Positions 1 to 64,000 of a stretch of DNA of 64,000 nucleotides are shown here, in pieces. The stretch is from an uncultured bacterium. GTDB taxonomy: Bacteria > Chloroflexota > UBA5177 > JANWHV01. The notes beneath the pieces are model-generated. The model was not told the DNA's origin. It worked only from the letters and a program-made list of their open reading frames with translations, and did no database searches. The DNA is taken from assembly GCA_963729625.1 (NCBI GenBank), contig CAVSOU010000011.1:128001-192000 (forward strand), given 5' to 3'. Positions within the stretch are counted from its first letter, which is position 1. Each line of letters begins with the position of its first letter. Position numbers and translations under genes: made by a program.

Positions 1-696
1 GCGCGGATCGACCCGCGTATCCTTGGCATGCACGTGGGCAATGGCAGAACCGAGCGCGCGCACAACCTCCAACGGATCCATCCCCTGCCACCACAGATGA
101 CTGGGATCGAGATTGGCACAGATGGTCTTGCCCACAGCCTCGCGCAGGCGCAGCATCGAGGCGGTGTTGTAGACGCTCATGCCGGGATGCATCTCGAAGC
201 ACAGGAGGACGCCGTGCTCTCGGGCGAGGACAGCAGTCTCAGTCCAGAAGGGCAGGATCACCTCATTCCATTGCCAGGCCAAGAGCTCGGCGAAGTGGTC
301 CGGCCAGGTGAACGTGACCCAGTTTGGGTGGTCGGCACCACCCGGTGCGCCGGGACAGCCGCTCATGGTCACGACGCGATCCAGGCCAAGTGCTCCAGCG
401 AGCCGGACGGTGTCGCGGATAACCTCGGCATCGTGCCGCGCCATCTCCGCAACGGGGTGAAGCGGGTTACCGCTGCAATTGAGGGCACTGAGCACCAGGC
501 CGCGCCGGCTGAGATCGTCGAGCAGGTGCTTGCGCGCACCAGCGTCCTCGAGCATGTGGCGCAGATCGAGGTGCGGGGCGGGCGAGAAGTTTCCGGCGCC
601 GATCTCCACGGCCTCAATGCCCCATTCGACGTAGCGGTCGAGCGATTCGTCCAGCGAGAGGTTCAGGGTGCTGTCGGTGAACACGCCGATGCGCAT
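1..696 (-). CDS. Sugar phosphate isomerase/epimerase (IolE/xylose-isomerase-like TIM barrel), 3' end runs off window
   Basis: Own translation from ATG at 696 (RBS AGAAGGAG): MRIGVFTDS...EIGAGNFSPAPH...NCSGNPLHP...MSGCPG...FEMHPG...NLDPSHLWWQGMDP...HVHAKD. Confidence 0.88.
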   Translation of the reverse strand, partial: MRIGVFTDSTLNLSLDESLDRYVEWGIEAVEIGAGNFSPAPHLDLRHMLEDAGARKHLLDDLSRRGLVLSALNCSGNPLHPVAEMARHDAEVIRDTVRLAGALGLDRVVTMSGCPGAPGGADHPNWVTFTWPDHFAELLAWQWNEVILPFWTETAVLAREHGVLLCFEMHPGMSVYNTASMLRLREAVGKTICANLDPSHLWWQGMDPLEVVRALGSAIAHVHAKDTRVDPR

Positions 697-750
697 GTGG
701 GTCTCCTTCTCATTCACTTGGCGACGTAGCCAGCAATGGCCGGCGCCATT

Positions 751-1821
751 TCAGCAGCGAAGCGCTTTGAGCATGGCAATGGCCTGGGCCACGTCCTCTT
801 TGCCCTCGGCGCCGTCAGTCAGCGGGTGAGTGCCGTGAACCACGCAGTCGTGGAAGTGCAGCAGCTCCTGCTTGAATGCCTCCTCGAAGTTGGCAAGGTG
901 CTCGCTCCGGGTATAGACGCCCTCGTCCATGACCTCCAGCACCACCGGAGTGGGCACGCTCTTGAGGAACGGCGAGGGGAAGTGGATACCCAGTCTGCCG
1001 TCGATCGCCAGGAGCGATATGTCCTCCCGGTAGTTGCGCACATCGTCCAGGAAAGTCCAGGTGAGCACGGCCCTCACGTCCTTGCCGTAGCGGAGCATGC
1101 TCATCACCGCGTTGCCATCGGCCCATATCTCCGTGCTCAGGACCTCGTCGGGCGCGCCCAGCAGCCCGCGCAGGGCATTGATGTCGTGGATGATGCTGCC
1201 CAGCAACACCTCCGCGTAGGCAAACTCGATGGACGCTGGCACCTCTCCCACTGCCTCGCGCACCAGAGCCGACTGCTCGGCCCGCAGCCGATCCAGGGTG
1301 GTCGTCGGCACGTCGGCGGCGCGGCGTAGCCCGTGGTGCTCCAAATACTGCGGCTCCGATGGATGCCAGATGTGCACCTCCACCGCGCGCAACCCGCGCA
1401 GACGCGGCAGCACTCGTTGCGCGAAACGGTAGCCAGGATCGTAGCGCTTCATGTAGGCCACCATGAGCGTCACGCGGGCGGCCTCGGCGGCGGTGATCAT
1501 CTCGTCGGCTTCGCGCAGGGTGAAGCACATCGGCTTCTCCACCAGGATATGTCTGCCGGCCTGAGCGGCGGCGACTGCCGCGGCCGCGTGCGAGCCGGGC
1601 GTCAGGATCAGCACGGCATCCAGATCGTGGCGCACCAACTCCCGAAAGTCGGCGTAGCGAGCGGACACGCCATAGTGGTCGCCGACGGCATCGAGCACGC
1701 CGGGCGAGATATCGCAGAGAGCGGTAATGGCGAACCTATCGTCCAGCTCCCGCAGGTAAGGCAGGTGCATAACCTGCGCAACGCCGCCGCAGCCGATCAC
1801 GCCCACGCGCACACGATCCAT
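751..1821 (-). CDS. Gfo/Idh/MocA family oxidoreductase
   Basis: MDRVRVGVIGCGGVA Rossmann motif, EKP motif, VAYMKRYDP, HDIN. Confidence 0.92.
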   Translation of the reverse strand: MDRVRVGVIGCGGVAQVMHLPYLRELDDRFAITALCDISPGVLDAVGDHYGVSARYADFRELVRHDLDAVLILTPGSHAAAAVAAAQAGRHILVEKPMCFTLREADEMITAAEAARVTLMVAYMKRYDPGYRFAQRVLPRLRGLRAVEVHIWHPSEPQYLEHHGLRRAADVPTTTLDRLRAEQSALVREAVGEVPASIEFAYAEVLLGSIIHDINALRGLLGAPDEVLSTEIWADGNAVMSMLRYGKDVRAVLTWTFLDDVRNYREDISLLAIDGRLGIHFPSPFLKSVPTPVVLEVMDEGVYTRSEHLANFEEAFKQELLHFHDCVVHGTHPLTDGAEGKEDVAQAIAMLKALRC

Positions 1822-2233
1822 CAAGATACTCCCTCTTGCTTCTCCACTGCCGGCATCGGGACGGCGGTACAGCCGCACGAGTGCCGGATAATCAGCTCCA
1901 TTGGTAACAGGGTCTTTCACTCTCGCGGTCCCCACGCTCCTCGGTGTCGCACACCAACACGGTGTAGCCGTGCCGGCTCAGGACAGAGGCAGCGCCGCGC
2001 AGCGCCGCGGCGTAGAAGGGGCTGGAGATGTCGCGTACGATCATGCCGATAGTCTGGCTGCGCCGAGCCCGCAGCCCCCGCGCCAGCGAGGATGGCTGGA
2101 AGCGAAGACGCTCTGCCGCTTGCAATACGCGAGCACGGGCCTCGTTGCTGACGTAGGGTCTCCCGTTGATGGTGCGCAAAGCCGTGGCGACCGAGACTTC
2201 GGCCGCTCGGGCCACGTCGAGCAGGGTGGCCAT
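1821..2233 (-). pseudogene. LacI-family repressor with large internal out-of-frame deletion
   Basis: N-terminal HTH MATLLDVARAAEVSVATALRTING...LARGLRARRSQTIGMIV stops at 1892. The typical LacI C-terminus (LPMELIIRHSCGC) follows at once in another frame and ends in a TGA overlapping the oxidoreductase ATG. Confidence 0.85.
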
Positions 2234-2362
2234 CGCTCCGGCGCCGTGCGCGGTGCACGTCCGCGTGGCGGGAGCGGTGCTGGGGGGGCAACCGGGCGCA
2301 CGATGAGCGGCATGCCGGGACCCTGCAGGCGGCATGGCCGGACCGCTCACGTCTGCCACTTC

Positions 2363-3268
2363 TTACCCCTTGATGCCTGTGAGGGCGATGCCCTGTACGA
2401 AGGCCCGCTGCGCCACCAGGAAGAGCAAGATGACCGGCAGCATGAACATCACTGATGCTGCCATCAGCGGCCCCCACGAGATGAAGTGCGCAGACTGGAA
2501 GTCGCGCATGCCGAGCGACAGCGTCCACAGGTCGTTGTTGCCCTGCAGGTAGATCAGGGGGCCGAAGAAGTCGGTCCAGGTGGCGAGGAAGGTCAGCAGT
2601 GAGACCACGGCGATCACCGGGCCGGAGAGCGGGAGGATGACTCCGAGGAAGATGCGAAACTCCGAGGCCCCGTCGACGGTGCCGGCGTCGTTCAGCTCGG
2701 CCGGGATACCCCGGAAGAACTGACGCAGCAGGAAGATGTAGAAGGCATTGCCGCCAAAAGCCGGAATGATAAGCGGCCAGAAGGTGTTGACCAGCCCGAG
2801 ATTGGCGAAGATCACGTAGACCGGGATGATCGTGACCGGATAGGGCAGTAGCATCGTGCACAGCACGATAAAGAAGAGCATGTCACGCCCCGGCCACCGC
2901 AGACGTGCCAGGGCGTAGGCGGGAGGCGTGCAAGAGATGAGCGTGCCCACCACGTTGGCCACGGACAGAATGACCGTGTTGGCCGTGTAGCGAAAGAAGG
3001 GCACGGTGCTCAGCGCTTTCGGGTAGTTGGAGAAGTCCCAGACCAACGGCAGGAAGGTCATCTTGTGGAATGTCTCATCCGCCGTCTTGAACGAGGAGAG
3101 CAGCATCCAGATGAAAGGAAACAGCCAGAACGCGGCCAGGATCAGCAGCGTGATGTGCACGGCGAGCCGGCCGAGCAGCTTCCGGCGGCGCAGCCGTGTG
3201 CCCACGCCCGACGTAGGTGGCACCGCGCGGCTCATCTCGGCGATCTTTGCAGGCGTGGCGTTACTCAC
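2363..3268 (-). CDS. Carbohydrate ABC transporter permease (MalG-like)
   Basis: TM helices; LLRQFFRGIPAELNDAGTVDGASEF EAA loop. Confidence 0.93.
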   Translation of the reverse strand: MSNATPAKIAEMSRAVPPTSGVGTRLRRRKLLGRLAVHITLLILAAFWLFPFIWMLLSSFKTADETFHKMTFLPLVWDFSNYPKALSTVPFFRYTANTVILSVANVVGTLISCTPPAYALARLRWPGRDMLFFIVLCTMLLPYPVTIIPVYVIFANLGLVNTFWPLIIPAFGGNAFYIFLLRQFFRGIPAELNDAGTVDGASEFRIFLGVILPLSGPVIAVVSLLTFLATWTDFFGPLIYLQGNNDLWTLSLGMRDFQSAHFISWGPLMAASVMFMLPVILLFLVAQRAFVQGIALTGIKG

Positions 3269-3271
3269 CGC

Positions 3272-4177
3272 TCACGTCGATTCGTAATAGACCCAACGCC
3301 GCGCCCCCAGGATGAGAATCAGCGTGGCCACCAGGATCAGCAGGAAGAGCAGCGTGGCCTGCGCGCTGGCATAGCCGAAGCGCGCGTAGGCAAAGAGGCT
3401 ATTCCACATGTACATCACCGGGAACATCAGTGATCCTTCGGGTGCTCCAACCGAGCTGCCGTAGGCCGTGGACGACAGGACCAGGCCCTGCGTGAAAATC
3501 TGGAAGGTATTGATCATGCCCACCATGAGGTTGAAGAAGGTTGCGGGCGACACCATGGGAATGGTGACATGCCAGAGGCGGCCCCAGAGACCTGCTCCGT
3601 CGACCTGCGCCGCCTCGTAGAGGTGCGCGGGCACTTCCTGCAACGCGGCCATATAGATAATCGTCGTGGTGCCCACGGTCCAGAGAAGGAGAAGCACCAG
3701 GCACGGTTTGGACCACGTGGCGTCGGTGAGCCAGTTCGGCTGCGGCAGGCCGACCTTGCTCAGCCCGACGTCCACCACGCCCAGCTCCGGGTTGAAGAGC
3801 CAGGTCCAGATCAGCGTGACCGCCACTAGCGGCATGAAGGCGGGCAGTACCAGTGCCGCGCGGTATAGGGCCCTGCCTCGGATAGGGAAATTGAGCAGCC
3901 AGGCATGCAGGAACGCCACGATAAGCGTCAGGGGCACCGACACCACCACCATGTAGGCCATGTTGAAGAGTGCTTGCTGGTACATGTCGTCGGATGTGAG
4001 CATGAAGCGGAAGTTGTTGGTGCCAATCCAGCGTGGCGGATCGGCGCCGTTGTAGTGCGTGAATCCCAGATAGGTCGTTCCCACCATTGGATAGAGGGTG
4101 AAGGCGACCAGGCCGAACAGGAACGGGGTCATGAACAGCAAGCCGGTGACCAGGTTACGTCGCATGAGCCGGCTCAT
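3272..4177 (-). CDS. Carbohydrate ABC transporter permease (MalF-like)
   Basis: LQEVPAHLYEAAQVDGA EAA loop; AGGAGG RBS supports ATG at 4177. Confidence 0.93.
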   Translation of the reverse strand: MSRLMRRNLVTGLLFMTPFLFGLVAFTLYPMVGTTYLGFTHYNGADPPRWIGTNNFRFMLTSDDMYQQALFNMAYMVVVSVPLTLIVAFLHAWLLNFPIRGRALYRAALVLPAFMPLVAVTLIWTWLFNPELGVVDVGLSKVGLPQPNWLTDATWSKPCLVLLLLWTVGTTTIIYMAALQEVPAHLYEAAQVDGAGLWGRLWHVTIPMVSPATFFNLMVGMINTFQIFTQGLVLSSTAYGSSVGAPEGSLMFPVMYMWNSLFAYARFGYASAQATLLFLLILVATLILILGARRWVYYEST

Positions 4178-4202
4178 GTTCCTCCTGCCAGCGCTGTGCA
4201 TG

Positions 4203-4232
4203 GCCGGGGCGAGCCGAGCGGCTCGCCCCGGC
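4203..4232. terminator. GC-rich hairpin after the solute-binding protein gene (mRNA stabiliser or attenuator)
   Basis: GCCGGGGCGAGCCG-AG-CGGCTCGCCCCGGC perfect inverted repeat. Confidence 0.6.
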
Positions 4233-4238
4233 TCTCTG

Positions 4239-5579
4239 TCAGATGCCTGAGGCCTGTTGATCGAGCAGTGCCTGCATATCCTTGGTCACCTTATCCAAGC
4301 CGTCCTTCGCCGACATCCGGCCGTGGAGGACCTTGTCCTCGGTGGTGGCCAGCTCAGCGGCAAACTGCGCGGAGATGGGCAGGTTGGGGAAGATTTGGAT
4401 CTGCGCGACACCGGCCTGGTGCACGAACGTGCGGTAGTAGGGGTTCGGATCGAGGTTGTTGCTGGTCAGCGCTGCCTTGACCTGAGGCACGTTGTTGAGC
4501 ACATTGGCGAAGCTCACCGTGGGATCGACGTTCTGGATCCAGAGCAGGTACTGGAAGGCAGCCTCCGGATGCGGTGCCTTGCGCATAATGAAGCCCATGT
4601 TGCCACCGGCCTCCGCGACGTTCGTGTTGCCGCGGGCCGCGGGCACGGGCAGCGGCGCCACGCCGTAGTCGAACGTCTTGGGATTGCCGTACTGCTTGAT
4701 AAACTGCGGGTTCCACTCGCCCGAGATGTACATGGCCAGCTTGTTGCTCAAGAAGAGATTCTGGGGTGTGCCGACGGCCGGGTTATTGTAGGCGCCGAAG
4801 TGATCGACGTTCGACACGCCGACGGTCTGGTAGTACTTCGCCTCCCAGGCCAGCGCTTGCACGCACTGGCTGCAGTTGGCTGTGATCGTCTTGCCGTCGG
4901 AGCTGACGAGCTGGCCGCCGAACATGTTGATGTACACGGGGAGGTATGTGCCCACGAAGTCGGGCCCGCCGTAGGTCGGCAGCATCGCCAGCGAAGTGAT
5001 TTTGCCGGAGGAATCCCGCAGCGTCAGCTTGTTCCAGAGCGCCTGCACCTCCTCAATGGTGCGCGGCGGCTTGTTGGGGTCCAGTCCCGCCTTGCGGAAC
5101 AGGTTCTTGTTGTAGAGCATCATGTAGCAGTCGGTCAGGTACGGCATGGCCCACACGTGGCCGTTGTACGTGATCAACTGGCGGGCCGAGGACGTGAGGC
5201 GATTGAGGTCGAAATGGCTCTGCTGTATGAACGAGTCCAGGTTATGGACCACGCCGTTGCTCGCCCAGGTACCGACTTCGGCATTGCCGCAATCGAAATA
5301 GATATCCGGCGGTTTGCCACCGCTCTCGGCGGTCAACACCTGCTGCACGGTGGCGCCGTAGGTGGCCTTGACCACGATATCCTTCTGCACCTGATTGAAG
5401 CTCTCAGCGATCTTGACGAACTGGGTGCCCTGGTAGCGGTCCGGCCAGCATCCCGCCACGTTGATCACCACAGGCGCCTTGGCGCGCTGGCCCAGAACGG
5501 GGCCGGCGTGGACCTGCGGCACGATCAGGAGAGCGGCGATGAGTGCAGCGCGTAGTAGCCGTGAGTTGCGTGCCATCAC
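4239..5579 (-). CDS. Sugar ABC transporter extracellular solute-binding protein
   Basis: Signal peptide, PPDI, YNKNLFRKAGLDPNKPPRT, AMYISGEW; AGGAGG RBS. Confidence 0.93.
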   Translation of the reverse strand: MMARNSRLLRAALIAALLIVPQVHAGPVLGQRAKAPVVINVAGCWPDRYQGTQFVKIAESFNQVQKDIVVKATYGATVQQVLTAESGGKPPDIYFDCGNAEVGTWASNGVVHNLDSFIQQSHFDLNRLTSSARQLITYNGHVWAMPYLTDCYMMLYNKNLFRKAGLDPNKPPRTIEEVQALWNKLTLRDSSGKITSLAMLPTYGGPDFVGTYLPVYINMFGGQLVSSDGKTITANCSQCVQALAWEAKYYQTVGVSNVDHFGAYNNPAVGTPQNLFLSNKLAMYISGEWNPQFIKQYGNPKTFDYGVAPLPVPAARGNTNVAEAGGNMGFIMRKAPHPEAAFQYLLWIQNVDPTVSFANVLNNVPQVKAALTSNNLDPNPYYRTFVHQAGVAQIQIFPNLPISAQFAAELATTEDKVLHGRMSAKDGLDKVTKDMQALLDQQASGI

Positions 5580-5767
5580 AGAACCTCCTGTATGGGTCGA
5601 TCAATGACATCGCTCGACGACCAGGTCAGGTTTTACTGCTGCCGCTGACCTCCTTCCTGTGGGGTGCCACCTCCAGTGCCCTCACCAGCGCCGGGATGTC
5701 CCGGGCGTTCGACGCTCCCAGCGGCGGCGCAAGAGCGGACGCTAGCGGCCAAAGCCCGCCCGGGCAC

Positions 5768-5826
5768 TCTCTGGAAACGTTCTCAGAGATGACTCGGATA
5801 GTAGCATAGGCCCTATGCGCTGTCAA
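5768..5826 (-). promoter_or_regulatory. Sigma70 promoter plus LacI-family operator for the sugar ABC operon
   Basis: Minus strand TTGACA (5826-5821), 17-nt spacer, TGc-TACTAT (5803-5798). Palindrome TCTCTGGAAACGTTCTCAGAGA at 5768-5789 matches LacI-type TGNAANCGNTTNCA just downstream of the predicted start. Confidence 0.8.
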
Positions 5827-6391
5827 GACGGCCGCTACCCCAGCCCGGACCCGGAAAAGGTGATAACGTATAAGCACTGGAGCAAGGCCATGATGTATAT
5901 GGAAATCGCGCGCCCGAGCACGCCGTCTCCTGGCGGAGCCATCGGTCGCAAGGGTCAGCACGTGAAGGAACGACCGCGCTATGGCTCGGCGACCTGCTGC
6001 ATGGCGCGCGATCGCGCACGCCGCAAAGCGGACTCATCAAAGACATCGGCCCCGGTATCAAGTGCGACGTCACATCCACGCAATGACAGACAGCTTCCAG
6101 TGCCCCACGGTGCGTGGCCTCTTGACGAGTTTCCATGCACGAAGCCGCATGACCTTTCAGCTGCGGCACGGTTCCTTCGCGCTCCCAGTGTAAGGCGCAG
6201 CTACACGTTGCACACAAATTGGCGCGCGGGCGACTTGCCGGTCGTCTGCCGGACCGTGCCCCGCACTCTGCGGCCGATCGTTGGACAGCGCCGCGCATGG
6301 CAAGTGGCGCGCTCCGAGCCAACGTGCGCCAGGGGGACGTGGCCATAACCTGAAGTCGGTCGAGATCTTGTCACTGAAGCTGGGACACTGC

Positions 6392-7393
6392 CTACAACCT
6401 GCCGGCGGCCTTCAGCACGTACAACGCGTCGACGGACACGAAAGGGTTTTGCTGCGTCCTGCCGCCCGGTCCCCAGTCTGCGAAGCTGCCACGGCTCGTT
6501 ATCATTGGCGAATGCGCGCAGGTCCTGATCTCCAGCGGGAAGCCCCCATCCGGCAACTGCTTTGCGGCAAGCAGGTCGAGGGCGGCACCACATCGCGGAT
6601 CGCCGAGCATGCCGCATTCCGCCATGACCGTGAGCGCGAAGAGGACGTCGTAGAACTGGATCGGGTACTGAATGGCGGTAATCTCCTTACCCCAGTCTGG
6701 GCGAATGAGGGCGCCGTCATGCACGCGATACAGGAGCCGTCTGCGCAAGAGATACTCTGCGGCCCGTTCCGCACAGGCCAAAGCCGGCGCATGTCCATAT
6801 GCACGGCCATAGTGCCGGAGTGCGCGCAGTGGGATGAGCGTCTCCTGCACCGAGGAGGTGCGCGCCTGCGGCCGCTTGTCACAGTTCCAGCCGCCATCGG
6901 GCCATTGCCAGACTACTAACCGCCGGGCGAGCTGGTGGATAGGCTCGTCGGCGAGTCCCAGCTTCATCGCGTACCAGAGCGCATTGCCCTCCTGGGACGC
7001 GCACCGACGCACTCGGTCCTCCTGGCCAGGAAGAACGAGGGTGCTGGGGAAACGCAGGTGCGTGGGCGCAAACAGCCAAGCCCATATCTGGTCCTGCAGG
7101 GGCACCAACCCGTCGTTGTCACTGTCCGGATAGGCGATGAGCGCCAGGCTGTACAGGGTCCAGTGCGGACCCTGCCACTTCTTGTAGGGATGCGTACGGA
7201 TGGTGCCGTCCTCCTGCCGGTGGCCGAGCAACCGGCGCGCCATCTCGCAGGTCCGGATTGACCCGCGCAACCGCACCATCGCTGGAGAGGCAGGCGGCTC
7301 GTCGAGGAGCAGATATCGCGCGCGGAAGGCCACAACTGGATTGGCGGATGCGCCCAGTTGCGATATCAGGCGTTCTATCGTCGCGCTGCGCAT
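6392..7393 (-). CDS. Hypothetical protein, prenyltransferase/squalene-cyclase-repeat (alpha/alpha toroid) like
   Basis: QW-like repeats RQEDG, WQWPDGGWNC, KQLPDGGFP. Confidence 0.7.
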   Translation of the reverse strand: MRSATIERLISQLGASANPVVAFRARYLLLDEPPASPAMVRLRGSIRTCEMARRLLGHRQEDGTIRTHPYKKWQGPHWTLYSLALIAYPDSDNDGLVPLQDQIWAWLFAPTHLRFPSTLVLPGQEDRVRRCASQEGNALWYAMKLGLADEPIHQLARRLVVWQWPDGGWNCDKRPQARTSSVQETLIPLRALRHYGRAYGHAPALACAERAAEYLLRRRLLYRVHDGALIRPDWGKEITAIQYPIQFYDVLFALTVMAECGMLGDPRCGAALDLLAAKQLPDGGFPLEIRTCAHSPMITSRGSFADWGPGGRTQQNPFVSVDALYVLKAAGRL

Positions 7394-7518
7394 ACCGGTC
7401 CAGCTCTCACCCGGGGGTCACAGGGCTCTCGCCAGTCCTCCGATAGTGTCTTCACCGACTGTCTTCTTCGAGCGGACGCGTCAAGAAGACGGGCGCCGTG
7501 GATACGCATGGTGTCCCA

Positions 7519-8217
7519 TCAGGCGGCACCTTTCCGCACAAGATATACGCCCGTCGTCCCGCCTGCAGCGACCCTGGCGTCGGCGACGCGAAGGTGCGCG
7601 GCGGCAAAGAGCGGCGGTAGCCCGCGCTGGGCGATGAAGTGCCGGTAGTGCGCGAAGTGCTGGCGGCCGCCGATGATCAGCTCCAGGGCCAGGATGACGC
7701 CTTCGTAAATCCACCCGGTGGGGAATGCGTACGGGCCGGCGCGGAAGTCGGCGACGACGATCGCGCCGTCCTCGCGCACCACGCGCGCGCACTCGTCGAG
7801 CACGGCCCCGCGCAGCCTGGCCGGCAGCTCATGGAGGACCAGCACGACGTTGACCAGATCGAAGGTGCCGCTGGCGAAGCTGGTCTGCGCCGCGCTCTCC
7901 CGGCGGAGATCGGCATCTTGGCCTAGCTTCCTCCTGGCGAGTGCGAGCATGGCGGGCGACGTGTCCACGCCGGCGACCGGGCAGCCGGCCCGCTGGTAGA
8001 CGGCCAGTTGGGTGCCGGTGCCGCAGCCCATGTCTAGGACACGCAGCCCAGGTCGGGGCGGACACAGGGCATAGCCGATGGCTCTATTCCTTCCGGCGGC
8101 GGGTTCGACGAGCCAATCGTACCACCGGCCCACCTTCCTGTACGGGTCACGGTCCAGTGCGGCAGTCGGCTGAGATCCGGCAGGCACGGCCTCGGCGCGT
8201 CGGCGTGAGTGACTCAC
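7519..8217 (-). CDS. Class I SAM-dependent methyltransferase (UbiE-like)
   Basis: VLDMGCGTG, GVDTSPAML, FDLV...LHE; start GTG 8217 is tentative. Confidence 0.85.
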   Translation of the reverse strand: MSHSRRRAEAVPAGSQPTAALDRDPYRKVGRWYDWLVEPAAGRNRAIGYALCPPRPGLRVLDMGCGTGTQLAVYQRAGCPVAGVDTSPAMLALARRKLGQDADLRRESAAQTSFASGTFDLVNVVLVLHELPARLRGAVLDECARVVREDGAIVVADFRAGPYAFPTGWIYEGVILALELIIGGRQHFAHYRHFIAQRGLPPLFAAAHLRVADARVAAGGTTGVYLVRKGAA

Positions 8218-9498
8218 GGAATCTCTCCCGAATCGGGCGGCGTTACTGCGCACGCTCTCGGGTTGCTGGACGCTGGCTGGTTCAAGAGCGCCGCGTTCGC
8301 GCCTGACTCTAGGAGTACTGTAAGGCACCGGCCTCAACCGTGCAACAGAGTCGCCCGTGTCTACGGTGACTCGGCGACCGGTGCGAGCTGCTCAGCGCCT
8401 CTTAGCCGCCTGTCACAAAGCGGGGCTCCAATAATTGACCGTGCAGCTGACCCACGTGGGCAACCTGACAGGCCTGCGCCACGCTGCCCGAAAACGCCTG
8501 CCTGTCTCGAACAAATACCGCCGTTGGGACTGCATGGATATGCGGGAAATAGGTGCGCACCGTGGCGTCCGCGTTGCGCTACGCCAGGAACAAGCGTGCG
8601 TCTCCGCATGTCCGGGGCCCGGCTCAGAAGCCCCGCGATGCAACCTGTTTCTGCCCGAAACACACTACATCCATAAGGGAGTAAGCGCTCGGCTCTGGGC
8701 AGCGTCATCGGCGCCGATTTGGCAGCCGCCATCCACAAGCAGGTTGGTATGCTGGGCCGTGAGGACCCCGCATCAAGCACAGGATCCACCGACGTGCTAG
8801 GGTAGAGCTGGGCTGGCCCGGCTACGGGTATGGACCATCAACCCGGGGTGGGGTAGAGCCATCGTTCCCGCGGCAGGCAGAGTGTAAGAAGGGAAGACGG
8901 CGATGTCTGATCATGACCCGTGACGAGCGGGAAGCGTTCTGGCAGCGCTGCATGACGGCGCGACCAGCACGAGAAGCCAGACCACGGGGGTCGTAGTGCG
9001 GTGGGAACAGAGCGATAGGCGGCAGCAGCGCCTACGCGTTACGACGGTAGGCCAGCGCTGCGGCTGGTCAGCCTGCGCGCATTGCGTTTCCCTACGCGTA
9101 CTGTCGGTGCAAGGCGTGGTCCTGACCATAGGTCGTGGATGCCACATTCACCGTTGCCCTCTTACCCTACGCCATGAAGGTGCTTATCAAACGCCGGACT
9201 GTAGGCAGCACGCGGGATCAAGGCGCGCTCGTCCGGAAGACGGGGACAGACACGCGAAGGCTGTTGAGGAAACAGATCGCTATCTGTCGCGGCAAACGAG
9301 TACGTGGATGCGGCACATGGCGTCACCGTGGCGCGCTGCGCCGTGAAGTCGGGATGATCGAGCGGGGAGGGGATGATGGCAGAGAACGGCCGGTGACGGT
9401 CAGGTCTTGGCGGGGTTCGTGGCAGCCATGGGCGCTTTCTATGTCCTCACAACCACCGCAAATGTGGCACGGGAATACGCACTGACCAACCATCGGAA

Positions 9499-9730
9499 GT
9501 GAAGCTAGCGACTGATCTGCGTTTATCCATGCTCGCTCACCTTCAGCGGCTCGGCATGGATACCACGGGGCGGGTACGGAGCATCGATCTGCAGGCACGG
9601 TTCTCCACGGACGTGACGACAATCAAGCTTGCCCGCACGAGGTCTGCTTCCCACGGTCATTCGCTATGGCCTCCAGGTGTTCGCGGATCGTCGTGCTCCT
9701 GTTCTTCCTGGCGTGGCAACTGAAAGAGCA
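9499..9730 (+). pseudogene. Fragment of ABC exporter transmembrane domain
   Basis: LATDLRLSMLAHLQRL...DLQARFSTDV, then frameshifted ...LAWQL; no rest of gene. Confidence 0.5.
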
Positions 9731-10306
9731 GAACGCTACTGGGCGCCTTGGGCAGACGACCCATTGCGGCGAGGAGATCGGCGCGGCAGCGACACTGGAC
9801 ATGGCATTCTGCGAGGTGGGGATGCGCTGATCGCGGCGCTCTCGTCGTGGTGCCACACTATGCGAAGCTGACGGCGGTCGCCGTGTGGATCTTTACTTTG
9901 GCATTGTCAACCCCTTGCAGCCTGCTCGCCTTGTGCCCGCTCCATGCGCGAGCCGACGAGCGCCCGCCAGCTACGGCAGCGTCTTCCGCGCAGGCCATGG
10001 CGCGGCCGCGCAAATATCGTGAAGCCGTTGATGCCGGCAGAACATCTGGTCAGCGGGAGCCGAGCACCTCGTCCAGGCAAGTCGAGAAGCAGGTATAGAT
10101 AGCCAGATTCAGGAGGCGATGTTCGCGTGCTTCAGGAAGGCTGTGAACGTCGGACAGGCTTGCCCGATTTCGCGTTGTAGGATGCTTCAGCGGGAGCGAA
10201 TCGAGGACCATCGCATGATTACGCGAGTCATCGCGATGGTGGCTTTTCACTGAGAAACGGAGTTTGCGCTTGCTCGCGCGAAGCGGCGCAGCAAAAGAGG
10301 TGCAGC

Positions 10307-11475
10307 ATGAAGGTGGTGATCGTGGCTGGCACCAGGCGCGTGGCTCATATTCCATGCGCGCTTTGATCGTGGCGAGCCCTGACGGGACGAGGTGCAGTTT
10401 ATCGGCCGCACCAGGCGTCCTCGGACGACTGGCGCTTATCTGGGTTCACAAGGCCTTCCGGTGTGGCCGTTGATGTGCGGCACCACGACCGTCAGGTGGA
10501 CCTTGCAGCGCGTGGACGCTGTGCTGGCCAATACGGCGGGACCCGACTTTGAGATGCAGCTTCCCGCCGTCAAGGCAGCGATCGCGGCCGGCGTCGATTA
10601 CGCCGACATCGCCGCGGACGGCCGTGCGACCGATGAGGTGCTTGCCCTCGACGGCGAGATGCGTGTCAAGCGTAGAACGGCGCTGATTGGAGTGGGAGCA
10701 GCCCACGGGTGACGGACCGCACCGATACAGGCTCTGCGGCCACTCGACGTGGTCAGGGAGATCCAATTCGGTACCTGTGGGGAAGCTTGGCTGGTGGCGT
10801 GATGCGGGCCCACGTCGGCTATGTCGCTACTCCGGCAGCATAACTTCTGGCAGATGCGTGATGGCGTTTGTGCGGGGTCCGGTGCGGATCTATCGCGACG
10901 GGCAGCCCCAGACGGTCGACCCATTCACCCATGGAGTGACGGTTACCTGGCCGACCGGTGAGTCCTGTCGCCATCCGGTGGACAGTCGCCGAGACCCGAC
11001 GCTGCCGTTGCATCTTCCCGGAGCGCTGTCGTTCACCAGCCTGGTGTCGTTGTGGCCCCGCGGCTCAATGAGTTGTGGAGGGAGCAGAGCAGTCACATGC
11101 TGGTTGGGATCATGGGCCCGGCAGAAGCGGCACAGGCACTGTACGAGGCTGTCGCAGCGCGGCCGGGGCACTGGCTGGCCAAGCAGGCCAGGAGCCGGAG
11201 CGCTCGTGGGGCGGATTGCTCGCGGCAAGTCGGCGGACGGCCCGCCCGCTATGCCTGATGGCCACGGCGATGGTTCTATTCGACGACAGAAAGTCTCCTC
11301 GCGGTGGCTACTCTGGCGATGGTGCGTGGTGAAGTGCGAGCCAGAGGGGTGGTGCCGCCGGAGGTCGCCTTCGAACCGTCAGATGCCCTGTTTGCTACGT
11401 TGGCGGGCTTCGCAGGGACAGACGCGTCGCAAGAACCCCTGTTTGACGAGTCGATTGTGTATGAGGACAGCGTGA
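10307..11475 (+). pseudogene. Saccharopine dehydrogenase-like oxidoreductase, multiply frameshifted
   Basis: MKVVIVAG start; ANTAGPDF...AAIAAGVDYADI...ALIGVGAAHG; C-terminal GVVPPEVAFEP in another frame. Confidence 0.7.
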
Positions 11476-12017
11476 GCGGGTGAGCGGGCGGAAAAGCGGC
11501 GTGCTGACCTGCCAGGGCGTGAGTCTCATTGGCGAGGAGGTCAGAATGACTACGCGAAGTGCGCGGTTCGATGTGCATGCGCCACAGGTGGTGCCCTGGG
11601 CACCCATGCCGACAACGGCGGACGGAGACGCGAGACGGAACGCGGCGGCGACACACGCGGGGCCAGCCAAGCGACGCGCGGAAGCGGACACCGCGGCCCG
11701 CGCGAGACCACGCGGGGCGCTGGGCACGGACACAACGTGGCTCTGCGGCACCGGCAGCTGGGAAGCAGGCGGCAACAGTGGACTGCATCTCGGTGGGAAG
11801 TCGGTAGCGCTCGTGGGGGCAGAGGAATGGACTCGGGCAAGCGGTCCTGATGGAAAGAGAAGACTATTAACATTGCGAACTGGGAGCCGCCTTCTATCTT
11901 GCTGTGGCGGCGTGTGCGGGCTACACTTCACGCGTCGACTACCAGCGAATGAGTCTTGGCGGTAGGCGACCGAAGAGTAGCCCCGCGTGCCGCCGGCGAA
12001 TCGCTGGAGGGTAGCAG

Positions 12018-12506
12018 TTGAACGGGTGCATTGTGGCAGTTGGTCGCATCCGAGGCGTGACCCTCCTGTGCTTCGCGGCAGCATCGGTCGCCATCGGTCT
12101 GGCAGGCTGTGGCAGCAGCTCGACCAGCGGACCACGGACAACGGTCGCTCCCAGCGCGACTGCCGGTACCGTGAACCTCGCAGGCTGTGTTCCGGCGTCG
12201 ACGGATGGGAATGGCGGCCCCTACCCAGCCGCCACCTCAAGCGATTGCACGCGGCAGAAGACCGTGGAGATCGACGTCGTGAACGATCCAAAGACGATTG
12301 GCGGATTCTCGCCCAGTAACGTCCTGGTGTCTCGCGGGACCACGGTGACGTTCGTCTGGAAGTCTTCGGGCCACAATCTCAGCCCGTTCCATACCGATAT
12401 TGAAGACACAGGCTACGTGTTCCGCAAGACTTTCGATCGCGCCGGAGAGTACGACTACAATTGCCAGGTCCACCCGGGCCAGAACGGCGTGATATTCGTC
12501 CGGTAG
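12018..12506 (+). CDS. Cupredoxin (plastocyanin/azurin-like) lipoprotein
   Basis: Lipobox LAGC; FSPSNVLVSRGTTVTF, GHN, FDRAGEYDYNCQVHPGQNG type-1 Cu motif with axial Gln. Confidence 0.85.
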   Translation: MNGCIVAVGRIRGVTLLCFAAASVAIGLAGCGSSSTSGPRTTVAPSATAGTVNLAGCVPASTDGNGGPYPAATSSDCTRQKTVEIDVVNDPKTIGGFSPSNVLVSRGTTVTFVWKSSGHNLSPFHTDIEDTGYVFRKTFDRAGEYDYNCQVHPGQNGVIFVR

Positions 12507-12707
12507 CGGCAAGCGATGCAGTATTGTATGCTAACGACAGGGGCAGCTCGATCGGTCCCCGGATTCGACGACGGTGCGTGAACTATGCTCGTTCATTAGA
12601 AGGCCGCGAGGAGAGACAGTGTCCGCGGTGTTGCCATCGGTGTGCGCGGACAAGCCACGGCGTGTTTTGACACCTGTGCCTGCCAGTGCGGGAGGTTATC
12701 CAATACT

Positions 12708-14138
12708 ATGACTCAGACATGCGCCCGCTGCGGCCTCTTCCATCCGCAGAATGTGCCGTGCGTCTCGCAGGCATTGGCACTGGTCGAACAACCCGATGAG
12801 CTGGTCGTCGATTCTCTCCTGGCCGGTCGCTACCGTATGCTGCGGACGCTGCATCACGGCGGCATGAGCGTCGTGTATCTGGCCGAAGATATTCTGCTTG
12901 GGAACCGCCACGTGGCTATCAAGGAGCTGCGGGTGCCGGCCTCTTCCGGGCCTGAGGAGCGGCGTGAAGCCGAGGCATGGTTTGCCCGCGAGGCATACAT
13001 TCTCAGCGCCTTGAATCATCCTCTCGTCCCGGAGTTCTACAGCTCGTTCCCGGAAGGCGGCACAAGCTATATCGTCCAGGAGTACGCCGACGGCGAGAAC
13101 TTGAATGACGTGGTGCGCGCGCGCGGACCGCTGCCCGAAGCCACCGTGCTGGAGTGGGCAATATCGCTCTGCGGACTCCTCAGCCACCTGCACGGGCTGG
13201 ACGAGCCGGTGCTGTTCCGTGATCTGAAGCCCGCGAACATCGTGCTTCGGAACGCTGCGTCGACGAATCCAGACCGGGCGTGCCCGCTCAAGGTCGTGGA
13301 CTTCGGCATCGCCAGGCACTATGAGCCGAAGACGGTTGGCACGGTCATAGGCACTCCGGGTTACGCACCCCCAGAGCAATACCAGGGCCTCGCCACACCG
13401 CAGAGCGACATCTACGCGCTGGGTGCGACGCTGCACAGGTTGCTCACCGGCTACGATCCCGAGCACGGCACCACATTCTGCTACCCGAGCATTCGCTCGC
13501 TGAATCCGTTGGTCTCAAGTGAGCTTGCCGATATCGTCGAGAGAGCTATCCGCCTGGACCCGGCCCAGCGCTATGCCACGGCCGGTGAGTTTGGCGATGC
13601 CCTGCTTGACCTTGCCTGGGACCGTGGCCAGATCGGCGTTTCCGACGTGGCATCGCCGGGCGGTCACTGGTACCACGGACCGTCGACCAGGTCGCGACAG
13701 GCGTTCCGTTGGACGGCCCTCGTAGTATGCCTGATGATGGTTGCGCCCGGCGTGTTCTCAGTGCTTGCCGGCATGAGCGTGAGCTCCCCGAGCGCGACGA
13801 TCGGCTTGGGAGACTACGCGTGTCCTCCAGCCTACTCTGATGGGGCCGGGGGTCCTTATCCTGCCCAGTCCCGATCGTCGTGCCTCGGTCAATCCCGGGT
13901 CTGGATTCAGGTCGTGCCGGACGCCAACCAAGGCGTCGGCTTCGCGCCGAGTAACGTCAGCGTCAGCGTGGGAACCACGGTAGAGTTTTGGAGCAGTAGT
14001 ATCGGCTGCAAGGTCGCATGGTCGCCGAATACGGTCGGCGTGCGGACTCTGTCCGGAATCCAGTTCACGCGCACGGGTGACTATATGTACTCCTGCCAGG
14101 AAATGCCAAACGTGTTTGGGGTTGTGCATGTCGAGTAG
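12708..14138 (+). CDS. Membrane Hanks-type Ser/Thr kinase with N-terminal Cys/His ribbon and C-terminal cupredoxin-like domain
   Basis: CARCGLFH..C; GGMSVVY, VAIKE, FRDLKPAN, DFG, GTPGYAPPEQ; TM helix; C-terminal domain aligns with the upstream cupredoxin. Confidence 0.9.
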   Translation: MTQTCARCGLFHPQNVPCVSQALALVEQPDELVVDSLLAGRYRMLRTLHHGGMSVVYLAEDILLGNRHVAIKELRVPASSGPEERREAEAWFAREAYILSALNHPLVPEFYSSFPEGGTSYIVQEYADGENLNDVVRARGPLPEATVLEWAISLCGLLSHLHGLDEPVLFRDLKPANIVLRNAASTNPDRACPLKVVDFGIARHYEPKTVGTVIGTPGYAPPEQYQGLATPQSDIYALGATLHRLLTGYDPEHGTTFCYPSIRSLNPLVSSELADIVERAIRLDPAQRYATAGEFGDALLDLAWDRGQIGVSDVASPGGHWYHGPSTRSRQAFRWTALVVCLMMVAPGVFSVLAGMSVSSPSATIGLGDYACPPAYSDGAGGPYPAQSRSSCLGQSRVWIQVVPDANQGVGFAPSNVSVSVGTTVEFWSSSIGCKVAWSPNTVGVRTLSGIQFTRTGDYMYSCQEMPNVFGVVHVE

Positions 14139-14198
14139 GAGTCGGCACGGCAGGTTCTCCAGCAGTGCAGCTGATTTTCTGGGAGTGACGGCAACTGG

Positions 14199-15476
14199 GT
14201 GACTGAACCAAGGCGAGACGGCGACACCTCGGCGCCCGCACCGGCCGTGGACACGCTCCTCTCCAAGAGCGTGATAGTCGTGCCCACGTACTGGAGTCGG
14301 TCGCACGGATTTCGTCGCCCTGGAGACAGTACGGAGGATCATCCGACTCCCGCCAACGAGTCGGGCACTATGGCCCGCCTGCTTGCCAGTCTGCAGCGGC
14401 TGGCGGAGAAACCCAGTCTGGTTCTGATACTCATCTCTAGCTCCGCGCCGGACGTGGCAACCAGTGCGTCGTGGCAGGCAGACACTATTCGAGACAGATA
14501 CCCCGATCTCCCGATCGCGCTTTGGCTGCCGACGCATGTGCAGATTCTGCATGGCCGGCTCCGTTCGCTGGGTCACGACGCGTGGATCTCCTGGTTTGAT
14601 TCTCGCGGCTACCCGCTCATCCGGAATATGCAGCTTCTGGTGCCTTTCGTGCTTGGCATGGAGCTGGTCGTGGCGCTCGATGACGACGAGATCGTCGAGG
14701 ACCCCCATTTCTTGCGGCGTTCCGCCGAGGCAATCGCGTGGGGTGACGCCCGCGGCGAACGCGTGTTCGGTGCCGGCGGGCACTACCTCGATGATGCCGG
14801 CCGGCGTTGGCACGAGGTCGGGGAGTCGGAGAAGATGCAAACCAACCCGTTCGAGAAGAAGCCCCACCTCATGAACGGGATCCTCGAACGTATTGCCGCG
14901 ATGCCCGGAGAGATCGTGCCGAGCGCGTTCGCGCTCGGCGGAAACATGAGCTTCAGCCGTGAGCTCATGTGCCGGGTGGGGTTCGACCCTTCGATCGCGC
15001 GGGGAGAAGATATCGACTACGTGCTCAACGCAGCGCTCGCTGGCATTCCCTATCACTTTGACAAGGAGCGACCAATCCGGCACCTTCCGCCCCAAGGACG
15101 GTCCTACAAGGACTTCGATTATGCGAAGCTTCAGCAGGACGTGAGACGCTTCCTTTACGAGCGCGAGAAGCTACGCGCCGCGGCGGAGGCCGGTGGCTTT
15201 GCAGCAGTGCGGCCCGAGGATCTTGATCCATACCCGGGCGCCTTCTTGCATGACGACCTGGAGGTCGACGCGGTCGATTCGCTGACGCTGCACAGACCGA
15301 AGCTCTTCGACGTGAGCATCCAACAGCCCGACGTGTTCGTTCAGAACGCGCTGCACTTCGCGCGCGCCGCCGCCGAACGCTACATCACGTTTGCCCGAGC
15401 ATGGCCTCAGGCGATGGATCGGCTTGCCGACGATCGCGTGCTGCGGCACGTCATCCGGGGTATTCTTCCCGGGTAG
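14199..15476 (+). CDS. Hypothetical GT-A fold glycosyltransferase-like protein
   Basis: VVPTY, RN, LDDDE (DxD-like), GGN, GFDP...RGEDID motifs. Confidence 0.65.
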   Translation: MTEPRRDGDTSAPAPAVDTLLSKSVIVVPTYWSRSHGFRRPGDSTEDHPTPANESGTMARLLASLQRLAEKPSLVLILISSSAPDVATSASWQADTIRDRYPDLPIALWLPTHVQILHGRLRSLGHDAWISWFDSRGYPLIRNMQLLVPFVLGMELVVALDDDEIVEDPHFLRRSAEAIAWGDARGERVFGAGGHYLDDAGRRWHEVGESEKMQTNPFEKKPHLMNGILERIAAMPGEIVPSAFALGGNMSFSRELMCRVGFDPSIARGEDIDYVLNAALAGIPYHFDKERPIRHLPPQGRSYKDFDYAKLQQDVRRFLYEREKLRAAAEAGGFAAVRPEDLDPYPGAFLHDDLEVDAVDSLTLHRPKLFDVSIQQPDVFVQNALHFARAAAERYITFARAWPQAMDRLADDRVLRHVIRGILPG

Positions 15477-15509
15477 TCTGTCCTGAAGGGCCTCAGCCCG
15501 GCGATCTTG

Positions 15510-17078
15510 CTACAAGCCTTGAGGCGCGGACGCGCGTCTCCACCTCAGGTCTGGCTTCCGTGCCGCGAGAGCTTCGTCGATGCGCGATACCGGCGCATGG
15601 TGCGGCGCGCCGCGGACCTCGTCGCTCCCCGCTTCGACTTCCCGGGCAACCGCCAGCAGCGCCTCGGCAAAGCCCTCGAGAGTGGCTCGATCTTCCGTCT
15701 CAGTCGGCTCGATCATCAGGCACTCGTCGACGATGTGCGGGAAATAGATGGTCGGCGGATGGTAGCCGAAGTCGATCAGGCGCTTCACCATGTCTATCGT
15801 CTTCACGCCTTGTTGCTTCTGCCGCGTGCCCGACACCACGAATTCATGCATGCAGCTGCCCGGGAAGGGCGCCTCGAACGCGCTGATCAGCAAGGAACGC
15901 AGGTAGTTGGCATTGAGCACGGCGTCGCGGCTTGCCAGCGTCAGGCCGTCGGGACCCATGGAGCGAACGTACACGTATGCTCGAATGAGCAGGCCAACGT
16001 TGCCGAAGAAGCTGCGCACACGGCCGATGCTGAGCGGCCGGTCGCTCGTGAGCGTGTAGAGCTCCGCGCCATCGGCACCGGCTCCCCGCTCGATCTGCGG
16101 CACGGGCAGGAAGGGCGCCAGCGCGGCCTTCACCCCGACGGGACCCGTGCCTGGTCCGCCGCCGCCATGTGGCGTGGTCATCGTCTTGTGCAGGTTGAAG
16201 TGCACTACGTCGAAGCCCATGTCGCCGGGACGCGCGGTGCCCATGATCGCATTGAGGTTCGCTCCGTCATAGTAGAGACGTCCACCGGCATCGTGTACGA
16301 TGCCGGCTATCTCCACGATGTCCTTCTCGAAAAGACCGCACGTATTCGGATTGGTGAGCATCAACGCCGCGGTTCGCGGTCCGGTTAGCCGGCGCAGATC
16401 GTCGACGTCGACCGTGCCCCGAGCATTGGATTTCACTTGCACGACGCTGTATCCTGCGGCAGCCGCACTCGCCGGGTTGGTTCCGTGGGCCGTGTCCGGC
16501 ACCAGGACCTCGCTCCGGCGATCGCCGCGACTCTCATGGAAGGCGCGGATGATCATCAGACCCGTGAGCTCGCCATGCGCCCCCGCTGCCGGCTGCAGCG
16601 TGAAGGCGTCCATGCCGCCTATCTCACAGAGATACTCCTGCAAGCGGAAGAGAAGCGCGAGCACGCCCTGGACTGTGGAGTCGGGCTGGTGTGGATGGAG
16701 ACCGGACCAGCGTGGATCGGCGACTAGGTCCTCGTGCAGTTTTGGATTGTACTTCATGGTGCACGAGCCAAGTGGGTAGAATCCGCCGTCGATGCTGTAA
16801 TTCAGCTGCGAGAGCCTGGTGAAGTGCCTCACGACCTGCAGTTCACTCATTTCGGGCAGCTCAGCAGTTGTAGATCGCTGGAGTTGCGATGGGATGAGTG
16901 CCGCGATCGGTTGCTCAGGCACGTCACAGGCCGGAAGGGAGAAAGCCGATCGACCGGGAGACGATAGCTCAAACACGGTCGGCTCGAGGACCTTGCGGTC
17001 GGCGGTTGTCGCGGCGGAGCTTGGCCGTGCTGGCGCCGCGTCCTGCATATCTTTCAAGGGCTGGCCTATCGCCATCAT
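15510..17078 (-). CDS. gcvPB: Glycine dehydrogenase (decarboxylating) subunit 2
   Basis: [40 protein letters not shown]; ATGA overlap with gcvPA. Confidence 0.96.
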
Positions 17079-18418
17079 GCGCGCACCTCTCCCAGTGCCT
17101 GAGCCAGGGCATCGATATCTTCTCTGCCGTTCAGCTCCGTGCAACACACGAGCAGTCCTTGCGGAATGCCCGCCTGTCCATCCAGCGGGATTCCGGCGAG
17201 GATGCCACGCGTGACCAGGGCGTCGCGAATCTCCGCTCCCGGCAGAGGCGTGCGGACCGCGAACTCATGGAAGAAGGGCCGGTGAAAAGCCAGTTCATAG
17301 CCGGCGACCCTGCCGATCTGGTCGGCCGCGTAGTGCGCCTTCTGCACGCACAGATTGGCCACGTGGCGCAGACCCTGCTTGCCCATGTAGCTGAGGTACA
17401 TGGTGGCCGTCGTGGCGCAGAGCGCATGGTTGGAGCAAATATTGCTGGTAGCCTTCTCCCGTCGAATGTCTTGTTCGCGCGTGCGCAGCGTCATGACGTA
17501 GGCACGGCGCCCCCGCGAGTCGACGCTGGCGCCCACGATGCGTCCCGGCAAGCGACGCACGAGCGATTCCTTGCAGGCGATGAACCCTGCGTACGGTCCG
17601 CCATACGCGAGCGGCATGCCAAACGGCTGGGCATCACCCACCGCGATGTCCGCGCCCACTTCACCGGGCGTGCTCAACAGTGCCAGCGACAGCGGGTTTA
17701 CACACGCGACATACAGTGCGCCGGCCCCGTGCGCGGCTTCGGCCAGAACCGCCTGGTCTTCGACAATCCCGAAATAGTTCGGCGACTGAGCGATCACGAC
17801 CGCGCTGCGATCGTCGAGGGCCGCGGCCACCCGCGCGGCGTCCACGCTGCCATTCAGGGCCGGCACTTCAGTCAATGTAAGGCCCTGGCTCCAGCAGTAC
17901 GTCCGGAGCACCTGCAGATAGTCGGGATTGAGTGTGCCGGGCACAATCACCCCACGACGCCCCGTGGCGTTCACGGCCATCATCGCCGCTTCCGCACATG
18001 CCGTGGCGGCGTCATAGAGCGAGGCGTTGGAGACGTCGAGCCCGGTTAGCTCGCAGATCATGCTCTGCCACTCGTAGGTCACTTGCAGCGTGCCCTGGCT
18101 AACCTCCGGCTGGTACGGCGTGTACGCTGTGACAAACTCGCCACGGGACGCCAATGCCGAGACAACGGCCGGAATGTGGTGATGGTAAGCGCCGCCCCCA
18201 AGGAAGGAGCGTGGCCCGGCACGCAGGCTATTGCGGTCGGCCAGTCTCTCCATCTCCTGGATGATCTCGGGTTCCGAGACCGCAACTGGCAGGTCGAGCG
18301 GACCAGAGCGCAGTCCTGATGGGATGTCGGCGAGCAGGTCCTCCATGCTGGAGACGCCAAGCGAATCGAGCATCGCGCCGCGATCGGCATCGGTGTGAGG
18401 GAGATATGGTGTGGGCAT
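17075..18418 (-). CDS. gcvPA: Glycine dehydrogenase (decarboxylating) subunit 1
   Basis: [40 protein letters not shown]. Confidence 0.96.
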
Positions 18419-18460
18419 TCTGCGGTGATCCTTTGAACTCGTCAATCTCGATGTGTCCCC

Positions 18461-18488
18461 GCGCTGCCCTGATGCCGCAGCTTCAGGC
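18461..18488. repeat. REP-like palindromic element, copy 1
   Basis: GCGCTGCCCTGATGCCGCAGCTTCAGGC, identical at 60571-60598, 1 mismatch at 18594-18621. Confidence 0.75.
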
Positions 18489-18593
18489 CCACGGGCGCCA
18501 TATCTCGTAGCCGCCGCAGCCGCGGGGTACGCATACAGTGGGTCGCCTTCCATTCTGCTGCAGCTGGAGGTCAATCAAGTGGAAGCCCCCCGT

Positions 18594-18621
18594 GCGCTCC
18601 CCTGATGCCGCAGCTTCAGGC
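18594..18621. repeat. REP-like palindromic element, copy 2
   Basis: GCGCTCCCCTGATGCCGCAGCTTCAGGC. Confidence 0.75.
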
Positions 18622-18662
18622 TTGGAACACATCGCGACGACTCCCCCCTTCACGTATCAGCC

Positions 18663-19034
18663 TCAGTGCGCGGCGGTCTCCTGGTACGTGGCCCGATCCA
18701 TCAACAGTTCCCGATCGGCGACATTCCCTGAGATCTTTAGTAGCCAGCCGTCGCCGAACGGGCTGTTGTTCACGAGCTCGGGCTTGTCCACCAGCGCGGT
18801 GTTCACCTCCACCACGGTGAAATCGATGGGTGCGTACAGATCTGAAGCAGTCTTCACCGACTCGATGGTCCCGAAAGTCTCGCCGGCCTTGAACGCCTTG
18901 CCGACCGGCGGAAGCTCGACGTACACGACGTCGCCCAGCTGTTCCTGCGCGAAGTCGCTGATGCCAATGGTCATGGGGTCGCCATCGCTTGTCCACTCGT
19001 GGCTGCTCGCATAGCGGAGAAGATCCGGATTCAC
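18663..19034 (-). CDS. gcvH: Glycine cleavage system H protein
   Basis: [31 protein letters not shown] lipoyl-Lys, NNSPFGDGW; GTG start with AGGAGG. Confidence 0.96.
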
Positions 19035-19252
19035 GTCTGTCCCTCCTATGTGCTTCATCGGTGTACGGTCAACTGGCGAAACGATCGTCGACTCGGGCGC
19101 GCCCGGGAATCGCGATCTGTGCTGATGAGTCAAATGTCCTGCCTGTGGCCTTTCCAGTGGCCGGGCCTCGGCCCGCGCGTCTGATACTCCCGCCTTCAGG
19201 CCGCCTCTGCTGTTGTGCCCTGGGAAACGTTACGAACGTGACAAGTGCCCCT

Positions 19253-20476
19253 CTAGGTTTGCTTTTGGCGTCGATAGAACGGTGTCTTGACTACCGTGGC
19301 TCGGTGCGGCTGGTCGCGCACCCGCACGGCAACCGTGGTGCCGATTGGCGACTCCGCGACCGGCAGATAGGCAAGGGCGATTCCCTTGCCGAGCGTGGGC
19401 GAGAAGCCGCCGCTCGTCACCTCGCCAAGCTGATTGCCTGCGCTATCGACGACAGCGTAGTGGGCGCGCGGCACAGCCCGATCATCCATGGCGAGCCCGG
19501 CAAGCACGCGTGTGAGACCTTCTCGCTGCTGCGCTGCCAGCGCATCGCGGCCTCTGAACTTCGGCTTCTCAAGCTTGACCCAGCGGCCAAGTCCGGCTTC
19601 CAGCGGCGTCGTATCGTCGGTGATGTCATTGCCGTAAAGGGGTAGCCTCGCCTCGAGACGAAGCGTGTCGCGCGCGCCGAGGCCAACCGGTCGCAGCCCA
19701 TAATCGACGCCGGCCCCGCGCAGAGCGTTCCACAGATTCACCGCCTGCGCGGCGTCGACCAGCAGCTCAAAACCGTCCTCGCCCGTGTAACCGGTCCGCG
19801 CAATGGTGACCGCGAGTCCAGCCACCACAGACGTTGCCAGCCCGAAGAAAGGAAGCGCTTCGAGCGGCTCATCCGTCAGCGCCTGGAGGATGATTTCCGC
19901 ATTCGGACCCTGGATGGCGATCAACGCGGTCTCGAAACTGCGATCTTCGATCGTCGTGACGCCTTGCAGCCGTTCCTCTCCTTGAACCTGATTCAGCCAG
20001 GCCCAATCCTTCTCGGTGTTGGCGGCGTTCACGATCAGGAGGTAATGGGCGTCCTCCGCTCCCGGCAGGTGGTAGGCGATAATGTCGTCCACGATCGTGC
20101 CGTCGTCCCGACACATCGGCGAATAGACCGCGCGCGACGCCGGCACCATGCTGATGTCGTTGGTTATCAGCGTGTTGACGAGACATAAGGCGCCCGGGCC
20201 GCCCACGTAGAACTCGCCCATGTGCGAGAGGTCAAAAAGACCGGCGGTGGTTCGCGTGGCGTTGTGTTCCTCGACGATGCTGCCGTAATCGATCGGCATG
20301 TGCCAGCCGCCGAAGGGCGCCATGCGCGCCCCTAGCGCCACATGCTGGGCATGCAGAGGCGTTTCACGCAACGTTTCCGTTGCGGGAGCCACGTCCCGCC
20401 ACGGGCTCGGCCTCGCCGCGCGATCCGTGCCTGGCACGTCGTGCCCGGGCCGCGCCGGAGTAGCGTCCTCGCTCAT
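19253..20476 (-). CDS. gcvT: Glycine cleavage system aminomethyltransferase T
   Basis: PFGGWHMP, FDLSHMGE, RTGYTGEDGFE, GLGARDTLRLEA. Confidence 0.96.
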   Translation of the reverse strand: MSEDATPARPGHDVPGTDRAARPSPWRDVAPATETLRETPLHAQHVALGARMAPFGGWHMPIDYGSIVEEHNATRTTAGLFDLSHMGEFYVGGPGALCLVNTLITNDISMVPASRAVYSPMCRDDGTIVDDIIAYHLPGAEDAHYLLIVNAANTEKDWAWLNQVQGEERLQGVTTIEDRSFETALIAIQGPNAEIILQALTDEPLEALPFFGLATSVVAGLAVTIARTGYTGEDGFELLVDAAQAVNLWNALRGAGVDYGLRPVGLGARDTLRLEARLPLYGNDITDDTTPLEAGLGRWVKLEKPKFRGRDALAAQQREGLTRVLAGLAMDDRAVPRAHYAVVDSAGNQLGEVTSGGFSPTLGKGIALAYLPVAESPIGTTVAVRVRDQPHRATVVKTPFYRRQKQT

Positions 20477-20512
20477 CTCGTCACCCTTCTCAAGGCTCCA
20501 GTTCCGGCACCA

Positions 20513-20725
20513 CAAAACAGAAAGAGCGGAGACTATGGGGTATCATCGCCCGCATAGCTCCGCTCTGTTCTCGTCCAGCCCGCCTCGCAAGAGACGGCCG
20601 GGTCCCGTTCAGAGCACCGTCCAGCCGGAATCCTGTTGCCTGAGAGATTCACCCGCCTTGCGAGCTTTCCCCTTCGGCGCCGCGCCTAGCTTGACGCGAT
20701 CTCTTTTCCTGCCTTCTCCCGGTAG
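20513..20725 (-). ncRNA. Glycine riboswitch (singlet with ghost aptamer) plus intrinsic terminator
   Basis: Minus strand AGAGA...CGCCGAAGG...AATCTCTCAGG...GGACG..CTCTG; terminator stem AGAGCGGAG/CTCCGCTCT followed by TTCTGTTTT, upstream of gcvT. Confidence 0.88.
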
Positions 20726-20927
20726 CTAGTCACAGTGTAGGCGGGGTGAGAGGGAAAAATCAAATTCACAGAAAGTTTACAACTGGAAACACAACGTTTA
20801 TCAATGCATAACGACCTGCAAACATTTCGCGCCTACCCTTGGAGTGTGCGCAGGCAGATCGGCCCCCGGCCTCGGAAGGCGGAGCAATCCGCGAGGGCCT
20901 GCGGAAAACGGCAGGGAGAGAAACGCT

Positions 20928-21356
20928 GTGGCTACCGCGGTTGAGCAGCTTGGACTTCTACGACGCATTCCCCTTTCGAGCATTGTCATTGCCAGCACCG
21001 ACGCGGCCGGCGTTCCGACGGGGTTGACGGGCGCCGCCGGCTCGCGATCGGGCACAGGCCTCGCCGACCGCATAGCCGCTCAACGACGGACGTCGCTGCC
21101 GCCGGCGGGGAAGGCTGCGATCCGGGTCATGCAGTCCGCCGCGGTCGAGGTCGCCGTGAGGAACGAGGGCGCTCTGATCTGGGATCTGCGATCGTGCCCG
21201 GCAAGCAGCTACCTCACGGTCGAGGCCGGCACTTACGATATCGAAGTGCGAACGACCGGTTCAACGGCTGACCCCCTTCATCTTCCCGGGATCACGCTGC
21301 GAGCCGGGAAGATCTACACGGTCTACGGATATGGCGACCGCTCACTGCAAGGCTAG
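20928..21356 (+). CDS. DUF4397-like domain protein (possibly truncated)
   Basis: SSYLTVEAGTYDIEVRTTG...LRAGKIYTVYGYG; N-terminus unclear. Confidence 0.45.
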   Translation: MATAVEQLGLLRRIPLSSIVIASTDAAGVPTGLTGAAGSRSGTGLADRIAAQRRTSLPPAGKAAIRVMQSAAVEVAVRNEGALIWDLRSCPASSYLTVEAGTYDIEVRTTGSTADPLHLPGITLRAGKIYTVYGYGDRSLQG

Positions 21357-21424
21357 GCGTATTTCATGGAGGTCGGAGGCCGCCCCATCAATACCGCACA
21401 CCCAGCGTGGAAGCATTCAGGCCG

Positions 21425-22657
21425 TCACGTCACCGCGACCGGCTGCACCGCGGGCAGACCGGCGTTGGGCACGAGGACCGTTACCCGACCGGAACCGTCC
21501 ACCTGTTCAATATTCACGTGAGGCTGGTTGAGTCTTCGCGATGTCGCATCGAGCGAATCGGCCGGCTTCAGCAGAGTCGTTAACCGAGAGTCGTTTCCGA
21601 CCACGCTGAATATCACCACCCTGCTGCCGGGCACCTGGCTGAATCCGCCGAGGTAGTAGGCGCTGAGCTGCACAACCACGCTGCGCCCCGAGCCATCGGA
21701 GGTCGCGCGGCAGATGCTCGCAAGATACCTGGTCGACGTCAGCGTGGCAGTGCCATGACCGATCTCTACTGTCGTCTGCACGGTCCGCTGCTCGAAGTAG
21801 AGGGATTTGCCGTCCGTGGACCAGCTTGGCGCCTCTCCCGGACCGACACTCGCCAGGATGGCGCCCGTGCGTGCGCGTAGAAGTTGGACGGACGGCACGC
21901 TACCTGCGCCGGCGGACTGGCCGACGAGGGCCAGCACACCAGTGCGCGAAAGCGCCGGGCTGCGCCACGACCGCGCGGCGCCGAATACCGACGTCTTTCC
22001 CGTGGGCAAGTTGATCACTTGCAGGCCGGGTGCGCACGGCGAAGCATAGACGGCAATGCCGGAGCGAGCGCTCCAGCGCAGCGATCGCTCGGGGTTGGAT
22101 TCGCGCAGGTAGAGACTACCGGCCGGGTCGGAGACGCCTTCGCCAATACCGCAGAACTGGGCGTTCGTCGACCGCCACAGGTGGCTCGTGCGTCCCTGCA
22201 TATCCACTGCAGTGACGTCGAAATAGGCGCGGCCGTGGTCGTATCCCGAATCCGAAATGTAGGCAACCTGGTCCGTATCGACGGCCCAACCCGGGTAGAA
22301 ATCCCCGCTGCCGCCGACAAGCGTGTGCAGGACTGTACCGGAGCGATCGAGGACGAGCAGATTCTGGGGCGCCGTCGCACCCGGGCCGTTGTTGCGACGG
22401 AGCAGCGCAAGGTATTTGCCGTCGGGCGACCATGCATACCACGGGTACGAGGCGCCGGAGCCGTTGTCGCGACCCTTGGTAGTCACGACGGTACGATGCC
22501 GCGTCGCAAGGTTGATGAGGAACACGTTGCTGTTCTGCGTGAAGGCCACGAGAACGGGCGACACTGGCGTGGCCGTCTTCGCCTCGACGTGCCAGGGAAC
22601 GATGCAGATAGCCGTGATCAGGGCGCACAGACCGCGAAGACGCATCACCCGCATCAC
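21425..22657 (-). CDS. Secreted TolB/PD40-like beta-propeller protein
   Basis: Signal peptide; WSPDGKYLA, PSWSTDGKSLYF repeats. Confidence 0.75.
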   Translation of the reverse strand: MMRVMRLRGLCALITAICIVPWHVEAKTATPVSPVLVAFTQNSNVFLINLATRHRTVVTTKGRDNGSGASYPWYAWSPDGKYLALLRRNNGPGATAPQNLLVLDRSGTVLHTLVGGSGDFYPGWAVDTDQVAYISDSGYDHGRAYFDVTAVDMQGRTSHLWRSTNAQFCGIGEGVSDPAGSLYLRESNPERSLRWSARSGIAVYASPCAPGLQVINLPTGKTSVFGAARSWRSPALSRTGVLALVGQSAGAGSVPSVQLLRARTGAILASVGPGEAPSWSTDGKSLYFEQRTVQTTVEIGHGTATLTSTRYLASICRATSDGSGRSVVVQLSAYYLGGFSQVPGSRVVIFSVVGNDSRLTTLLKPADSLDATSRRLNQPHVNIEQVDGSGRVTVLVPNAGLPAVQPVAVT

Positions 22658-23199
22658 CCCAACGGTACCCTGCTCGCTATTCCTGCACCCTTTGCTTCAG
22701 AGTGTACGACCTTTTCTGCCGGACGCCGGCCCGGCAGAGCGTCGGAGATGCCGCCTCAGTCGCCGCCATCGCGATCGGCATCGTCGGCACAGAGATCGCG
22801 CAAGCCGGTCTCGTCCAGGAAGCCGTCTGCGCCGCCGGAGACCCCGATGCGTGACCTTGCCGGCCCGACCTCGCACACTGCAGCGTGGATTTCGGCTATT
22901 ATTACGAGAACCACCTCGCTACCGAGTTACCATTGATTGATGATGTCCGGACGGAACGCGAGTCCGGCAGCCTCGTTGGTTCAACCGCCGGCATCAGGTC
23001 CACCGCATTCCCACTCAGGTGGCGGTATACGGTATATTCTGGATCTGACCGCAAGATCATGATATCGCCGACGCTCGGTATCTTCAGAGAGCGCGGCCTC
23101 GGCTCCGCCACAACGATCGTGGCACCCTCCGCGGCAAGGTCGCCGGCATTGGGATACAGGCCGGATCACTCCTCGTAGCAGAGAGAACAGAAGGAACAC

Positions 23200-26100
23200 A
23201 TGCACAGATCCCATCCGACTGCCGACCTTCCTCCGGCGCAGGGCCTGTACGATCCACGGAATGAGCATGACGGCTGTGGCATAGGCTTTGTCGCCAGCAT
23301 TCGTGGAGAGAAGAGCCACGACATTATTCTCAGAGGCATTGAGGTCCTGATCAACCTGACTCATCGCGGCGCCAGTGGCGGCGACCCGGAGACGGGTGAT
23401 GGGGCGGGCGTACTGATCCAGATTCCGCACCAGTTCTTTGCGCGCGAGTGCGCCGCCCTTGGCTTTGAGCTGCCCGCGCCCGGAGCGTACGCCGTGGGCA
23501 TGGTATTCCTTCCTGTCGACATGCAAGGCCGCCTGCGTTGCGCGGGAATACTCGAGCGCATCATGAGCGATGAGGGCCTCAGCGTCCTGGGCTGGCGCGA
23601 CACCCCGGTCAATGGCAATGCGATTGGTCGCGTGGCGCGCGCCGAACAACCGTACATCGAGCAGATCTTCGTCGCGCGACCGGACGAGGGTATGGACGAG
23701 GATGCGTTCGAGCGTAGGCTCTACGTCGCTCGCAGGCGCGCCGAGAGGGAGATCGCGGCGTCCGATATCGAAGATAAAGGCATGTTCTACGTGCCCTCGC
23801 TGTCCTCGCGCACGATCATCTATAAGGGACTGCTGCTGGCGCCGCAAATCGCCAGGTTCTACGTCGAGCTTTCCGATCCCGAGGTAGTCAGCGCGCTGTG
23901 CCTGGTGCATCAGCGATTCTCGACCAACACGTTCCCAAGCTGGTCGCTTGCCCATCCGTATCGCTACATCGCGCACAACGGCGAAATCAATACGGTGCGC
24001 GGAAACGTGAACTGGATGCGCGCCCGGCAATCCGTGCTCGCCTCGCCGTTGTTCGGCCAGGACATCGAGAAGCTGTTCCCGATCATCACGCCGGGCGGCA
24101 GCGATTCATGCGCCTTCGATAACGCGGTCGAATTGCTCTTCCTGACGGGTCGAAGTCTTCCACACGTGATGGCCATGCTCATCCCGGAGGCCTGGTCGGG
24201 CAATCCGCACATGAGACCGGAGAAGAAGGCCTTCTACGAGTATCATGCCTCATTGATGGAGCCGTGGGACGGCCCCGCGTCGATAGCGTTCACCGACGGG
24301 CGCGTCATCGGCGCCACGCTGGACCGCAACGGGCTTCGACCAGGTCGCTACCTGATCACGCACGACGACATCGTGGTGCTCGCCTCGGAGACCGGGGTCT
24401 TCGACGTGCCGCCGGAGGAAGTGAAGCTCAAGGGCCGCCTGCAGCCGGGGAAGATGTTCCTGGTAGATACCGTGGCGGGACGAGTCGTCTCGGACCGTGA
24501 GCTCAAGAAGACACTGGCGGAGCGGCAGCCGTATGCAGCGTGGCTCGAGCAGCACCAGATAACGCTAGACGAGCTGGCCGAGCCCACGCGGGTGCATGGG
24601 CCAGACTACTTCACGCTGCTCAGCAGACAGCGGGCCTTTGGTTATACGGAGGAAGATCTGAAGGTGATCCTGGCGCCCATGGCCGAGAAAGGCGAAGAGC
24701 CTGTCGGTTCTATGGGCGCGGATACGCCGCTCGCCTGCCTCTCGGATCGGCCGCAGATGCTGTTCCACTACTTCAAGCAGCTCTTCGCGCAAGTGACAAA
24801 TCCGCCTATCGACGCGTTCCGAGAAGAGATGGTGATGTCGCTGATCAGCTACATCGGCACCGAGCGGAACATTCTCGAAGAGACACCACTCAACTGCCAC
24901 ACGCTCAAGCTGCCGCAGCCCATACTCACCAATCGCGAGCTCGAGAAGCTGCGGCGCGTGTCCAGCGGCGACCTCCTGGCCACTACCTTGCCGGCGCTCT
25001 TCCGCGCCGGCGATGGCGAAGAAGGACTCAAGCGTGGGCTGGACGAGCTATGCCAGCGCGCGTCACACGCGTTGCAGTCCGGCTACACATTGCTGATCCT
25101 CTCCGACCGCGGCGTGGATGTGCATTACGCGCCGATTCCCAGCCTCCTGGCGCTCGCCGCGGTGCACAACATGCTCGTGCGCCAGGGTACGCGCACCCAG
25201 GTCGCGCTCATCATCGAGTCCGGCGAGCCGCGCGAAGTGATGCACTTTGCTCTGCTGATTGGCTATGGCGCCAGCGCCGTCAATCCATATCTCGCTTTGG
25301 AGACTGTTGCGCATCAGGCTCGGCGAGGGTACTACTCGCCAACTATCACGCCCGAGATGGCGGTCAAGAATTTCATCAAGGCCATCGACAAGGGCCTGTT
25401 GAAGACGTTCTCCAAGATGGGTATCTCCACGCTGCAGAGCTATCGAGGCGCTCAGGTGTTCGAAGCCATCGGACTGAATAAGGATCTCATAGAAGCGTAC
25501 TTCACCGGCACGGTCTCGCGCATCGAGGGCGTCGACCTCGGGGTGCTCGCGCGCGAGGCGCAGATGAAGCACGAGTACGCGTTCAAGCCCCCAACGGACT
25601 CGGAGACCTCCCTATCCGTCGGAGGTACGTACAGCTACAGGGTCGGCGGGGAATTCCATCTCTTGAATCCGCTGACGATCAGCACGCTGCAGCATGCAGT
25701 GCAACAGTCGAGCCCCACCACGTTCAAGGAATACACCGAGCTGATCGACGGCGAGAACCGCAGCCTCTGCACGCTGCGCGGACTCATACGCATCAAGAAG
25801 GCAAAGAAGCCGATTCCGATCGAGGACGTCGAGCCGGCCAAGGAGATTGTGAAGCGCTTCACCACCGGCGCCATGTCCTTCGGGTCGATCAGCAAAGAGG
25901 CGCACGAGACACTGGCCGTAGCCATGAATCGCATCGGCGGAATGTCTAACACCGGCGAAGGCGGTGAGGACGAGGGGCGTTTCACGCGCGATGCGGATGG
26001 CGATTTGCGCCGTAGCGCCGTCAAGCAGGTGGCTTCCGGTCGCTTTGGCGTGACGACCAACTACCTGGTCAATGCGGACGAGTTGCAGATCAAAATGGCG

Positions 26101-27795
26101 CAGGGTGCAAAGCCGGGCGAAGGCGGGCAGCTCCCCGGCCACAAGGTCGACGAGGTGATCGCGCGCCTGCGGCACTCTATACCTGGCGTCGGACTGATCT
26201 CGCCCCCGCCTCACCACGACATTTACTCGATCGAAGACCTCGCGCAGTTGATCTACGACCTGAAGAACGTGAATCCGAAGGCGCGCATCGCCGTGAAGCT
26301 CGTGGCTGAAGTGGGAGTCGGCACCGTCGCCGCGGGCGTCGCCAAGGCGCACGCGGACGTCGTGCTGATCAGTGGCGATAGCGGCGGAACCGGCGCCTCT
26401 CCAATCAGCTCGATCGTGCATGCCGGTATTCCTTGGGAGCTCGGCCTGGCCGAGACCCAGCAGGTGCTGCTCCTGAACGACCTGCGGAGCCGTATTCGCG
26501 TGCAAACCGACGGGAAGCTGCAGACCGGGCGCGACGTGACTATCGCCGCGCTGCTCGGCGCGGAGGAGTTTGGTTTCGCCACCATGCCGCTCATCTCCAT
26601 GGGTTGCATCATGATCCGGAAATGCCACCTCAATACCTGCCCCGTGGGCATCGCCACGCAGGATCCTGAGCTTCGCAAGCAATTCAAAGGCCAGCCGGAG
26701 CACGTGATCAACTTCTTCTTCTACATTGCCGAGCAGGTCCGCGAGTACATGGCGCAGATGGGCTTCCGAACGGTGGACCAGATGGTCGGCCGGGTGGATA
26801 TGCTGGACGTGCAGGAGGCGGTCGAGCACTGGAAGGCCACCGGGCTCGACCTCTCGGCAATCCTCTACAATCCGCCCCTGCCGTCGCACGTGGCGCGCAG
26901 GCGCACCCAGCCGCAGGATCACGGGCTGGACCAGGCTTTGGATCGCCAGCTGATGGTCTACGCGCGTCAGGCGATTGAATCGAAGCGGCCCATGCAGGCC
27001 ACGCTGCCCATCCGCAACGTGCACCGCACCGTCGGCGCCATGCTGGGCGGCGAGATCGCGCGGCGCTACGGTTCGGAGGGGTTGCCGGACGACACGATTC
27101 GTTTCCATTTCATTGGATCCGCCGGGCAGAGCTTTGGCGCCTTTGTGCCCAAGGGCATCACGCTCAGTCTCGAAGGCGATGCCAACGACTACCTCGGCAA
27201 GGGCCTTTCCGGCGGACGGTTGATCGTCTATCCGCCAAGAAATTCCGGATTCCGGCCTGATGAAAGCGTGCTGGTCGGCAACGTGGTGCTGTACGGCGCC
27301 ACGAGCGGCGAGGTGTTCCTCAACGGCATCGCAGGCGAGCGATTCGCGGTACGTAACTCAGGCGTCACGGCGGTGGTCGAAGGGGTCGGCGACCATGGCT
27401 GCGAGTACATGACCAATGGGCGAGTCGTGGTGCTCGGGCATTGCGGGCGCAATTTCGCAGCCGGCATGAGCGGAGGCATTGCGTACGTATTTGACGAGAG
27501 CGGGGACTTCGCCGAAAAGCGCTGCAACCGGGCGTCGGTCGACCTTGAGCCGCTCGACGACGAAGAGGACATCAGCTTGGTGCACGGCCTGATCACCAAG
27601 CACCTGGAGCTGACCGCGAGCCCACGGGCCCGGTGGCTTCTGGACAGCTGGGCGGATATGCTGCCCAGGTTTATCAAGGTATTCCCACACGAATACAAGC
27701 GCGTGCTCCGCGACATGCGCGAGATGGAGTCATTCGTCCCGCCGGCGCAGGTTCCCGTGGCCGCGGAAGTCGGACAGGTGGTGCGGCATGGGTAA
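23200..27795 (+). CDS. gltB: Glutamate synthase large subunit
   Basis: [10 protein letters not shown]-terminal Cys, [54 protein letters not shown] domain. Confidence 0.98.
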
Positions 27796-29233
27796 GGTCA
27801 CCGGATTCATGGAGTACGAGCGCGAGCTGCCCGAGCGCCGGCCGGTAGCGGAGCGCGTCGAGGACTACCGCGAGCTCTACCAGGACTTCTCAGCCGAGAG
27901 CACCCAGAGACAGGCTGCGCGGTGCATGGACTGCGGCGTACCGTTCTGCCATACCGGTTGTCCGGTGAACAACATCATCCCGGATTGGAACGACCTGGTC
28001 TATCGCGGTCACTGGCGCGAGGCGGTGCGCAGGCTGCATGCGACGAACAACTTTCCGGAGTTTACGGGACGCATCTGCCCTGCGCCTTGCGAGGCTGCTT
28101 GCGTGCTTGCCATCAACAAGCCGGCGGTGGCGATCAAAGTCGTCGAGAAGAGCGTCGTCGAGCGAGGTTTTGCCGAGGGCTGGATAGAGCCTGAGCTGCC
28201 GTCGGAGAGAACCAGGAAGAAGGTGTCCATCGTCGGTTCGGGCCCCGCCGGGCTCGCGGCGGCGCAGCAGCTCTGCCGTGCCGGCCATCTCGTCACCGTG
28301 TACGAGAAAGCCGACCGTATCGGCGGACTCTTGCGCTACGGTATCCCGGACTTCAAGCTGGAGAAGTCGGTGCTGGATCGACGGCTGCTCCAGATGCAGG
28401 AGGAGGGCGTGGAGTTCGTCACCGGCGCGCACGTGGGCCACAATCTCTCCGTTGCCGACCTGCGCCGAAAATCCAACGCCATTTTGCTGGCCGGCGGCGC
28501 CGAACAGCCGCGCGATCTGCCGTTGACGGGTCGCGATCTCAAGGGAATCCACTTCGCCATGGAGTTCTTGCCGCAGCAAAATCGGCGCGGCTCTGGCGAC
28601 TCTATGGACGGCGTCGAGGAGATCCTCGCCACTGGCAAGCACGTGGTGATTATCGGCGGCGGCGACACGGGCGCCGACTGCCTTGGCACCTGCCACCGCC
28701 AGAAAGCGAAGTCCGTGCAGCAGCTGGAGATCATGCCCCAGCCTCCGCTCGAACGTGCGCCGCAAACGCCCTGGCCGCTGTGGCCGCTGCAGCTGCGCAC
28801 AGAAGGCGCGCACGAAGAGGGTGGTGTTCGCAGCTGGGCCGTAACTGCCACCAGGTTTACCGGCGACGAGTACGGAAACGTCAGTCAGCTTCACGCCGTG
28901 CGCGTCGGGCCGCCGCCGAAGTTCGAGCCGATCGAGGGCAGCGAGTTCGTCATGGACGCCGACCTGGTGCTGCTCGCCATGGGCTTCCTCGGCCCGGTAC
29001 GCACGGGCCTGGTCGAGCAGCTTGGCGTCACGCTGGACGCGCGTGGCAACGTGGCCACGAACAAAGACTACATGACCTCGGTCGAGGCAGTATTTGCTGC
29101 CGGCGACCTCCGTCGCGGCCAATCCCTGGTCGTGTGGGCTATTTCCGAGGGCAGGCAGGCAGCGGCGGCCATCGATCGCTATCTCGGCGCCTCCGTCGAC
29201 GGCCGGTCGCCGGTCGCGGTTTCCGCGCGGTAA
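27788..29233 (+). CDS. gltD: Glutamate synthase small subunit
   Basis: [52 protein letters not shown]. Confidence 0.98.
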
Positions 29234-29559
29234 CGAGTGGCCCGGAAACACAGATGCCGCCGATGGGAGGAGAGGCCACAGACGACGCCCGATATGCACA
29301 CGAGGGTCTTGGCGAACAAACGCAGCCACACGGCCGGCCAGACGCGGTAGAGCTGGGTATCTGCATCGACACAGTGCATAGTGTTCGCCAAGGGCGGTAC
29401 GCGAGGCGGGCGATAGCGAGCAGTAAGGATACTACGCGCCGAGTAGGCGGGCCAGGACTTCCGCGAGGCCGACGTCGCCGGAGTCACCAGGCAGCACGGG
29501 AGGCGCCGAGACCCGTAATACTTCTGGCAAGCTATCGTCTGGCCGAGTACACTGCTGCC

Positions 29560-29705
29560 GTCTTCGCTGAAGAAGCGTAGCTCGCTCCCAGGATAGAGAA
29601 TCCAAACTGAGCGTGCGTTGGGGATAGCGTCGCAGTAGGCATGCATCTTGTACAGGTCCGCGCGTTTGAACATGCCGCGGCGTTCCTCGCCTTCTGTAAT
29701 CATGA
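29560..29705 (-). pseudogene. C-terminal fragment of DUF2357/McrC-like PD-(D/E)XK nuclease
   Basis: FKRADLYKMHAYCDAIPNARSVWILYPG matches the KxxDxxKMHxYRDAI...LYPG motif. Confidence 0.65.
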
Positions 29706-29726
29706 CCGCCGGCCGGGCGACCCGCT

Positions 29727-29857
29727 GCCCCGGACCAGATGGCATGCGATGCCCCGGACCTGGACGCGATCCCGGACGCGGTCGCGATGCGCCGGACCCG
29801 GTCGCGAATGCCCCGGACCCGGTCGCGATGTCGCCGACCCGGTCGCGACGCGCCGGG
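29727..29857. repeat. Degenerate tandem repeat, unit about 19-20 bp (CCGGACCCGGTCGCGATG)
   Basis: About 6 imperfect copies; further copies near 30260 and 30309. Confidence 0.7.
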
Positions 29858-29868
29858 TGAGTGCGTCG

Positions 29869-30824
29869 TTACGCGTCACAACAGGTGAGATGGAGGCCGT
29901 TCTTGGATCGATCTTCCCACACCGTAACAGGTGTTCTCGGGACGGACCTGCACAAGGCACCAGGCCCACAGCGCGCCGACTTGCTCCTACTCGGCAACAA
30001 AGACACAGTCCTTGATGATCGTGGTGTGATGCCCCGGCCGACGACCTGTGTAGCGTTCTGTATCGTGCACCGCTCGATCGTGCCGCCCCCGTCCTGAAGA
30101 ATGTGCACCCACGGCTGCACCGGCGCAGGCGCTACCTGGTGAGCCTTTGCAGGTCCCTCCGACGCTTTCATGCTGCAACGCTGGATGAGAGGCTCCGCGC
30201 CGCTGCCAATGAGCAGATGCGCTCCGTGGCTGTTCTTGAGTGTACAATCTGTGATCACTCCCGGACCCGGTCGCGATGCCCCGGCAAGGAGTCGTCGAGG
30301 CTGATGTCCGCGGACCCGGTCGCGAATTGATACCGGTGTGTGTGTCTGAATCGTGCTCTCTTCAAGGGTGCCGTGGGCGTCGTCGTCAAAGACCACACCC
30401 AAACTGCCCGGGGCGCAACCGCGATCCCCGAACCTGGACGGATGCCCGGGGCGAGAACCACGTACAGATGCCCCGGAAGCTCTGCACATCACAGTTCTCA
30501 AGATGCAGCGTGCCGCTTACATGCTCGATCGTTCGGCACCGATGTGTGATCCTGTGGAGGTCCCCAACAGGGTGAGATTGCGAATCGACACATCCTCAGC
30601 CCGCGGGAGCCTCATTGATCGCCATCCGCCTGGATGATCACATCCTCCCTCTCGTTGCCGCCGAGAATCTCTACGCTCTTCGCCAGCGTAAGGTGCTCCC
30701 GGTAGAAGCCAGCTCTGATTTCGATCTGGTCCCCGGGTTGTGCCTCGCGGAGGGCTTCAGCAACCGTGGGGAAGAAGCCACACTCTCTGCTGGATACGAT
30801 GAGCGTACGCGTGCCGGCGCTCAT
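29869..30824 (-). pseudogene. Right-handed parallel beta-helix protein, frameshifted
   Basis: FPTVAEALREAQPGDQIEIRAGFYREHL...; beta-helix strands (ITDCTL, IQRCSM, IERCTI) spread across several frames. Confidence 0.65.
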
Positions 30825-30886
30825 ACGTCGTGGCTCGATCGCCTTGTCGCGCGCAAGTAGTCCAGGAGTGAGTAGTCGCGAAGCCT

Positions 30887-31633
30887 TTAGGTCCGCTTTT
30901 CGCGCCTTTTCGCAATCGGCCGCCGAGTCGCAGTCTGGAGCCTACGAGTAGGTATTGAGTGCTGCTGCTGTAGGAACGACCAAAGTTTCAGCGTGCAGCC
31001 GTACTTCCGGCAATCGAAGTACACCCATCTGGACTCGTCAACGATCTTGCCGTTCCCACCCTTATTACTGTTCTGCTTCTCGGCGGTCCTGGGCTTGCCA
31101 TTCTTGTCCATCTTTACCAGATTGAGATAGATGCGATAGCCTTCAGGCCACTCGAAGCCGGGCTGCAGAGCAGGGCGAATGTCTTCGCGCGGATCATCTG
31201 GATCCCACTGATCAACGAGAGGTGGGGCTCTATGCACAGCCGCGTTGCGCAGGCATCGCACATCGTCCATCTGCTGAATCGTCCGCGGCTCGTACGCTTT
31301 CAGTTGACCGAACGCGTCAATCAAGTCTCTAAAGCACACATCCAGGAGGCCATGGTTGCCGGCATTTTCGACAATAGCCCTCCAGTTCACTGGGCAATTC
31401 GCATCCGGCAGAAAGTAGAGCGCTCGATCACAGAGCGCACGCATCAGGGCTTCACCGGAGGCAATAGCGGACGCGGTCGGGCAGCCGCTCTCCAGAGCGC
31501 GCTTGGCCTCGAGGAGAAGCTTCAAACATTCTTCGCGATACTCATTCCAGTAGGGATACGCTTGCAGGAGGAATCTGAAGGGGACGTTAGGATCAAAGTT
31601 CAGCTCCGGGCGCGCTTCTGGTTTTGTGCTCAC
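30887..31633 (-). CDS. HEPN/DUF4145-like protein
   Basis: ALESGCPTASAIASGEALMRAL helix and LRNAAVH (R-x4-H) motif; C-terminus may be frameshifted. Confidence 0.55.
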   Translation of the reverse strand: MSTKPEARPELNFDPNVPFRFLLQAYPYWNEYREECLKLLLEAKRALESGCPTASAIASGEALMRALCDRALYFLPDANCPVNWRAIVENAGNHGLLDVCFRDLIDAFGQLKAYEPRTIQQMDDVRCLRNAAVHRAPPLVDQWDPDDPREDIRPALQPGFEWPEGYRIYLNLVKMDKNGKPRTAEKQNSNKGGNGKIVDESRWVYFDCRKYGCTLKLWSFLQQQHSIPTRRLQTATRRPIAKRREKRT

Positions 31634-31729
31634 TCTCTCCGCTCCATTGCCGCAACACGCGTCAATCGCACATTACCGTTCGACCGAGCGCTAGGGCCCT
31701 ATACGAGTTGCCTGCGGTCAGCCACGTTC

Positions 31730-34110
31730 TCAATCAGCTTCTTGCCCCTCAGGCGACAGCGGCCGCTCGTTGCCATTGCTGCTCGTGGTCGCGGGAGACA
31801 CGGGCTTGGTGGTCGCAAAGATCGCGGTGGGTGCCGAGCGAGGTGTCACGATTACCGGCCACCAGAAAGGAAGGCCGCGCCATCCCCGTGCTTCCTCGCC
31901 ATTCTGGCGAAGGAGCATGAGGACCGGGACATCCATCGCTTTCGACTGGGCGAGATCCTTTTGTTGCTTGGTGTCTGGCGCGTTAGAGAACCTGCCCTCC
32001 TCGCGGTATCGGGACACGTTACGGTCTTTGGCAGCGATCAGCCAGACCTTACCTTTGAGCTGAAGTTCCGAACTAGTGCGGGACAGATGCTCCAGAGCGG
32101 CCACATGGGCATCCGCTTCGGCACACACCGACTCATCGCACTCCAGGTTGCCGTATGCCATTTTCATGAGTTCAACTGCGACCGCTACGTCAACGAGCAC
32201 TGGTCACCCCCGTCGCCGAACACCTCCGCGATGCGCTATCACGCATCTTAAGGGCCTTAGCGCCGGAGTGCGGCCACGGCTGAAACCCGATAGAACCAGC
32301 CGGCGACCCGGCCTTATGCTCACGACATCGGAGAACAGTATCTTGTTGGGAGAACAAGGAATCAACCTGTTTGAGGCGTCCTTCTGGATGAAGTACACTC
32401 CGCCATCGGTACCCCTGGCCTCGAACGCCTCCCGCAGCGCCGCATCGAATGCGTGAATCCTCTGCATGATCAGGTAGACCTGTAGAGGCGCATAGAACCT
32501 CGTCACCGCGATGTCGGCAGACGAGCGCGCCCCGTACATCCTTGAATGCTGTAGCACCGTGTCCTGCTGAAACCGATTCGGATTCCTTCCATAGTAGAAT
32601 CCGATGAGGTTGTTGATGGTGATGCCGCGGTCAAGAATCTGGCCACCTATGAAATGGTGAGGCGGCGTGCGAATCTTACTGACCATCTTCAGCAAGCAGG
32701 TGCTTACGTCCTTTCAGAGTTGACTCTCTGACTGAGCCGGAAACCGTCTCAAGCGATTCCACGTCCTGCATGCTATCCTCTAGCCAGGCGGCAGTATGCC
32801 TTCCAATCGATGGACCGCCGAAGTCGTGTACGCGGCGCGGATCAGGTCGTTGAACCGCGGGCTATCAGCATTGGCCTGATCTACCAGCCCATCCCTAATC
32901 GCGCTTGCGACCCGCTCCTGCCACTGATGTGAATCTCGGCTCTGCTCGGTATGGAAGAGAAAGCTATACTTCTGAGCTCGCTGGCCAGAGGCCCGTTGCT
33001 GCAAGCGGCGTATGGTGCCGCCAACAAGGAAGGTCACAATGGCATCGGTGAGAACCTCTGCATTCTTCGCCGACAACACTCGCTCGATCTGAAAGCGCCG
33101 CCGGTCTTCCTTCTTAAGGGCATCGCGCTCTGCAAGTGGGACCTCGCGATACATATAGAACGCGGGCGCATCGGGGTCGCCACTCTGCTCGAAGTATTCG
33201 TCGCCGCCGATGTACTTGTTGTGCGTTGGTAGGAGTACGGTAAACGCCGGGCGCTTCGGCTTGAAGAGTGAGTCTCCGTTGACAACGGTCTCATCGTCCG
33301 GCTGCAAGTACAGCGCGTAAGGTGTTGCGGTCACCTGCAGGTAGGCTGAGTCCGCCACCGAATCCCGAAGCTGGTCGATCTGCTTTGATATCACCCCTGG
33401 TGTGGCAACACCGTTCTCCTTGCGGAAAGTTACTGAGGCGAGGTCAGCCTCGTCGTCAATGATAAGTACAGCCTTGTCTCGCAGAGCCGGATATTTCGTG
33501 TTGAATAGCTGCAGGAGTCGCCGCAGGTTGTCGTCTTCCTTCTTCACAACGAAGATCAGTTTTCGCGTCAGTTCGTATGGGGTAAGGTCTGGCACGGTCA
33601 GAATGTCGTACACGTCGACCTGGTCCGTGGCAATGAACTCTCTAAAGTCCTCCTTAATGCGACTGAGCGTCTGTTCCGCAAGGGACTTGGTGCCCTTCGT
33701 AAGCAGCGATCGCAACATCGTTTCCTTGGTCAGGAAACGCCCGTGCTGCAAACCCCAGGAAGGCTCGAGTCTTGCCACTCTGAATACTGCCGAGAAGTAT
33801 GCCCGGGCGCATGGTCGATGTGGCCTGCTTCTGCAGCTGCTTTAAGACCTCTTGCACGTGTCCCGCAGCTCTGGCGAATCTCCGCGCTTGCTAGCGAGTT
33901 GGAGGTAGAAGAGTTCCACCTCCGGGGAATCCCCGGCAGGCCGTCGTGCCAGGCACAGCTTGATCTGATTCACGGCAAACACGGCCCGGATTTCAGGTAA
34001 GCCAGCGGGGCAGGAAAGTCAGAAAAGCGCTTGCGCCAGTTGACGACGGCCGAGGAACTCACGCCGGCAAGGTCGGCCACCTCGTAGATTCCGATGAGCG
34101 CTTCGGTCAT
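31730..34110 (-). pseudogene. HTH-fused SF2-helicase-like/Z1-domain protein, multiply frameshifted
   Basis: HTH LIGIYEVADLAGVSSSAVVNWRKRF; GSIQSGKT; IIDDEADLAS; VTATPYA; GGQILDRGITI...DTVLQHSRMYG in successive frames. Confidence 0.82.
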
Positions 34111-34124
34111 TACCCCCTCGATTC

Positions 34125-34208
34125 CCTGAATGTAGTTCACACTCAGCAGTTTATTACGTTCACAAGCAGTTGTCAACGTTGTTCACGACACTCCTGAATG
34201 TAGTTCAC
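34125..34208 (-). promoter_or_regulatory. Sigma70 promoter for the HTH-Z1 gene embedded in a phased operator array
   Basis: Minus TTGACA (34176-34171), 17 nt, TAAACT (34153-34148). GTTCAC at 34135, 34158, 34181, 34203; 16-bp direct repeat CCTGAATGTAGTTCAC at both ends. Confidence 0.7.
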
Positions 34209-34513
34209 GAACATCGCAGGGTTCTCTAGTAGGGTAGAGAACAGGATTGGGCCCGCCTGAGACGTGGAATCCACGGCAAGGGCACGAGTACGACGTTCTG
34301 CGCGGGATGACTAGCCGAGGCCCGGCCACGCGACATCTCGCATCGGCCGACGATGAGCGCAAGCCGGCTGCGGCATGGCTGGGCTCGAGGGTTCCTGATC
34401 AGTGTGAATCGCCTGGGCGGCGGATCGGGGCAGTGCCCCTGCGCGACTCAAGTCGCGGTATGCTTGCCTCAGCAGAGACTAGCTGCTGAGGATCGTTGTC
34501 GAGGCGAGGTGAA

Positions 34514-34695
34514 ATGATGCCGAGAAATCCGTTGTTCTCCACCTATCGGCAGGGCGAGAATCGCGTCACCGCCTCCATGCTCGCCGTCTTCGAGCGACTA
34601 GACTTTTCGTTGCTCGAACGACTCCTGCATGCCGTCCAGGCGAAGCCTCACTGCCATTTGTGTAGTTCACCAATCAGGTCGCTGCGAAATGCCTA
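34514..34695 (+). pseudogene. N-terminal fragment of an R-M-associated hypothetical (putative nuclease) gene
   Basis: MPRNPLFSTYRQGENRVTASMLAVF with good RBS, then frameshift and stop. Confidence 0.5.
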
Positions 34696-34718
34696 GCCTG
34701 GAGGGGAAGCACACGGAT

Positions 34719-37697
34719 ATGACCCAGGTTGTGATCGAGAATCCGATTATTAACTCGCCATATGACGAGCCGTCTCGCCATTTCAGGTTTTCCGACGAGG
34801 GGATCACAAATGAGATAGCTGCCGGCCGGCGCACCAGCTCGTATTTCATCCCCATCGCCAGGCCGAAGAAGAAGAACAAGCTTCAGCCTGTCCTCGACAC
34901 GGAGTGGGTGCAGGATCGTATCGAAGAGAACAAGGAGATCAACCAGATACGCGACCGCGTCGCGCAATGGCGCCGCGGCGGTTACCTCGGCGTCACGCCG
35001 GTTACGGCTCGCCTGATCGCCTACTGGATCGATCCGGGCCGCGATAGGAAGCTCTTCTTCTGCCAAAATGAGGCGCTCGAGACCGCGATCTACATCACCG
35101 AAGTGGCCAAGAGGTACGGAGACGCTTGGATCGAGAATGAGCTCCGCGCGGCGAACGATACCTCCAACCCCGGGCTGCCGCGTATCGCCTTCAAGATGGC
35201 GACTGGATCAGGCAAGACGGTCGTCATGGCCATGCTTATCGCCTGGCAAACACTCAACAAGCAGGCGAGCTCGCAGGATGCCCGGTTCTCCGATACTTTC
35301 CTGATCGTCACGCCCGGAATCACCATCCGGGATCGGCTGCGGGTCCTACTGCCGAACGATCCTCAGAACTATTACCGCCAACGCGACATCGTTCCGGCAC
35401 AGCTTCAAGAGCAGCTCGGGCAGGCCAAGATTCTGATCACCAACTACCATGCTTTCCAGCTGCGCGAGACGGTTGAGGCCGGCAAGATCACAAAGTCGAT
35501 ACTCGCCAAAGGCCGGCCGAGCCCGTTTGTCGAAACGCCCGACCAGATGGTGCGCCGCGCCTGTCGGGAACTCGGCACCAAGAAGCAGATCATTGTCATC
35601 AATGACGAGGCCCATCACTGCTACCGCCGCAAACCCGATGGTGAGGACGAAGCACTAACCGGCGACGATCGTGTCGAAGCCAAGACGCGTGAAGAAGAGG
35701 CGCGTATCTGGATTTCCGGCATCGAGGCCGTGAAAGAGAAGATCGGCGTGAAAGCCATTTACGACCTTTCGGCCACGCCGTTCTTCTTGCGAGGCTCGGG
35801 CTACCCCGAAGGCACGTTGTTCCCTTGGGTCGTCTCTGACTTCTCTCTGATCGACGCCATCGAGGCCGGAATCGTCAAAGTGCCACGGGTGCCAGTGGCG
35901 GACGATTCGATGACTGGCGAGCAACCCACCTACCGCGACCTCTGGCTCCGCATTCGCGATCATCTGCCCAAGAAAGGACGAAAAACCGACGAGGTGGGAG
36001 GCGAGCCAAATCTGCCGGTTGAACTGCAGGGTGCGCTGCTCAGTCTCTATGGCAACTACGAGAAGTACTACCGCCTGTGGGAGCAGAATGCCCAGGCTCA
36101 TGCCCGCGGTATCACGCCGCCGGTCTTCATCGTCGTCTGTAACAACACCAACGTCTCCAAACTCGTGTTTGACTATATTGCTGGCTGGGAGAAGCGGATT
36201 GGCGACCAGACCATCGTCCAGGCCGGCCAACTAGCCATATTCCGCAACGACGACGGCAACGGCGCCTGGTTGCAACGCCCGAATACCGTCCTGGTGGACA
36301 GCCAGCAGCTCGAATCCGGTGGCTCAATGAGCGACGACTTCAAGAAGGTCGCCGCCCGCGAGATCGATGAGTTCAAAGCTGACTATCGCGCCCGCTTTCC
36401 TGGCCGCGATGCCGAGAGCCTTACCGACGAGGATCTGCTCCGCGAAGTGATGAATACCGTCGGCAAGGCCGGTAAACTCGGCGAGCATGTCAAGTGCGTG
36501 GTCAGTGTCTCAATGCTTACTGAGGGCTGGGACGCCAACACCGTCACGCACGTGCTCGGCGTCCGCGCATTTGGCACGCAGTTGCTGTGCGAGCAAGTAG
36601 TCGGCCGCGGCCTGCGTCGTATGAGCTACGCGGCAAATGAAATGGGGCATTTCGACCCCGAGTACGCGGAAGTCTACGGCGTACCGTTCTCCTTCATCCC
36701 CTGCAGCGGCGCCACGGTCGAACCGAAACTCGGCCCGCTGCCCACCCGAGTGCGCGCCCTCGAGAGCCGCATCGCCAGCGAGATAACCTTTCCTCGGCTG
36801 CTTGGCTACCGCTACGACGTGGCCGGCGAGCGACTGGCCGCGACGTTCACCGATGAATCCAGGCTTGCGCTCTCGACTGCCGACATCCCGACCAAGACTG
36901 AGAACGCACCGATCGTGGGTGAATCAAGCATCCACACCCTCGACGATCTCAAGCACCGCCGGCTCAACGAGGTCGCCTTCCTGCTTGCCAAGCTCACGTT
37001 GGAGAAGTACTTTCGCGATGACGACGGTAACGACAAGCCCTGGCTGTTCCCCCAACTACTCTACATCGCGAAACGGTGGCTTGCTGAGTGCGTCACGCTC
37101 AAGGACAACACGTTCCCCCAGCTACTGCTGCTGATTGGGTTCGCGCATGACGCCGTCGATCGCATATACAAGGCCATCGTCGCCTCAACTGACGGCACCT
37201 CCGCTCTCAAGCCGATCTTGCGACCGTACGACACCGTCGGCTCGACCCGCTATGTCGACTTCGACACTACGCGGCCGGTATTTTCCACACGCGCGGACAA
37301 GTGCCACATCTCCCATGTGGTGGCCGATACGGACTCCTGGGAGCAGAAGATGGCGCAAGCCATCGAGGACCCGCCCGAGGTAACGCGCTATGTCAAGAAT
37401 CACAACCTCGGTTTCACTATCCCGTACACCTTGAATGGTGAGGAGAAGAACTACATTCCGGACTTCATCGTTTGCGTCGAAGACGGCCACGGCCCGAACG
37501 ATCTCCTGAACCTGATCATCGAAGTGACCGGCGAGAAGAAGAAGGACAAGGCTGCAAAGGTCGCCACCGCGAGGACGCTGTGGGTACCGGCGATAAACAA
37601 CCACGGCGGCTTCGGGCGCTGGGCTTTCCTGGAAGTGGCAGATCCGTGGGACGCGCAGAGTCTCATCCGCGGTTTTCTGAAGGGGAGAGCAGCATGA
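34719..37697 (+). CDS. res: Type III restriction enzyme Res subunit (BPTD_3080-like)
   Basis: KMATGSGKT, NDEAHHCY, LSATP, MLTEGWD, QVVGRGLRR, YIPDF...IIEVTG nuclease. Confidence 0.92.
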   Translation: MTQVVIENPIINSPYDEPSRHFRFSDEGITNEIAAGRRTSSYFIPIARPKKKNKLQPVLDTEWVQDRIEENKEINQIRDRVAQWRRGGYLGVTPVTARLIAYWIDPGRDRKLFFCQNEALETAIYITEVAKRYGDAWIENELRAANDTSNPGLPRIAFKMATGSGKTVVMAMLIAWQTLNKQASSQDARFSDTFLIVTPGITIRDRLRVLLPNDPQNYYRQRDIVPAQLQEQLGQAKILITNYHAFQLRETVEAGKITKSILAKGRPSPFVETPDQMVRRACRELGTKKQIIVINDEAHHCYRRKPDGEDEALTGDDRVEAKTREEEARIWISGIEAVKEKIGVKAIYDLSATPFFLRGSGYPEGTLFPWVVSDFSLIDAIEAGIVKVPRVPVADDSMTGEQPTYRDLWLRIRDHLPKKGRKTDEVGGEPNLPVELQGALLSLYGNYEKYYRLWEQNAQAHARGITPPVFIVVCNNTNVSKLVFDYIAGWEKRIGDQTIVQAGQLAIFRNDDGNGAWLQRPNTVLVDSQQLESGGSMSDDFKKVAAREIDEFKADYRARFPGRDAESLTDEDLLREVMNTVGKAGKLGEHVKCVVSVSMLTEGWDANTVTHVLGVRAFGTQLLCEQVVGRGLRRMSYAANEMGHFDPEYAEVYGVPFSFIPCSGATVEPKLGPLPTRVRALESRIASEITFPRLLGYRYDVAGERLAATFTDESRLALSTADIPTKTENAPIVGESSIHTLDDLKHRRLNEVAFLLAKLTLEKYFRDDDGNDKPWLFPQLLYIAKRWLAECVTLKDNTFPQLLLLIGFAHDAVDRIYKAIVASTDGTSALKPILRPYDTVGSTRYVDFDTTRPVFSTRADKCHISHVVADTDSWEQKMAQAIEDPPEVTRYVKNHNLGFTIPYTLNGEEKNYIPDFIVCVEDGHGPNDLLNLIIEVTGEKKKDKAAKVATARTLWVPAINNHGGFGRWAFLEVADPWDAQSLIRGFLKGRAA

Positions 37698-38551
37698 GCG
37701 AGGAGCAGCCTGCCGAAGGACACGGCAAGATGATTGTCTTTGGCGCCAAGGAGATCCGCCGAATCTGGCACGATGACGAGTGGTTCTTCTCGGTCGTGGA
37801 CATCGTCGGTGCGCTCACCGACAGCGAGAATCCGCGCAACTACTGGAACATGATGAAGGCTCGAGAGCAACGGCAGAGCGAAGTTCAGTTGTCCACGCTT
37901 TGTGTACAACTGAAGGTGCCCTCCTCTGACGGCAAGAGCTACAAGACCGACTGCGTGAACACTGAAGCCGCTTTCCGCATCATCCAGTCCATCCCCAGCC
38001 CGAGGGCGGAGCCCTTCAAGCGCTGGCTGGCAGAGGTCGGATATGAACGCGTTCAGGAGATCGAGAACCCCGAGCTTGCGCAGCAGCGGATGCGAAGCCT
38101 TTACCAGCAGAAGGGCTATCCAGACGATTGGATTGAGAAGCGCGTGCGCGGCATCGCCGTGCGTGACGAGCTGACGGGCGAATGGCAGAAACGCGGCATC
38201 GCCGACCAACGAGATTTCTCGATCCTCACTGCTGAGATCGCCAAAGCTACCTTTGGTCTGACTCCCTCCCAATACAAAGAGCTCAAGGGTTTGAAGCGCG
38301 AGAACCTGCGCGACCACATGACCGACCTCGAGCTAATCTTCACCATGCTGGGCGAGGCAGCCACTACGGAGATCGCGCGCACGACGGACGCCCAGGGCTT
38401 TGTCCCCAACAAACGCGCCGCCCGCGAGGGCGGTGCGGTCGCGGGTACTGCCCGCCGCCAGCTTGAATCCAAATCGGGCCGGAAGGTTACTACCAGCGGC
38501 AACTACTTGAGCGACAAGCCCGCGCCCAGCCTGCCGCCCAGATCGGAGTAA
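37694..38551 (+). CDS. Bro-N domain DNA-binding protein (antirepressor-like)
   Basis: EWFFSVVDIVGALTDS, IIQSIPSPRAEPFKRWLA, NLRDHMTDLELIF; ATGA overlap with res. Confidence 0.85.
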   Translation: MSEEQPAEGHGKMIVFGAKEIRRIWHDDEWFFSVVDIVGALTDSENPRNYWNMMKAREQRQSEVQLSTLCVQLKVPSSDGKSYKTDCVNTEAAFRIIQSIPSPRAEPFKRWLAEVGYERVQEIENPELAQQRMRSLYQQKGYPDDWIEKRVRGIAVRDELTGEWQKRGIADQRDFSILTAEIAKATFGLTPSQYKELKGLKRENLRDHMTDLELIFTMLGEAATTEIARTTDAQGFVPNKRAAREGGAVAGTARRQLESKSGRKVTTSGNYLSDKPAPSLPPRSE

Positions 38552-38559
38552 TTGCGATC

Positions 38560-41217
38560 ATGGAACGTGTGAAGCCCGCCAAGAGCGTCAAGCCGGCGCA
38601 GGTCGACTCCATTCGCCACAAGGACCGGAGGTCCAATATACCCACGGAGGAGCTGCGCGACTTCGTCGCGGATGATGAGTCAGCGCCGAGTACGATGCTA
38701 TACCCGCGCGATCCCTCGCTCGATCCGCAACTGGTCTGGAAGGGCAAGGACGAACAGGACCGCGAGGATCTCGCGGTACCAGTGGTGCCGATCTATATCC
38801 AGGAGAAGATCCACCCACAGGCGATTATCGACGACCTTTTGGCCCACGCCAGACGCCCGGCAGATGGCCGCTTGGCCGAGGAGGCAGCCGCCTATCAGCT
38901 CGAGCTATTCGAGGACTTCAACGGCGGGCCTCACGACTTCGAGCAGAAGGTCGAGTTCTATTACCACGATCAGAACTGGACCAACCGCATGGTCCTGGGC
39001 GACTCCCTGCTGGTTATGACCTCCCTGGCTGAGAAAGAGGGGCTGAAAGGGAAGGTCCAGACTGTCTACCTCGACCCTCCATACGGCATCTAGTTCGGCT
39101 CCGACTGGCAGGTCAGCACGCGCAAGCGCGATGTGAAAGACGGCAAGGCCGAGGACGCCACGCGCCAGCCAGAGCAGGTACGCGCGTTTCGCGACACCTG
39201 GAAGCTCGGAATACACTCCTACCTAGCGTACTTACGCGACCGTCTGCTGGTCGCTCGTAGCCTATTGACTGAAACGGGCAGCATCTTCGTACAGATTGGC
39301 GATGAGAACGTCCATCTTGTGCGAAACGTGTTGGACGAAGTATTTGGACGGAGCAATTTCTCCGGACAGATCTCTTTCACAAAGACAAGTGGAAGTACAG
39401 CAAGCACGATTCCCTCTGTCTCAGACTACCTGCTATGGTATGCCAAGAACGCTGAGGACGTTAAGTATAGAAAGCTATTCGTTTCAACAGCACCGGGAAG
39501 CGCCGGAGCGGTTGAGTACAAGAGGGTAGAGCTAGCTGACGGCACTAACGCACCAATAAGCCAGTTCATCTCGGATAAACAGCTGGTTCTACCCGCTGAT
39601 GCTAGGATATTCGCAACGGATAGCATAGTTTCTGCAGGTGGTGACGATCCGGATATTGATCTCGAGTGGAATGGAACGAGCTTTCGTCTGTCGTGTAAAC
39701 CAAACCGTCATTGGAAACCTGGGGTAGACGGGATCAAGAGGCTGTGGTCAGTGGGACGGCTTCTTCGTCAGCAAGGACTTCGAATCTACAAGCGGTATTT
39801 TGACGACTTTCCATATCGAGAATTAGTGAAGAATTGGACCGACACCCGTGGCGAGGACGACTCGGTCTACGTCGTACAGACCAATACAAAGGTAATTGAG
39901 CGCTGCCTGTTAATGACCACCGACCCTGGAGATCTGATACTCGACCCAACTTGCGGTAGTGGCACGTCTGCTTTCGTTGCTGAGCAATGGGGGCGCCGCT
40001 GGATCACGTGTGATACCAGCCGAGTTGCATTGGCCCTGGCCCGCACGCGCCTGATGGCTGCTAAGTACCCGTACTACCTTCTCGCCGATTCATCCGAGGG
40101 CAATAGGAAGGAAGCAGAACTTACGGGCAAGCTGGCGCCGGATTACCTGATAGAAGGCGACGTTAGCAAGGGCTTCGTCTACAAACGGGTGCCGCACGTT
40201 ATGCTCAAGTCGATCGCAAATAGCCCGGACATCGTGGAGGGGATGACACGGGAGCAACTTGATGCAGCGATCGCGCGCCACGCCGACAGTGAGACGCTGT
40301 TCGACCAGCCCTACGAGGACAACAAGCGAGTCCGTGTGTGCGGACCCTTCTCGGTCGAAAGCCTGTCGCCACATCGCGTGCTGTCCATCGCCGAAGATAG
40401 CGTTAGCGGAACGGTCAGCGAGCAGGAGGGCCAGCAGCAGCAAGACTTTGCCGTAATGATCCTCGAGAACCTCAAGAAGGCGGGCGTGCAGAACACGCGC
40501 AAGGCAGAGCGGCTCACATTTGACCGTCTGGATCCCTATGCAGGAGCGTGGTTGAACGCAGCCGGTGAATACACGGGCGCCGATGGCAAGACACGGCGTG
40601 TGGCCGTTTCCATCGGTCCTGAACATGGCACCGTCGGGCCGGATCAGGTGAAGGAAGCGGCCAAGGAGGCCGTGCAGGGTATCGGCTTCGACGTGCTTGT
40701 TGTCTGCGGCTTCGCCTTTGATCCCCACGTCGGCGAAGAGGCAAAACGCTACGGCAAGCTGACCGTGTTGCCCACCAAGATGAATCCCGATCTGGCCATG
40801 GGCAATGAGCTGCTCAAGAAGACGGGCGCCGGCAATCTGTTCATGGTGTTCGGCGAGCCAGATGTGGAAATCACGAGACGAGCGGACGACCAGATCGTCG
40901 TCGAGATCAAGGGTGTCGACGTCTACGATCCAACCACGGGGCAGATACGCAGCGCGTCGACCGACGATATCGCCTGCTGGTTCATCGATACCGACTACAA
41001 CGGCGAGAGTTTCTTCGTTCGTCATGCCTACTTCACCGGGGCGGATGAGCCATACGAGAAGCTGAAACGAGCGCTACGGGTAGAGATCGACGAAGGCGCC
41101 TGGAGCAGCCTCTACAGCACGGTAAGCCGTACCTTCGAAAGACCGAAGTTGGGCGAGATCGCGGTGAAGGTCATCAATCACTACGGCGACGAAGTGCTGA
41201 AGGTCTTTGCAGTCTGA
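38560..41217 (+). pseudogene. mod: Type III R-M Mod methyltransferase interrupted by an in-frame TAG at 39091-39093
   Basis: DPPYGI*FGSDWQ (motif IV), later LDPTCGSGTS (motif I); both ORF halves are in the same frame. Confidence 0.88.
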
Positions 41218-41228
41218 CGGTGTCTGCG

Positions 41229-41384
41229 GATGAAGCCCGCTGGCAGACTACCGGGATGATTGGTGGCCTTGTGGTCGTCGTCCTGCATACCTGGCCGGAT
41301 GACGAGGATGAACCGGGGCGGATTATCAGCGCTCGACAAGCAACACGGCGCGAGCGAAAGGAGTACGAACATGGCACAGTATGA
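41229..41384 (+). pseudogene. brnT: BrnT toxin, 5' half missing
   Basis: DEARWQTTGMIGGLVVVVLHT...GRIISARQATRRERKEYE; no N-terminal FEWDxxK..N..KHG. Confidence 0.75.
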
Positions 41385-41655
41385 AGACCTGACCCCTGCC
41401 CAGCGCGCGGAGATCGACGTCTTGGCAGCGCGGGCCGACGAGGAAATCGACCTCTCCGATATTCCCGAGATTACCGACTGGAGCGATGCGAAGCGCGGAC
41501 TGTTCTACCGGCCGATCAAGCAGCAGTTAACCTTGCGGCTGGATGCAGACGTTGTGGCTTGGTTCAAGGCGCACGCCTCGAAGGATGCAGGATACCAGAC
41601 GACGATCAACCGCGTGCTGCGCGCGTACGTCACGGAGCACGCACGCTCTGCCTGA
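41371..41655 (+). CDS. brnA: BrnA antitoxin
   Basis: IDLSDIPE, KQQLTLRLDADVVAWFK, GYQTTINRVLR; AAGGAG RBS. Confidence 0.9.
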   Translation: MAQYEDLTPAQRAEIDVLAARADEEIDLSDIPEITDWSDAKRGLFYRPIKQQLTLRLDADVVAWFKAHASKDAGYQTTINRVLRAYVTEHARSA

Positions 41656-41919
41656 TATGTAACTCGTCTAGATCCCGGCCTCGCGCCGCAAAGCGCGCGG
41701 TCGATTCCGTCCCGAAGCCATTCCTGATCAAGCGCATCGTGCGGATAGCGCTCGTCGAGGCCGATCGCGTCTGCGTGCGCTTCGCGCATCTTACTCGTGT
41801 TACACATCGTTTACGAATTGATGACGTTGCGACAATGTGTGCGCTCTACATTGTGTTCATGGGCACAAGACCGCCGTTCGGCAGCCTTGCCCGACAAGTA
41901 GCCTGTACAGGAGAAAGTC

Positions 41920-42633
41920 ATGATCGAACACCGCTCCGTCTCGCGTATGCTCTTCACGGCCGCTCTGGGCGGCCTGGTTCTTGCCGGCACGCTCGTGCCT
42001 GCCGCCGGTCACGCCGCGGCCCTGACCGTTCGACCTCAGTCCTTCACCGTCGTGTCCGTACCGAGCGCCACGCCCAATACGCTGATTGTGCAGCGCAGCG
42101 TCACGGGTCCCGAAATCACCGTCACGCTCAGTCCCGCGGCCACCATCGTCCGCCGGTTTGATGGCAAGTCCAATCTCGGCGAGTTCAGCAGCGGCGACCA
42201 CGTCCTTATCACGCGGGTGGCGCCACCCGTGGCCACCGGCGCCGCGACAACCGCGCCTGCGGCAGCCATCACGGCCAGTGCCGTGAAGGATGACAGTATT
42301 CAGGTCGGTTACACCCAGATCAACGGCCGGGTCGTCTTCCTCAATCAGGCGCTCAACCAACTGGTGCTGATCGTCACGGCCGACGAAGGTAAGCTGTCTG
42401 CCATTCCCGTCGGGGACCGCGCGTTCGTCGATGTGACCCCCACCACCCCGGTCAGTCTGGTGGGCAAGCCGGCTGCTACCATGGCCGACGTGCGGCCGGG
42501 CATGGTCCTCACCATGTGGGGTCTGACGCAGAATGAAGCCCATGTGCTGTTCGCCCCGCACGACATCACCCAGCTGCTGGGCAACGCGGCCTCCCTCACG
42601 AAGGTGGCGCCGAACGATAGCACACCAAGGTAA
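41920..42633 (+). CDS. Secreted hypothetical protein (OB-fold/DUF5666-like repeats)
   Basis: Signal peptide ending AAA; beta-rich repeats GDHVLI, PGMVLTMWG; RBS AGGAGA. Confidence 0.65.
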   Translation: MIEHRSVSRMLFTAALGGLVLAGTLVPAAGHAAALTVRPQSFTVVSVPSATPNTLIVQRSVTGPEITVTLSPAATIVRRFDGKSNLGEFSSGDHVLITRVAPPVATGAATTAPAAAITASAVKDDSIQVGYTQINGRVVFLNQALNQLVLIVTADEGKLSAIPVGDRAFVDVTPTTPVSLVGKPAATMADVRPGMVLTMWGLTQNEAHVLFAPHDITQLLGNAASLTKVAPNDSTPR

Positions 42634-42658
42634 CTTACCGAACGCACGCGCATGCGCC

Positions 42659-42694
42659 GAGGACCCTGCCACACGATTCGGAGGCAGGGTCCTC
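42659..42694 (+). terminator. Hairpin downstream of 41920-42633
   Basis: GAGGACCCTGCC / GGCAGGGTCCTC 12-bp stem. Confidence 0.6.
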
Positions 42695-43059
42695 ACGTGT
42701 GCCGGGTCCGGCGCCCGTGTGCTGTATCGGAATCCGCCGTCCGTGCGCGCTGCGTGTGCTTGCGCAATGTCGGCGAGCCCAACATGCCGGGCGCGGTAAC
42801 CGGCACAGACGGACATCCCTGGGCTCCGGCCGTGCGCTTGGCCAGAGACTCCAGAGCACCAGGGCGAGCAGAGCTACCGGCGCCCGGGGCCGGAAAGGCG
42901 GCGATGTCGGGCCACGTATCAGCCCGTCACGACCGGGCGTCGAGGGGCAGACGCCGGTGTTCGGACGTGCTTGCCGGCAGCATCTGGGCGGCGCTGGTCA
43001 GCGCTTCTTCAGCCCATTCGTTGACACCAGGAGACTCTCGACGTCGCTCCACCGGATGT

Positions 43060-43545
43060 CCGACCGAGTCGAGTCCTAGCTTGCAGACTGTCGAGGAGCG
43101 CCAGCGTGGGCATGCTCTCGGGAAAGAGTCGGGCGATCTCCGCAGCCCGATTGGGGAGTGCCTGTATAGCCAATGCCTGACGCTGCTCGCCTTCGTGGGT
43201 GCCGAAAGTCGTTCCACAACAGGCGAACGCGGAGAATGGATCCTACCTTCGAGCCTCAGTGGTCATTTCGAAGCTGGCGGGATCGTAGATCAGGACGTTC
43301 GGGCTCGCGCCGTCACCACCGTTGCTCCCATTCAATCGGCGATATGCCGACTCGGCGGAGCGTCTGGCCTGCAGGGGCGACCCACCGGCAGAGACTGAGA
43401 TCGCTCGGGGGGCTTCCAAGCCCCTTAGCAGGTCCGCGAAGTCGCGCTGCGAGTCATACCAGACCACTACTCGGGGTTCACGCAGCAGGGCGTTGACGCG
43501 GTCACGGATATGGGCGGAGACCGGCCCCGGCGCGGCAGTCGTCAT
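43060..43545 (-). pseudogene. pglZ: N-terminal fragment of BREX PglZ
   Basis: RVVVWYDSQRDF...LIYDP...ARR*DPFSAFACCGTTFG...ALAIQALP; in-frame TAG at 43243, then truncation. Confidence 0.7.
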
Positions 43546-43586
43546 CTATATCCTCGCGCCTCACTCCTATCGTGAAGCCATGCCGA

Positions 43587-43700
43587 GATTCACGTGCCAC
43601 GATGTCTGCGTCGATGCCCCAGGATTCACGTGCCACGATGTCTGCGCCGATGCCCCAGGATTCACGTGCCACGATGTCTGCGTCGATGCCCCAGGATTCA
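43587..43700. repeat. Tandem repeat 3 x 36 bp ending in a REP-like palindrome
   Basis: GATTCACGTGCCACGATGTCTGCG(T/C)CGATGCCCCAG x3, no spacers; followed by CCCAGGATTCATCCTGGG. Confidence 0.9.
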
Positions 43701-43819
43701 TCCTGGGCAGCCTCATGGCCCACCTAGCGTGGGCTTCGGCCCGCTTCCGCGGGTTCACCTTGGCCTGAGTTTAGTGGTGGCCTCCGATGCCAGCCTTAAT
43801 GGTCGAGCGCGTGCAGCTG

Positions 43820-44389
43820 TCAGGGGCCCATGTCCTTTGCGCCTGTTCCATTTGGCGGTTCTTCAGCTTGCCGACTTCGCCCCTGCTCGCGCAGGAGCAA
43901 CGTGGCTTCTAGCAGCGGGAGCATGGCCAAATCCTTGGCGCGACCAGCAGCCCGCTTTGCCTTCATCAGACCGGCGAGGTCGAGTACTGCGACATCAAGT
44001 TCATCAAAGCGGACAGTGGCCGCCTCACGAAGGACTTCCGGATATCCACCCAATCCGTCTACCTGGCTCAGTAGATCGATCGGACCAGCATCAGTTTGCA
44101 GAGTCAAGTTCGGTGAATCGCGCAGAGTGCGCTCGTCCCAACGCCAAGGAAGCGTGTGGGCCACCTCGTCCGGCATCCCTTCCACGCGCAAGCGTGGAGC
44201 GAGCGGCGCGAGGGCGTCAACCAGGCGAGCACGGTTTTCGGAGTCTGAATCGTAGCAGAAGTCGACGTCCTGCGTGACGAAGGGGACCCCCATGGCCACG
44301 GCTGCCATGCCGCCGATCAGCACCACACGAGCGCCGGTTTCGCGAAAGCGGCGCAGGAATTGGAACGTGTCGAGCTTCGGCGTGTTCAT
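43820..44389 (-). CDS. Pol-beta superfamily nucleotidyltransferase (putative TA toxin)
   Basis: VLIGGMAA...TQDVDF, GPIDLL, LMKAKRAAGRAKD. Confidence 0.8.
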   Translation of the reverse strand: MNTPKLDTFQFLRRFRETGARVVLIGGMAAVAMGVPFVTQDVDFCYDSDSENRARLVDALAPLAPRLRVEGMPDEVAHTLPWRWDERTLRDSPNLTLQTDAGPIDLLSQVDGLGGYPEVLREAATVRFDELDVAVLDLAGLMKAKRAAGRAKDLAMLPLLEATLLLREQGRSRQAEEPPNGTGAKDMGP

Positions 44390-44880
44390 TGTCTGGCTTC
44401 ACTCTGCCTAGTCGCACGCTGCAGCCGCCGCACGAGCATGAGCTGTCTCTCCATATTGGCGATGCGCGCGGTCGGGGTTTGCGCAAGCGTTGACTCCACC
44501 AGCGACAGGTCCACACCCCAGCGCTGCAGATCGCGCAGACGTGCGTTCCGTCGAGCCGCCTCAGCAGCGCGAGGTCCGGACGGAGAAGGTTCCGCATGCG
44601 GGCGCTCGCCCTGCACAAAGCGGCGTACCAGATCGGGCAGGCTGTCGGTGCTGCCGCGATCCTCCGCCTGCCTGATGAACGCGGGTAGCAAGTGAATGTC
44701 GCGTATGGGCGTCTCGCGGGCCAGCATGCCCCCGGGGCCACCAGCCAGGTCCGTCTCCGCCTGCGCGGCAAGCAGGGCCAGCGCCAGCGCTCTGCTGCCG
44801 GCGGTATCCGGCGATAGCTCGGCCCCCATCACTGGCTGCAACCGGGCGTTGAAGGATTGCACGCGCGCCTCACTTATCAC
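44386..44880 (-). CDS. Hypothetical partner of the nucleotidyltransferase (putative antitoxin)
   Basis: C-terminal WGVDLSLVESTLAQTPTARI motif; ATGA overlap with the NTase; start tentative. Confidence 0.6.
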   Translation of the reverse strand: MISEARVQSFNARLQPVMGAELSPDTAGSRALALALLAAQAETDLAGGPGGMLARETPIRDIHLLPAFIRQAEDRGSTDSLPDLVRRFVQGERPHAEPSPSGPRAAEAARRNARLRDLQRWGVDLSLVESTLAQTPTARIANMERQLMLVRRLQRATRQSEARQ

Positions 44881-45391
44881 CGTCTGCCTCGGTGTCCGGC
44901 GTGGCGACGGTGGAGCGCGCGCGCCCGCGCCGCTTCTTGGCCGCGGCACCGACCGGCTCCACGTACAGTTCCTCCAGGACGTGTGCGATGGCCAGAGACT
45001 TGTCGGTGCGGCATTTCTCGTGCACCCGATCGGGCCAGATCGTGTAGGCCAGGTGCGCCCAATCGTAGTCGCCGCGCTCCAGCCTATTCCAGCACTCCTT
45101 GGTGTCTTTCGCCCACTTCGGCACGCGGAACAGGCGGTGCAGCGGGGCTGCGTTGATGATCACGCCGTCGTATGCGCCGAGCCGGCCGATCTGCTGGTCG
45201 TGCACGATGGCAGCGGCGCGACTGACGGTCTCCAGACTGGCGCTGAGAACGGTGCGGGGAAACAACCGAGCCAGCATGCGCCTGCCCACGGGGCTGGTCA
45301 CGGACGTGCCCCACCACGGCGTTGCCGCGTCTTCGCCGGGGCTTCCCACGAGGTAGCGCGCCTGGATGATCGACTCCGCCCACTGTGCCAT
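44870..45391 (-). pseudogene. In-frame chimera: BrxE N-terminus fused to PglX C-terminus
   Basis: PWWGTS...LARLFPRT...AAAIVHDQQIG (BrxE) joined to DGVIINAAPL...GDYDWAHLAYTIWPDRV..KC..DKSLAIAH (PglX tail). Confidence 0.8.
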
Positions 45392-45550
45392 GTCGCGCAC
45401 CCTTCAATAGCGTGACCAGGTCGTGAGTAGCGACAACGTCAGCACGCACAACGGTACCACTTTTCGCCCGCGCTAAACTAAGCAGTATTCAACGCTGTGC
45501 GTACTGACTGGCCTGAGCCATGCCCGCAGCCAAACGTCCACGCCGCGTCC

Positions 45551-46399
45551 TCACGCACGCCGGGCGCCCGATCCAGCACTGCGTTGCCCGGCCGGAGCCG
45601 GCCCCTTCAACCAGTACTCGAACGGACCGATATCGGCGAAGCCGAGTCGCAGATAGATGGGATGGCCCATGTCCGTGGCCTGGAGGACTGCTGGTAGTTC
45701 GGGGGCGGAGGCGATCGCCTGCGCGGTGAGGGCGGTTCCGTATCCTCGGTCGCGCGCGTCGGGAAGCGTCGCTACGGCCGTCACATCGAGCACGTGCTGA
45801 TCGGCAATCGCGGTGGCGGTCGCTACCGCGCGATCATCTACATATCCAAGCCAGGTGCGAATGCGTCCGGTGAGTCCCCGCGGGTCAAATAACGAGCCGG
45901 GCGGCGCAGTTTGGAGGTCGGTCAGGCCAAGGCCGTCGATGGCCACCCGTTCCGCGTCCGCCAGCATGGTGGTATCGGTCGCTTCCACCACGCGCAGTTC
46001 GCGTGGCGTGCCGGGCAGGACGCCGCCGGATCTGCGCGCCATGCACGTGTCGGTAGAGAGCAGGTCGTAGCCCAGTGCCTCGAGAGCAGGGGACGGCCAA
46101 CTACACAGGAGCAGCCATAGCGCTCCGGGCCGCTCGGCATAGAACTGACTCAGTCGGCCATGCAAGTCTCCGACACTTCCCGGGTCGATGGGGCGAAGGA
46201 GCGTTGCGCAATTGAGGAAGGGGCTGGGACTCTCTAGGTCAACTGCAGATGCGTCCTCCCAAAGGAACCAGCGGCCATTCCGGTCATGCGCAAGTTGCTC
46301 GTACAGGAAAGACAGGCTAGCGGCCGAGAGGTGCAGCCATGCTGCGACATCGGCCAGTGACGGCACACCAGTGTGGTGGGACCCAGTGGGCGCTGCCAT
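45551..46399 (-). CDS. GNAT family N-acetyltransferase
   Basis: VATLPDARDRGYGTALT acetyl-CoA motif, ATDMGHPIYLRLGF. Confidence 0.85.
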   Translation of the reverse strand: MAAPTGSHHTGVPSLADVAAWLHLSAASLSFLYEQLAHDRNGRWFLWEDASAVDLESPSPFLNCATLLRPIDPGSVGDLHGRLSQFYAERPGALWLLLCSWPSPALEALGYDLLSTDTCMARRSGGVLPGTPRELRVVEATDTTMLADAERVAIDGLGLTDLQTAPPGSLFDPRGLTGRIRTWLGYVDDRAVATATAIADQHVLDVTAVATLPDARDRGYGTALTAQAIASAPELPAVLQATDMGHPIYLRLGFADIGPFEYWLKGPAPAGQRSAGSGARRA

Positions 46400-46652
46400 G
46401 AGCGTCTCCATTTCACGCGCAACGTTCGTTTCCGGCCGAGGTCGGGCCGAAGGCTCGCCCGTCAATGGGAAGCATTGTATCAGGAGGCCCCACGCCAGGC
46501 ACACAGTCACGACTAAGCCTCCATGCAACGGTCGGTGGCGGGAAGGAACGCACAAACGAGGTGTGTGCGCTGCGCCTTGTAACATCACCATCGGCTCGAT
46601 CGGGAGGGTGGAGGCAACAGGGCGCACGCGGTGCCGCCTTTGACGCCCGCCA

Positions 46653-46688
46653 TTGACACTGTCGTAAGACAACGTTACAATTGTCTTG
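46653..46688 (+). promoter_or_regulatory. Sigma70 promoter with inverted-repeat operator; probable leaderless transcript
   Basis: TTGACA (46653), 17 nt, TACAAT (46676); AAGACAA-N8-TTGTCTT (46666-46687); GTG start 7 nt after the -10, no RBS. Confidence 0.78.
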
Positions 46689-47140
46689 TGATTCCCCCGT
46701 GTGCAGCTGATACCGGACGCCTCCCGCCTGGCATGCATGAGGCAACCTGGCATGAGATCCTTGTACGCTACGGGTTCAACGCGAGGCGCCTGCGGTTGCT
46801 CGCGGGATTCAAGGCCGCGCTGGATAGCCTGCGCCAGGTTGGCTGCGCGAGAGTCTACCTCGACGGGAGTTTTGTCATGGCGAAGGAGCTACCAAATGAC
46901 TTCGACGCCTGCTGGGAAATGGCTGGGCTGGACTTCGATGCCCTCGACTCCCTCCAACCGACCTTGCTCGATTGGAGTCACCGCCGAGCAGCGCAGAAAG
47001 CGATGTTCGGCGGTGAGCTGTTCATTGCCGAATCCGCCGCCGATCCCTGGGGCACGCCCTACCTCGAGTTCTTCCAGCGCGATCGGGATTCCGGGGAGCC
47101 AAAGGGCATCGTCGCCCTCAGTCTAGGAGACCTGCCATGA
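46688..47140 (+). CDS. DUF6932-like nucleotidyltransferase-fold protein (putative toxin)
   Basis: GRLPPGMHEATW, YLDGSFV..KELPNDFD, KGIV. Confidence 0.78.
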   Translation: MIPPCAADTGRLPPGMHEATWHEILVRYGFNARRLRLLAGFKAALDSLRQVGCARVYLDGSFVMAKELPNDFDACWEMAGLDFDALDSLQPTLLDWSHRRAAQKAMFGGELFIAESAADPWGTPYLEFFQRDRDSGEPKGIVALSLGDLP

Positions 47141-47607
47141 TCACCAATGAGCGCCAATATCGGATTACCAAGAGCTGGCTTGAGCGCTTTGCCCAGGCAC
47201 GGGCGGGCGTCGAGACGCACGCGAGCAGCCTGCAGCCGCGCGCCGCTCAGGCCCTGCGCGATCAATACGACAGCCAGCTTGAGGAGTTCCGCCAAGACAT
47301 CGCGGACTACGAGTCGCTGCGCCGCGGTGAGATTACGGTCCTTGAATTGCATTCGCTCGGCGAACTGCCGGAAGCACTCATACGCGCGCGTACGGCGGCA
47401 AAGCTGTCACAGCAGGACCTAGCCATACGCCTCGGCCTGAAGAAGCAGCAGGTACAGCGGTACGAAGCGACACGCTATGCCGGCGTCAGCCTCGCGCGCA
47501 TCCAGGCCGTGGCCGAGGCGCTGGGCCTGACGATCCACGAACAGGTCGTGTTCGGGGTCCTCCCTGCTGAAAGAGGGGCAGAGCCGGCGGAGTCGGTGTC
47601 GGCATAG
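47137..47607 (+). CDS. XRE-family HTH protein (putative antitoxin)
   Basis: MITNERQYRIT; LIRARTAAKLSQQDLAIRLGLKKQQVQRYEATRY; ATGA overlap. Confidence 0.88.
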   Translation: MITNERQYRITKSWLERFAQARAGVETHASSLQPRAAQALRDQYDSQLEEFRQDIADYESLRRGEITVLELHSLGELPEALIRARTAAKLSQQDLAIRLGLKKQQVQRYEATRYAGVSLARIQAVAEALGLTIHEQVVFGVLPAERGAEPAESVSA

Positions 47608-47776
47608 TCTCCGTGCTGTCGAACGGGACCGCAGAGAAGGAGAGTGTGTCGGCACTGCTCGATGGGGCGTGCACACGGGCCACACCGCGCCGGATTAGCG
47701 ACCACGGAGGCGGAGGCGGTGCTCATGACCTCAGTGCGTCACTTGCCACGCCACGCAGGGGCTACTTGTAGGGCAA

Positions 47777-47945
47777 CTACGAAGCATTCTCGGCCGTTGG
47801 CAGTGTCAGCTGGGCTCGGATACGTACGCCAAGTGCGTCCACTATCGCCTGCGCGCGCTCCAGACTCACACCGGTGTAGCGGGTGGATTCGTAGCGTTGC
47901 ACCTGCTGTTCCTTCAACCCAAGTCGCACAGCAAGCTCTTTCATC
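47777..47945 (-). pseudogene. Inverted fragment of a second copy of the same XRE HTH
   Basis: KELAVRLGLKEQQVQRYESTRYTGVSLER aligns to the 47137-47607 protein. Confidence 0.75.
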
Positions 47946-48123
47946 GCCGACCTAGCGACCCGCCGCACGCCCTGGAACGATCTGAAAGCCGAGCCCGATC
48001 GCCCCACGCGCAAGCATCTGCAGGAGTTGTTGGCCCCGTCGCCTCCGCCCCTTCGCGCGCCTGCACCCAGACCGCCGGCATGCAAAACTGCCAAACGAAC
48101 ACGCTCCCTCCATCGCTCCCACC

Positions 48124-48471
48124 CCTGCCCGCTGGCCACGGCAGCCGCCCTCGGTCGTCCCGCGCTCAGGCCACCGTGCGCGGGCGGATCCATCTGCGGC
48201 ATCGGTGAACATCTGTGGCATCGCTGTCTCTGCAGACCGCCTGCCCGCTGGCCACGGCAGCCGCTCTCGGTCGTCGTGCGGACAGGCCGCCGTGCACGGG
48301 CGGGCCCATCTGCGGCATCGGTGAACATCGGTGGCATCGGTGTTTCTGGAGACCGCCTGCCCGCTGGCCACGGCAGCCGCTCTCGGTCGTCGTGCGGACA
48401 GGCCGCCGTGCACGGGCGGACCCATCTGCGGCATCGGTGAACATCGGTGGCATCGCTGTCTCTGCAGACCG
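48124..48471. repeat. Tandem repeat 3 x 116 bp, non-coding
   Basis: Units start 48124, 48240, 48356 (CCTGCCCGCTGGCCACGGCAGCCGC...CATCTGCGGCATCGGTGAACATC...GACCG). Confidence 0.92.
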
Positions 48472-48596
48472 CCGATCGATCGATCACGACCCTCTGCGTA
48501 GCACTGCCTGTGACCCTCCGCCCCCAGATTCTGTATCATGCTGACGATCCCACCGGGACTCGGTGGATCGGGCAGACAGGAGCGAGGAGCTGTCGA

Positions 48597-49538
48597 GTGA
48601 TGGTTGCCGATGGCGAGCGCATTCCGGTCATCCTGGATACCGATATCGGGACAGACGTGGACGATATCCTCGCTCTGGCTCTCCTGCTCCGTTCAGCCGC
48701 CATCGACCTGCGCGCCGTAACGACCGTCTACGCAAATGCGGCGCTTCGCTCGCGCATCGTCAAAGCCGTGCTGTCCGCCGCCGGCCGGCCGGACGTGCCG
48801 GTCGGCTGCGGGGTCGATTGGCCGCTGGTCGTTCGCGGCTCGACCTACTGGGGAGGCTGCGAAGGCGAAGGAATCCTGGAAGGCGCCCCCGAGCTGCCGG
48901 AAGCGTTGCCGTACGCCGTCGACCTGATGACCGATCTCGTGCTCGCCGATCCCGGCGCCGTGACCGTCCTCGCCATTGGGCCGCTGACCAATCTCGCCCT
49001 GGCAATCGCCCGCGAGCCGCGCGTGTCCACTTCTGTCCGGCGCATCGCGATCATGGGGGGCATCGTGCAGCGCCGCTTCGACCAGCTCACGTTGCCCTAC
49101 GTCGAGCACAACATGCGCTGCGATCCGGAGGCGGCACAGCTCGTGCTGGCGTCGGGCGCGCCGATCACTCTTGTGCCTCTTGACGTCACCACTCAGGTCA
49201 TGCTCCGGCGAAGCGACTTGACCGGCCTGGCCGGCGACAGCCTGGGCGCGTTGCTGGCAGACCAGATCGATCGGTACCTCAAGCACGCCGGCCGGGACTG
49301 GACGCACCCGCACGATCCGCTTGCGGCCGCGCTGTTGCTCCATCCGGAGTTCGTGCGGACGCATCGTATGCACGTCTCTGTGGAGACTCGCGGCGAGGTG
49401 ACGTGCGGACAGACTGTCGCCACAATGGCAGGGGATGGCGATCCGGCCCGGGCGGTCGTCGACGTGGCCCTGAGCGTTGATGCCCATGCCTTTGAATCAT
49501 GGCTGGTGCCTTGTCTGGCCGGGGCCGCGACTGTCTGA
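48597..49538 (+). CDS. Inosine-uridine preferring nucleoside hydrolase
   Basis: ILDTDIGTDVDD, IGPLTNLA, EHNMRCDPEAA, HDPLAA. Confidence 0.92.
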   Translation: MMVADGERIPVILDTDIGTDVDDILALALLLRSAAIDLRAVTTVYANAALRSRIVKAVLSAAGRPDVPVGCGVDWPLVVRGSTYWGGCEGEGILEGAPELPEALPYAVDLMTDLVLADPGAVTVLAIGPLTNLALAIAREPRVSTSVRRIAIMGGIVQRRFDQLTLPYVEHNMRCDPEAAQLVLASGAPITLVPLDVTTQVMLRRSDLTGLAGDSLGALLADQIDRYLKHAGRDWTHPHDPLAAALLLHPEFVRTHRMHVSVETRGEVTCGQTVATMAGDGDPARAVVDVALSVDAHAFESWLVPCLAGAATV

Positions 49539-49672
49539 AGACGGTTGTCAGCAGCTACTCCCGCTGGGACCGCAGTGTCAGGCCGCGCCAACAACATAAC
49601 AAATGACGATTGACAGGAGCTCTGGTCGCCCACGTCGGGAACGCCCTCGGTTTCAGAGCGGCTCGAATCGGT

Positions 49673-50548
49673 TCATGAAGAGCCTGGTTCAGGCTCGGTG
49701 AAACGCGCGATCTCGATTTGCTCGAGACGCGCCATCATGCGCACAAACAGCCACAGCAAAGCGATGCCGAGCACCGCGTCGCCGCCATCCATCATGATGT
49801 TGCCGGCCAATACCTGATCGTCGAGTACTGACATACCCCAGAGGCGCGGAACGCGGGTGTAGTAGGCGTAGACCGGCGAGCCGGCAAGAATAATGATGAA
49901 CCCGAGAGCCGACTCGGGAATCGTCGCCAGCAGCACGTACAGGAAGCGCCAGGCGTAGCTCAGCTGCGGCTTGCCTGGATAGGGCTGCAGGATCACCCAC
50001 CAGAACGGGAGCGCCGCGGCGAAGAAGCAGGCGTGCTCCAGCACGTGAAGATTCTCATCCTGCAGCGCGGCGTCAAAGAGAGTCGGGACATGCCACCCCA
50101 ACACCACCCCTGCAAAGAGCGGCCAGGCGAAGAACGGTGATGTCAGTATGTCGGTCAGCCGCCTGAACCAGGTGACTCGAGCATGTCGCGCGGCTACCCA
50201 GCGGACCAGCCCGCGAGGTGCGCCCACGACAAGCACCGGAATCGGCTTGCCCAGCAACAGGAGCGGCGGCGCCACCATCAGCAGCAAGAAGTGCTGGACC
50301 ATGTGCACGGACAGAAGGTCATTGCTCAAGCTGTCTATCGGCGAGAGCAGAGCCGCAGCCACCGCAAGCAGGCCCAGAGCAAAGTACGACTCGTGCAAAA
50401 TTGTCACTGTTCGCCGCAGCCGCCCGCGCCGCCGGAGCGTGCGCAAGCCTCTCACGTAGATGAGCGCAGCCAGTACTGTACTTACGATCACGCTCGGCGT
50501 GAAGGTCCACTGCTGGAGAATGGTGACGAGCGATGGATTGGTACTCAT
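49673..50548 (-). CDS. ctaG: Cytochrome c oxidase (caa3) assembly factor
   Basis: SPID...HMVQHFLLLMVAPPLLLLG, WHVP, HVLEH, DQVLAG. Confidence 0.88.
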   Translation of the reverse strand: MSTNPSLVTILQQWTFTPSVIVSTVLAALIYVRGLRTLRRRGRLRRTVTILHESYFALGLLAVAAALLSPIDSLSNDLLSVHMVQHFLLLMVAPPLLLLGKPIPVLVVGAPRGLVRWVAARHARVTWFRRLTDILTSPFFAWPLFAGVVLGWHVPTLFDAALQDENLHVLEHACFFAAALPFWWVILQPYPGKPQLSYAWRFLYVLLATIPESALGFIIILAGSPVYAYYTRVPRLWGMSVLDDQVLAGNIMMDGGDAVLGIALLWLFVRMMARLEQIEIARFTEPEPGSS

Positions 50549-50754
50549 AGCTCAGAGTAGCACAGCTTTCGCCACTCTCCCGCGGCTCAGGCTCACAACA
50601 GTATGCAGCTGTCACCAGCCGGTAATGGCGCTGTCATGAAACCATCATCTTCTTGTTGCGGTCTGGTCATGCAGCGAACGCACAATTGCTTGTGTAGCCT
50701 GGTGGGGAGAACTATGTGCGATACAGCAGGCATTGACTCTCGGAAGGAGTGACG

Positions 50755-53700
50755 ATGGACACACGATCCCGATTCTTCTTCAGGTACGCGCCTGGCGGCG
50801 TTCGACCCCTCTACGCGGTCTTCGCCGCGGTTGTGGCAGTATGCATGGTCGTGCAGCTTTGGAACCTGATGCCGGCGCACGCGGCCGCTACGTCGTCCCC
50901 GGCGAGTGGCCCTCACGCTCACGCCATCCAGCGGTCCGGTCGGCACGCTCGTTCAAGCCCAAGCCACCGGCTTTCAGGATGGTGAGATCGTCTATCTCTA
51001 CGTAAACAGCCAGCTAAACACCTATACTACGGCCTCCATCGGTTCCGTGAACTTTCACGTTCGCGTTCCCAACAACCGCGAACATTGGCGCCCAGACCGT
51101 TCGACTGCATGGAGTCACGAGCGGCATCGACGTGAGCACGACCTTCAACGTCACGTCGCTCGCCAGCGGCAACCTTTCGCTCGTGCCGACGTCCGGGCCT
51201 GTGGGCACACAGGTAACCGCCACTGGATACGGATACAACCCGTACGAGCAGGTGTACGTGTCGGTATTGGGCTACGGTACGGTATCCACTACCACGGCGT
51301 CGAGCACGGGCGCGGCCACGACTGCCTTCAGCTTCCCGAGCGTCGCCACTGCTGCCGTGGTGACAGTGACGATGTATGGCGCCACCAGCGCCGTCCAGAA
51401 CAGCGCGTCGTTCAGCGTAACGTCTTACTCCAGCAGCACCCTTACGCTCACGCCGGCAAGCGGGGCAGTTGGTACCCTGGTAACAGCCAGCGGCTACGTG
51501 AGCACCTTGACGTATGGCACGTACGCTAACATTCCGGTCACGCTCACCTTCGCAGGCCTGCTGGTAGCGTCGACGTCGACGAACACGAGCGGCTACTTTA
51601 GCGCGACGTTCGTCGTTCCCAGTGCCGTCACTGGTGCGCAGATCGTGACTGCCGCCTCCGCGATCTACGGATTCACGAGCTCTCAGATGTTCTACGTGAC
51701 CTCCGGTTCCAGTACCGCCCTCACCCTCGCGCCGTCGAGCGGAGCGGCGGGAAGCTTGGTAACAGCGAGCGGCTACGTGCCTAACACGACATACGGCGCG
51801 TACGCCAACATCCCGATCGTCATTACGTTCGCAGGCATCCAGGTGGCTTCGGCCACGACGGACAGCACCGGATACTTCACGACGGCGTTCGTCGTTCCGA
51901 ACGGCCTGAGTGGCGTGCAGACCGTAACGGCCACTTCCGCGTATTACGGCTTCAGCGCCTCGCAGGTGTTCACACTCGGTTCGAGTACCGGCCTCACGCT
52001 GACGCCGTCGAGCGGGATCGTGGGGACATCGGTGACTGCAAGCGGCTACGTGACCACCTCGACGTACGGAACCTACAACTTCATACAGATCACGATCACG
52101 TTCGGCAGCACCCAGGTGGCCTCGACCATGACCAACAGCATCGGCTACTACTCGGCAACGTTCAGTGTCCCGAGCGGCGTGAGCGGCTCGCAGACGGTGA
52201 CGGCCACGTCCGCGTCCTACGGCTTCACCGCCGCGCAGATATTCACGGTCGTCTCCCCCAACATCACGCTCAGCAGTACCACGGCAGTGCCTGGGACGCT
52301 CGTGACCGTGACCGGAGGCGGCTTCACGCCGAGCGAAGCGGTGACCTTAAGCTGGTCAAACGGGACCAGCGCCGGGTCTGCTACCGCCGATGCCAGTGGT
52401 AACTTCACTGCGACCGCTACCGTTCCCACAGGACTGACCTCGACCAGCGTCACGATCAGCGCCATCGGCGCGTCAAGCCAGATGACGGCAACGGCCGCGT
52501 TGACTCTTACCGCCGCCACACTCTCAGCCAACCCGGCGAGCCTGGTGGCCGGGAATCAGGTCACATTTGCGGGAGCCGGCTTCGCGCCGGGTGAGGTGGT
52601 GGCGCTGACCGATTCAACCGGTGGCAGCCAGAGCGCGACAGCCGACAACCAGGGGAACTTCAGCGTGACCATCACTATTCCCGGCGCCAGCGCCGGAGGG
52701 AACATCACGTATACCGCGCATGGCGCTACGAGCAAGTCTACCGCCAGCACCACGGTGGCGGTCACCGCGACCGCACCTACTGCGACCGCCACGCCGCAGG
52801 CAACGTCGACGCCGGCTTCATCTCCGACGCCGGGCGTGTCGGCTACGCCGGCAGCCCCGGTGATAGCCACAGGAAGCTCGGCCTGGTATTTTGCGGCAGG
52901 GAGGACTGATCGTGGCTACAGCGAGCAGATCGACCTGCTCAACCCAACTAGCGGCTCCGTACAGGGTACGATCACCACGTATTTCGGAGCAGGAAAGAGC
53001 GCTTCCCAGTCGTTTACCCTGGCGGCACTGAGTCGAGGCACGTACGACGTAGGCACGATCGCGGGGCGGCAAAGCAGCGTCGCCGTCGCCGTCCAGGCCG
53101 GCCAGCCGATACTCGCTGCTGCCACCGGAACGAACGGCACCAGCAACAAGACGGTGCTGAACGGCGTCTCGGCAGGCTCAACCCAGTGGTACTTCGCCGA
53201 CGGCTACACAGGCCTTACGTTCAATGAAACGCTCAGTCTGTTTAACCCGGGCTCGACCGCGGCCAACGCGCAAGTGGTGTGGCCGCTGGAGAGCGGTCAG
53301 CCTGTGCGGCTCGCCGTAAGCGTGCCGGCACATTCGGTCGTGGCAGTGCCGGTCAACCAGCACGTCAACCGCGCTTCGCACGCCACGATCGTCACCGCGG
53401 ACCAGCCCGTGATCGCCGCGCGCACCATGGCCTTTGGCTCCAACGGCCAGGGAACGACGGTCACGCCCGGCGTGACGAATGCCGCCAATGTGCTCTATCT
53501 CGCCGAAGGATCCACCGCTAACGGCTTCCAGGAATTCGTGAGCGTGCTCAATCCGCTGAACACGATAACCGCACACGTGACGGTGACATTCTATGGAGGC
53601 GCCGGGACGGCATTGGGATCTCGAACCCTCACCCTCGGCCCGCTCCGACGCGGCAGTATTGGCGTCAATAGCGTGACACATGCTTCATCCGTGGCTGCCG

Positions 53701-54125
53701 TGATCCGAAGTGACCAGCCGGTGATTGCCGAGCGCGCTATGTACATGGGGGCCCCGAATGGGCCTTCCGGCGGTGGCACGGATGTATTTGCTGCCTCGCA
53801 GACCAGCACCGGCTGGGCATTTGCATCGGGTGATACGAGCGGCGGACAGAAGGAATTCGTTGCGCTGCTGAATCCTGGCGGGACCGCGACCACCGTGCTT
53901 GCCACCTGGTACAACAGCGACGGGCAGCTCACGCAGCAAGGCTTCAACTTGGCTGCCTACGCCCGCATGACGGTAGATGTCGTTCTGTCCGCCCTGTCGC
54001 TTCCAGCCGGCACTCACGGCCTGGTGCTGCAATCGAAGACCGGGGTGCCATTCGTGGCGGAGGAGGCTTTGTACAACAGTACCCTGCAGCAAGGAGGGGC
54101 AGTGCCGGGAATCCCAGTGAGCTGA
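50755..54125 (+). CDS. Large secreted/surface protein with Ig-like repeats and C-terminal WYFAEG-type repeats; two frameshifts near the 5' end
   Basis: Signal peptide ORF 50755-50985, then LTLTPSSG..G repeats in two further frames; Pro/Thr linker; WYFAAG/WYFADG/LYLAEG/WAFASG repeats. Confidence 0.75.
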
Positions 54126-54563
54126 ATGCTTCCTGCAGCCCGGGGTGCCACGACCCGCGCTTCGCGCCGGTACCCAGTGGGTCGCCCTTCCATTCTGCCG
54201 CAACTGGAGGTCAAGTTCAGAGCAGTCGCGGGCCAGGCCCCCGATACCGCACGTTCAAGTTGGAAGCATAGAGCGCCAGTTAGCGGATAGCGGTGGGACA
54301 ACAGGCCGGAATGAGCACGTATCGTCTGCTCATTCCGGCCTGTTTGCGCGGTCGAGAGCCCTGTCGCGTAACCGAGCCCAGTGCCGCAAGCGTCGGGTCT
54401 ATGCTACTATCTATGACCGAGGCTGGTGCATGCCGCGGCTCGCTGCGGCATCCGGAGCCGGCTTCTACGCTGCACCGGCGTGTCGCGAATCGTGCGTGCG
54501 CTCGAATGCGTGCCGGGCGCTCGGCGCTCGAGTTCACGCGGAAACCGGTCTAGAGGGAGAGGC

Positions 54564-55268
54564 GTGGAACAGATAGAGCTTCGCGGCGTTACGAAGGCTC
54601 TCGGCAAGGGCAACCAGCGCATTGTGGCCATCACCAATGTGAATCTGGTCATCTCCAGAGGCGCCTTCCTCAGCATTACCGGACCGTCGGGATCCGGCAA
54701 GACCACATTGCTCAGGCTGATCGGCGGCTACGAGAAACCTTCGGCCGGCTCCGTCCTGGTGCAGGGCGTGAATCTCGACACGCTGAAGTTTCTCAAACGG
54801 CGCCGCTTCATCGCGAGTACGTTCGCGTACATGCCCCTGTTCATCGACACGCGCCGCTACCGTACCGCGCTGGCCATGGTGATGGCCGATCTCCCTCGCT
54901 CCATGGCGAAAGATGAGAAACGCCGGCGAGCCATGGCGATGCTCGAACGCGTCGACGTCGCCAATCATCACGCGGCATCGCCCCTCAAGCTATCTGGTGG
55001 CGAACAGCGACGCGTCGCTCTGGCACGGGCGCTGGTAACCGAACGGCCCATTGTGCTGGCTGAGGAACCAACAGGGCAGGTCGATCCGGTCACTGGGCGG
55101 GCGCTGCTCGCACTGATGCGCGAAATCAACGCTCTGGCCAGCACGACGTTCATCGTGGTGACAGAGAATGAAGCCCTGGCGCGTGAAGCAAAGCGCACGA
55201 TCCGGCTCGAGGAGGGCCGAATCACCTACGATCTCGGAAGATCGATTGCGCCCTTACCACGCTCCTGA
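54564..55268 (+). CDS. ABC ATP-binding protein (LolD/MacB-like) with degenerate motifs
   Basis: GPSGSGKTT, LSGGEQRR, but LAEEPTG and VTEN. Confidence 0.8.
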   Translation: MEQIELRGVTKALGKGNQRIVAITNVNLVISRGAFLSITGPSGSGKTTLLRLIGGYEKPSAGSVLVQGVNLDTLKFLKRRRFIASTFAYMPLFIDTRRYRTALAMVMADLPRSMAKDEKRRRAMAMLERVDVANHHAASPLKLSGGEQRRVALARALVTERPIVLAEEPTGQVDPVTGRALLALMREINALASTTFIVVTENEALAREAKRTIRLEEGRITYDLGRSIAPLPRS

Positions 55269-55534
55269 GCTCGCGCGACCACTGAGGCGCCAAGGTCCCT
55301 GCACATCCAGTCGAATTCGCATATAATAGGGAAAGGTGCGCGGCGCCCAGCCTCGGTCGTTGCCGTACCGCGAGAGTTGAGTTGCGGGTCCGACACCCGC
55401 TAGACGTCGGGAGATCGCCTAGAGGATACGAGCGAGACAGTTGGTCGGCTGGTTTACCCAGCTTTGGGAGAGCGGTTTTTACCGAAAAGTTCTGTCTTCG
55501 ACGGACCACGCGTGCCTTAGAAAGGTATGTGCAC

Positions 55535-56638
55535 ATGGCTAGCGTATCCTTGAAACACGTCTACCGCAAGTTCGGCGACGTTATCGCCGTAAACGACGTC
55601 AATATCGACATTCTGGACAAAGAGTTCCTGGTCCTCGTCGGCCCGTCCGGCTGTGGCAAATCCACTACCCTCCGCTTGATTGCCGGTTTGGAAGAGATTT
55701 CCGGCGGCGAGATCATGATCGGCGAGCGCATTGTGAACGACGTGCCGCCGAAGGACCGCGATATCGCAATGGTATTCCAGAGCTACGCGCTCTACCCGCA
55801 CATGAATGTCTATGACAATCTGGCCTTTGGTCTGCGGCGCCGCAAGACTCCCAAGCAGGAAGTCGACAAGCGCGTCCGCGCTACCGCGCAGTCGCTGGGC
55901 ATCGACAACCTTCTCGACCGCAAACCCAAGCAGCTTTCAGGTGGCCAGCGCCAGCGCGTCGCGGTTGGTCGCGCCATCGTGCGCCAGCCAAAGGTCTTCT
56001 TGATGGACGAGCCGCTTTCGAACCTCGACGCGAAGCTGCGCGTCGAGACCCGCGCCTACCTGATCAAGCTGCACCAGCAGCTGCAGACTACGGTCATCTA
56101 CGTCACCCACGACCAAACTGAAGCCATGACCATGGGAACGCGCATCGCGGTGATGAAGGACGGATTCCTGCAGCAGCTGGCGGCGCCCCAGGAAGTCTAC
56201 GATCATCCGTCCAACATCTTCGTCGCCGGCTTCATCGGCAGCCCGTCCATGAACTTCTTCGATGCGCGGGTGGTTACCGAGGGTCAGTCGTCATGGGTCG
56301 ACACGGGCGTGTTCCGGGTGCGCTTGCTTGGTGAGAAGCGGCAGAAGGTTCTCGATCACAGCTCGCAGGAGCTTGTGCTCGGCATCCGCCCCGAGGATAT
56401 CTACGACCGCGCGCTCCTCTCGGAAGCGAATCCGTCCGATGTCGCTACCGTGAATGTCGAAGTGGTAGAGCACATGGGCAGCGAGATCTACGTGTACTTC
56501 GTTGCCGGCAAGGCGCAGTTCGTCGGCCGGCTCGATCCGCGCAGCCGAGCGACCTCGGGCAAGCCGTTGGATGTCATGTTCGACTCCGACCACATTCACC
56601 TGTTCGACAAGAACACGCAGGCCTGCATCTCGAATTAG
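55535..56638 (+). CDS. Sugar ABC transporter ATPase (MalK/MsiK/UgpC family)
   Basis: GPSGCGKST, VFQSYALYPHM, LSGGQRQR, DEPLSNLDAKLR, VTHDQ, TOBE domain. Confidence 0.95.
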   Translation: MASVSLKHVYRKFGDVIAVNDVNIDILDKEFLVLVGPSGCGKSTTLRLIAGLEEISGGEIMIGERIVNDVPPKDRDIAMVFQSYALYPHMNVYDNLAFGLRRRKTPKQEVDKRVRATAQSLGIDNLLDRKPKQLSGGQRQRVAVGRAIVRQPKVFLMDEPLSNLDAKLRVETRAYLIKLHQQLQTTVIYVTHDQTEAMTMGTRIAVMKDGFLQQLAAPQEVYDHPSNIFVAGFIGSPSMNFFDARVVTEGQSSWVDTGVFRVRLLGEKRQKVLDHSSQELVLGIRPEDIYDRALLSEANPSDVATVNVEVVEHMGSEIYVYFVAGKAQFVGRLDPRSRATSGKPLDVMFDSDHIHLFDKNTQACISN

Positions 56639-56656
56639 TAGTCTACCGGCGGTCGC

Positions 56657-56805
56657 TCACCCCGCTGCTGGACGGCCCGGCAGCGGGGTGATTGGCAAGC
56701 CGTGATCGCGGGGCTGGGCGACCGACCACGGCGGGGCTGTGGTGGCCGCCGGCACAATGGCAGATGGATCGCAGGAGGGGACGCCATTCGGCGTCCCCTC
56801 CTGCG
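56657..56805. terminator. Two strong hairpins between convergent genes
   Basis: TCACCCCGCTGCTGG/CCGGCAGCGGGGTGA (56657-56691); CGCAGGAGGGGACGCC/GGCGTCCCCTCCTGCG (56770-56805). Confidence 0.7.
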
Positions 56806-56826
56806 CATGTCCTGTCGATACGGTTT

Positions 56827-57157
56827 TCAGCCCGCCAGGGCACGGAGCAGCGCCATCGCCGCCACTCCGGTAACGACAGTCCCGAGCAGGCTGCGCGTGC
56901 GAGCCGCGACAAGCAGCGTCGGTATGGCGGCAAGCAGGGCGATGTTGTCGGGCGGCAGCGCAAGATGCCCGTCGGGCCGCGTGACGGACTGGGCAAGAAG
57001 TGCCGCCAGCACGGCAATAGGGACATAGCCAAGCCAGCGGATCACCCACCCGGGCAAGGTCGCCCGGCTCAGCAGGGCCAGAGGCAAGCACGCGAACACC
57101 GACGGTCACCAGGCCCGATCCCACGATAGCCGCGAGCACCCACAGCCTCACTTCCAT
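56827..57157 (-). pseudogene. azlD: AzlD branched-chain amino acid transport protein, 1-bp frameshift near 57087
   Basis: LWVLAAIVGSGLVTVGVRVL / PLALLSRATLPGWVIRWLGYVPIAVLAALL in two frames; may be a sequencing error. Confidence 0.78.
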
Positions 57158-57882
57158 CGCGTCTGCTCCTCCAGGGTCACCCCGGCAGTTGCCGAGGTGA
57201 CTGCGGCGGCGATGATCGCCCAGCTGGCAGGGACGATCTGAGCGCCGCCGACGGCGATCATCGCGGAAACACCGGCAACGACAATCGCGTGGCGCAGCCG
57301 TGGATGGCTCGAAATCTGCAGCACCAGCAGCGCCGCGAACATGGCGGCCAGCGCAAAATCCAGCCCCAGTGCGCGCGTGTCAGGGATAGCGCGTCCCACC
57401 AGGGCGCCTGTGGTAGTGGCTGTCAGCCAGGTTGCCTGCGCTGTCACGTTGAGCCCAAACAGCCATGGCGCCGAAGCGACGCGCCCATCGGCAAGATGGT
57501 TCATGGCCACCGAGAAAGTCTCGTCGGTCAGCTCGGCGCCTATGAGCGCGCTCTTCCAGAGCGGGAAGTGCCGTACGCGGGGCGAGAGCGCGGCGCCGTA
57601 CAGGAAATGCCGGATATTCACGAGAAACACCGTAATCACGATGGCCGAGACGGAGGCGCCGGCACCGATCAGCCCGGCTGCTACAAACTGGGCCGATCCG
57701 GCGTACAGCAGCAGCGACATCATGCCGACCTCCAGCGGCGATAGTCCGGCGGTCCGCGCCACCACCCCGAAGGCAAGGCCAATAGCCAAATAGCCGAGAA
57801 TGATCGGCAGACACGCACGGGCGCCGTCGCTGAGCTGCTCTCTCTCTGTCCTGGTACGTGCCGTTTCGCTTGGCTCAGGCAC
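57148..57882 (-). CDS. azlC: AzlC family branched-chain amino acid permease
   Basis: PIILGYLAIGLAFG, YAGSAQF, VNIRHFLY, LTDETF, GLDFALAAMF. Confidence 0.92.
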   Translation of the reverse strand: MPEPSETARTRTEREQLSDGARACLPIILGYLAIGLAFGVVARTAGLSPLEVGMMSLLLYAGSAQFVAAGLIGAGASVSAIVITVFLVNIRHFLYGAALSPRVRHFPLWKSALIGAELTDETFSVAMNHLADGRVASAPWLFGLNVTAQATWLTATTTGALVGRAIPDTRALGLDFALAAMFAALLVLQISSHPRLRHAIVVAGVSAMIAVGGAQIVPASWAIIAAAVTSATAGVTLEEQTRWK

Positions 57883-58045
57883 GGGCAAGCATCCTTTCCA
57901 AGATCGGCCGGCAACCATGGAGCCCGCGCCCGCCGAATAGCGCAATTCGCTTCCAAGTATGACGCCTCCCGGCGGAACGCGGCCACTCGGTGCGCGACGG
58001 ACACGTCGCTCCGGGGTGCCGCCGCCGGAAACCGGGTACCCCACG

Positions 58046-58153
58046 CTCAGTGGCGCACCGTATATGACCGTCGTCGAAACCATTGCCGTGATGGGCTCAG
58101 TCGCACCCGGACTCAGCACTCAGTGGCGCACCGTCTATGACCGTCGATGAAAC
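58046..58153. repeat. Two 35-bp direct repeats separated by 38 bp in the azlC leader
   Basis: CTCAGTGGCGCACCGT(A/C)TATGACCGTCG(TC/AT)GAAAC at 58046 and 58119. Confidence 0.85.
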
Positions 58154-58631
58154 CCCGGCATCACCCACTCTTGTGGGTCCCCGGCCGGGGAGTCTCACTG
58201 ATGACCTAACGGCGGTGTTCAGACCGCCTTCGTCCGGTTTCGTATCCACGGCGACCCATGCTGATTGGGTCTTGCTCCCCCGCTGCTCAGCATGTCCTTT
58301 CGACGGCGGCCCGTGCGCAGGGCAGGGGTCGTCTGGCAGAATGCGGCCCCGCCGGGCGCGACCGACGGCGACCCGCTGCAGTAGGTGCCTCGAGCAGATA
58401 CCCGGGCCTGTGGGCCCGAGCCTCGCCGCTACGGCGGGCCGCCGCCAGAGTCGATCCGCCTGCTCCCTGCGGATCGGCACCCGATCAAAGAATCCAGGCG
58501 CACCCGGTGCTCAGACCCGGCAATCGGTGACGGTGCCCAGGACGTACACTGAATTTGGAACGGCAAGGACGGTTCTTGCCCTGCTAGTATCGGTGCGCAC
58601 GCTGCAAGCGGAATGAAGGAGAGCGCGTCAA

Positions 58632-59486
58632 TTGTACCAATATCGAGATAAGGTAGCTCTCGTCACGGGTGCGTCATCGGGAATCGGCGAGGCATTTGCC
58701 TGGGCACTGGCGCGGCGGCGCATGAGGCTTATTCTCGTGGCCAGGTCAGACGACAAACTTCGCCGGCTTGCCGCCGAGCTCATCCGCAACTACCGCGTAC
58801 GCGTCGAAGTGGCAGCTATCGATCTGGCTGAAGAGGGTGCGACGGATCGGCTGCTTGCGGAAGTAGAACGGTTGGCGATGCCGGTCGACCTGCTTGTCAA
58901 CAATGCCGCATTCAGTAGTCACGGTCCCTTCGAGAGCATTTCCCGGGAACGCGATCACCGGCAGGTGCTTCTCAACGTCGCGGCAGTGGTCGATCTCACG
59001 CATGCCGTGGTGCCGGGAATGCTCGCCCGGGGTGGTGGCGCGATCGTGAACGTCGGCTCGATTCTCTCGTTCTGGCCGTTGCCCGGTGAATCTGTCTATG
59101 CTGCCGGCAAGGCCTTTGTTCTGTCATTTTCCCGGGCACTCGCGGCGGAGTATGGGGATCGCGGGCTTCGCGTGCTGGCGTTGTGCCCCGGCACGACCGC
59201 CACGAACTTCGCCCGAGCCGCGGGAGCTCCCAAGTCTCGCGCCCGCTTTGGCCTGCTCAGCCGGGCGCTGGTTCGCCGGCCGGAGCAGGTCGTATTGACG
59301 GCGATCAGGGCCCTGGAGTCGGGCAAGCCCGTGGCCGTGGACGGCCCGTTCAACCGGCTCGCGGTGTATATGCAGCACCCTGTGCCGAGGATGTTGATCG
59401 CGCGGTGCTTCGCTGCCGGCCAGCCGGCCCTCCGGGCGGCCAAGGTCAGGAGCGCCGAAGCGAATCCCTCCGAGCCTCCGTCGTAA
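58632..59486 (+). CDS. SDR family oxidoreductase
   Basis: ALVTGASSGIG, LVNNAA, YAAGK; TTG start with AAGGAG. Confidence 0.92.
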   Translation: MYQYRDKVALVTGASSGIGEAFAWALARRRMRLILVARSDDKLRRLAAELIRNYRVRVEVAAIDLAEEGATDRLLAEVERLAMPVDLLVNNAAFSSHGPFESISRERDHRQVLLNVAAVVDLTHAVVPGMLARGGGAIVNVGSILSFWPLPGESVYAAGKAFVLSFSRALAAEYGDRGLRVLALCPGTTATNFARAAGAPKSRARFGLLSRALVRRPEQVVLTAIRALESGKPVAVDGPFNRLAVYMQHPVPRMLIARCFAAGQPALRAAKVRSAEANPSEPPS

Positions 59487-59610
59487 GCCGAGGAGCTGCC
59501 GTAATCGCGCGGCTGGCGCTTCAGGTTTTCATGGCCCTTAGGCCGCCACCGCGGCCCACACCGCAGTGGGGATCCCCTTCCATTCGACCTCAGTCGGAGG
59601 CATCCTCAAG

Positions 59611-60501
59611 TCAGGCGCCAAACGCAAGCTCTGCCTGTACCGCCTGGCCTGACGAGTGAAGCCAGTCCACCAGTCCGTAGCGCTCTCGGATCTCGGCAAC
59701 CTGATCTGCGAGCTGTTCGGACGCCCGGCGCGGAGGATACTTGCCCGGGTAGAGCCGAGCGTGGAGCGGGAGGAGCTCCGGATATTCGAGCTCGAGGAAA
59801 CGCAGGTAGTGAGCGCGCTCACCGGCTCCGAGGTGCAACGCGCCGGCGGCGAAGAATGAGGCTCCGTGCTCGGCCGCCGCGCGTACCGTCGCTTCGAGCT
59901 GGTCCGGCCTGCCACTGAGGCCGGGGATAATCGGCGCGGCAAGCACGCCAACGCGCACGCCTGCGCTGGCCAGCGCGGCCATAGCATGGAGCCTCTTGGC
60001 GGGCGGGGCAGTGCCCGGCTCGGTAGCACGCCAGATGGATCGGTCGATCGTAGGAATACTGAAGCACACGACGCATCCCGCGCGCCGCTCGACGTCCGCC
60101 AGCAGATCGATGTCTCGCATGATGAGCGTGCCCTTGGTGACCAGGCTCAGCGGGTTCCGAAAATCGTTGAGCACCTCGAGCATGCGCCGTGTAATGCGGA
60201 ACCGTCCCTCTGCAGGCTGGTACGGGTCGGTCGCGCTACCGATCGAAATGCTCTCTCGGCGCCAGGAAGGCAGTCTCAGCTCGTGGAACAACAGTTCTGG
60301 CGCGTTGACCTTGGCAAGGATGATGCCGGAGAAGTCCTCGTCGACGTTCAGATCCAGGTAGGTGTGCGTGCCGCGCGCGTAGCAATAGTGGCAACCGTGC
60401 ACACAGCCCCGATAGGGATTGATGCTCCACTTGAAAGGCATGCCGTACACGCGATTGATGATTCGCTTGGAGGCGATCTCGCGATACTCGACCCTGGCCA
60501 T
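59611..60501 (-). CDS. Rv2578c-family (spore photoproduct lyase-like) radical SAM protein
   Basis: INPYRGCVHGCHYCYAR CxxxCxxC, ATDPYQPAE, TKG, EPG. Confidence 0.9.
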   Translation of the reverse strand: MARVEYREIASKRIINRVYGMPFKWSINPYRGCVHGCHYCYARGTHTYLDLNVDEDFSGIILAKVNAPELLFHELRLPSWRRESISIGSATDPYQPAEGRFRITRRMLEVLNDFRNPLSLVTKGTLIMRDIDLLADVERRAGCVVCFSIPTIDRSIWRATEPGTAPPAKRLHAMAALASAGVRVGVLAAPIIPGLSGRPDQLEATVRAAAEHGASFFAAGALHLGAGERAHYLRFLELEYPELLPLHARLYPGKYPPRRASEQLADQVAEIRERYGLVDWLHSSGQAVQAELAFGA

Positions 60502-60570
60502 GCTGCCGCCCTCGCTACCAGTAGTCTGTCGCCGGTGAATAGTAGCGCTCACTGGGACCGCAGTCTTGGT

Positions 60571-60598
60571 GCGCTGCCCTGATGCCGCAGCTTCAGGC
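60571..60598. repeat. REP-like palindromic element, copy 3
   Basis: Identical to 18461-18488. Confidence 0.75.
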
Positions 60599-60638
60599 AT
60601 GCACCACAGTGCAACCACGGCACCCAGACAAGATACTA

Positions 60639-60660
60639 GATCATATGTTCCAGTATAGCA
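60639..60660 (-). promoter_or_regulatory. Extended -10 promoter plus LexA (SOS) box
   Basis: Minus TGC-TATACT (60660-60652) followed by GAAC-ATAT-GATC (1 mismatch to GAAC-N4-GTTC). Confidence 0.65.
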
Positions 60661-60708
60661 GGCTTCGACGAACAAGGCTGTTTGGCCTGGGCGGATCGCT
60701 CTTGTACC

Positions 60709-61914
60709 TCACGCCTCCGATTCGAGTGGAAGCACGACTCTCATTTCCGTGCCACCATCCGGCGGGAACGCAGCGTCCATCCGTCCGCCGTGCAGTTCGA
60801 CTATCTGGTGCGACACATAGAGTCCAAGACCCATGCCCGAACGATGGGCGCCTGCGTGCGCCTGGTAGTAGCGGTCGAAGATATGCGCGCGCTCCGTTTC
60901 GGGAATGCCGATACCATGGTCGCGAACGTATATCCGTGCCGGCCCATCGGTGTCTCGCGACACGCTAACGGCTATCTCCCCTCCGTCTGGGCTGTACTTG
61001 ACTGCGTTGTCGACCAGGTTCGTGATCACTTGCTCCAGACGCAGGCCGTCCACCGAGGCGATCAGGCTGGCGGGCGCGTGCACGACCAACGTGTGCGCGG
61101 ACGTGCGCGATTGCGCATCCGACGCTACGGTGCGAATGATAGAAATCAGGTCGGTTTGCTTGCGTTCCAGCTGCAGCCGGCCGGCCTCGATACGCGACAC
61201 ATCGAGCAGCTGGTCAACGAGGAGGTTGATCTTCTCCGATTGCCTGGCGATGGTCTGCAGGGCACGACGTACCAGGGCTGTGTCGGGTTCACGCCCACGC
61301 CCGTAGATCCGGTCCAGCGCTTCCGCGAAGCCCAGGAGACTGGTCAACGGCGTCTTCAGCTCATGCGCCGCGACGGAGAGGAATTCGTCGCGCTGGCGGA
61401 CTGCCTCCTCCGCCGCTTCCGCTCGCAGGCGCTCCGCCTCCGCTTGCCTCCGCTCGGACGTATCGCGTATCACCGCCGTGACCAGTGCCTGGCCGTCGGA
61501 GACGAATGAGCTCAAGCTGATCTCGACAGGGAACATGGAGCCATCCTTCTTCCGCCCGTGCAATTCTAGCCCTGCGCCCATCGGACGCACTCGAGGGCTC
61601 TGATGATATCCCGCGCGATGAGTCACGTGGCGAGCCCGGACCAGCTCCGGCACGAGCGCTTCAACTGTCATGCTCAGCAGCTCTTTGCGACTGTAGCCGA
61701 ACATATGCAACGCCTGGAAGTTGACGAAGACAATTCGACCACGTCCGTCGACGGTCAGGATCGCGTCTGGGACGGATTCTAGCAAGTTGCGGAGATACGA
61801 TTCGGTGATGATCGCGTCGTTCGCCAGATCGCTGAGGCCGTCGCCCGAACCCTCGGCTCCGCGGTTGCTGTCGGGCTCATGGTTTGTCGGGAGCTCTCTG
61901 GTGGGTGGTGGCAT
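60709..61914 (-). CDS. Cytoplasmic PAS-domain sensor histidine kinase
   Basis: PAS (PDAILTVD, KDGSMFPVEISLS), HELKTPLT, NLVDNAVKYS, DHGIGI, GMGLGL. Confidence 0.93.
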   Translation of the reverse strand: MPPPTRELPTNHEPDSNRGAEGSGDGLSDLANDAIITESYLRNLLESVPDAILTVDGRGRIVFVNFQALHMFGYSRKELLSMTVEALVPELVRARHVTHRAGYHQSPRVRPMGAGLELHGRKKDGSMFPVEISLSSFVSDGQALVTAVIRDTSERRQAEAERLRAEAAEEAVRQRDEFLSVAAHELKTPLTSLLGFAEALDRIYGRGREPDTALVRRALQTIARQSEKINLLVDQLLDVSRIEAGRLQLERKQTDLISIIRTVASDAQSRTSAHTLVVHAPASLIASVDGLRLEQVITNLVDNAVKYSPDGGEIAVSVSRDTDGPARIYVRDHGIGIPETERAHIFDRYYQAHAGAHRSGMGLGLYVSHQIVELHGGRMDAAFPPDGGTEMRVVLPLESEA

Positions 61915-62447
61915 TGGATCACTCTCCTGCTAACTGGCGAGATCCTGGCCATTGGTGCGGGCTCGGACATGACGCCCTTTCCGCACTGTCGCCACGCGTC
62001 GCTGCTCAGGCATGGCAGACGGTTAGGATAACATTTCTCCTGCCGGCATGGCGGGAATTGCATCGGCGATGGTTACTTGCGGCACTGCGCTCCGGCTGTC
62101 ACTGCTCTGCGGTGGAGCTTTGTCGTCCCTAGGCCAGGTCACCTTGATATACCGCGCTCGTCGCGTTTCGGCAAGGCTGCCGCGTTCCGCATGCCAGCCG
62201 GCAGGCGCATCACATCACGTCGTCCTCACGGCAACTTCTGCTCGCGGCAACCCGCACCCCACGAGCCGTGCTTGCACGAGGTCCGCCCCCTCAGTAAGCC
62301 GCACAGTGTCGATGGCTTTGGCCGAATTGCCCTCAGCCACAAGAGCCGTTGTGCAACATCGCGCTGCTCCCGTATCATGTCGGTCAACCACGGCGTGGCG
62401 CGAGTCCCATGTCCCTAGTGGCACCATTTTGACATAAGGAGTTACCC

Positions 62448-64000
62448 GTGCGCAGGAGTGCACTGCTCTGCGAGACGTTGAGGCAAGCCCCCGCCGACGC
62501 GGAGTTTGCCGGTCATCGGTACCTGCTGCGTGGTGGGTTTGTCCACCCGCTGGCTGCAGGAATATATTCTCTGCTTCCGCTTGGCCTGCGCGTGAAGCGC
62601 AAGATCGAGCGGGTCCTGCGAGAGGAAATGCAGGCAATCGGCGGGCAGGAGATCGTGTTGCCTGTCGTGCAGCCGGCAGATCTCTGGCAGCAAAGCGGTC
62701 GCTGGAGCTCCCTGGGCCCAGAGCTAGCGCGCCTGAAGGACAGAAACGGCCGTGACCTGGCGCTGGCCATGACGCACGTGGAGGCCGTCACCGACGTTCT
62801 GCGCAGGCATGTTCATTCGTATCGGCGGTTGCCTTTACTCGTGTTCCAGATGCAGACGTCGTTTCGCGACGAGCCACGATCGCGTGGCGGCCTGATCGGC
62901 TTGCGCGAAGTCACGATGCAGGATGCCTACAGCGTCGATTTGTCGACCGGCGGCCTCGATTCGTCGTACCAGCGCGTCTACGACGCGTATCTCCGCATAT
63001 TCGCGCGGCTGGGCCTCTCCGTGCTGGCGGTGCGCGCGGACTCGTCGGCGATCGGCGGCTCCGCGGCGCATGAGTTCATGTTCGTCTCCGATGCCGGGGA
63101 AGATACCGTCGTGGTCTGTGACCAGTGTGGCGCGGCCGCCGATCAACGGGTTGCCGTCTTCCGAAAGGACGCGCCGCCTGCGGAGGATCTGCAGCCGCTC
63201 GAACCGGTCGAGACATTGGCGACGCCGACAATCGCCGCGCTCGCCGCTTTTCTCAAGGTGCCCGCGTCGCGCACTGCCAAGGCCACGTTCTTCACGGCCG
63301 ACGGCCGCCTCGTGTTTGCCGTCGTGCGCGGCGACATGGAGGTCAATGAGACAAAGCTGGCCGCGGTCATCGGCGCCGGCGACCTTCGCTTTGCTGCTCC
63401 GGAGGATCTCGCCGGCGCGCGCATCGTGCCGGGCTACGCCTCGCCCATCGGCATCCACGGCGCGATCGTGGTCGTCGACGATCTGGTGGCTCGCTCACCC
63501 AATCTGGTGGCCGGCGCCAATCGCCACGGCTTTCACCTTCGCAATACCAACGTGCCTCGCGACTATCAGCCGGATTTCATTGCCGACATCGTGAAGGTCC
63601 AGGAGGGCGCGCCGTGCGCCGCCTGCGGCGCATCTGTTCGCCTCACGCGGGCGGTGCAGGTCGGTAGCGCTGTCAAGCTTGGCACCCGCTATTCGCGAGC
63701 GTTCGGCGCCACCTGCCTGGGTGAAGACGGGCAGCTGGCGGAGATTGTCATGGGCTCCTACTGTATCAGTGTCGAGCGCCTGATCGCCTGTTTGGCTGAG
63801 GCGCATCACGACGCACAGGGACTGGTGTGGCCGGCTATCGTCGCCCCGTACGACGTGTATCTCGCAGGCCTGGATCTCGAGAACGAGGCGGTGAGGTCGG
63901 CTGCCGACACGCTCTACGGCGAGCTTCGAGCCGCGGGAGTGGACGTGCTCTATGATGACCGCGACGAGCGGGCAGGAGTGAAGTTCAAGGACGCAGATCT
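62448..64000 (+). CDS. proS: Prolyl-tRNA synthetase paralog (bacterial type with INS editing domain), active-site motifs degenerate; 3' end off window
   Basis: Own translation from GTG 62448 (TAAGGAG RBS), open to window end: AGIYSLLPLG, QPADLWQQSGRW, FRDEPR, HEF, GANR, DDRDERAGVKFKDAD. Confidence 0.9.
   Translation, partial: MRRSALLCETLRQAPADAEFAGHRYLLRGGFVHPLAAGIYSLLPLGLRVKRKIERVLREEMQAIGGQEIVLPVVQPADLWQQSGRWSSLGPELARLKDRNGRDLALAMTHVEAVTDVLRRHVHSYRRLPLLVFQMQTSFRDEPRSRGGLIGLREVTMQDAYSVDLSTGGLDSSYQRVYDAYLRIFARLGLSVLAVRADSSAIGGSAAHEFMFVSDAGEDTVVVCDQCGAAADQRVAVFRKDAPPAEDLQPLEPVETLATPTIAALAAFLKVPASRTAKATFFTADGRLVFAVVRGDMEVNETKLAAVIGAGDLRFAAPEDLAGARIVPGYASPIGIHGAIVVVDDLVARSPNLVAGANRHGFHLRNTNVPRDYQPDFIADIVKVQEGAPCAACGASVRLTRAVQVGSAVKLGTRYSRAFGATCLGEDGQLAEIVMGSYCISVERLIACLAEAHHDAQGLVWPAIVAPYDVYLAGLDLENEAVRSAADTLYGELRAAGVDVLYDDRDERAGVKFKDAD

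What the first reader, a model, noticed from the sequence alone, without database searches (positions are those of the whole stretch)
12018..14138. Blue-copper lipoprotein plus Ser/Thr kinase carrying a re-liganded copy of the same cupredoxin: candidate copper/redox signalling pair
Seen: the kinase's post-TM domain is a clear paralog of the adjacent lipoprotein. They share an unusual Cys loop (CVPASTDGNGGPYPAATSSDC vs CPPAYSDGAGGPYPAQSRSSC), F(S/A)PSNVxVSxGTTVxF and G(E/D)YxYxCQ...GV. The lipoprotein has His/Cys/His/Gln ligands (GHN...CQVHPGQ). In the kinase the aligned positions are Cys/Cys/Met/Val (GCK...CQEMPNV). Kinase catalytic motifs are intact. Inference: a Cys2-Met soft-metal (Cu(I)) site or disulfide switch could sense copper or redox state, possibly via the partner lipoprotein. 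I know of no characterised Hanks kinase with a cupredoxin sensor.
Basis: partly seen in the sequence, partly recalled or inferred. Interest (0 to 1): 0.76.

Follow-up and report, generated by a model that had tools for sequence, protein, structure and literature searches.

The report
Receptor kinase with copper-stripped cupredoxin sensor
In one uncultured bacterial genus a membrane signalling kinase carries, as its predicted outside sensor, a copy of the copper-protein lipoprotein encoded next to it in which the copper-binding residues have been replaced by a conserved cysteine pair that likely forms a disulfide, so it is an unusual sensor design but probably not the copper sensor first proposed.

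Summary
Observation confirmed, with one important correction. Window 12018-12506 encodes a lipoprotein cupredoxin with His/Cys/His/Gln ligands; 12708-14138 encodes a Hanks kinase with intact catalytic residues, one predicted membrane helix and a C-terminal paralog of that cupredoxin (43% identical over 106 aa). The pair is adjacent in 4 of 4 kinase loci whose upstream DNA I could read, and strong matches were confined to one Chloroflexota genus among the genomes searched. In 12 of 12 kinase tails both former-site cysteines are kept, but the methionine occurs in only 1 of 12, so the proposed Cys2-Met site is an accident of this genome. The copper half of the domain drifts fast (30-48% identity between orthologs; lipoprotein 62-84%), while the shared Cys-closed DGxGGPYP loop stays fixed. 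Best reading: a copper-less, likely disulfide-stapled sensor that recognises a partner or ligand through the shared loop (0.42); a CupA-like two-thiol Cu(I)/redox switch remains open (0.28). Binding and Cys-Cys distance could not be tested. My paper searches found no such fusion. This scan reported the same system twice before, from another genome.

The parts
12018..12506 (+). Lipoprotein cupredoxin, 162 aa (TTG start after GGAGG; a GTG at 12042 is an alternative start)
   Evidence: Pfam Copper-bind E 1.3e-6, 29.2 bits against cut-off 21.2; AF2 model matches cupredoxins, best Foldseek E 4.8e-6
12099..12110 (+). Lipobox LAGC, Cys31 predicted to be lipidated
   Evidence: sequence; (L/A/T/V)xGC in the full-length homologs of alignment A1; lipidation inferred
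12186..12248 (+). Family-specific loop C57-C77 holding DGxGGPYP, predicted to be closed by a disulfide
   Evidence: C57 27 of 27, C77 28 of 28 non-kinase family members that cover it; disulfide inferred
12372..12482 (+). Type-1 copper ligand set H119, C149, H152, axial Q155 (short C-x2-H-x2-Q loop)
   Evidence: H119 27 of 29, C149 27 of 27, H152 25 of 27, Q155 26 of 27; copper binding inferred
12708..14138 (+). Hanks-type receptor Ser/Thr kinase, 476 aa
   Evidence: (Pkinase 118.5 bits against cut-off 31.7)
12720..12761 (+). N-terminal C-x2-C-x3-H-x5-C motif, likely a small zinc finger, shared with sister kinases that carry other ectodomains
   Evidence: 8 of 8 kinase homologs with a complete N-terminus, sister kinases; no Pfam match; zinc binding inferred
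12834..13574 (+). Kinase catalytic domain (residues 43-289)
   Evidence: K72, E95, RDLKPxN, DFG, APE in 9 of 9 rows that hold the domain; dN/dS 0.056 against G001
13704..13775 (+). Single predicted membrane helix, N-in/C-out, very conserved (C341, M343, M344, P347)
   Evidence: Kyte-Doolittle 2.3, 3 K/R before and 0 after; 100% identical in G001, 75% in G002; topology predicted
13821..14135 (+). Cupredoxin-fold ectodomain, paralog of the lipoprotein
   Evidence: pLDDT 82; best Z 8.0, rmsd 3.0, 84 aligned
13821..13883 (+). Kinase copy of the Cys-closed loop, C372-C392
   Evidence: C372 12 of 12, D378 12 of 12, C392 11 of 12; G381 to P385 11 of 11
14007..14009 (+). C434, in place of the first His ligand
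   Evidence: 12 of 12
14094..14096 (+). C463, the retained Cys ligand
   Evidence: 12 of 12
14103..14105 (+). M466, in place of the second His ligand; not conserved
   Evidence: Met in 1 of 12

Best explanation
The kinase carries a cupredoxin-fold copy of the neighbouring lipoprotein in which both copper-binding histidines and the axial ligand are gone and two invariant cysteines likely form a structural disulfide across the empty site, so that it would sense not copper but a partner or ligand bound by the Cys-closed loop that both proteins keep. Shown: paralogy, one origin of the kinase tails, loss of the His/His/Gln ligands, two invariant Cys pairs, fast drift of the former copper half, conserved adjacency, intact catalytic residues. 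Inferred: the domain faces outwards; both Cys pairs are oxidised there; the lipoprotein is a low-potential type-1 copper carrier of the Gln-axial kind; the lipoprotein itself, or a molecule that both proteins bind through the loop, clusters the kinase in the membrane (the near-invariant membrane helix may help) and so triggers autophosphorylation, as proposed for other bacterial receptor kinases. The kinase is an add-on: the lipoprotein also occurs without it.
For: No third metal ligand is kept: among positions with Cys, His, Met, Asp or Glu in at least 6 of 12 tails, none near the site is invariant except C434 and C463 (E465 8 of 12). One tail has no His or Met at all in the domain (P0077). 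The chain just before C434 takes insertions or deletions of 1-2 residues, unlike the fixed WKxxxHN stretch of the lipoproteins. Between orthologs of G000, G001 and G002 the C-terminal (former copper) half is 47.5/33.3/30.5% identical, the N-terminal loop half 77.8/62.2/62.2%, the same C-half of the lipoprotein 83.6/67.2/62.3% and the kinase domain 89.4/75.0/72.7%; dN 0.48, 0.14, 0.12 and 0.06 for G000 against G001. The residues invariant in both branches lie in the loop and first strands (C372, D378, G382, Y384, P385, D405, F412, P414, N416). Two lipoproteins (P0017, P0023, one close lineage) have lost both His yet keep the loop. Predicted topology is N-in/C-out; the disulfide-forming enzyme VKOR is found in 3 of 5 genomes of the genus, including both other kinase-bearing ones. 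No copper genes lie near any locus. PknH is a precedent for a receptor-kinase sensor held by two disulfides, and sensor-driven dimerisation is the accepted activation model (PMC3601408, passages).
Against: No coordinates were returned, so the S-S distance was not measured. A linear two-thiol Cu(I) site needs no third ligand and would give the same conservation pattern (CupA S1 site; PMC5646241, passages). VKOR and DsbB were not found in G000 itself, 87% complete, and my even-cysteine test was uninformative (5 even, 5 odd among 14 lipoprotein-like ORFs). The loop may be conserved only because the fold needs it; one fragment (P0085) lacks the second loop Cys. Adjacency is also what a tandem duplication leaves behind. 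G003 and G004 keep the lipoprotein with no ortholog of the kinase.
Confidence: 0.42

Rival explanations
1. The C434/C463 pair is the sensing element: a CupA-like two-thiol Cu(I) site or a reversible thiol-disulfide switch whose state, perhaps set by copper or electrons from the lipoprotein, switches the kinase.
For: Both Cys are invariant in 12 of 12 while their surroundings drift; a new Cys arose exactly at a former ligand position, and T/K435 and P467 next to them are nearly fixed. CupA is a cupredoxin that binds Cu(I) through two Cys and reduces Cu(II) with them (PMC5646241 and PMC7558416, passages); 4f2e is among the Foldseek matches of the tail model (rank 18, E 5.3e-3). A mycobacterial kinase with an outside DsbA-like domain is a precedent for a redox fold as sensor (PMC1262709, passages).
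Against: Predicted outward-facing in a genus that has VKOR, where free thiol pairs tend to oxidise, whereas CupA acts inside the cell; no Met-rich second site; indels beside C434; no copper genes nearby, and the two-component system upstream in G002 and G004 scores below the heavy-metal cut-offs and better with other families. The CupA match is no better than pseudoazurins and amicyanins.
Confidence: 0.28
2. Domain capture without a functional tie: this kinase subfamily swaps ectodomains freely, took a copy of its neighbour once, stabilised it with a disulfide and now uses it for an unrelated signal or as a spacer; the genes stay together only through shared history.
For: Sister kinases (57-61% identical over the kinase part) keep the same N-terminal Cys/His motif and a similar Pro-containing membrane helix but carry unrelated ectodomains. 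The lipoprotein stands alone in G003 and G004 and has a secreted, unlinked paralog in G002. The tail evolves faster than any other part of the pair. The two genes are 70-201 bases apart, with no promoter or terminator evidence either way.
Against: Adjacency survives in 4 of 4 readable loci although the flanking genes on both sides differ among them; the loop residues are invariant in both branches over a long separating branch.
Confidence: 0.22
3. The first reader's Cys2-Met soft-metal site (C434, C463, M466) binds Cu(I).
For: The three residues sit at former ligand positions in this genome.
Against: Met in 1 of 12 tails; the closest ortholog (G001, 81% identical overall) has Phe; the others have Tyr, Phe, Leu, Gln, Asn or Ile.
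Confidence: 0.03

Closest known systems
Single-pass bacterial receptor Ser/Thr kinases (PknB/PrkC/StkP, PknD, PknH, the DsbA-domain kinase of Mycobacterium tuberculosis)
   Same: Cytoplasmic Hanks domain, one membrane helix, C-terminal sensor; PknH's sensor also has two disulfides and an unknown ligand (PMC3601408, passages); one has a redox-protein fold outside (PMC1262709, passages).
   Different: The sensor here is a cupredoxin and a paralog of the next gene; no PASTA, propeller, PknH_C or DsbA match; extra N-terminal Cys/His motif; His in the glycine-rich loop.
CupA and the N-terminal domain of CopA, Streptococcus pneumoniae (PDB 4f2e)
   Same: Membrane-anchored cupredoxin fold with two Cys and no His at the metal site; a cupredoxin-cupredoxin protein pair (PMC7558416, PMC5646241, passages).
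   Different: CupA works inside the cell in a cop operon and has a second, Met-rich site; here the domain is predicted outside, has no conserved Met, is fused to a kinase and has no copper genes nearby. That C434 matches CupA C74 in space is recalled, not tested.
Auracyanin D (Chloroflexus aurantiacus) and stellacyanin, Gln-axial type-1 cupredoxins; amicyanin for the short ligand loop
   Same: The lipoprotein has His/Cys/His/Gln; auracyanin D has an axial Gln and a low potential, about +90 mV (PMC10804444, passages); same phylum.
   Different: No auracyanin among the 28 PDB sequence matches or the Foldseek rows shown; nearest solved folds are Nitrosopumilus cupredoxins, plastocyanin, amicyanin, pseudoazurin. 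The DGxGGPYP loop was seen only in this family among the 178 proteins held. Below all NCBIfam cut-offs.

Membership tests
Hanks-type Ser/Thr kinase | Pkinase domain above the curated cut-off | tested here: met
   118.5 bits against 31.7
Hanks-type Ser/Thr kinase | Catalytic Lys, helix-C Glu, RDLKPxN, DFG, APE | tested here: met
   9 of 9 rows that hold the kinase domain
Hanks-type Ser/Thr kinase | Canonical GxGxxG loop | tested here: not met
   HxGGMS in 8 of 8 rows with the stretch, also in the sister kinase; effect on activity unknown
Hanks-type Ser/Thr kinase | Phosphotransfer activity | not testable with these tools
   needs an assay; dN/dS 0.056 shows purifying selection only
Single-pass receptor kinase | One membrane helix, kinase inside, sensor outside | tested here: met
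   hydropathy and positive-inside count in 7 of 7 full or near-full proteins; a prediction, a re-entrant helix is not excluded
Type-1 cupredoxin (lipoprotein) | Cupredoxin fold | tested here: met
   (best E 4.8e-6, TM-score 0.70 on the target); Pfam
Type-1 cupredoxin (lipoprotein) | His, Cys, His and axial Met/Gln ligands | tested here: met
   H119, C149, H152, Q155
Type-1 cupredoxin (lipoprotein) | Bound copper with type-1 spectrum | not testable with these tools
   needs UV-vis and EPR
Type-1 cupredoxin (kinase ectodomain) | Cupredoxin fold | tested here: met
   Pfam alone misses it (0 of 6 tails reach a cut-off)
Type-1 cupredoxin (kinase ectodomain) | His, Cys, His and axial ligand | tested here: not met
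   0 of 12 keep either His; axial position Val 9, Ile 2, Asp 1
CupA-type Cu(I) cupredoxin | Two Cys forming a two-thiol site | tested here: inconclusive
   two invariant Cys present; geometry and equivalence to C74/C111 not measured
CupA-type Cu(I) cupredoxin | Met-rich second site (C-x-M-x-M) | tested here: not met
   0 of 12
CupA-type Cu(I) cupredoxin | Faces the cytoplasm and lies in a cop operon | tested here: not met
   predicted outside; no copper genes in the loci read
Auracyanin D | Axial Gln | tested here: met
   Q155 26 of 27; PMC10804444 passage
Auracyanin D | Sequence or structure kinship with auracyanins | tested here: inconclusive
   not among listed matches; lists are capped
PknH-type sensor kinase | PknH sensor fold | tested here: not met
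   ectodomain is a cupredoxin beta-sandwich; no PknH_C match

The most novel reading that the evidence does not exclude
A two-part copper/redox receptor: the Gln-axial cupredoxin lipoprotein docks on its own paralog in the kinase through the shared Cys-closed loop and passes Cu(I) or an electron to the C434/C463 pair, whose thiol state switches Ser/Thr phosphorylation. This would be the first Hanks kinase wired directly to an extracytoplasmic copper electron carrier.
Probability: 0.17. Interest if true: 0.82.

Novelty: new variant of a known kind. Interest (0 to 1): 0.5.

Why it matters
Ligands are unknown for most bacterial receptor Ser/Thr kinases. Here the sensor's origin is visible (a copy of the gene next door), which names a candidate partner and two mutable sites, and both domains are about 105 residues and easy to express. 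It is also a clean natural case of a type-1 copper site turned into a cysteine pair. If the pair proves to be a switch, it links copper or envelope redox state to Ser/Thr signalling; if it is a plain disulfide, it is a good example of metal-site loss on sensor recruitment but of narrow reach (one uncultured genus).

Tried and rejected
Complex prediction of ectodomain with lipoprotein: tool not available, nothing folded; no verdict. ESM Atlas look-alikes: not answered. RNA runs: no RNA holder listed. Model coordinates are not returned, so no Cys-Cys distance. Even-cysteine bias test: uninformative, 14 lipoprotein-like ORFs only. AU test of whether the kinase tails nest inside the lipoprotein family: the free tree nests them but sister placement is not rejected, p-AU 0.185 (9 partial or near-duplicate rows left out of 48); only the single origin of the tails and the ancestral copper site are claimed. 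The second copy on contig C6 was rejected as a real duplication: 99.2% identical over 7.7 kb with scattered indels and a one-base loss in a C run inside the kinase, most likely a strain or assembly duplicate. The glycosyltransferase-like gene downstream was rejected as a fixed third member: it follows in G000, G001, G003, G004 but not in G002 or L035, and occurs in 15 of 21 genomes of the class. The upstream two-component system of G002/G004 was rejected as evidence of copper context. A membrane Cys/Met/Met metal site (C341, M343, M344) was considered; sister kinases with other ectodomains have a similar Met/Pro helix, so I give it little weight. (profile of A3 against PDB sequences) only returned kinase domains. 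Weak phylum-wide hits (7 loci read of 9 matches outside the genus) are ordinary His/Cys/His/Met cupredoxins, none a kinase; that search scored only 8 candidates per genome and missed the known G003/G004 lipoproteins, so it is insensitive. The primary CupA and PknH structure papers were not held.

Full report
What is there. Window 12018-12506 (+) encodes a 162-aa protein with a lipobox (LAGC, Cys31), a Ser/Thr/Pro linker and a cupredoxin domain (Pfam Copper-bind above cut-off). 201 bases downstream, 12708-14138 encodes a 476-aa protein: an N-terminal C-x2-C-x3-H-x5-C motif, a Pkinase domain (118.5 bits), one hydrophobic stretch (residues about 333-356; 3 K/R before, none after) and a 105-aa tail. 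The tail is 43% identical to the lipoprotein domain over 106 aa, E 3e-22. AlphaFold2 models of both (tail pLDDT 82; lipoprotein domain mostly above 85) match solved cupredoxins: nitrite reductase domains, pseudoazurin, plastocyanin, amicyanin (second look best Z 8.0, rmsd 3.0 over 84 residues, a middling score that I trust because of the sequence link to the lipoprotein). Pfam alone does not recognise the tail (0 of 6 tails reach a cut-off), which is why annotation misses this architecture. The organism is a member of Chloroflexota, judged from a source name of a close lipoprotein homolog and the titles of public records that hold the closest relatives.

Distribution. With the tail as query, 5 of 41 genomes match, all of one genus, including the window's own. 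A profile search of 301 genomes of the phylum gave strong matches in 3 genomes of that genus and weak ones (E 1e-6 to 1e-8) in 8 others; the 7 weak loci I read are ordinary His/Cys/His/Met cupredoxins and none is a kinase; this search is insensitive, as it missed two known lipoproteins. Protein searches gave 22 lipoprotein-size homologs among 224 candidates, 7 kinase-size homologs among 220 and 6 more loop-bearing proteins among the best 150 of a profile search; a metagenome scan added 1 true locus of 4 returned. In all I compared 12 kinase tails (three are fragments: P0028, and P0077 and P0085, which begin in the membrane helix and are assigned by that motif) and 29 kinase-free family members; some database proteins are the same as genes of the handled genomes, so the sets are not fully independent. 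The lipoprotein lies directly upstream in 4 of 4 kinase loci for which I had DNA (G000, G001, G002, L035); the context of the other 8 tails, one of them the G001 gene itself, was not fetched separately. In G003 and G004 (about 90% complete) the lipoprotein is followed at once by the glycosyltransferase-like gene, and the best kinase matches are 57-59% sister kinases with other ectodomains. So the kinase was seen only with the lipoprotein, but not the reverse. The copy on contig C6 is 99.2% identical over 7.7 kb with a one-base loss in a C run and is treated as an assembly or strain duplicate.

The former copper site. The kinase-free members keep H119 (27 of 29), C149 (27 of 27), H152 (25 of 27) and Q155 (26 of 27; one has Met): a type-1 ligand set with axial Gln, as in stellacyanin (PMC4059628, passages) and the low-potential auracyanin D (PMC10804444, passages). 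The tails form one branch (100/99; 100/100 with 7 outside cupredoxins), and since all outside cupredoxins read and nearly all family members have the His/Cys/His set, the copper site is ancestral and was lost once on the kinase side. Whether the tails nest inside the lipoproteins is not settled (p-AU 0.185).

What selection keeps. Between orthologs of G000, G001 and G002, the kinase domain is 73-89% identical, the membrane helix 75-100%, the loop half of the tail 62-78% and the former copper half only 30-48%, whereas the matching lipoprotein half is 62-84%. For G000 against G001, dN is 0.06, 0, 0.14 and 0.48, and 0.11-0.12 in the lipoprotein; dS is near saturation, so ratios are rough. The stretch before C434 tolerates small indels. 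What both branches hold fixed is the N-terminal loop C-x2-A-x2-D-G-x-G-G-P-Y-P ... C and the following V-x6-D ... F-x-P-S-N. Two near-identical lipoproteins have lost both His but keep the loop. This pattern points to the loop, not the metal site, as the shared business end, with the caveat that the loop may be kept for folding.

Context. No copper transporter, chaperone, oxidase or repressor lies in the loci read. The OmpR-type pair upstream in G002 and G004 (27 kb away in G000) scores below the heavy-metal family cut-offs and higher with other families. The genus is aerobic by gene content (cytochrome oxidase subunit I in 5 of 5) and has several other cupredoxins per genome. VKOR is found in 3 of 5 genomes, not in G000 or G004, and DsbB in 0 of 5; an even-cysteine test was uninformative. 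One promoter-like and one terminator-like match, both on the minus strand, are at chance level.

Mechanism. I commit to a copper-less sensor: after the lipoprotein gene was copied onto the end of a kinase from a subfamily that swaps ectodomains, His-to-Cys change likely stapled the emptied site with a disulfide, and the retained loop likely binds the lipoprotein or a ligand common to both, bringing kinase domains together; dimerisation-driven activation is the standard model (PMC3601408, passages). Confidence 0.42. The main rival (0.28) is that the Cys pair is itself the sensor, as the two-thiol Cu(I) site of CupA (C74/C111; PMC5646241 and PMC7558416, passages); sequence cannot separate a disulfide from such a site, and only the predicted outside location, the indels and the lack of copper context weigh against it. 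A third reading (0.22) is capture without any remaining tie.

Known or new. Four searches combining cupredoxin or copper sensing with bacterial Ser/Thr kinases returned 0, 0, 7 and 0 papers; the 7 were seen as a listing only and concern plants, fungi and one copper review. A 2005 survey of prokaryotic kinase architectures has no occurrence of copper, cupredoxin, plastocyanin or azurin in its main text but lists a DsbA-domain kinase (PMC1262709, passages; supplements not read). The library lacks most subscription papers, so this is limited evidence. Two earlier unchecked notes of this scan describe the same system in another genome; they agree but are not independent support. Verdict: a real, conserved, narrowly distributed new variant of the receptor Ser/Thr kinase, interest 0.5.

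Noticed in passing
window 15510-20515 (-) and 20618-20718 (-): Glycine cleavage genes gcvT, gcvH, gcvPA, gcvPB with a single glycine riboswitch aptamer upstream (Pfam for T and the two P subunits, H by sequence; Rfam RF00504, 57.4 bits). Ordinary.
   Followed up: partly
window 14199-15476 (+): 425-aa glycosyltransferase-like protein with a DDDE motif, no Pfam/NCBIfam match above cut-off and no PDB sequence match, yet present in 15 of 21 genomes of the class: an unannotated widespread family.
   Followed up: partly
P0017, P0023 (alignment A1): Lipoproteins of the same family that have lost both His ligands (Ala/Cys/Asn/Gln) but keep the loop: a second, independent copper loss.
   Followed up: partly
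L016:9210-9677 (-), P0054, P0083, P0094, P0095: A secreted, non-lipidated branch of the family with the same loop; P0095 has Met instead of Gln as axial ligand.
   Followed up: partly
L035:1479-2630 (+): The lipoprotein is in one open frame with an upstream gene of unknown family that in other genomes is a separate gene before the two-component pair (57% to G000 C11:112149-112838); a real fusion by deletion or a chance open frame.
   Followed up: no
window 12720-12761 and G000 C11:551911 (-), C7:547066 (+): A subfamily of kinases in this genus starts with a C-x2-C-x3-H-x5-C motif without Pfam match and carries varied ectodomains; G000 has about 20 Hanks kinases.
   Followed up: partly
G000 contig C6 (L017): 13.6 kb contig duplicating window-region C11:134206-147534 at 90-99% with many indels; likely a second strain or assembly duplicate, in line with the 5% contamination figure.
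   Followed up: yes
G000 C11:547000-550400 (next to the sister kinase): Several long near-identical repeats (about 165 codons, 98-100%) downstream of the sister kinase; not examined.
   Followed up: no
window 8400-12000: About 3.5 kb upstream of the lipoprotein holds no ORF with a Pfam match among the three tested, is not shared with G001-G004 and differs by 6-10% from the C6 copy; may be decayed or recently inserted DNA.
   Followed up: partly

Follow-up and report, generated by a model that had tools for sequence, protein, structure and literature searches.

At the end of the 64,000-nucleotide stretch of DNA analysed here (the window), we found a P-type prolyl-tRNA synthetase (ProRS) gene whose charging site has been altered in a single Chloroflexota species, with an erosion skewed towards the catalytic domain and in a genome that carries a second synthetase for tRNA-Pro. 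We tentatively interpret its product, hereafter the ProRS-like protein, as an incipient editing-only or tRNA-Pro-binding pseudo-synthetase, a reading to which we give a probability of roughly 0.45.

Results

The gene, its product and its surroundings

The open reading frame (ORF) begins with a GTG at 62448 and stays open through the end of the window, preceded by a ribosome-binding site (AAGGAG, 62436-62441); an earlier reading made from the sequence only had described an uninterrupted ORF with a strong ribosome-binding site. It continues for 157 nt beyond the window (ending at G000:C11:192157), giving a total of 569 amino acids in the contig. In this protein, Pfam identified tRNA-synt_2b (PF00587), tRNA_edit (PF04073) and HGTP_anticodon (PF03129), which is the P-type ProRS layout: a catalytic core interrupted by INS and followed by a C-terminal HGTP anticodon domain. 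The protein scores 514 bits against TIGR00409 (cut-off 307) and 608 bits against NF006625 (cut-off 558), the latter score being lower than that of every over-cut-off Chloroflexota protein among the matches listed (lowest about 672 bits). Passing the curated "proline--tRNA ligase" cut-off, the gene would be named an active synthetase in annotation.

The presumed retention of the fold was corroborated by the predicted structure, a full ProRS fold (pLDDT 84.5) with a TM of 0.88 to E. faecalis ProRS (2J3L). Compared with the solved P-type ProRS that carry INS (2J3L, 5ZNJ and 5UCM), the ProRS-like protein has the same architecture, length and fold (TM 0.83-0.88) at 38-41% identity; it differs from them in the lack of Glu111, R151, F155, G439 and G441, in the presence of K138S, N407S, I408A and F409V, and in not being the sole ProRS of its cell.

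The genes flanking the ORF lie on the opposite strand, with no partner gene or operon on the contig or in the synteny check, and no biosynthetic genes were found adjoining it in the window, the contig or the sister-species locus. The candidate upstream block (Table 1) may hold a -10 element, TATCAT; a promoter scan did not call the block, its single match falling inside the ORF. An Rfam search of the 5' region of the gene revealed no T-box and no other leader.

Table 1. Features of the ProRS-like locus, in window coordinates
Feature	Position	Strand	Basis
Candidate upstream block CTCCCGTATCATG	62367..62379	+	Also in the sister species' proS leader (L004 comparison)
Shine-Dalgarno AAGGAG, 6 nt ahead of the GTG start	62436..62441	+	Read from sequence
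P-type ProRS-like ORF, residues 1-517 of 569	62448..64000	+	ORF call, Pfam, NCBIfam, structure model
TxE loop T109-H-V111-E, THEE to THVE (E111V)	62772..62783	+	Alignments
Class II motif 2, residues 134-163 (K138S, R151G, F155V, K158Q; R140 and E142 kept)	62847..62936	+	Alignments
INS editing domain and linker, residues 226-395 (with P257L, G325R)	63123..63632	+	Pfam, alignments
INS K278 in TAKA, kept	63273..63284	+	Alignment
INS G329-P333 in GYASP, kept	63432..63446	+	Alignment
Active-site strand, EVG(N/H)IF to QVGSAV (E404Q, N407S, I408A, F409V)	63657..63674	+	Alignments
Motif 3, YGIG to YCIS (G439C, G441S); R444 kept just 3'	63759..63770	+	Alignments
First part of the anticodon-binding domain, from residue 469 (truncated where the window stops)	63852..64000	+	Pfam, alignments

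Orthology and independent copies

By position, the gene corresponds to the canonical P-type proS of the sister species G001, its ortholog, where the upstream kinase is 74% identical and the downstream TPR genes 66-70% identical. A horizontally acquired paralog was ruled out because this synteny is kept. The gene is thus an in-situ ortholog of canonical proS, not a member of a separate paralog family sharing THVE, REV and YCIS. The altered motifs are present in none of 140 other P-type sequences; the relatives P0003 (81% identical) and G001 (about 72.4-73%) are canonical.

A second copy of the altered gene, P0002, is 99.8% identical, lies on a separate 6.6-kb contig and has all the altered motifs; its sole difference, R48H, is the single amino-acid polymorphism seen and affects a column with a conservation of at least 97%. 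Exact contigs from other runs, which are short and of low depth and miss long stretches of the gene, cover motif 2, P257L, Q404/S407 and YCIS. Pieces of the allele are exact in four runs of three studies, with one difference, synonymous at Leu449; the exact contig of run X2 spans residues 143-192, and those of runs X1 and X5 cover YCIS. These independent copies (P0002 and the short metagenome contigs) rule out an assembly or sequencing artefact. A metagenome scan for close relatives yielded, among the matches listed, 80 loci with 35-53% identity, none of them close.

The P-type gene was absent from a search of the same-genus genome G003 (92% complete). It was also missing in most searched genomes of the genus of G202, where the others sampled gave only E-type-level hits, so that loss has to be counted as a genuine alternative outcome for this gene. 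Between our genome (G000) and G001, identity is 72.4% for the P-type and 89.4% for the E-type protein, the P-type evolving about 2 to 2.6 times faster within the genus.

The second synthetase

A canonical proS elsewhere in the genome, which the sequence-only reading had named as a check, does exist: an E-type (archaeal-type) ProRS at G000:C7:232399-233817, with 578 bits against TIGR00408 (cut-off 437) and canonical motifs throughout (TSE, RWE, FLRTTEF, QAGTSH and WGLSTR). Its origin from a chimeric bin was ruled out, as the same-genus genomes G001 and G004 have both types. All three tRNA-Pro genes of the genome have C1:G72 and A73. Two free-standing YbaK/ProX-like single-domain genes are also present elsewhere in the genome, and the INS of the ProRS-like protein may therefore be redundant.

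Altered and retained residues

Motif changes were checked residue by residue against S. aureus 5ZNJ, P. aeruginosa 5UCM and 26 relatives. The ProRS-like protein carries E111V, K138S, R151G, F155V, K158Q, E404Q, N407S, I408A, F409V, G439C and G441S, and each near-invariant residue previously reported as changed was confirmed by alignment, including those in AVQVGSAVKLG (63651-63683). Position 111, here Val, is Glu in at least 95% of the P-type set and at least 90% of the E-type set. In motif 2, TKFRDE has become TSFRDE and LIRLREFTMKD has become LIGLREVTMQD; the class II pattern fRxE...(R/H)xxxF is broken by R151G and F155V, both at sites whose residues are conserved among the 140 P-type and the 17 E-type sequences compared. 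In motif 3, YGIGVER has become YCISVER, which departs from GxGxGxxR but retains R444. The charging site has thus lost E111, R151, F155, G439 and G441, with both catalytic arginines still present.

The (R/H)xxxF element of class II motif 2 contacts ATP, gripping its gamma-phosphate and stacking against its adenine. We take R151 and F155 to be this pair, and Glu111 to be the proline-anchoring Glu of the TxE loop. In one study, F405, the equivalent of the motif 2 Phe, sits in the adenosine pocket (PMC9403976); beyond this role, the literature searched held nothing usable on residue-level contacts in bacterial ProRS.

K158Q, E404Q and G441S correspond to the usual residues of active E-type ProRS, and N407S roughly does so. 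Since the first three are normal in active enzymes, they are not inactivating by themselves, and the earlier description of a systematically rewritten aminoacylation site, real in all the changes that it listed, has to be narrowed accordingly. Looked at as a rewiring, K158Q, E404Q, G441S and N407S go toward the E-type ATP site, and E111V, I408A and F409V toward a larger and more hydrophobic pocket with the amine anchor lost.

The ProRS-like protein retains TAKA, GYASP, the His of GAN..H (H363), DDRDERAGVKFKDAD, the motif 2 Arg (FRDE) and the motif 3 Arg (VER). The anticodon-domain motif DDRxExxGVKFxDAD is intact, as are the Lys, the His and the GxxxP loop of INS. The claim that the INS and anticodon motifs were preserved holds for TAKA, GYASP and the anticodon domain, but INS has not escaped change, since both P257L and G325R fall at sites conserved across all the INS-bearing forms examined, long-lived pseudo-synthetases included.

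Distribution of the changes and selection

We defined 164 invariant columns by a conservation of 97% or more across 117 close homologs. The ProRS-like protein deviates at 14 of them (12 catalytic, two in INS and none in the anticodon domain), compared with a median of one and a maximum of five among the 117 homologs. Another 90 columns, those of the editing/tRNA module, are conserved both in 140 P-type ProRS and in 119 core-less proteins made up of INS plus an anticodon domain. Here 88 are kept and two altered (none in P0003, two in G001), against 20 altered of the 95 columns conserved in the core only (eight in P0003, seven in G001 and at most 16 in the other 140), a significant domain skew (Fisher p = 5e-5).

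Profile scores relative to the sister P0003 are lower by 26 bits over 73 residues in catC, 23 over 225 in catN, 14 over 170 in INS and 3 over 92 in the anticodon domain. Branch-specific changes amount to 52, against 27 in the sister (p = 0.0066), which makes the branch about twice as long; INS has 17 against 8, and the anticodon domain, with 5 against 6, is not accelerated. No preference was found for columns conserved in both ProRS types (3/38, against 13/130 of the P-type-only columns; p = 1).

The dN/dS between the P-type genes of G000 and G001, calculated by NG86, is 0.167, at a dS of about 1, which is near saturation; branch values worked by hand are about 0.19 for G000 and 0.14 for G001. 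The ORF has no indels and no stops. Whole-gene neutrality lasting long enough for hits at 8% of the invariant columns would be expected to leave about 72 branch-specific changes, more than the 52 observed. Judged from these comparisons, the gene is not a free-running pseudogene, although an open frame would still survive whole-gene neutrality long enough to yield the hits seen in about 20% of cases when only substitutions are counted. The sequence-only reading had named strain-unique substitutions with a dN/dS near 1 as the mark of a young pseudogene: the changes are indeed unique to one species, whereas dN/dS on the G000 branch is about 0.19. Because the altered state is found in one species only, there is no cross-species conservation of a pseudo-enzyme state.

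Degenerate P-type descendants in Chloroflexota

In genus g56, all six sequenced orthologs are proteins of about 515 aa with a destroyed core, in which INS shows the strongest conservation of all domains, with a mean identity of 80% and a dN/dS of about 0.1. Intermediate erosion is found in G131, G202, G288 and G160, where the F155, G439 and G441 positions are likewise lost, and in Anaerolineae at least 120 clusters make up a family of core-less proteins about 400 aa long (PF04073 plus PF03129). As read from the result tables, E-type ProRS is present in 50 of the 53 genomes having a sub-cut-off P-type homolog.

Like the ProRS-like protein, the degenerate and core-less forms originate from P-type ProRS, co-occur with an E-type ProRS and keep the INS Lys, GxxxP and His as well as the anticodon domain; the degenerate ones also share an erosion of the charging site at F155, G439 and G441. 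Unlike it, they are old, conserved across species and under purifying selection (dN/dS 0.1-0.2), have undergone far greater losses, which extend to the Arg of motif 2, that of motif 3 or the entire core, and keep P257 and G325, which are Leu and Arg in the ProRS-like protein. The latter is thus a single-species, minimally eroded form compared with these older descendants.

Discussion

Under our preferred reading, the gene is the resident P-type proS of a Chloroflexota species in which the E-type ProRS charges tRNA-Pro. After the split from the 81%-identical relative, the P-type copy has lost R151, F155, G439, G441 and Glu111; given the nature of these losses (R151G/F155V, G439C/G441S and E111V), proline activation has very probably been abolished or crippled. 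Constraint persists on the dimeric class II fold, on the anticodon-binding domain and on INS, its Lys, GxxxP loop and His included. The protein's binding to tRNA-Pro would depend on G35/G36 and on an acceptor end of bacterial type (C1:G72/A73), and the protein would hydrolyse Ala-tRNA-Pro made by the editing-less E-type ProRS. The older degenerate and core-less lineages of INS plus anticodon domain appear to do the same editing job. The trans-editing pseudo-synthetase that had been suggested earlier gains from the fact that the phylum holds such editing-type proteins, descended from P-type ProRS and long-lived, but loses from the restriction of the altered state to one species.

A strong rival explanation, somewhat less probable, is that we are seeing a redundant gene in early decay, in which takeover by the E-type ProRS relaxed selection, active-site hits were the first damage to show and the gene, with no function left, is heading to loss. 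Several observations are consistent with this, such as the confinement of the altered residues to one species, the doubled branch with its excess in INS, P257L and G325R at universally conserved INS positions, the R48H polymorphism in a conserved column and the faster evolution of the P-type relative to the E-type. The fate of the gene in related genomes fits as well, since it was not found in the congener G003, and G202 has its degenerate copy in a genus where other sampled genomes show only E-type-level hits; moreover, the absence of stops would have a probability of about 0.2 under neutrality. On the other hand, decay does not readily account for an erosion that is skewed by domain and spares the anticodon domain, for the low branch dN/dS without indels, or for a total of changes below the whole-gene neutral expectation. 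The ribosome-binding site is also intact, the upstream block is common to the sister species and the same allele occurs in several environments.

The protein is unlikely to be a working ligase, whether as a ProRS of weak or conditional activity whose ATP site is partly E-type-like, or as an enzyme that takes another substrate in an enlarged, more hydrophobic pocket (V111, S407, A408, V409). Arg140 and Glu142 of motif 2 and Arg444 of motif 3 are kept, some of the changes lead to residues of active E-type ProRS, and P-type and E-type ProRS (ProRS1/ProRS2) coexist and are both active in Bacillus thuringiensis (PMC11229370). ProRSx of Streptomyces, likewise a second ProRS-type gene in one genome, is also an active ligase (PMC9437257). 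Those active ligases differ from the ProRS-like protein, which is without class II signature residues. Conservation of R151, F155 and E111 reaches at least 90-95% in each of the two ProRS types, yet all three are lost here, and so is G439, which is Gly in both types and just under the cut-off of that test. F155, G439 and G441 also feature among the losses of G131, G202 and G288, homologs that are clearly dead, R151 and F155 form the motif 2 pair for ATP (the Phe being placed in the adenosine pocket in PMC9403976), and no biosynthetic genes adjoin the ORF.

Still less probable is a non-catalytic tRNA-Pro-binding protein that, like HisZ or GCN2, would serve as a sensor, chaperone or regulator and rely solely on its scaffold and anticodon domain, with editing lost. 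The anticodon domain is the only one without excess change and INS has two unusual substitutions, yet the catalytic Lys, GxxxP and His of INS are kept, no partner gene or operon was found (the neighbours being on the opposite strand), the search for an RNA leader found none and there is no positive sign of signalling. HisZ, a HisRS-like regulatory subunit of ATP phosphoribosyltransferase, has no anticodon domain and acts together with HisG, a partner of a kind that is not evident for the ProRS-like protein. As summarized in one paper, HisZ is a class IIa synthetase paralog with no aminoacylation activity (PMC5388404). We consider it very improbable that the pocket was rewired rather than decayed, so that the protein ligates or specifically binds a non-proline substrate and still reads the tRNA-Pro anticodon. 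Neither the new substrate nor the HisZ/GCN2-like sensor put forward in the sequence-only reading found favouring evidence.

If the incipient pseudo-synthetase reading is true, the gene is a snapshot of a synthetase becoming a dedicated proofreader, of which no published description was found in the literature searched. The same logic applies to crenarchaeal ThrRS-ed, in which synthetase-derived editing and anticodon-binding domains proofread for a separate charging enzyme, although the synthetase family and the editing fold are different. ThrRS-ed has a degenerate catalytic domain. A 2024 review presents its domain picture as that of the partner of an editing-less ThrRS-cat (PMC11295145). The free-standing deacylases ProXp-ala, YbaK, ProXp-x and ProXp-ST1/2 have a homologous editing fold and the same predicted substrate class, mischarged tRNA-Pro. 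In the same review, the INS superfamily outside ProRS is single-domain and its free-standing deacylases are without an RNA-binding domain (PMC11295145), unlike the ProRS-like protein, whose 569 aa and three domains compare with about 160 aa in the single-domain forms.

The relatives that are about 73% and 81% identical and have every canonical motif provide a natural control; because they are fully canonical, a few defined substitutions are testable for their effects on activation, editing and tRNA binding. Together with the older Chloroflexota forms, the ProRS-like protein would point to a branch within the INS editing superfamily whose members have several domains and read the anticodon. The degenerate and core-less descendants are at present unnamed, being annotated as proline--tRNA ligase, YbaK/EbsC family or hypothetical.

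Charging site of the ProRS-like protein

The frame of the studied P-type gene is open up to the window end and encodes a class II core (PF00587) split by the editing domain INS (PF04073) and followed by an HGTP anticodon domain (PF03129), as annotated with Pfam. It scores 608 bits against the NCBIfam proline--tRNA ligase model NF006625 (cut-off 558). We aligned the protein with HMMER to enzymes of known structure from S. aureus (5ZNJ) and P. aeruginosa (5UCM) and placed it in a 27-sequence alignment of relatives; every motif change reported by the sequence-only reading was borne out at the coordinates it gave, and the charging-site changes are real (table). Arg140 and Glu142 of motif 2 and Arg444 of motif 3 are kept, as are the Lys in TAKA, GYASP and the His of GAN..H in INS; DDRDERAGVKFKDAD is likewise kept. 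An AlphaFold model built from 35 sequences (pLDDT 84.5) superposes on E. faecalis ProRS with a TM of 0.88.

Features and substitutions discussed in the text (bare positions are window coordinates)
Feature	Location	Strand	Remarks
ProRS-like ORF	GTG start 62448, to G000:C11:192157	+	569 aa in contig; runs past window end
AAGGAG	62436-62441	+	six bases ahead of the GTG
PAS-domain histidine kinase	60709-61914	-	401 aa; upstream of ProRS-like gene
THEE to THVE	E111V
TKFRDE to TSFRDE	K138S
LIRLREFTMKD to LIGLREVTMQD	R151G, F155V, K158Q
EVG(N/H)IF to QVGSAV	E404Q, N407S, I408A, F409V
YGIG to YCIS	G439C, G441S
E-type ProRS	G000:C7:232399-233817		TIGR00408, 578 bits (cut-off 437)
YbaK/ProX-like gene, single-domain	G000:C14:32247-32756	+	below NCBIfam YbaK cut-offs
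YbaK/ProX-like gene, single-domain	G000:C8:778571-779302	-	below NCBIfam YbaK cut-offs
Degenerate P-type homologs	L126-L129		from G160, G131, G202, G288
Core-less ProRS protein	L027:1528-2739	-	403 aa; PF04073 and PF03129 only
Core-less ProRS protein	L028:1568-2821	-	417 aa; PF04073 and PF03129 only
Adjacent E-type/P-type pair	G202:C23:1958-3373 and 3421-5088		downstream P-type degenerate

Residues were classed from an alignment of P-type with 17 E-type sequences. E111, R151, F155 and G439, which are identical in both types, have each been replaced in the studied protein. K158Q, E404Q and G441S are switches to the residue of active E-type enzymes, and roughly so N407S (E-type Thr); judged from the alignment, these four would not be inactivating by themselves. 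Columns conserved in both ProRS types showed no preferential loss (3/38 vs 13/130). We take R151...F155 to be the (R/H)xxxF of class II motif 2, whose Arg grips the ATP gamma-phosphate and whose Phe stacks on the adenine; the glycines of motif 3 lie packed on the ATP, and the Glu of TxE holds the substrate by its amino group. The Plasmodium equivalent of F155, F405, is placed in the adenosine pocket in an excerpt of PMC9403976. Proline activation is probably lost or severely weakened in the ProRS-like protein.

Genomic setting and carriers of the changes

The source assembly (G000) consists of 21 contigs and is 87% complete, and the window corresponds to G000:C11:128001-192000; the names under which homologs are recorded point to Chloroflexota. 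A search for a canonical proS elsewhere in it, as the sequence-only reading had proposed, revealed an E-type (archaeal/eukaryote-like) ProRS (table) with a ProRS-C_1 domain, a final Tyr and active-site segments of the same pattern as in the E-type enzymes of 16 relatives. The three tRNA-Pro genes (UGG, GGG, CGG) all have the bacterial C1:G72 and A73. Two YbaK/ProX-like genes were also found.

The studied gene is separated by 533 nt from the divergent kinase gene, and TPR proteins lie downstream on the opposite strand. In the sister species G001, proS has the same neighbours (kinase 74%, TPR proteins 66-70% identity), which makes the studied gene the positional ortholog of that P-type proS rather than an acquired paralog. 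The earlier interpretation is partly supported: a second, canonical ProRS exists, and the studied gene is not a separate paralog. An Rfam search upstream of the gene found no leader. A 269-nt contig from metagenome run X1 matches 70 upstream bases exactly (window 62348-62417, L001:1401-1470) and is unlike the sequence on both flanks; the stretch occurs once in the source genome, and the mismatch could stem from chimeric assembly or from a rearrangement in some strain.

Homologs sharing the altered motifs, for which the first reading had proposed a search, are confined to the species. Canonical motifs are present in each of the 24 further full-length P-type genes taken from relatives, that of G001 (73% identity) among them, and in P0003 (81%), the closest protein outside this species in a 5.8-billion-sequence collection; THVE/REV/YCIS-type changes were seen in none of these lineages. 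P0002, from a different 6.6-kb contig, carries them all, being 99.8% identical and differing by R48H. Low-depth metagenome contigs (four runs, three studies) match residues 143-192 (motif 2), 221-270 (P257L), 337-407 and 415-466 (YCIS) exactly, and a piece over residues 421-530 has one difference, synonymous at Leu449. The altered allele is thus genuine and occurs across environments, yet within a single species-level lineage.

Eroded P-type enzymes in Chloroflexota

Among 401 Chloroflexota genomes, a P-type match exceeded its cut-off in 211 and an E-type match in 233. In 53 genomes P-type-like matches were sub-cut-off only (E about 1e-30 to 1e-167, read from per-genome tables), and 50 of these 53 have an E-type ProRS; the remaining three have two partial P-type-like matches apiece, probably split genes. 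These tallies include genomes flagged unpublished (G018, G056, G337, G188, G265, G169), none of which is a named example here.

In G160, G131, G202, G288 and G224, all with an E-type ProRS, P-type homologs of full or nearly full length show progressively worse damage to the core. For example, FRDE has become SWDD or YCGD, REF has become RES, and YGIG has become YTLR, YEIN or FSIA; TAKA, VRGD, PGYASP, GAN..YHLR and DDRDE..GVKFNDAD are all intact. In genus g56, all six orthologs fetched (L130, L132-L136; about 515 aa) are devoid of the TxE segment and of the motif 2 and motif 3 Arg, again beside an E-type enzyme in every genome. Their mean pairwise identity is highest in INS (80%; anticodon domain 72%, core remnant 66%), with dN/dS of 0.10, 0.19 and 0.11, respectively. 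Proteins of family f8 (assigned to Anaerolineae by source names) have lost the core entirely: about 400 aa long, they contain PF04073 and PF03129 and lack PF00587. At least 120 clusters of this type (about 390-410 aa, 63-98% identity) were found, and an E-type ProRS is present in each of the 25 f8 genomes sampled. The L027 and L028 proteins keep the ProRS N-terminal segment, INS and anticodon domain, the class II core being absent. Taken together, these cases show that long-lived INS and anticodon-domain descendants of P-type ProRS are real and recurrent beside the E-type enzyme. Local synteny is conserved between L027 and L028, from two genera, and source names for the core-less family include proline--tRNA ligase, YbaK/EbsC family protein and hypothetical protein.

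Loss of the P-type gene occurs as another fate: it was not found in the congener G003 (92% complete), and other sampled genomes of G202's genus have E-type-level matches only. Within the genus of the studied species, P-type vs E-type identities for the same species pairs (G000, G001, G004) are 72.4/89.4%, 60.6/80.8% and 63.6/82.0%. P-type divergence is 2 to 2.6 times that of the E-type even among species with canonical motifs; the P-type gene already had accessory status before the changes of this species arose.

Possible role of the ProRS-like protein

We tentatively favour, with a probability of about 0.45, an early-stage editing-only pseudo-synthetase. The E-type ProRS would charge tRNA-Pro; the P-type copy would no longer activate proline, yet would fold, dimerise, read the anticodon and retain the INS catalytic set, and may act as a tRNA-Pro-directed deacylase of Ala-tRNA-Pro. 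It would represent an early stage of a process completed in g56 and f8. Of 164 columns with at least 97% conservation among 117 close homologs, the ProRS-like protein departs from the conserved residue in 14 (12 catalytic, 2 INS, none in the anticodon domain); the homologs themselves do so at a median of 1 column and at no more than 5. At 90 columns where the same residue is conserved in 140 P-type ProRS and 119 core-less proteins, the studied protein differs at 2 (P257L, G325R), G001 likewise at 2 and P0003 at none. The 95 columns whose conservation is restricted to the P-type catalytic core give 20 differences for the studied protein, 8 for P0003, 7 for G001 and at most 16 elsewhere, in distant lineages. 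The skew (20/95 vs 2/90) is significant (Fisher p = 5e-5). A factor that solely binds tRNA would fit the intact anticodon domain, and is very unlikely for a protein that also keeps its INS catalytic elements. That the ligase is still active or re-specified is improbable; the motif 2 and motif 3 Arg and some E-type-like residues speak for it, and the loss of four residues common to both types speaks against it.

Early decay of a redundant gene toward loss is a strong rival, less probable than the editing-only reading, and several observations suit it. With G001 as outgroup, 52 unique replacements fall on the studied branch vs 27 on that of P0003 (p = 0.0066), distributed as 21/10 in the N-terminal catalytic part, 17/8 in INS, 9/3 in the C-terminal catalytic part and 5/6 in the anticodon domain; the profile-score deficits against P0003 are 23, 14, 26 and 3 bits. 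Several results speak against the view that only the active site changed: INS is accelerated too; P257 and G325, both lost here, are kept in every other INS-bearing form examined; R48H, the sole amino-acid polymorphism, falls in a conserved column; and, as noted above, columns shared by both ProRS types are not lost preferentially. On the other side, dN/dS between the G000 and G001 genes is 0.177/1.06 = 0.167 (NG86), and about 0.19 and 0.14 on the respective branches (three-taxon, by hand, outgroup G004), values that are rough because dS is near saturation. In a neutral simulation, changing ~8% of invariant codons requires ~0.04 divergence per site and adds ~45 replacements gene-wide. Whole-gene neutrality is disfavoured, since ~72 replacements are expected vs 52 observed, the frame stays free of stops in only about 20% of cases, and no indels were found relative to P0003.

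The catalytic domain of crenarchaeal ThrRS-ed is degenerate. ThrRS-ed follows the same logic as our favoured reading, combining an editing with an anticodon domain (domain picture, PMC11295145). Passages of that 2024 review describe INS-superfamily members besides ProRS's own INS as single-domain, and trans-editing proteins as generally without RNA-binding domains. ProRSx is the sole ProRS entry in the synthetase-duplicate table of a 2022 review, as excerpted (PMC9437257), and in the sections available of a survey of >2500 prokaryotic genomes YbaK/ProX are the only ProRS-related paralogs mentioned (PMC5388404). P-type and E-type ProRS coexist in B. thuringiensis, both active, according to an extract of PMC11229370. 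In the main texts of the openly accessible papers searched, we came across no account of a P-type ProRS that is dead or core-less; the recurrent trend of eroded P-type ProRS beside the E-type is apparently unpublished. Within this trend the studied gene is a minimally eroded case restricted to one species, and its main interest is as a transitional stage for which natural controls exist.

In family f22, the E-type gene lies just upstream of the P-type gene in the same orientation; the adjacency was seen in G138, G146, G194, G218, G226 and G274, besides G202 (table). F139 of TKFRDE, the residue preceding the motif 2 Arg, is Phe in 12/12 full-length sequences from genomes that yielded the P-type alone and is replaced in 4/12 genomes with both types (Ile in G004, Val in G026, Glu in G034 and G022); this may indicate that constraint on the P-type copy is beginning to relax.
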